DNA of 18,444 nt from Thermoplasmatales archaeon SW_10_69_26 (lineage in GTDB: Archaea > Thermoplasmatota > SW-10-69-26): NCBI GenBank assembly GCA_003009755.1, contig PXUB01000015.1, forward strand, positions 1 to 18,444, in the 5' to 3' direction. Positions 1 to 18,444 of this stretch are shown here, piece after piece. A program made the position numbers and the translations under genes. The notes beneath the pieces are model-generated. The model did no database searches. It saw only the letters and a list, made by a program, of their open reading frames with translations, and was not told the DNA's origin. Position 1 is the stretch's first letter. Every line of letters starts with the position of its first letter.

Positions 1-1
1 G

Positions 2-883
2 GTGGTTGACCTCCTCGTAGCTGTCCTGTCCGACGTCGCCGATGAACAGGTCGCCGGTGGCCGGGTCGAAGCTGAACCGCCACGGGTTGCGGAGACCGTA
101 GGCCCAGACCAGGTCGTGGCCGGCCTCGTCGCCGACGAACGGGTTGTCCTCAGGGGCTTGGGCTTGCTCGCCGGCGACGTCCAGGCGTAGCATCGAGCCC
201 AAAAGCGTCGTCGGATCCTGGCCGTTGCCCTCGGGATCGCCGCCGGAGCCGCCGTCGCCGAGACCGTAGTAGAGGTAGCCGTCGGGGCCGAAGGCGATGT
301 TCCCGCCGTTGTGGTTCCCGTAGGGCTGGTCGACGGTGAGCAGAACCTGCCCGTCGGGGGACGGCGAGCCGTTGGGCGGGTCCTCGACGGTGTGGCGGGC
401 CAGCACCGAGTCCCCCTCGGTGTCCGTGTAGCTGGCGTACAGCCGGCCGTTGTCGGCGAATTCGGGGTCGAAGGCCAGACCCAGCAGGCCCTGCTCGCCT
501 CCGGCGTCGGTCTCGTCGGTCAGATCGAGGTAGGGGTCCTCGGCCAGTTGGCCGTCCTGGAGGACCCGGACGCGGCCAGGTTGCTCGAGGACGAACAGGC
601 GACCGGTGCCGTCGCCGGCGTGGGTCGCCAGCGTCGGCCGCTCGAGCCCGGAGACGACCTCATCCAACGCGAGATCGGGCGGCTCGCGGGGCTCGTCGAT
701 CTCGTCGGTCCCGTCGTCGCCCTGGTCGGGGTCCTCGTCCGAGGAGCCCTGGGATCCCCCCCCGCCGGGGTCGTCGGCGTCGGGTCCGCCGGGGATCGAT
801 TGGGCATCGTCGGTGTCCTGGGCGCACCCCGCCACCGGTAGGGCCAACGCCAACGCGAGGGCCAGCAGCCAGCGAGCGCGCAT
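2..883 (-). CDS. PQQ-dependent glucose/sorbosone dehydrogenase family lipoprotein (3' end runs off window)
   Basis: Not in the ORF track because there is no stop in the window. Manual translation from ATG 883: MRARWLLALALALALPVAGC (lipobox), an acidic linker, then GRLFVLEQPGRVRV, GGEQGLLGLAFDPEF, NHNGGNIAFGPDGYLYYGLGDGG, WAYGLRNPWRFSFD and DVGQDSYEEVN, all hallmark GSDH motifs. Confidence 0.92.
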   Translation of the reverse strand, partial: MRARWLLALALALALPVAGCAQDTDDAQSIPGGPDADDPGGGGSQGSSDEDPDQGDDGTDEIDEPREPPDLALDEVVSGLERPTLATHAGDGTGRLFVLEQPGRVRVLQDGQLAEDPYLDLTDETDAGGEQGLLGLAFDPEFADNGRLYASYTDTEGDSVLARHTVEDPPNGSPSPDGQVLLTVDQPYGNHNGGNIAFGPDGYLYYGLGDGGSGGDPEGNGQDPTTLLGSMLRLDVAGEQAQAPEDNPFVGDEAGHDLVWAYGLRNPWRFSFDPATGDLFIGDVGQDSYEEVNH

Positions 884-944
884 CGAGCCCCCATCGTGCC
901 CGGCCCTTGTCTTCCCTGCGACTGGGGAACGTCTCGATGACCCG

Positions 945-1337
945 TCAGAACATCCCATTCCCGTGCGCGATCTCGTCGGGGATCGGTTGCAGCGCGTCCC
1001 AGTGCTCGACGATGCGGTCGTCCTCGTCGAAGCGGAAGATGTCGATGGCCGCGTGGTCGTCGTCGCCGGGCCAGACCTGCTCGCAGTGGAGCACGACGAG
1101 GTTGTCCTCGGCGATCGTCCGGTGGACGTGCACCTCCTTGTCGGGGTAGGCCGCGGCCATCTCCTCGAAGTAGCTGATGAACGCCTCCTTGCCGTCGGGA
1201 ACGTGGGGGTTGTGCTGGGTGTAGGTCCCGCCGACGTAACGCTCGACGGCCTCCCGTGGCTCGCCCTCGGTGAACATCTGCTCGTAGAAGGCGACGGCTC
1301 GCCGCTTACGTCGTTCGAGGCGCTCGTCCCCGGCCAT
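945..1337 (-). CDS. SnoaL-like / NTF2-fold protein
   Basis: 130 aa; YTQHNPHVPDGKEAF, HRTIAEDNLVVLH and DIFRFDEDDRIVEHWD are typical SnoaL-like motifs. Confidence 0.88.
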   Translation of the reverse strand: MAGDERLERRKRRAVAFYEQMFTEGEPREAVERYVGGTYTQHNPHVPDGKEAFISYFEEMAAAYPDKEVHVHRTIAEDNLVVLHCEQVWPGDDDHAAIDIFRFDEDDRIVEHWDALQPIPDEIAHGNGMF

Positions 1338-1407
1338 GCTCCCCCATCGCTTCGCGACGCCTGAAGGTTGGGCTGCCCCTCGAGCGGCGGCGCCTCGGCG
1401 TAGCCTC

Positions 1408-1413
1408 TTTAAG
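1408..1413 (+). promoter_or_regulatory. Archaeal TATA box of tyrS (probably leaderless transcript)
   Basis: TTTAAG in very GC-rich context, 23-28 nt before ATG 1436; no SD visible. Confidence 0.6.
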
Positions 1414-1435
1414 CACCGGCCGCCTGCTCGCCGTG

Positions 1436-2479
1436 ATGCCGTCGGACGCCTTCGAGCTGGTGACCCGCAACACCGAGGAGGTCGTCACCGAGGGGGACCT
1501 CGAGGACGCCCTCGACCGCGGGGAGCCGGCCGCCTACATCGGGTTCGAGCCCTCCGGCACGGCCCACCTCGGTTGGCTGATCTGTGCCCGCAAGATCCGG
1601 GACCTGCAGGAGGCCGGGTTCGAGGTCACCATCCTGTTGGCCGACTGGCACGCGCAGATCAACGACAAGCTCGACGGCGACCTGGAGCGCATCCAGGCCT
1701 GCGGACGCTACATGGAGGAGGCGATGGAGGCGCTGGGCGTGCGAGAGGACGCCAACTTCGTGTACGCCAGCGACTGGGTGGCCGACCCCGACTACTGGGC
1801 CACCGTGCTCCGCGTGGGCAAGTCCTCGACGCTGAACCGCATCAAGCGCGCCATGACGATCATGGGCCGCGAAGCCGAGGACGCCGACCTCGACTACGGC
1901 AAGACGATCTACCCCGCGATGCAGGTCGCCGACATCTACTACGGCGACTTCGACGTCGCGCTTGGAGGCATGGACCAGCGCCACGCCCACATGCTGGCCC
2001 GCGACGTCGCCAGCAAGCTCGACGGGGAGCCGCCGGTCGCCATCCACACGCCGCTGCTGCCCGGGCTGACCGAGGCCGGGGCCCGCATGGACCCGACCGA
2101 GGCCAAGATGAGCAAGTCCGAGCCCGAGACCGGCGTCTTCCTCCACGACGAGCCCGGGGAGGTCGAGGCCAAGATCGAGGACGCCTACTGCCCGGGCGGC
2201 CAGGTCGAGGACAACCCGGTGCTCGCGCTGCTCGAGATGGTGATCTGGCCGGAGATCGAGGACGCCTTCGTCGTCGAGCGCCCCGAAGAGTACGGGGGCG
2301 ACCTCGTGTTCGAGACGTTCGACGAGGTCGAGGCGGCCTTCGACGACGGCGAGCTGCATCCCCTCGACCTCAAGCAGGCCGTCGGGGCCGAGCTCAACGC
2401 CGTCCTCGACCAGGTGCGCGAGCACTTCGAGGCCAACCCCGAGGGCATCGAGGCGCTCGACGAGGCGCTCGAACGCTGA
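1436..2479 (+). CDS. tyrS: Tyrosine--tRNA ligase, archaeal type
   Basis: AYIGFEPSG, HIGH-like HLGW, LADWHA, IYPAMQVADI, GGMDQRHAH, KMSKS, AYCP and LHPLDLK. ATG 1436 preferred; GTG 1433 is the alternative. Confidence 0.96.
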   Translation: MPSDAFELVTRNTEEVVTEGDLEDALDRGEPAAYIGFEPSGTAHLGWLICARKIRDLQEAGFEVTILLADWHAQINDKLDGDLERIQACGRYMEEAMEALGVREDANFVYASDWVADPDYWATVLRVGKSSTLNRIKRAMTIMGREAEDADLDYGKTIYPAMQVADIYYGDFDVALGGMDQRHAHMLARDVASKLDGEPPVAIHTPLLPGLTEAGARMDPTEAKMSKSEPETGVFLHDEPGEVEAKIEDAYCPGGQVEDNPVLALLEMVIWPEIEDAFVVERPEEYGGDLVFETFDEVEAAFDDGELHPLDLKQAVGAELNAVLDQVREHFEANPEGIEALDEALER

Positions 2480-2532
2480 GCGTGCCCGACGTGAGCCGGT
2501 AGACCCTTGACCCAGCGAGGGGGTTGTCGCTC

Positions 2533-2652
2533 GTGGACCTGCGCGAGCTGCTCACCGAGCCCGCCGAGATCCCCCGCTGGGGCGTGCTCGCCGCCAGCCT
2601 CGCGCTCGTGGCCGTTGCCCTCCTCCTCGAAGCCCTTTTGTCGGGGGTCTGA
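2533..2652 (+). CDS. Small single-pass membrane protein (39 aa)
   Basis: GTG...TGA ORF MDLRELLTEPAEIPRWGVLAASLALVAVALLLEALLSGV, with host-like codon usage and one clear TM helix. It ends 10 nt before the next ATG and is below the ORF-track length cutoff. Confidence 0.6.
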   Translation: MDLRELLTEPAEIPRWGVLAASLALVAVALLLEALLSGV

Positions 2653-2662
2653 TTCGCGAGCG

Positions 2663-2989
2663 ATGGCGCCGACGGCCCGCTGGCTGGCGGCCCCGATCGC
2701 CTTCGCCTGGACCGCCGCTGGCTGGGCGACGTCCAGCTGGGCCACCGGCACCACCGCCGACGTCGGCCGGCTTCTTTGGAGCCTGCCCTACCTGTCGGTC
2801 TTCTGGGGCGGCTGGCTGGCGATCCCCGTGCTGGGCGTGGGCGCCACGTTCGCCCAGCCCATGTTGCCCGAGCGCTGGCGGGCGCCCGTGCGCGGCTGGT
2901 TCGTCGGCTGGCTGTTGGCCTGGATCGGCGTGCTCGCGGCCGTCTGGTGGCTGGGCCCGCCGCCCGGGTTCGAGGCGGTGCCGACGTAG
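2663..2989 (+). CDS. Hypothetical Trp-rich membrane protein (108 aa, about 3 TM)
   Basis: ATG 2663 lies inside track ORF 2507..2989. Hydrophobic segments WLAAPIAFAWTAAGW, YLSVFWGGWLAIPVLGVGATFA and GWFVGWLLAWIGVLAAVWWL. Confidence 0.72.
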   Translation: MAPTARWLAAPIAFAWTAAGWATSSWATGTTADVGRLLWSLPYLSVFWGGWLAIPVLGVGATFAQPMLPERWRAPVRGWFVGWLLAWIGVLAAVWWLGPPPGFEAVPT

Positions 2990-3056
2990 CGCGAGCGCGT
3001 CTCGGGCGTTGTCACGGGGCGTTGCCTCCCTGCGCAGGACCTGGGTTACGCGGGGG

Positions 3057-3097
3057 GAAAGCTTATTCCCTGGCTGGGTTCGTCTGGAGCTAGGAGG
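3057..3097 (+). promoter_or_regulatory. BRE/TATA-like element and Shine-Dalgarno for the secreted protein gene
   Basis: GAAAG-CTTATT at 3057-3067, and AGGAGG at 3092-3097, 7 nt before GTG 3105. Confidence 0.5.
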
Positions 3098-3104
3098 CAC
3101 AAGA

Positions 3105-4010
3105 GTGGCAGCTCGCGTTCGCGTCCTTGCCCTTGCTCTGCTGTTGGTGACCGTTCCGATGCTGGGTGCTCTCGCTCACTCACCCAGCGACGATGCCGGT
3201 AGTGGCGACGATGCCCCAGATGAGCGGTCCGATGCGGTGAACGCCAGACCCGGGAGCTTCGTCGGCAACCTCACACCGGGATCGTACGAGGACGACCATC
3301 ACGACGACTACAGCAGCTACGAGGACGACGACATCACCCGCGACCACGACTGGTACCGGGTGAACACGACCGAGGACGCCCAAGAACCGAGCTGCACGCG
3401 GGCCGACTACGAGCTCGACAACCAGCCGAACAACGACACCCGCATCCACATCGAGCAGCCCGCCCTCGAGGAGGCGCACATCGACCAGCGCGTGACCGGC
3501 GGCGGCACGATGGCGATGGTCGGACCCAGCGCCTCCGGCGCGCTCGTCGGCCTGTCCTCCGCCGACACGCCGCACGTCACCGGCTACGAGGTCACCACGG
3601 ACGTGATCACGCTTTCCGACGTCCAGGAGACCGGCGGCAGCGGCGGCACCGCGGACACGATCCCCGCTCCGTGCTTCGGTGGCACGCTCGAGGACTGGGA
3701 GGTCCACGAGTGGACCTTCGAGGCCAACGCCGGCGAGGTGCTGTGGGTCACCTTCGGCACCGAGCTCGACCGCAGGGACGACCTCGTGCTCGAGGCGCCC
3801 GACGGGACCGAGATCGGCTCGATCACCTCCGGCGACGAGGTCGCCATCGGCGGCGCCGTGCTCGACGAGGCGGGCAACTACACGATCAGCGCCGAGGCCG
3901 GCGATAGCGGCCTGCTGACGATCACATCCTCCACCTACATCGCGGGGTTCATGCTCGAAGGTCCCGAGGAGGAAGAGGAGGACCCCTGCAGCCCGAACTG
4001 CATGAGCTGA
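3105..4010 (+). CDS. Secreted acidic protein with probable PPC-like beta-sandwich repeat(s)
   Basis: Signal peptide MAARVRVLALALLLVTVPMLGALA; DDAGSGDDAPD motif; GNL..DHDWYRV and GTL..HEWTFEANAGEVLWVTF..LVLEAPDG..GNYTISAE resemble pre-peptidase C-terminal (PPC) domains. Confidence 0.7.
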   Translation: MAARVRVLALALLLVTVPMLGALAHSPSDDAGSGDDAPDERSDAVNARPGSFVGNLTPGSYEDDHHDDYSSYEDDDITRDHDWYRVNTTEDAQEPSCTRADYELDNQPNNDTRIHIEQPALEEAHIDQRVTGGGTMAMVGPSASGALVGLSSADTPHVTGYEVTTDVITLSDVQETGGSGGTADTIPAPCFGGTLEDWEVHEWTFEANAGEVLWVTFGTELDRRDDLVLEAPDGTEIGSITSGDEVAIGGAVLDEAGNYTISAEAGDSGLLTITSSTYIAGFMLEGPEEEEEDPCSPNCMS

Positions 4011-4107
4011 GCCCATGCCATCCCCACAGTGTCCGATCGCGCGAGGACCCGCCGCCCACAGGGAGCGCGACCCACCTCTGCATCCTGCTGGTTTGGACGT
4101 AAGTGTC

Positions 4108-4176
4108 TTTAAGCCGTGCCGCCCGGCTGGAGGTCCAGAAAGTGATGGCCTGGCCCACAGACGGACGAGGAGGTGA
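4108..4176 (+). promoter_or_regulatory. TATA box and strong SD for the kinase-FHA operon
   Basis: TTTAAG at 4108-4113; GAGGAGGTGA at 4167-4176. Confidence 0.6.
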
Positions 4177-4182
4177 ACAACG

Positions 4183-6258
4183 ATCGCACCCCTTCCATTC
4201 CTAGACATCTCCGCCCTCTGGTCGATCGTCAGCGGCATCGCGGTCTTCCTCCTCGGCTGCTACGCGCTCCGAGGCGGGAGGGCGCGGCCACGGGGAGGGC
4301 TCGCGTTCGGGCTCTTCGCCATCGCCTGGGGCGTCCAAGTCACCGCCATCAACGCTGCCTCTATCGTCGAGCCCGCCATGGCCGAGCAGCTCTACCTCGT
4401 CTCCCTCGTGGGGCTCTTCTTCCTCCCCTACTTCCTCATCGAGTTCTCCGCCTCCCAGACGGACCGGAGGGGAAGGACGACGGGATGGTACCTGCTCAGA
4501 GGTGGCGCGGCCCTCGTCGCGTTCGTCTCGGCGGGGACCCTCGTGCTGGCCCCCGATCTCCTCTTCCAGGGCATCAACCTGGCCAACGGAACCGTATACC
4601 CCCTCTGGGGCCCTCTCTTCGCCCCGCTCATCAACCTCCCCTTGTTCACCGCCTTCGGGCTCGCGGTCATCGGCCTCCAGTCCGGGTTGAGCTCCTCGCC
4701 GACCGAACGGACCGAGAGGGTTCAACTCTACATGCTGGGGGGCTTGGCCCTCTACGTCGCCTACACCGCCTCGTACAACCTCCTCCTGTTCTCTAACCTG
4801 ACGCTCTCGCTTGGGCTCTCATTCGAGCGGGTGCTGTACGTCCTCATCTTCGCCTTCCTTTCCGCCCTCGTCCTCGCGGTCGGTTGGAAGAACCTTCGTC
4901 GATGGGGGAAGGGCGATGGCCACGGTCAGCGGCAGGCGCGATGGTTGGCTCTCGCCTTCCTGGTGCCCTTCGCCAGCGCCATCCTCGTTCGGGGTGTGCG
5001 AGCCTTGGGCGCCGTCGGCTTCAACCTCGTCGGCGTCTTCCGTTTGGCCGGCGTCGGCGTCATCACGTACGGCTTCGCCCGTCGCCGCCTGTACGACCTT
5101 CCGCAGCGCGTTCGGCGGACGGGCGCCACCGCGACCGGCTCGGTCAGCGCCCTGGCGGCCGGCGGCACCGCGTTCGGGTTCGCCAGCGTCCTCTCCGGCG
5201 GCCTCGCCTTGCCGATCCTGGCGGGCGTGGCCGCGACGGGCGCGACGGCGATGCCGGCGCTGAAGTGGGCCCGTCGGCTGTTCTCGGCCGGGGACGAGGA
5301 CAACCCGGTCGACGAGGCCGAGGACCTGTACGAGCAGAAGATCGAGACCTACCGCGCCGCGCTCGAGGACGCGATGGCGCGGGACACGATCGAGGAGGAC
5401 GAGCCGTTCCTGACGGGCCTGCGCGAGCGGTTCGGCATCTCCGACGAGGAGGATCGCATCCTGCGCTACTACGCCCGCAAGTCGACCGTTCCGCGCCGGG
5501 AGGGCGACCCGGACACGGCTTACGAGCGGTTGCGGATCCTCGGCGAGGGCGGCGCGGGGCGCACGTGGCTGGCCCGCGACCGTTCGCGCGATCGACTCGC
5601 CGTGGTGAAGGAGCCCTTGGAGAAATGGCACAGCGAACCCTCCGTGCTCGAGGCGGCCCGCCGCGAGGCGCGCTTGGCCGCCAAGGTCCGCCACCCGAAC
5701 GTCGTCGAGGTCGAGGAGGTGCTCGAGGACGAGGGCCGCCCCCTGCTCGTCATGGAGCACGTCACCGGCGGCTCGCTGGCGGACAAGCTTCGCCAGAGGG
5801 GCACGCTGGAGCCCCGCCAGGCGCTGAAGCTTGGCTACGATCTGGCCCAGGGCCTGCAAGCCATCCACGAGGCCGGCATCGTGCACCGCGATCTGACGCC
5901 CGACAACGTCCTGTTGACCGAGGACGGGCGGGCCCGCATCACGGACTTCGGGCTCGCGCGGACCCAGGACAGCTCGGGCACCCAGCTCCTCGAAGACGAG
6001 GCCGGCACGAAGGGCTACCAGGCCCCCGAGGCGGCCCACGGCAGCGACGATCCGACCGTGGACGTGTACGGGTTGGCCGCGATCATGCACACGTGCCTGT
6101 ACGGCAGCCCGCCGGTCCAAGGCACGATCCAGGTCGAGACCGAGGTCCCCCGCGAGCTGCAGGAGGCCATCGACCGCGGCCTGCAACCCGATCCCGACGA
6201 GCGGTACCCGAACGCGGCGACCTTCGCCGACCGGCTGGAGACGCTGGTGGAACGATGA
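4183..6258 (+). CDS. Multi-pass membrane Hanks-type serine/threonine protein kinase
   Basis: C-terminal kinase: LGEGGAG, VVK, alphaC REAR, HPNVV, HRDLTPDN, DFGLAR, GTKGYQAPE, DVYGLA, PDERY. About 11 hydrophobic segments lie N-terminal. The frame is open from 4177 and has two extra TM helices before the first ATG (4378). The start at ATC 4183 is inferred from SD spacing. Confidence 0.9.
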   Translation: MAPLPFLDISALWSIVSGIAVFLLGCYALRGGRARPRGGLAFGLFAIAWGVQVTAINAASIVEPAMAEQLYLVSLVGLFFLPYFLIEFSASQTDRRGRTTGWYLLRGGAALVAFVSAGTLVLAPDLLFQGINLANGTVYPLWGPLFAPLINLPLFTAFGLAVIGLQSGLSSSPTERTERVQLYMLGGLALYVAYTASYNLLLFSNLTLSLGLSFERVLYVLIFAFLSALVLAVGWKNLRRWGKGDGHGQRQARWLALAFLVPFASAILVRGVRALGAVGFNLVGVFRLAGVGVITYGFARRRLYDLPQRVRRTGATATGSVSALAAGGTAFGFASVLSGGLALPILAGVAATGATAMPALKWARRLFSAGDEDNPVDEAEDLYEQKIETYRAALEDAMARDTIEEDEPFLTGLRERFGISDEEDRILRYYARKSTVPRREGDPDTAYERLRILGEGGAGRTWLARDRSRDRLAVVKEPLEKWHSEPSVLEAARREARLAAKVRHPNVVEVEEVLEDEGRPLLVMEHVTGGSLADKLRQRGTLEPRQALKLGYDLAQGLQAIHEAGIVHRDLTPDNVLLTEDGRARITDFGLARTQDSSGTQLLEDEAGTKGYQAPEAAHGSDDPTVDVYGLAAIMHTCLYGSPPVQGTIQVETEVPRELQEAIDRGLQPDPDERYPNAATFADRLETLVER

Positions 6259-6965
6259 CCGAGGTGCAACGAGAGGAGGACGACGACCTGCAGGAGCTCT
6301 CCGAGGTCCTCTTCGCGCTCGCGAACGCCCGCCGGCTGCGCATCCTGCACGAGGTCGACGAGCCGGAGACACGCACCGAGCTGGCCGACCGCATGGACGT
6401 CTCCCGGCAGGCGATCAGCAAGCACATCGACAAGCTGCTCGAGCACGGGTTCGTCCGCCAGTTGCCGGGATGGCGGGAGTCCGGCCCGGTGGACGAGTTC
6501 CAGGTCGATCCCAAGCGCCTGTACGCCATCGGCAAGGAGATCGCCGACCTCGGCCACCTCGAACCGAAGGGGGGCCCCGAGCTAACCGACGCCCAGGCCA
6601 CGGAGATCCGCGCCGACAGCATCGATGACGACAGCCCGACCTCGAAGGGCAGCTCGGCCCAAGCCCACCTGCTGGTGCTGGACGGGCCCGAGGAGGGCGA
6701 CCGCTTCGTGCTCGCGGGCGAGCAGGATCGCTGGACGATCGGCCGCGAGGAGGATCGGGATCTGTGCCTGGACCACGACCCATACATCTCCGGCAGCCAG
6801 TTCGAGATCCAGGCCACGCCGGACGGTCACGCGGTCGTCGACGTCTACAGCTCCAACGGTACCTACGTGAACTTCGGCCAGCTCCCGGAAGGGGGGCGCA
6901 CGGCCCTCGAGCCCGGGGACGTGGTCCGCATCGGGCGCACCTCGCTCGTCTACCAGCGGCGCTGA
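6255..6965 (+). CDS. ArsR-like winged-HTH + FHA domain transcriptional regulator (236 aa)
   Basis: ATGA overlap with the kinase stop. HTH: LFALANARRLRIL..TRTELADRMDVSRQAISKHIDKLLEHGFV. FHA: WTIGR..DPYIS..DVYSSNGTYVN..LEPGDVVRIGRTSL. Confidence 0.9.
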   Translation: MTEVQREEDDDLQELSEVLFALANARRLRILHEVDEPETRTELADRMDVSRQAISKHIDKLLEHGFVRQLPGWRESGPVDEFQVDPKRLYAIGKEIADLGHLEPKGGPELTDAQATEIRADSIDDDSPTSKGSSAQAHLLVLDGPEEGDRFVLAGEQDRWTIGREEDRDLCLDHDPYISGSQFEIQATPDGHAVVDVYSSNGTYVNFGQLPEGGRTALEPGDVVRIGRTSLVYQRR

Positions 6966-6992
6966 CGAGCGCGGGGGTCCCAGCCCACGAGC

Positions 6993-8366
6993 TCAGGCGT
7001 GGCCGGTGTCCGCGAGCACGCGATCCACGAGCTGGGGCGCCATGCCCAGGTAGTTCGTCGGATCGAGCCACGCGTCGAGTTGATCGGCGTCCACGACCTT
7101 GTCGACCTCGTCGAAAGCGAGCAACGCCTGGCGGAAGCTGGCTCGATCCTCGGCGTCGAGCGAGGCCTGGCGGACGACCTCGTGAGCGCGTTGCCGGGGC
7201 ACGCCACGCTCGGCGAGCTGGACGACGACGCGCTCGGCCGTGATCGTCGGCGTCAGCTCGAGGTTGTCCTTCATGCGCTCTGGGTCGACCTGCAGATCGC
7301 GGAACACGGTCGCCGAGACCGACAGGGCCTCGTGCGTGAGCGTGAACAGGTGGGGCAGGATGAAGCGCTCGCTGCTGGAGTTGGCCAGGTCGCGCTCGTG
7401 CCACTGGACGGCGTTCGCGTAGGCCGGATCGAGGAAAGCCCGCGCCGTGCGGGCGAGCCCGCACACCTTCTCCGAGCTGATCGGGTTCTTCTTCTGGGCC
7501 ATCGTGGAGGATCCGACCTGGCTGTCCTCCTCGAAGCCCTCGGCCGCCTCGCCGATCTCGTTGCGCTGCAGGTTGCGGATCTCGGTCGCGAACTTCTCCA
7601 GGCTCGTCACGATGTTGACGAGCTGGGCGAACAGCTCGTTGTAGCGGTCGCGGGCGACGATCTGGGTCGGGGCGATCTCCATCTCGAGGTCGAGGATGTC
7701 GCCGACGGCTTCCTCGATGGCGAAGGCGTCCTCGCCGAACCCGGCGCCGGTGCCGACGGCGCCCATCATCTTGCCGACGACCTCCTCCTCGCGGGCCTGC
7801 TGTAGCCGTTCGCGGTGGCGGTGGATCTCCTGCAGGTAGGTCGCCATCTTGTAGCCGAAGGTCGTCGGGACGGCGTGCTGGCCGTGCGTGCGCCCGGGGC
7901 AGGCGGTGTCCCGGTGCTCGCGCGCCAGCTCGGCCAGCGCCTCCTCGAGCCGGTCGAGCTCCTCCTCGATCAGGGCGAGGCCCTCGCGCATCATCAACGC
8001 GTTCGCGGTGTCGATGATGTCGTAGCTGGTCGCCCCCAGGTGCACGTGGGACCCGGCATCGCCCTCACAGGCTTCGCTGAGGGCTTCGACGACGGCCATG
8101 AGATCGTGCTTGATCTCGGCCTCGATCTCCTTGACGCGCTCGGGGTCGACGTGGTCGAGGGTCGCCTTCGCCTCGATCTCCTCGGCGGCCTCGTCCGGCA
8201 CGGTGCCCACGCGGGCGTGAGCTCGGGCGAGAGCTGCCTCCACCTCGAGCAGACGGGCGAGCTTGCCTTCTTCGCTGAACGCGGCCTTGATCTCGGGGCC
8301 CCCGTAGCGGAAGTCCAGGGGGCAAAGCGGCTCTGGCGATGGGCTCGTCCGTGGGGCCTGGCCCAT
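6993..8366 (-). CDS. purB: Adenylosuccinate lyase
   Basis: CPLDFRYG, KHDLMAVV, HLGATSYDIIDT, GRTHGQHAVPTTFG, GAVGT, signature GSSTMAQKKNP and HERDLANSSSER. Start placed at ATG 8366 rather than 8570. Confidence 0.95.
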   Translation of the reverse strand: MGQAPRTSPSPEPLCPLDFRYGGPEIKAAFSEEGKLARLLEVEAALARAHARVGTVPDEAAEEIEAKATLDHVDPERVKEIEAEIKHDLMAVVEALSEACEGDAGSHVHLGATSYDIIDTANALMMREGLALIEEELDRLEEALAELAREHRDTACPGRTHGQHAVPTTFGYKMATYLQEIHRHRERLQQAREEEVVGKMMGAVGTGAGFGEDAFAIEEAVGDILDLEMEIAPTQIVARDRYNELFAQLVNIVTSLEKFATEIRNLQRNEIGEAAEGFEEDSQVGSSTMAQKKNPISSEKVCGLARTARAFLDPAYANAVQWHERDLANSSSERFILPHLFTLTHEALSVSATVFRDLQVDPERMKDNLELTPTITAERVVVQLAERGVPRQRAHEVVRQASLDAEDRASFRQALLAFDEVDKVVDADQLDAWLDPTNYLGMAPQLVDRVLADTGHA

Positions 8367-8400
8367 GGAGGCGGCACACCCTGACCCTTTTTCTTTCTTC

Positions 8401-8715
8401 GGGGCCTCGACTTCGCCCGAGGGGGACGGAAAACGGTCGCGAAGCATCGGGCCGAAGCGTGGCTTCGGCCGCTCCCGAGACCGCCAAGCGCCGTCGGTCT
8501 CGGGAGGAAACCCCCTTGCCAGCGACCCAGGCCCCAACGTCCCGGACCGTGGCCGCTGGTGCACCTTCACGCGGGGCTATCTCCACCTGACGGGCGACCC
8601 CGAGTGGTGAGGGGCCACGGCCTCGACGGGGCGAGAGGGGAACGGTCGTGAGGATCCGCTGGCAAGCTTCACCCCATCCCTGGAACGCGACCGACCCCGA
8701 GGGAGAACCGGCCCC
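8401..8715. ncRNA. Candidate structured RNA (nested inverted repeats, about 315 nt), family unassigned
   Basis: Perfect helices: 8401-8406/8710-8715, 8434-8441/8686-8693, 8450-8458/8462-8470, 8472-8483/8495-8506, 8515-8524/8657-8666 and 8547-8554/8613-8620, all mutually compatible. No convincing ORF. Confidence 0.4.
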
Positions 8716-8778
8716 CTGCAGGCCCTCATCCACTCGACCGCAACCGCGGCCGCCCCCTCGCACGGGGCGACCCGCTTG

Positions 8779-8834
8779 TTTTAAGGACGTCACCACTCGG
8801 TTGAAGACCCGTCGGTCCGCTCCCCCGTCGGAGG
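8779..8834 (+). promoter_or_regulatory. TATA box and SD for the wHTH regulator gene
   Basis: TTTTAAG at 8779-8785; GGAGG at 8830-8834, 6 nt before TTG 8841. Confidence 0.55.
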
Positions 8835-8840
8835 CTCACC

Positions 8841-9890
8841 TTGGGTCAAGCGCTCACGCTGCTGTTCGCCGTGCTGTTGTTGGGGGGTGCCCCCGTCGCC
8901 GACGAGACCGGCGCCGACGACGAGCCGATGGTCCCCACGGAGACCGACGCCTCCGTCGTCGAGACCGAGAGCAACGCGAGCCCGACGCAGGGCCACGGTA
9001 GCCTCGCGGCGGGCGAGGCCGACACCGCCGATCCCAACGCCACGGCCACCGCCAACGGTTCCACGTCAGGTGAGCACCTCAGCGCGGAGGCCGACGCGGT
9101 CGAGGGCGACGTGGAGGTGACCGCTTCACCGATCGAGGGGACGGTCCGCGTGTCCGATCGACGCGTCGTCGAGATGACATACACGCCCCCGAGCGCCGAA
9201 GAGGCCATGCCCGAGGTCCCCCAAACGGCCCCCGACGACGAGAACGTGGAAGAGACCGACGCCGAGGCCGCCTCCACGGAGGACGAGCAGGCCGGCTCCA
9301 GCGAGGCCGTCTGGGCGCTGGCCCCCGCGACCGGCTTGGCCGCAGCCGCCGCCGTCACGCAGACGACGCCCGTCGGCCGCTGGCTGCGCCGCGTGCTCTC
9401 CACCGCGCCGCTGGCGCCGCTGTACTCGCGGATCTCCAGCGACGAGGTGCTCGACCACGAGACGCGGGAAGCGATCTACGAGCTGCTCGAGAGGGAGGCT
9501 GGGCTCAGTCTCGAGGCGATCGCGGACGAGCTGGATCTGGCGCGCTCGACGGCCCGCCACCACGTCCGCAAGCTCGAGGAGACCGGCATGATCGAGCACG
9601 CTCGCATCGGTCGGGCCCGCGTCCACCACGTGGTCGGCGAGCGCAAGCGCGCCCTGCACAGCCACCTGTTGGCGAACGAGACGCGGGCCGAGGTGTTCGA
9701 GGCGATCGAGGATCGCCCGCTCACGATCACCGAGATCGCGGAGGCGATCGACGCCAACCCCGGCTCGGTGCACTTCCACCTCGACAAGCTCGCGGACCGC
9801 AACCTCGTCCAGACCACCGACGAGGAAGGCCGCCGGTACCTGGCGACGGACCTGGCCGCGGCGCCCGACGCCGTCGTCGACCCGGCGTGA
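8841..9890 (+). CDS. Exported/membrane-tethered protein with two C-terminal winged-HTH domains
   Basis: TTG start with SD; signal peptide QALTLLFAVLLLGGAPVA; acidic low-complexity region; Ala-rich hydrophobic stretch then GRWLRR; PLYSRISSDEVLDHETREAIY. HTH1 LSLEAIADELDLARSTARHHVRKLE and HTH2 LTITEIAEAIDANPGSVHFHLDKL. Confidence 0.85.
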   Translation: MGQALTLLFAVLLLGGAPVADETGADDEPMVPTETDASVVETESNASPTQGHGSLAAGEADTADPNATATANGSTSGEHLSAEADAVEGDVEVTASPIEGTVRVSDRRVVEMTYTPPSAEEAMPEVPQTAPDDENVEETDAEAASTEDEQAGSSEAVWALAPATGLAAAAAVTQTTPVGRWLRRVLSTAPLAPLYSRISSDEVLDHETREAIYELLEREAGLSLEAIADELDLARSTARHHVRKLEETGMIEHARIGRARVHHVVGERKRALHSHLLANETRAEVFEAIEDRPLTITEIAEAIDANPGSVHFHLDKLADRNLVQTTDEEGRRYLATDLAAAPDAVVDPA

Positions 9891-9899
9891 AGGAGAGGG

Positions 9900-9936
9900 G
9901 TGGGCGGAGGGCCCGTGGAGGCACCCTCCGCCTCAC
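9900..9936 (+). terminator. Stem-loop just downstream of the wHTH gene
   Basis: GGCGGAGGG 9903-9911 pairs with CCCTCCGCC 9924-9932 and is extendable. It is followed by a pyrimidine-rich tract but no oligo-T. Confidence 0.4.
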
Positions 9937-10195
9937 ACCATCCCTCCCTCCAGCCCAAGCCTGAACGTTGTCCTCGATCAGCGAACAGATCCCGTGCGCG
10001 GATCGGAGAGCCTGTTAGCCCAGCGAGGGCGACAGCCGAGGCTCGGTTGCGATGGTTCGCGGAAGACGACGAGGCAGCCGACCGCCGGATGGCCGCAGCA
10101 ACTACGGTCTACGAGATGGCGGCCGATATGTCCTACAGAAAGCTAGGGGTCCGGGGGTGAGCGCCGCCGCTTTGGAGCACGGAGAGAACGGGAGG

Positions 10196-10482
10196 AGAAG
10201 GGTAGGGCGGTCAGGGTGGCCCGACAGCGGGCGGGGTAGCCGATAGAGAGACCGGCGCCGCGGTGGACGCCCAGTCTCTTCAACGACGCGTCGCAACCCT
10301 TCTGGTTTGGCGGAGCAGCACGGTCCGCTCCGCGTCTCGGGAGCATCCGGCCCGACCGGTTCCGCCGGGCCAGGGATGCTCCCGATCTGCACGGCCTCGG
10401 CGGTCACCGCGGTCGGCCGTGCGCTAGCGAGACCGCGCGTGGAGCGGCCGCGAGGTTCCCGATGCCGAGCGCGGTCTCGCTA
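10196..10482. repeat. Tandem array of inverted repeats downstream of cdc48
   Basis: Stems 10196-10203/10296-10303, 10247-10252/10274-10279, 10310-10316/10327-10333, 10337-10348/10374-10385 (12 bp), 10389-10396/10415-10422 and 10425-10438/10469-10482 (14 bp). Confidence 0.65.
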
Positions 10483-12699
10483 TCCAACCTCGATGTTCCG
10501 CGTGTAGTCGCCTTGCTGCTGGGCGAGCCCGCCCTCGAGCTCCTGGGCGACGCGGTTGTAGTACTGCTTGGTCGAGTCGTCGACGCTGGGTCGGACGACG
10601 TTGAGCGCCTCGGTGAAGTGGTGCATCTGCACCTCTTCGGCCTCCTCGCCCTCACGCAGGGCCAGCATGGCTGCCTCGCGGCTGAGGTTCTCGATGTCGG
10701 CGCCGACGTAGCCCTCGGTCACGCCCTGCAGCTCGTCCAGGTTGACGTCGTCGGCCAGGGGCATGTCCTCGGTGTGGATCTCGAGGATCTCCCGGCGGGC
10801 CTGGCGGTCGGGGACGGGGACCTGGATCAGTCGGTCGAAGCGGCCGGCGCGCAGCAGGGCGTTGTCGACCATGTCCGGGCGGTTGGTCGCGGCGATGACG
10901 ACGACGCCCTCGAGCGTCTCCAGGCCGTCGATGCTGGTCAACAGCTGGTTGACGATGCGCTCGGTGACGTTCGAGTCGCCGCTGCCGGCGCCTCGTCGCG
11001 GGGCGAGCGCGTCGATCTCGTCGAGGAAAACGATGCTCGGCGCCGCGGACTTGGCCTTCTTGAAGACCTCGCGGACGGCTTTCTCGGATTCGCCGACCCA
11101 CTTGGACAGGATCTCGGGCCCCTTGATCGAGATGAAGTTGGCGCCGGACTCGTTGGCGACGGCCTTCGCGAGCAGCGTCTTGCCGGTGCCCGGCGGGCCG
11201 AACAGCAGGATGCCGCGCGGGGGCTCGACGCCCAGCCGTTCGAAGACCTCGGGCTGGGTGAGCGGCCACTCGACGGCTTCCTTGATGTTCTGCTTGATCT
11301 CGCCGAGGCCGCCGACGTTCTCCCAGCTGACCTCGGGGATCTCGAGCAGGACCTCGCGCAGCGCGCTGGGTTCGACCTCGCGCCGGCTCTCCTCGAAGTC
11401 GGCGTGCCGGACCTCCATGCGTTCCAGCAGGTCGGGCGGGATCGGCTGGTCGAGGTCGATCTCGGGCAGGTAGCGGCGCAACGCGCTCATGGCCGACTCC
11501 TTGGCGAGCGCGGCCAGGTCGGCGCCCACGAACCCGTATGTGTCGCTGGCCAGCGTGTCCAGGTCGACGTCGTCGGCCAGCGGCATGCCGCGGGTGTGGA
11601 TGAGCATGATCTCCTTGCGGCCCTCGCGGTCGGGCACGCCGATCTCGATCTCGCGGTCGAAGCGGCCCGGGCGTCGCAGGGCGGGATCGATGGCGTCCGA
11701 GCGGTTGGTGGCCGCGATCACGATGACCTCGCCGCGGCCCTCGAGCCCGTCCATGAGGGTGAGCAGCTGGGCGACGACGCGGCGTTCGACCTCGCCCTGG
11801 GTCTCCTCGCGCTTGCTGGCGATCGAGTCCAGCTCGTCGATGAAGATGATCGAGGGCGAGTTCTCCTCGGCGTCCTCGAAGACCTCGCGCAAGCGGGCCT
11901 CCGACTCGCCGTAGAACTTGCTCATGATCTCCGGGCCCTGGATCGAGTAGAAGTTGGCGCCGGACTCGTTGGCGACCGCCTTCGCGATCAAGGTCTTCCC
12001 GGTGCCGGGCGGGCCGTAGAGCAACACCCCCTTGGGCGGGTCGATGCCCAAGCGCTCGAAGAGCTCGGGGTGCTTGAGCGGCAGCTCGATCATCTCGCGG
12101 ACCTTGGTGAGCTCGTCGCGGAGCCCACCGACGTCCTCGTAGGTAATCTTGGGAGCCGCGATGTCGGCCTCGCTGACGGCCTCCTCGCGGATGACGATCT
12201 CCGTCGATTCGGTGACCTGGACGACGCCTGTCGGGTCCAGATCGACGACGATGAAGGGGAGCGCGCGCCCGATCAGCGCGATCCCGGGAACGATGACGGT
12301 GTCACCTTGCGTGACCGGTCGTTTGAACAGCCCTCGCTTGACGACGCCCTCGATCCCGGCGCCGAACTGGAGCTTCTGTCCTTCCTCGATGACGGGAGCC
12401 AGCGTGATCTTGTCTGCGGGCGTAACGTCCGCCTTCGTGACGCGGACCTTGTCGCCGATGCCCACGCCGGTGTTGTCGCGGATCAGACCGTCCATCCGGA
12501 TGACGCCCTTGCCCTCGTCTTCGGGGGGCGCCCGCCACACGATGGCAGCGGTCGCCTCCTTGCCGTGGATCTCCACGACGTCGCCGACGGTGAGCTCGAG
12601 CTCGAGACGGGTCTGGGAGTCCAGGCGGACGCGGCCCTTCGCCACGTCCTCCTGGACGGCCTCCGCAACACGGAGCGTGGCCTCTTCGTTCGAAGCCAT
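10480..12699 (-). CDS. cdc48: CDC48/VAT family AAA+ ATPase (739 aa)
   Basis: N domain ([28 protein letters not shown]). Two AAA modules with GPPGTGKT, Walker B IIFIDE and IVFLDE, pore loops KFYG and KWVG, and [13 protein letters not shown] and [10 protein letters not shown]. Confidence 0.97.
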
Positions 12700-12722
12700 C
12701 GTAGCCGCATGAGGGGGACCGG

Positions 12723-12735
12723 CCTATAGGGCTTT
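12723..12735 (-). promoter_or_regulatory. BRE/TATA-like element of cdc48
   Basis: The minus strand reads AAAGCCCTATAG about 25-35 nt upstream of ATG 12699. Confidence 0.45.
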
Positions 12736-12815
12736 GTGTCTTGGACCGCTCACGTCCGGCCGAGGGTCCAAGAGTCGAAGCTCGGCCGCCGCTGACGCGA
12801 CGGTTCGCCGGCGGG

Positions 12816-13196
12816 ACCGACGGCAACGTCGGCGACGGGCGCGCCCACCCGCGGAGCCACATGATCAAGAACGGTGAGGGCGAGCGGATCAACGTCTCCG
12901 TCACCTCGCAGGGCCAGACCCACCACGAAACCTCCAACGAGTCGAACCTCTGCATGAACGCCGGGGTCGGGGACGGGGAGATCGGCAGCGCCCGGGCCGT
13001 CGAGCTCGCCGGCAACGAGAGCCGGGACGTCGCTAGCGTGCTCGAGGCCGACGACGCCGAGGTCGGCTACGTCGTCGCCGGCCACGGCGGCCAGCAGGCG
13101 TGGATTCGCGACGCCAAGAGCAACGCCAGAGACCAGCAGGTGACGGTCGCCGTGGACGCCAAGACGGGGGAGGGCCGGCGGATGGGTGGCCGCTGA
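12816..13196 (+). pseudogene. 5'-truncated, decaying paralog of the adjacent lipoprotein (13248..13862)
   Basis: Aligns by eye: DGNVGDGRA/DDTPGDGVA, INVSVTSQG/MNVYVTAQG, SVLEADDAEV/SLLEAEDATV, AW/AW, VDAKTGE/VNAETGE. No signal peptide or lipobox; two Trp positions read CGG (12852) and GGG (12975). Confidence 0.6.
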
Positions 13197-13247
13197 CGCC
13201 CGCGCGGCCGCCGATCCATCGGGCCAGACGGGCTTGCTCGCCTCGCC

Positions 13248-13862
13248 TCAGCCTGACCCCGGGAAGGGCTGCATCTCGCCCGTCTCGGCGTTCACGACCA
13301 GTTGGCGTCGCTCGTCCTGCGAGGGGCTCTCGACGCTGAGCAACCAGGCCGGTTCCTCGCCGCCGAGCAGGCCGTGGAGCACCGTGGCGTCCTCGGCCTC
13401 CAGCAGCGAGGTGAAGTTCTCGTCCTCGGAGGCCTTCTCGGCCGCCTCCTCGCTGGAGACGTTCCAGTCGCCGATTTCCCGCTCGCTGTCCGTCTCCACC
13501 TCCGTGCTCGTCTCGGTGTCGCCCTGGGCGGTCACGTACACGTTCATCGCCTCGTCGTCGCTGTTGCGGTAGGTGTACTTCCAGTAGGCGGCGACGCCGT
13601 CCCCGGGGGTGTCGTCCGGCGTGAGGTTCATCTCGACGTCCCCCTGGTCCGGCTGCTCGGCCTCGGGGCCCAGCTCCATCGTCACGATCTCGACCAGGCG
13701 GGCGTCCTCGGCCCACGCTTGGGCCTCGCCGTCGGCGGCGGCCTTGCCGTCCTCGGCAAGCATCCCTTCCCCGTCGGCCTGGGGGCTGTTCGTCCCGCCG
13801 TCGTCCGCGCATCCGGCCAGCGGGGCCGCCAACAGGATCAAGGCGACCATCAGATAGCGCAT
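13248..13862 (-). CDS. Lipoprotein (204 aa) with PepSY-like C-terminus
   Basis: MRYLMVALILLAAPLAGC lipobox from ATG 13862; acidic; VSSEEAAEKA..PAW..LVVNAETGE resembles a PepSY motif. Confidence 0.78.
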   Translation of the reverse strand: MRYLMVALILLAAPLAGCADDGGTNSPQADGEGMLAEDGKAAADGEAQAWAEDARLVEIVTMELGPEAEQPDQGDVEMNLTPDDTPGDGVAAYWKYTYRNSDDEAMNVYVTAQGDTETSTEVETDSEREIGDWNVSSEEAAEKASEDENFTSLLEAEDATVLHGLLGGEEPAWLLSVESPSQDERRQLVVNAETGEMQPFPGSG

Positions 13863-13967
13863 GTTGCCGGGGCGATCGGGATCTGGAGCGATCGTGTTCA
13901 CCGCGAGGGGGAAGCGGAGCCCACCGTTTGACACCCTCGGTTCCACGACGCCGCCTCGAAAGCCGGT

Positions 13968-14936
13968 CTACACGAGACCGAAGCTGTCGAGCAGCGTCGT
14001 GATCCCGAAGACGAGGAAGACCACCGAGGTGCCGAGCATCCAGAGAGCGCCGTCGATCCGGTGCTCGCGGAGCTCGCCTTCCGAGCCGTCGCTGACGACG
14101 AACGTGCCGGTGCCGTCGTGTTCTCGCATGACGAGATTGCGCTCGTTCCGGGCGTGGTCGGTCCCCTCGCGGCGGTGGGCGGCTCCCCAGACGTAGACGG
14201 GCTCGTCCACGGCGATGACGCTCTCCTCGACGACCCGGTCCCGGTCGGCGGGCTGGGAGAGGTAGGTGGCCAGGTTGTCGTCGATGCCGACCGTGCTCGC
14301 CTGGAAGACCTCCGCGAGGTCCTCCGCCTGGGCCTCCTCGTATCGCGTTCCCTCGCGGAACCCCTCCCGAGCCCAGGCGACGAGCGGCTCGGGCGGTTCC
14401 TCGCCGGCCTCGATCCGTGTCCTCTGCTCGGTGTCCACGACGAGCTTGGCCTCCTGCGGGTCGACCCGCACGGCCCCGGTCCCGTCGTCGATGCGGAGGG
14501 GGACCTCGTCGCGGGTCTGGAGGATTCGGTTGGCACCGCCCTCGTCGCTCTTCGAGATCTCCTTGATCTCGATCTCGTAGAGGACGGCGCTCGTCCCGGT
14601 GAGCGGTGACGTCAGCGGCTCGTCGACGGGCTGGGCCTCCCCGTGGATCTCGGCGGCCCCGACGGCGAGGCTTCGAACGGTGCTCGTCGGCGTGTTCCGG
14701 GCGAGCTGGAACTCGCGGTACTGCCGCCACCCGAAGTAGAAGATCATCGCGCCCAGCGCGATCACGAACAGGACGCCGAGCAGCGGGCTGTCGGGCCCGG
14801 CGCTGACGGGGTTCATGCCCGGCAGGGCGCCCGTGATCACAAGGCTGGCGGCGACGACGAGGACGAGCGCGAGGGCGATCTTGGCTCGCGTCGCCAGCGA
14901 TCCCGACGAGTCGGCGTGCTCGTGCTCAGGCACCAT
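13968..14936 (-). CDS. GIDE-domain membrane protein (paralog 2), no RING
   Basis: 2 N-terminal TM and 1 C-terminal TM; RNTPTSTVRSLAVGAAEIHG, PLTSPLTG, VPLRIDDGTGAVRVDP, EESVIAVDEPVYVWG, FVVSDGSEGEL. Starts 1 nt after the upstream stop. Confidence 0.82.
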   Translation of the reverse strand: MVPEHEHADSSGSLATRAKIALALVLVVAASLVITGALPGMNPVSAGPDSPLLGVLFVIALGAMIFYFGWRQYREFQLARNTPTSTVRSLAVGAAEIHGEAQPVDEPLTSPLTGTSAVLYEIEIKEISKSDEGGANRILQTRDEVPLRIDDGTGAVRVDPQEAKLVVDTEQRTRIEAGEEPPEPLVAWAREGFREGTRYEEAQAEDLAEVFQASTVGIDDNLATYLSQPADRDRVVEESVIAVDEPVYVWGAAHRREGTDHARNERNLVMREHDGTGTFVVSDGSEGELREHRIDGALWMLGTSVVFLVFGITTLLDSFGLV

Positions 14937-14937
14937 C

Positions 14938-15297
14938 TCACCCCCTCACCGTGAAGGTGGCGGTCGGCGTCGGCTGGATCCCCTCACCGTCCACCGTCGT
15001 CGACGAGGCCTGGTACTCGTGACTGGTCGAGGCCGCGTCCGTGGGGTCGATGGGCTCGACCTCGACGGGGATCGAGCCCTGGTCCACGTCGGGGTGGGTG
15101 CCGACGATCAGGTCCTCGGTGAGGTTCGCGTCGTCGGCGAACGCAGTGGACGTGCCTGCTCGCAGCTCGTCGGTGTCCGTGAGCACGTGGTCCGAGGAGG
15201 TCAGATCGACCTCGGGGACCTCCTCGCTGTCGGAGGCACAGCCCACAGTCAACGTCATCGCGGCTACGACGAACAGGAGGACGGGGCGGTCGTGCAT
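14938..15297 (-). CDS. Small lipoprotein (119 aa), unknown function
   Basis: MHDRPVLLFVVAAMTLTVGC lipobox; acidic and beta-rich; coupled to the downstream GIDE gene. Confidence 0.72.
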   Translation of the reverse strand: MHDRPVLLFVVAAMTLTVGCASDSEEVPEVDLTSSDHVLTDTDELRAGTSTAFADDANLTEDLIVGTHPDVDQGSIPVEVEPIDPTDAASTSHEYQASSTTVDGEGIQPTPTATFTVRG

Positions 15298-15372
15298 GGG
15301 AGGCGCTCCCGGACCGTGCGACGGAGCCCGGGCGCTAAAGCGTTCCGACCTCAGCTCGCCGTCGTCCGAACC

Positions 15373-16236
15373 TCACACGATGCCGATCCAGACGAGGCTG
15401 CCGACGATGCCGTAGGGCAGGCAGACGAGCGCGAGGGCGAGGACGACGGCGGCCTCGGCGAGCTGGTCCTCGAGCAGCTCGCCCTCGGATTGGTCGGAGA
15501 CGATGAACGTCTCGGTGCCGCTGTGCTCGCGGACGACCAGGTTGCGCTCGTTCTCGGTCGACGCGGCGTCCTCGCGGCGCTGGGCGCCGCCGAAGACGTA
15601 GGCGGATTCGCCGTCCTCGAGCACGCGCTCCTGCAGCTTGCGGTCGTACCGGGAGGTGGAGGTCAGGTGCCGGCTGTCGATCCCGTGCTGGTTGGCCCAC
15701 TCGCGGACCGGCTTGGGCGGCAGCTCGCCGTCGTCGACGTCGATGCTGGTCTCGCGCTCGATCTCGAGCTGGGCGTCGTCGGGATCGATCCGGACCTTGC
15801 CGGTCCCGTCGTCGAGGCGGAAGGGGACGTGTTCGCTCGTGTAGAACACCGTCTCCCAGTCCGAGTCGTCGTCCCCGTCGGGCCGGTACTCCCTGACGCG
15901 CAGCTGATACATGCAGGCGTCCTGCTGGGTCAGCGGCGAGGTGAGCGGTTCCTCGACCGGGGCGGCCTCACCATTCACCTCGACGGCGCCGACGGGCATG
16001 CTGCGGATCGTGCTGGTCGGCGTGTTGCGGATCAGCTGGGCGTTCTTGAACCGCCCCCAGCCGCCGTAGAGGGCGAACCCGCCGAACACGAGGCCGAAGA
16101 AGGCGATCGCGCCGTGGTTGGTGCCGGCGTCGCGCATCATCGCGGGCAACGGGTACACCAGCGCCAGGGCGACGGCGAAGGCTAGGCCGATCTTCGCGTA
16201 CAGCGTCCAGGGGTAGTCGGTGCCCGCCTCGGCCAT
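15373..16236 (-). CDS. GIDE-domain membrane protein (paralog 1), no RING
   Basis: LIRNTPTSTIRSMPVGAVEVNG, PLTSPLT, VPFRLDDGTGKVRIDP, ERVLEDGESAYVFG, FIVSDQSEGEL; 2+1 TM; SD GGTGAT upstream. Confidence 0.85.
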   Translation of the reverse strand: MAEAGTDYPWTLYAKIGLAFAVALALVYPLPAMMRDAGTNHGAIAFFGLVFGGFALYGGWGRFKNAQLIRNTPTSTIRSMPVGAVEVNGEAAPVEEPLTSPLTQQDACMYQLRVREYRPDGDDDSDWETVFYTSEHVPFRLDDGTGKVRIDPDDAQLEIERETSIDVDDGELPPKPVREWANQHGIDSRHLTSTSRYDRKLQERVLEDGESAYVFGGAQRREDAASTENERNLVVREHSGTETFIVSDQSEGELLEDQLAEAAVVLALALVCLPYGIVGSLVWIGIV

Positions 16237-16248
16237 GCGATCACCACG

Positions 16249-17403
16249 CTACTCGAGGGCCAGGCCGTTGGCGAACAGCGTACCGTCGGCGATCGCCATC
16301 GTCGAGCTGCCCGTGCGGTCGTCGAGGGACCACAGCTCCTTGCCTGTCTCCGCGTCGTGGGCGTGGATTCCGTCGCCCTTGACGTACACGATGCCGTCGG
16401 CCACGGCGGGCACGTCGCCGGGATGCTCGTCGCTCCACTCCTCCTCGCCCGTCTGGGCGTCGAGGGCGCGCAGGTGGGGGGCGCCGACGTAGACGAGTCC
16501 GTCGGCGACGGCGGGCGTGCTCTCGAGGTTGCTGTCGGTCTCGAGTGTCCACTGCTCCTCGCCGGTCTCCGCGTCCACGGCGTAGAGATTGCCGTCCTGG
16601 CTGGTGGCGTAGACCATGCCCTCGGCCACGGCGACGTCGCCGTGCATCCACGACCCGGGCTCCTCGTAGGTCCAGAGCTCGTCGCCTGTCTCCGCGTCGA
16701 GGGCGGAGACCGCCTCGGCCCGGCCGGCGGTGTAGACGGTGTCGTCGACGACGGCCGGGGTCGAGCGGACGGCGCCGCCGGTGTCGTAGGGCCACTGCTC
16801 GTCGCCGGTCTCGGCGTCGAAGGCGTACAGGGTGTCGTCGTCGCTGCCGACGTACACGTTGCCGTGGGCGACCGTGGGGGAGACGAGGATGCGCCTGTCG
16901 GTCTCCGCCGTCCAGGCCTGATCGCCGTTCTCCGCGTGGAGGGCATAGACGGCGCCGTCCGTGTCGCCGAAGAAGACCTTGTCCTCGCCGACGGCCGGCG
17001 CCGAGCGGACGTTCACGTACTCGCCGATGCCGTCGCCGTCGGTGAAGTTCCACTGGACCTCGCCGTCGTCGGAGTTGAGCGCGAAGACGCCGTCGCTGTG
17101 GGTGGCAACCACGAGGCCGTCGGCGACGACGGGTCTGTACCAGGTGTACTCGGTGGACCACAGCTCGTCGGCCGCCTCCCCGGGCCCGGTCTCGTCCTCG
17201 GCGTGGCCGGTGTTGGCCCCGTCCTGGCCGAGCATCGGCCAGCCGTCGTGGCTGCCGCGGTCGACGGTCACGCCGGGACCGGCGGGATCTGAGGCGTCAC
17301 CGGCCTCGTCTCCGGAGGCTGGCTCCTCCCCAGGGGAGGCGCATCCGGCGACCATCGTCGCAACCGCGACCACGCCAACCAGAAGGACGACGCTCCGTCG
17401 CAT
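16249..17403 (-). CDS. PQQ-binding-like beta-propeller repeat lipoprotein (BamB-like fold)
   Basis: MRRSVVLLVGVVAVATMVAGC from ATG 17403; WPMLGQDGANTG; about 7 repeats of S(T)PAVxDGxVYxxxxxxxLYAxDAETGxExW. Confidence 0.9.
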   Translation of the reverse strand: MRRSVVLLVGVVAVATMVAGCASPGEEPASGDEAGDASDPAGPGVTVDRGSHDGWPMLGQDGANTGHAEDETGPGEAADELWSTEYTWYRPVVADGLVVATHSDGVFALNSDDGEVQWNFTDGDGIGEYVNVRSAPAVGEDKVFFGDTDGAVYALHAENGDQAWTAETDRRILVSPTVAHGNVYVGSDDDTLYAFDAETGDEQWPYDTGGAVRSTPAVVDDTVYTAGRAEAVSALDAETGDELWTYEEPGSWMHGDVAVAEGMVYATSQDGNLYAVDAETGEEQWTLETDSNLESTPAVADGLVYVGAPHLRALDAQTGEEEWSDEHPGDVPAVADGIVYVKGDGIHAHDAETGKELWSLDDRTGSSTMAIADGTLFANGLALE

Positions 17404-17488
17404 GTCGGCTGGAAACCAAGCGAGGGTTTGGCTTTTTCGATGGTCGTTGGGAGAGGCTAGGTCTGCGTCGAGCTTTCCCACCCGACGC

Positions 17489-18067
17489 TTAGGAACCGAA
17501 AGCGTCGCCGACGTCGACGTCCTGCAGCTCGGACTCGTCGGCTTCGAAGAGGTCGCGAGCCTGGTAGTTCATCAGGCCCGCCACGATGTTGTAGGGGATC
17601 TGGTTGATCCGGATGTTGTAGGTGTTGACGCTCTCGTTGTAGAACTCGCGCCGGTCGGCGATCTGCTCCTCGAGCGCCGAGATCCGTTCCTGGAGCTGCT
17701 GGAAGCTGTCCTGGGCTTTCAGATCCGGGTAGTCCTCGGCGCGGGCGAAGAGGTTGGCCAGGGCCCCCTCGAGCTGGGCGTCGGCGTTGGAGGCCTCGTC
17801 GGGGTTGTCGGCCTGGCGGACCCGTTCGCGGGCCTCGGTGACCTCCTGGAGGACGCGCTCCTCGTAGTCCATGTACTGCTCGACCGTGTCGATGAGCTTG
17901 TCGAGCTCGTCGGCGCGCTGCTTGCGGAGCACGTCGATGTTGCTCCACGCCCGGTCGATGTTGCGGTTCAGCCGGACCAGGCCGTTGTAGACCATCACCG
18001 CGTAGACGACGACCAGCAACCCGACCAGGCCGCCGACGACGGTGAGAGCGATCGTGTGGACGCTCAT
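17489..18067 (-). CDS. lemA: LemA family protein
   Basis: N-terminal TM; YNGLVRL, AWSNIDVLRKQRADEL, YMDYE, AEDYPDLKA, EEQIADRREFYNESVNTYNIRI..P.NIVA; SD GGAGGT. Confidence 0.95.
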   Translation of the reverse strand: MSVHTIALTVVGGLVGLLVVVYAVMVYNGLVRLNRNIDRAWSNIDVLRKQRADELDKLIDTVEQYMDYEERVLQEVTEARERVRQADNPDEASNADAQLEGALANLFARAEDYPDLKAQDSFQQLQERISALEEQIADRREFYNESVNTYNIRINQIPYNIVAGLMNYQARDLFEADESELQDVDVGDAFGS

Positions 18068-18208
18068 GGGAACCGGTGACCTCCACCGTCCGAGGACGGA
18101 TGAACATGTTGGAATGCCACGTTCCTACACCTCCGCAGGGCGCCCGTTCGCGGGCGTCAGTACAGGTTCGGCTTCTTGCCCCGCGGCGGGGGAGACGCCG
18201 CCGGTAAC

Positions 18209-18442
18209 CTAGCTGGCCATCGCTGCCAGCACGTCGGGGTTCCGGCGGGCTGTCTGGATCGGTGTGAGCGCGACCGGGGCCTCCTCGACGCGGCGCAGGC
18301 TCGCCGATCCGCTGACCGCTGCGATCTCGTCCTCCGCGAGCCCCACGTGGTCGACGAGGTCGGCCGTCCACTGGTGCAACAGGGCCCGCGTGGGGACGAC
18401 GACCAGCGCGCGCTGGTTGCCGGCGCGGGCCCACTCGATCGC
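18209..18442 (-). pseudogene. Truncated SF2 (XPB/Rad25-like DExH) helicase fragment; 5' part outside window
   Basis: Manual translation: AIEWARAGNQRALVVVPTRALLHQW..VALTPIQTARRNPDVLAAMAS*. Motif Ia (VVVPTxxLxxQW) and a Ib-like motif are present, and the stop comes before any DExH motif II. Confidence 0.6.
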
Positions 18443-18444
18443 GC

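What the first reader, a model, noticed from the sequence alone, without database searches (positions are those of the whole stretch)
4183..6965. Receptor-like membrane Ser/Thr kinase coupled to an HTH-FHA transcription factor: a phosphothreonine 'two-component' module in an archaeon
Seen: a roughly 11-TM protein ending in a complete Hanks kinase, whose stop overlaps (ATGA) the start of an ArsR-like wHTH + FHA protein; both lie behind one TATA box. Known: FHA domains bind pThr. Kinase to FHA-regulator pairs exist in Actinobacteria (PknH/EmbR), and Sulfolobus uses the FHA protein ArnA with kinases for archaellum control. I know of no characterised archaeal polytopic receptor kinase with a cognate DNA-binding FHA regulator. 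Inference: the membrane domain senses a signal, the kinase autophosphorylates (activation loop RTQDSSGTQLL..GT), then docks and phosphorylates the regulator, which controls nearby genes.
Basis: partly seen in the sequence, partly recalled or inferred. Interest (0 to 1): 0.85.

Follow-up and report, generated by a model that had tools for sequence, protein, structure and literature searches.

The report
Membrane kinase paired with FHA regulator
An uncultured salt-crust archaeon encodes a many-helix membrane protein kinase directly followed by a DNA-binding protein that carries a phosphothreonine-reading domain; the same pairing recurs many times in its relatives, so it looks like a little-studied counterpart of bacterial two-component signalling.

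Summary
Bases 4183-6258 encode a 691-aa protein. It has 11 predicted membrane helices, a conserved three-helix linker and a Hanks kinase domain (Pfam E 9e-44). Its TGA overlaps the ATG of a 236-aa ArsR-type wHTH + FHA protein (6255-6965).

- **Organism:** an uncultured Thermoplasmatota archaeon.
- **Orthologous pairing:** 14 of 15 related genome loci keep the full-length kinase beside the regulator.
- **Own genome:** all 5 Hanks kinases lie beside 5 of the 7 HTH-FHA paralogs. The two paralogs without a Hanks kinase have lost the pThr-binding Arg, Ser and Asn.
- **Class-wide (21 genomes):** 78 of 108 listed HTH-FHA genes have a kinase within 6 kb, and partner sequences co-vary.
- **Candidate phospho-acceptor:** one Thr (T116) in the variable interdomain linker is conserved, in 27 of 27 orthologues and 88 of 114 family members.
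- **Third gene:** a secreted two-domain CxPxC protein (3105-4010) precedes the kinase in the relatives examined.

Caveats for this copy: the start position holds ATC, not ATG, and other assemblies agree. The catalytic-loop Lys is Thr (HRDLTPDN). No operator was found in the window. Nothing is shown biochemically.

Verdict: a real, conserved signalling cassette and a new variant of the kinase-to-FHA-regulator theme (PknH/EmbR, ArnA, GarA).

The parts
3105..4010 (+). Gene for a 301-aa secreted or membrane-anchored protein. It has an N-terminal hydrophobic signal, two repeats beginning DAGSGxDA(G/P)D with a DxDW(Y/F) motif, four invariant Cys and a C-terminal CxPxC (PCSPNC). It is the likely extracellular partner of the kinase.
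   Evidence: GTG 3105 lies behind TAGGAGG. GC3 is 0.89. A homologous gene lies 2-35 nt upstream of the kinase in L001, L002, L003, L006, L009, L011, L012, L013 (cut) and L015, and 411 nt upstream in L005. Alignment A4 has C97, C190, C295, P297 and C299 invariant in 10 of 10 sequences. No Pfam or NCBIfam family matches. The AF2 model is all-beta but of low confidence (pLDDT 62). The best Foldseek row is the ColG tandem collagen-binding domains, 5iku, E 1.9e-5 with TM only 0.25-0.31.
4108..4113 (+). TTTAAG, a TATA-like box about 70 nt upstream of the kinase start.
   Evidence: Read. Function not tested. The 172-nt gap to the upstream gene is longer than in most relatives.
4168..4175 (+). GGAGGTGA, a Shine-Dalgarno-like sequence 7 nt upstream of ATC 4183.
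   Evidence: Relatives have similar purine-rich stretches before their ATG or GTG.
4183..6258 (+). Receptor Ser/Thr kinase gene (691 codons plus TGA). Its first codon position holds ATC.
   Evidence: Contigs of three runs from another study cover 4183-4185 with no other letter, and no run shows an insertion or deletion in 4050-6300. The public gene call P0040 starts at ATG 4378 and lacks 65 conserved residues.
4183..5280 (+). Membrane domain, residues 1-366, with 11 predicted transmembrane helices and an outside beta-hairpin at residues 128-142.
   Evidence: AF2 model. No Pfam family matches at E up to 5. Foldseek gives no PDB match at E<=0.001. VIA-align's best Z is 12.5 to 7TM receptor bundles, which is borderline for helical proteins. 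Invariant residues S17, R35, G38, F42, W49, W102, R176, G284 and R287 come from A2.
5305..5487 (+). Conserved cytoplasmic three-helix linker, residues 375-435 (YRAALE...FL..LRERF...), between the last membrane helix and the kinase.
   Evidence: Helices 375-399, 407-417 and 421-435. Y390, R391, A392, A393, E395, F409, L410, L413 and R414 are invariant in A2. No Pfam family matches. Many paralogous kinases match the A6 profile from positions 9-70, which include this part.
5521..6243 (+). Hanks-type protein kinase domain, residues 447-687.
   Evidence: Pfam PF00069, E 9e-44. K476, D570, N575, D588 (DFG), P615 and E616 (APE) are conserved.
5896..5898 (+). Codon ACG = Thr572, at the position of the catalytic-loop Lys (HRDLTPDN).
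   Evidence: Every module kinase whose loop was read, apart from this one, has Lys there. One low-depth contig of run X5 reads A at 5897, which gives AAG = Lys.
5980..5982 (+). Codon for Thr600, the invariant activation-loop threonine and candidate autophosphorylation and FHA-docking site.
   Evidence: T600 is invariant in 25 of 25 sequences of A2. Phosphorylation is inferred.
6255..6965 (+). wHTH-FHA regulator gene (236 codons plus stop). Its ATG overlaps the kinase TGA.
6318..6458 (+). ArsR-type winged helix-turn-helix, residues 22-68.
   Evidence: PF12840 HTH_20, E 1.1e-12. R27, R51, Q52 and H57 are invariant in A1. In 114 family members they are present in 113, 104, 94 and 112.
6600..6602 (+). 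Codon for Thr116 in the variable interdomain linker, the candidate phospho-acceptor.
   Evidence: Invariant in 27 of 27 orthologues. Thr sits in the same column in 88 of 114 family members and within 6 columns in 111 of 114. Phosphorylation is inferred.
6732..6935 (+). FHA domain, residues 160-227, with the pThr-binding residues G163-R164, S179 and N201.
   Evidence: PF00498, E 6.1e-14. Conservation is 114, 113, 111 and 113 of 114. The closest solved relatives are OdhI and GarA, E 4.9e-14 to 4e-13.

Best explanation
This is a three-gene signalling cassette of an uncultured Thermoplasmatota archaeon. The public runs that hold it are labelled halite metagenome.

Components (shown by sequence and comparison):
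- A secreted two-domain CxPxC protein (3105-4010).
- An 11-helix membrane kinase (4183-6258).
- A wHTH-FHA transcription factor (6255-6965), translationally coupled to the kinase.

Proposed mechanism (inferred):
1. The membrane domain, probably together with the secreted protein, senses an outside or membrane signal and switches the cytoplasmic Hanks kinase.
2. The kinase autophosphorylates on its activation loop (invariant Thr600).
3. The regulator's FHA domain docks on that pThr.
4. The kinase then phosphorylates the conserved linker Thr116 of the regulator.
5. The FHA domain reads pThr116, within one chain or between two chains, as in the GarA/OdhI switch. This changes how the wHTH dimer binds DNA.

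The cassette is one of a paralogous set of such kinase/HTH-FHA pairs. The set is a phosphothreonine analogue of sensor kinase plus response regulator, and it exists beside classical His-Asp systems in the same genome.
For: Domains and residues:
- Pkinase, HTH_20 and FHA all score far above their cut-offs.
- The pThr-binding Gly-Arg, Ser and Asn are kept in 113, 111 and 113 of 114 family members.
- K476, D570, N575, DFG and APE are kept in the kinase, and Thr600 is invariant.

Pairing of orthologues:
- 14 of 15 genome-contig loci found with the regulator profile have the full-length kinase adjacent. In 13 it lies upstream on the same strand, and in L007 downstream. L010 has none within 6 kb.
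- L029, from a metagenome, has the pairing too.

Pairing of paralogues in the window's own genome:
- 5 Pkinase matches over the cut-off and 5 FHA matches lie pairwise on the same five contigs.
- All five partners are full-length HTH-FHA proteins.
- All five kinases have predicted membrane segments.
- Of the 7 HTH-FHA paralogues, the 5 beside Hanks kinases keep Arg, Ser and Asn-Gly. The other 2 (contigs C25 and C8) have lost all three.

Class-wide and co-variation:
- In 21 genomes of the class, 78 of 108 listed HTH-FHA matches have a Pkinase match within 6 kb, 73 within 3 kb and 52 within 1 kb.
- Across 25 modules, distances between regulators and between their kinases correlate (Pearson 0.54 over 300 pairs). 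None of 2000 shuffles of kinase labels within genomes reached that value. 15 of 25 modules have the same nearest module for both proteins.

Phospho-acceptor and switch:
- Thr116 is invariant in 27 of 27 orthologues, in a linker that is otherwise variable. It occupies the same column in 88 of 114 family members.
- The closest solved FHA relatives are OdhI and GarA. That their upstream Thr is phosphorylated and bound by their own FHA domain is recalled. The entry title 'Rv1827 pThr 22' appears.

Coupled expression:
- The ATGA overlap couples kinase and regulator.
- The secreted-protein gene lies 2-35 nt upstream of the kinase in nine related loci.

DNA target in relatives:
- A perfect 16-bp palindrome, GCAACC-N4-GGTTGC, flanks the cassette in L001, L003, L004, L015 and L029. 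Near-perfect copies lie 8-12 nt upstream of the TATA-like box of the secreted-protein gene in L001, L005, L006 and L009.
Against: - This copy has Thr572 where the kinase family has the catalytic-loop Lys. That this Lys contacts the gamma-phosphate is recalled, so activity may be reduced.
- The start position holds ATC. Either initiation is non-canonical, or the protein starts at Met66 without the first two helices.
- No biochemical or expression evidence exists.
- The palindrome of the relatives is absent here. The window has only 3-mismatch copies, 13 found against 8.55 expected. The whole genome has no perfect copy and 8 one-mismatch copies, none on the window's contig.
- Three related loci (L010, L027, L028) carry a 49-50% identical HTH-FHA gene beside a TrmB-type regulator and an SNF2 helicase, with no kinase in the flanks.
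- 30 of 108 listed HTH-FHA matches have no kinase match on their contig. Several of these lie close to the start of their contig.
- The rank correlation in the co-variation test is weak (Spearman 0.14), so the signal comes from close module pairs. Linked genes also share history without necessarily interacting.
- No PP2C_2 phosphatase was found in the genome, which is 95% complete.
Confidence: 0.6

Rival explanations
1. Membrane sequestration without phosphotransfer. The FHA domain only tethers the regulator to the autophosphorylated kinase. This keeps it off (or releases it to) DNA, as membrane anchors do for some transcription factors. Thr116 would then be structural or phosphorylated by another kinase.
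For: It rests on the same pairing, FHA-residue and Thr600 evidence as the main reading. FHA docking on a kinase activation loop has precedent for PknB and GarA: the title of reference 32 appears in passages of PMC6213207.
Against: It does not explain why a single Thr is conserved in an otherwise free linker (27 of 27; 88 of 114). It also does not explain why the nearest solved FHA relatives are the self-binding switches OdhI and GarA.
Confidence: 0.2
2. This particular copy is a decaying or rewired module. The kinase would be a weak enzyme or a pseudokinase (Lys572 to Thr) whose start codon has mutated (ATG to ATC). The family-level mechanism would then not apply to this window.
For: Thr is at the catalytic-loop Lys position only here and in P0042. 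Every other module kinase whose loop was read has Lys. ATC sits at the start position. One homologue, P0043, has a clearly degenerate loop, HGNLRPEH with DLG. No operator was found.
Against: The 692-codon frame is intact, with GC3 of 0.83-0.92. All invariant residues of the first 65 codons are kept. Three assemblies from another study show the same ATC and none shows an insertion or deletion. Thr is shared with P0042, which is only 65% identical overall, so it has persisted under selection. A Shine-Dalgarno-like GGAGGTGA lies 7 nt upstream of ATC.
Confidence: 0.12
3. The kinase is an anti-virus defence kinase (PD-T4-6 or MADS Mad6-like), and the HTH-FHA protein is its regulator or effector.
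For: The kinase domain matches PADLOC models mad6 (E 5.7e-58) and PD-T4-6 (E 6e-56), and NCBIfam antiphage_MADS6 at 147.9 bits.
Against: These matches cover the generic kinase domain only, and 147.9 bits is far below the curated cut-off of 460. The cassette lies in conserved synteny with adenylosuccinate lyase in L002-L004. It recurs as 5 paralogous modules with different membrane sensor domains. It has a secreted partner. No other defence gene lies beside it.
Confidence: 0.03

Closest known systems
PknH / EmbR of Mycobacterium tuberculosis
   Same: A membrane Hanks kinase phosphorylates a DNA-binding regulator that carries a C-terminal FHA domain, and the FHA domain mediates the phosphorylation. 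This comes from passages and the reference list of PMC6213207. The EmbR FHA domain matches the family profile at E 3e-6 (2fez). That the two genes are neighbours is recalled.
   Different: EmbR has an OmpR-type wHTH plus a BTAD domain, and it is phosphorylated by several kinases. Here the DNA-binding domain is ArsR-type HTH_20 and there is no BTAD. The kinase has 11 membrane helices rather than a single pass (the single pass is recalled). The pair is one of 5 per genome, and a secreted third component is conserved.
ArnA (ST0829 / Saci ArnA) with kinases ST1565, ArnC and ArnD in Sulfolobales
   Same: This is the only studied archaeal case: an FHA protein phosphorylated by a Hanks-type kinase, reported to bind a promoter in a phosphorylation-dependent way. 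The interaction needs the FHA Arg, Ser, Thr and Asn. Source: passages of PMC5007285. PMC10470591, PMC6509490 and PMC12852372 were seen only as listing and abstract starts.
   Different: ArnA has a zinc finger, not a wHTH, and works with the vWA protein ArnB. The regulator here has HTH_20 and a single Cys, so no zinc finger. ArnA is not described there as operonic with a polytopic receptor kinase. The lineage here is Thermoplasmatota.
GarA / OdhI FHA phospho-switches of Actinobacteria
   Same: These are the closest solved relatives of the FHA domain (E 4.9e-14 to 4e-13). Like them, the regulator has a conserved Thr shortly upstream of the FHA domain. That their phosphorylated Thr is bound by their own FHA domain is recalled.
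   Different: GarA and OdhI regulate metabolic enzymes and have no DNA-binding domain. Their ETTS motif (recalled) is not present here. Here the switch, if real, is fused to a wHTH.
Classical two-component systems (HisKA/HATPase sensor plus REC response regulator)
   Same: The logic is the same: a membrane sensor kinase gene beside a gene for a DNA-binding partner with a conserved phospho-acceptor, expanded as paralogous pairs that are inherited together.
   Different: There is no HisKA, HATPase or REC domain in either protein. The chemistry is Ser/Thr phosphorylation read by an FHA domain. The genome also holds 17 REC matches, so the two systems coexist.

Membership tests
Hanks-type (eukaryotic-like) Ser/Thr protein kinase, Pfam PF00069 | Profile match above the curated cut-off | tested here: met
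   150.3 bits against a cut-off of 31.7, E 9e-44, residues 447-687.
Hanks-type (eukaryotic-like) Ser/Thr protein kinase, Pfam PF00069 | Gly-rich loop, ATP-binding Lys, HRD Asp, catalytic Asn, DFG and APE (motif names recalled) | tested here: met
   GEGGAG, K476, D570, N575, D588-F-G and A614-P-E are present in the sequence. K476, D588, P615 and E616 are invariant, and D570 and N575 are conserved in at least 90% of A2.
Hanks-type (eukaryotic-like) Ser/Thr protein kinase, Pfam PF00069 | Catalytic-loop Lys (HRDxKxxN) | tested here: not met
   The loop reads HRDLTPDN, with Thr572 encoded by ACG at 5896-5898. Only P0042 shares it, and the other module kinases have Lys. The fold family still applies, but catalytic competence is open.
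FHA domain, Pfam PF00498 | Profile match above the cut-off, with the pThr-binding Gly-Arg, Ser and Asn | tested here: met
   52.6 bits against 20.7. G163-R164, S179 and N201 are present and are conserved in 113, 111 and 113 of 114 family members.
FHA domain, Pfam PF00498 | His of the SxxH motif (recalled) | tested here: not met
   It is Gln182 in this protein. In the family the position is His in 68 and Asn in 44 of 114. That this residue is structural rather than phosphate-binding is recalled.
ArsR/SmtB-type winged HTH (Pfam HTH_20, HTH_5) | Profile match | tested here: met
   HTH_20 scores 48.1 bits against 27, and HTH_5 scores 23.1 against 22. Solved ArsR-family chains match at E 8.5e-9.
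ArsR/SmtB-type winged HTH (Pfam HTH_20, HTH_5) | Metal-sensing sites of the metalloregulators | not tested
   The protein has a single Cys, C171, inside the FHA part. No site analysis was done.
EmbR / SARP-FHA regulators | OmpR-type wHTH plus a bacterial transcriptional activation domain (BTAD) before the FHA | tested here: not met
   No Trans_reg_C or BTAD match appears among the 16 Pfam families at E<=0.01. Only the FHA part matches EmbR (2fez, query 125-233).
ArnA family (zinc finger + FHA) | N-terminal zinc finger | tested here: not met
   The N-terminal domain is HTH_20 and has no Cys or His cluster.
His-Asp two-component system | HisKA/HATPase_c in the sensor and REC in the regulator | tested here: not met
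   Neither protein matches any of these. The cassette works like such a system but is not a member.
HisKA_7TM (PF16927) membrane sensor domain | Profile match of the membrane part | tested here: inconclusive
   No Pfam match for residues 1-339 at E up to 5. The only lead is a language-model score of 0.85 (rank 5) to a cluster in which 80% of members carry this family. No solved structure of that family appeared in the fold searches.

The most novel reading that the evidence does not exclude
A class of halophilic Thermoplasmatota runs a second, phosphothreonine-based 'two-component' network in parallel with its His-Asp systems. Each of up to about 19 receptor Hanks kinases per genome has its own dedicated wHTH-FHA response regulator. 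A conserved linker threonine would serve as the phospho-acceptor, the functional counterpart of the receiver aspartate. It would be read by the regulator's own FHA domain to switch DNA binding. Many modules would also carry a secreted co-sensor.
Probability: 0.4. Interest if true: 0.8.

Novelty: new variant of a known kind. Interest (0 to 1): 0.66.

Why it matters
Ser/Thr kinase signalling to transcription in archaea is known in detail only from the Sulfolobales archaellum network. In bacteria, Hanks kinases are usually described as few per genome and pleiotropic (abstract start of PMC4601284).

Here the genomics points to one-to-one, paralogously expanded sensor-regulator pairs. They have a defined candidate phospho-acceptor (Thr116), a defined reader (the FHA Arg, Ser and Asn) and a candidate operator in relatives. 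This gives a short list of point mutants and DNA probes that would test whether pThr/FHA chemistry can be organised like a two-component system.

The work also defines three protein parts with no family assignment: the 11-helix sensor domain, the three-helix juxtamembrane linker and the secreted CxPxC protein.

Tried and rejected
- **Complex prediction.** The kinase cytoplasmic part (A6) was folded with the regulator (A1). Score 0.00, 'no answer', so it says nothing either way.
- **Fold of the membrane domain.** Foldseek found no PDB match at E<=0.001. VIA-align's best Z was 12.5 to GPCR-like 7TM bundles, inside the range the tool calls common for helical bundles. No family was assigned.
- **Family searches.** Pfam at E up to 5 found nothing usable for the membrane part, the linker or the secreted protein. 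NCBIfam gave only matches below the cut-offs. The Atlas search gave leads under 0.9 only.
- **Secreted protein.** The model has pLDDT 62. Its best Foldseek row, the ColG collagen-binding domains, has a good E-value but TM of only 0.25-0.31, so it is a lead only.
- **Closer relatives for promoter footprinting.** The first metagenome scan found none. The second found nothing above 50% identity.
- **Operator in the window.** No dyad or k-mer is shared by all upstream regions. The GTAAC-N5-GGTTGC search with up to 2 mismatches gave 4 matches against 1.92 expected. The relatives' palindrome is at chance level in the window and in the genome.
- **Expression.** No RNA holder was listed.
- **Phosphatase.** No PP2C_2 match was found in the genome, which is 95% complete. 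Other phosphatase families were not searched.
- **Literature.** The terms HTH-FHA, FHA-HTH, wHTH-FHA and 'FHA domain-containing transcription' gave 0 papers. The five-term search gave 0 papers. Searches listed nothing on such pairs in Thermoplasmatota. The ESCRT preprint's FHA passages concern a different haloarchaeal FHA family. Supplements were closed and not consulted.
- **Frameshift idea.** I considered initiation at ATG 4145 (another frame) with a frameshift. I rejected it because no assembly shows an insertion or deletion.

Full report
**What is in the window.** The window is 70% GC. Real genes stand out by high GC at third codon positions. On the + strand one frame is open from 4177 to a TGA at 6256-6258, and translation from 4183 gives 691 residues. 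Pfam places a protein kinase domain at residues 447-687 (E 9e-44, 150.3 bits, cut-off 31.7). The next gene starts at ATG 6255, overlaps that TGA (ATGA) and encodes 236 residues. It carries HTH_20 at 22-68 (E 1.1e-12) and FHA at 160-227 (E 6.1e-14).

**Organism and setting.** Loci recovered with the regulator profile come from MAGs titled Thermoplasmatales, Thermoplasmatota or Methanobacteriota archaeon. One is titled Proteobacteria, but it carries an archaeal-type TrmB regulator. The stretch is held by runs whose records say halite metagenome. The genome has 2.8 Mb in 49 contigs and is 95% complete.

**Kinase anatomy.**
- An AlphaFold2 model of residues 1-446, built on 13 sequences, has mean pLDDT 83 and pTM 0.82. 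It shows eleven long helices between residues 6 and 366, a beta-hairpin at 128-142 and three cytoplasmic helices at 375-435.
- The basic loops (RGGRARPRGG, DRRGRT, TERTER, KNLRRWGK, ARRRLYDLPQRVRR, KWARRL) fall on alternate sides. This fits an N-terminus outside and the kinase inside.
- Neither Pfam nor fold search names the membrane domain. Foldseek has no match at E<=0.001. VIA-align's best Z is 12.5 to 7TM receptor bundles, which is borderline for helical proteins.
- The three-helix linker (YRAALE...FL..LRERF) is invariant at nine positions in 25 homologues. Many paralogous kinases match the profile region that contains it. It also has no family.
- The kinase core keeps K476, D570, N575, DFG and APE, and Thr600 in the activation loop is invariant.
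- One departure: the catalytic loop reads HRDLTPDN. The other module kinases read have Lys at that place, and only P0042 (65% identical) shares the Thr.
- One contig of run X5, at depth about 3, reads A at 5897, which would restore Lys. At that depth it may be an error.

**Start codon.**
- No ATG, GTG or TTG lies between the in-frame TGA at 4174 and ATG 4378.
- The 65 residues before Met66 carry the invariant residues of the first two helices (S17, G25, R35, G38, F42, W49).
- Twelve homologues start within a few codons of the position that holds ATC 4183 here.
- GGAGGTGA lies 7 nt upstream.
- Contigs of runs X2, X3 and X5, from a different study than the possible source, cover 4183-4185 without another letter. 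No run shows an insertion or deletion between 4050 and 6300. ATC is therefore real.
- Initiation at ATC is the simplest reading. The public gene call (P0040, 626 aa) begins at ATG 4378.

**Regulator anatomy.**
- The family found by word search has 27 full-length members at 47-99% BLASTP identity, all with HTH_20 plus FHA.
- The exhaustive profile search finds 128 representatives at E<=1e-30. Of the 150 best, 113 are 205-300 residues long.
- In these 113 plus the window's protein, the phosphate-binding residues are almost invariant: G163 in 114, R164 in 113, S179 in 111 and N201 in 113 of 114.
- The linker between the two domains varies in length and sequence except for one threonine. T116 is invariant in 27 of 27 orthologues. 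It is in the same column in 88 of 114 and within six columns in 111 of 114.
- The closest solved relatives of the FHA part are OdhI and GarA (E 4.9e-14 to 4e-13), ahead of EmbR (3e-6) and Rad53.

**Is the pairing conserved?**
- Orthologues: 14 of 15 genome loci have the full-length kinase (membrane part included) adjacent to the regulator gene. L010 has none within 6 kb.
- Metagenome loci with enough flank: L029 has the full-length kinase and L032 has a kinase domain beside a 34% identical relative. L027 and L028 have none, and these share L010's context of a TrmB regulator and an SNF2 helicase. L026, L030, L031 and L033 are too short to judge.
- Own genome: five Pkinase matches over the cut-off and five FHA matches lie pairwise on contigs C13, C1, C19, C12 and C43.
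- A full six-frame search finds seven HTH-FHA paralogues.
- The five beside Hanks kinases keep Gly-Arg, Ser and Asn-Gly.
- The other two have lost all three. C8 lies just upstream of a GAF-PAS-HisKA-HATPase gene, and C25 lies beside hemerythrin and HTH_10 genes.
- All five kinases have membrane segments. One has a single pass behind PQQ and PKD domains.
- Class-wide: all 21 genomes of the window's class have HTH-FHA matches, and so do 11 further genomes of the phylum at E<=4e-28. Overall, 48 of 401 genomes match at E<=1e-10, and the weakest of these cover the FHA part only.
- All 21 class genomes have 1 to 19 Pkinase matches.
- From the listed rows, 78 of 108 HTH-FHA matches have a Pkinase match within 6 kb, and 79 of 150 kinases have a listed HTH-FHA within 6 kb.
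- Both figures are lower bounds. At most 7 HTH-FHA candidates per genome were scored, 16 and 6 rows were not listed, and many contigs are short.

**Do partners share history?**
- I took 25 modules from six genomes. I dropped G038:C12, whose FHA match was a fragment, and the second kinase on G018:C14.
- Pairwise distances of regulators and of kinase cores correlate (Pearson 0.54 over 300 pairs, and 0.66 over 45 within-genome pairs).
- Shuffling kinase labels within genomes reached these values in 0 and 1 of 2000 trials.
- 15 of 25 modules have the same nearest module for both proteins.
- Spearman is only 0.14 and 0.21, so close modules carry the signal.
- This shows stable co-inheritance and co-duplication of pairs. 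By itself it does not show interaction.

**A third component.**
- The gene at 3105-4010 starts at GTG behind TAGGAGG. It encodes a signal-bearing 301-aa protein.
- Homologues lie directly upstream of the kinase in every related locus with enough upstream sequence that I examined (L001, L002, L003, L005, L006, L009, L011, L012, L013, L015). L008 has only an 88-aa ORF ending in the same CxPxC motif.
- Ten sequences share two DAGSGxDAGD...DxDW(Y/F) repeats and four invariant cysteines, including the C-terminal CxPxC.
- No family matches. The model is poor, and its resemblance to tandem collagen-binding beta-sandwiches is only a lead.

**A candidate operator in relatives, not here.**
- GCAACC-N4-GGTTGC is perfect in L001, L003, L004, L015 and L029, and near-perfect in L001, L005, L006, L009 and L029. 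90 of the 107 loci held at that time have no match to the 9-base core.
- The copies lie 8-12 nt upstream of the TATA-like box of the secreted-protein gene, or just after the regulator gene.
- The window and its genome lack the palindrome.
- The recognition helix differs here: SRQAISKH against mostly (S/T)RQSA(S/T)KH.

**Mechanism.**
- Shown: the domains, the residues, the translational coupling, and the conserved, co-inherited pairing.
- Inferred: signal sensing by the membrane domain with the secreted protein; autophosphorylation at Thr600; FHA docking; phosphorylation of Thr116; and an FHA-pThr116 switch of the GarA/OdhI kind (recalled) acting on the wHTH.

**Comparison with what is known.**
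- PknH/EmbR (passages of PMC6213207) and ArnA with its kinases (passages of PMC5007285) show the same principle. Their DNA-binding domains, partners and gene organisation differ.
- My searches found no paper on wHTH-FHA proteins or on such pairs in Thermoplasmatota.
- I therefore rate it a new variant of a known kind.

**Caveats.** Everything functional is inference. The window's own kinase is atypical in its catalytic loop and start codon. The census rests on partial listings.

Noticed in passing
window 4183-4185: The kinase gene has ATC where 12 homologues have ATG, GTG or TTG. A Shine-Dalgarno-like GGAGGTGA lies 7 nt upstream. The same letters appear in contigs of three runs from another study. 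The public gene call starts 65 codons later, at ATG 4378.
   Followed up: yes
window 5897: One low-depth contig of run X5 reads A instead of C. This turns Thr572 (ACG) into Lys (AAG), the canonical catalytic-loop residue. It is either a population variant or an error.
   Followed up: partly
L001:6701-6716, L003:4029-4044, L004:956-971, L015:2639-2654, L029:4998-5013 (near-perfect copies at L001:2910, L005:1475, L006:2733, L009:163): A 16-bp palindrome, GCAACC-N4-GGTTGC, flanks the cassette in related genomes, typically 8-12 nt upstream of a TATA-like box. It is absent from the window and its genome.
   Followed up: partly
G000 contig C8 15891-18788 (L107:5892-8789): An HTH-FHA paralogue has lost the pThr-binding Arg, Ser and Asn. 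It lies 46 nt upstream of a GAF-PAS-PAS-HisKA-HATPase histidine kinase gene and next to a CheB-CheR-PAS fusion gene. It may be an FHA-derived regulator recruited to a His kinase.
   Followed up: partly
G000 contig C19 (L017:5489-8674): The kinase frame stays open about 270 codons past its kinase domain, and it overlaps the convergent HTH-FHA gene by about 770 nt. That regulator's C-terminus departs from the family (GGGGGGRGSP...). This suggests a frame disruption or assembly slip at the shared 3' ends.
   Followed up: no
window 8841-9890 (+): A protein with two ArsR-type wHTH domains (residues about 204-253 and 279-324) behind a roughly 200-aa N-terminal part without a family. It lies divergent from adenylosuccinate lyase (6993-8570, -). 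This synteny is kept in L002-L004.
   Followed up: no
window 13968-18067 (-): Two GIDE-domain proteins (13968-14936 and 15373-16236), a PQQ beta-propeller protein (16249-17481) and a LemA protein (17489-18067) lie in a row on the minus strand. Two ORFs without a family lie between and beside them.
   Followed up: no
L010 (JAJPHT010000029.1), L027, L028: A 49-50% identical HTH-FHA gene lies beside a TrmB-family regulator and an SNF2 helicase, with no kinase nearby. The record of L010 is titled Proteobacteria, although the context looks archaeal.
   Followed up: partly
G000 contig C1 (L016:6066-9857): A 1263-aa receptor kinase with PQQ-propeller and PKD domains outside a single membrane pass. 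Its HTH-FHA partner lies about 1 kb away on the same strand, and an SRP54 gene lies next to the kinase.
   Followed up: no
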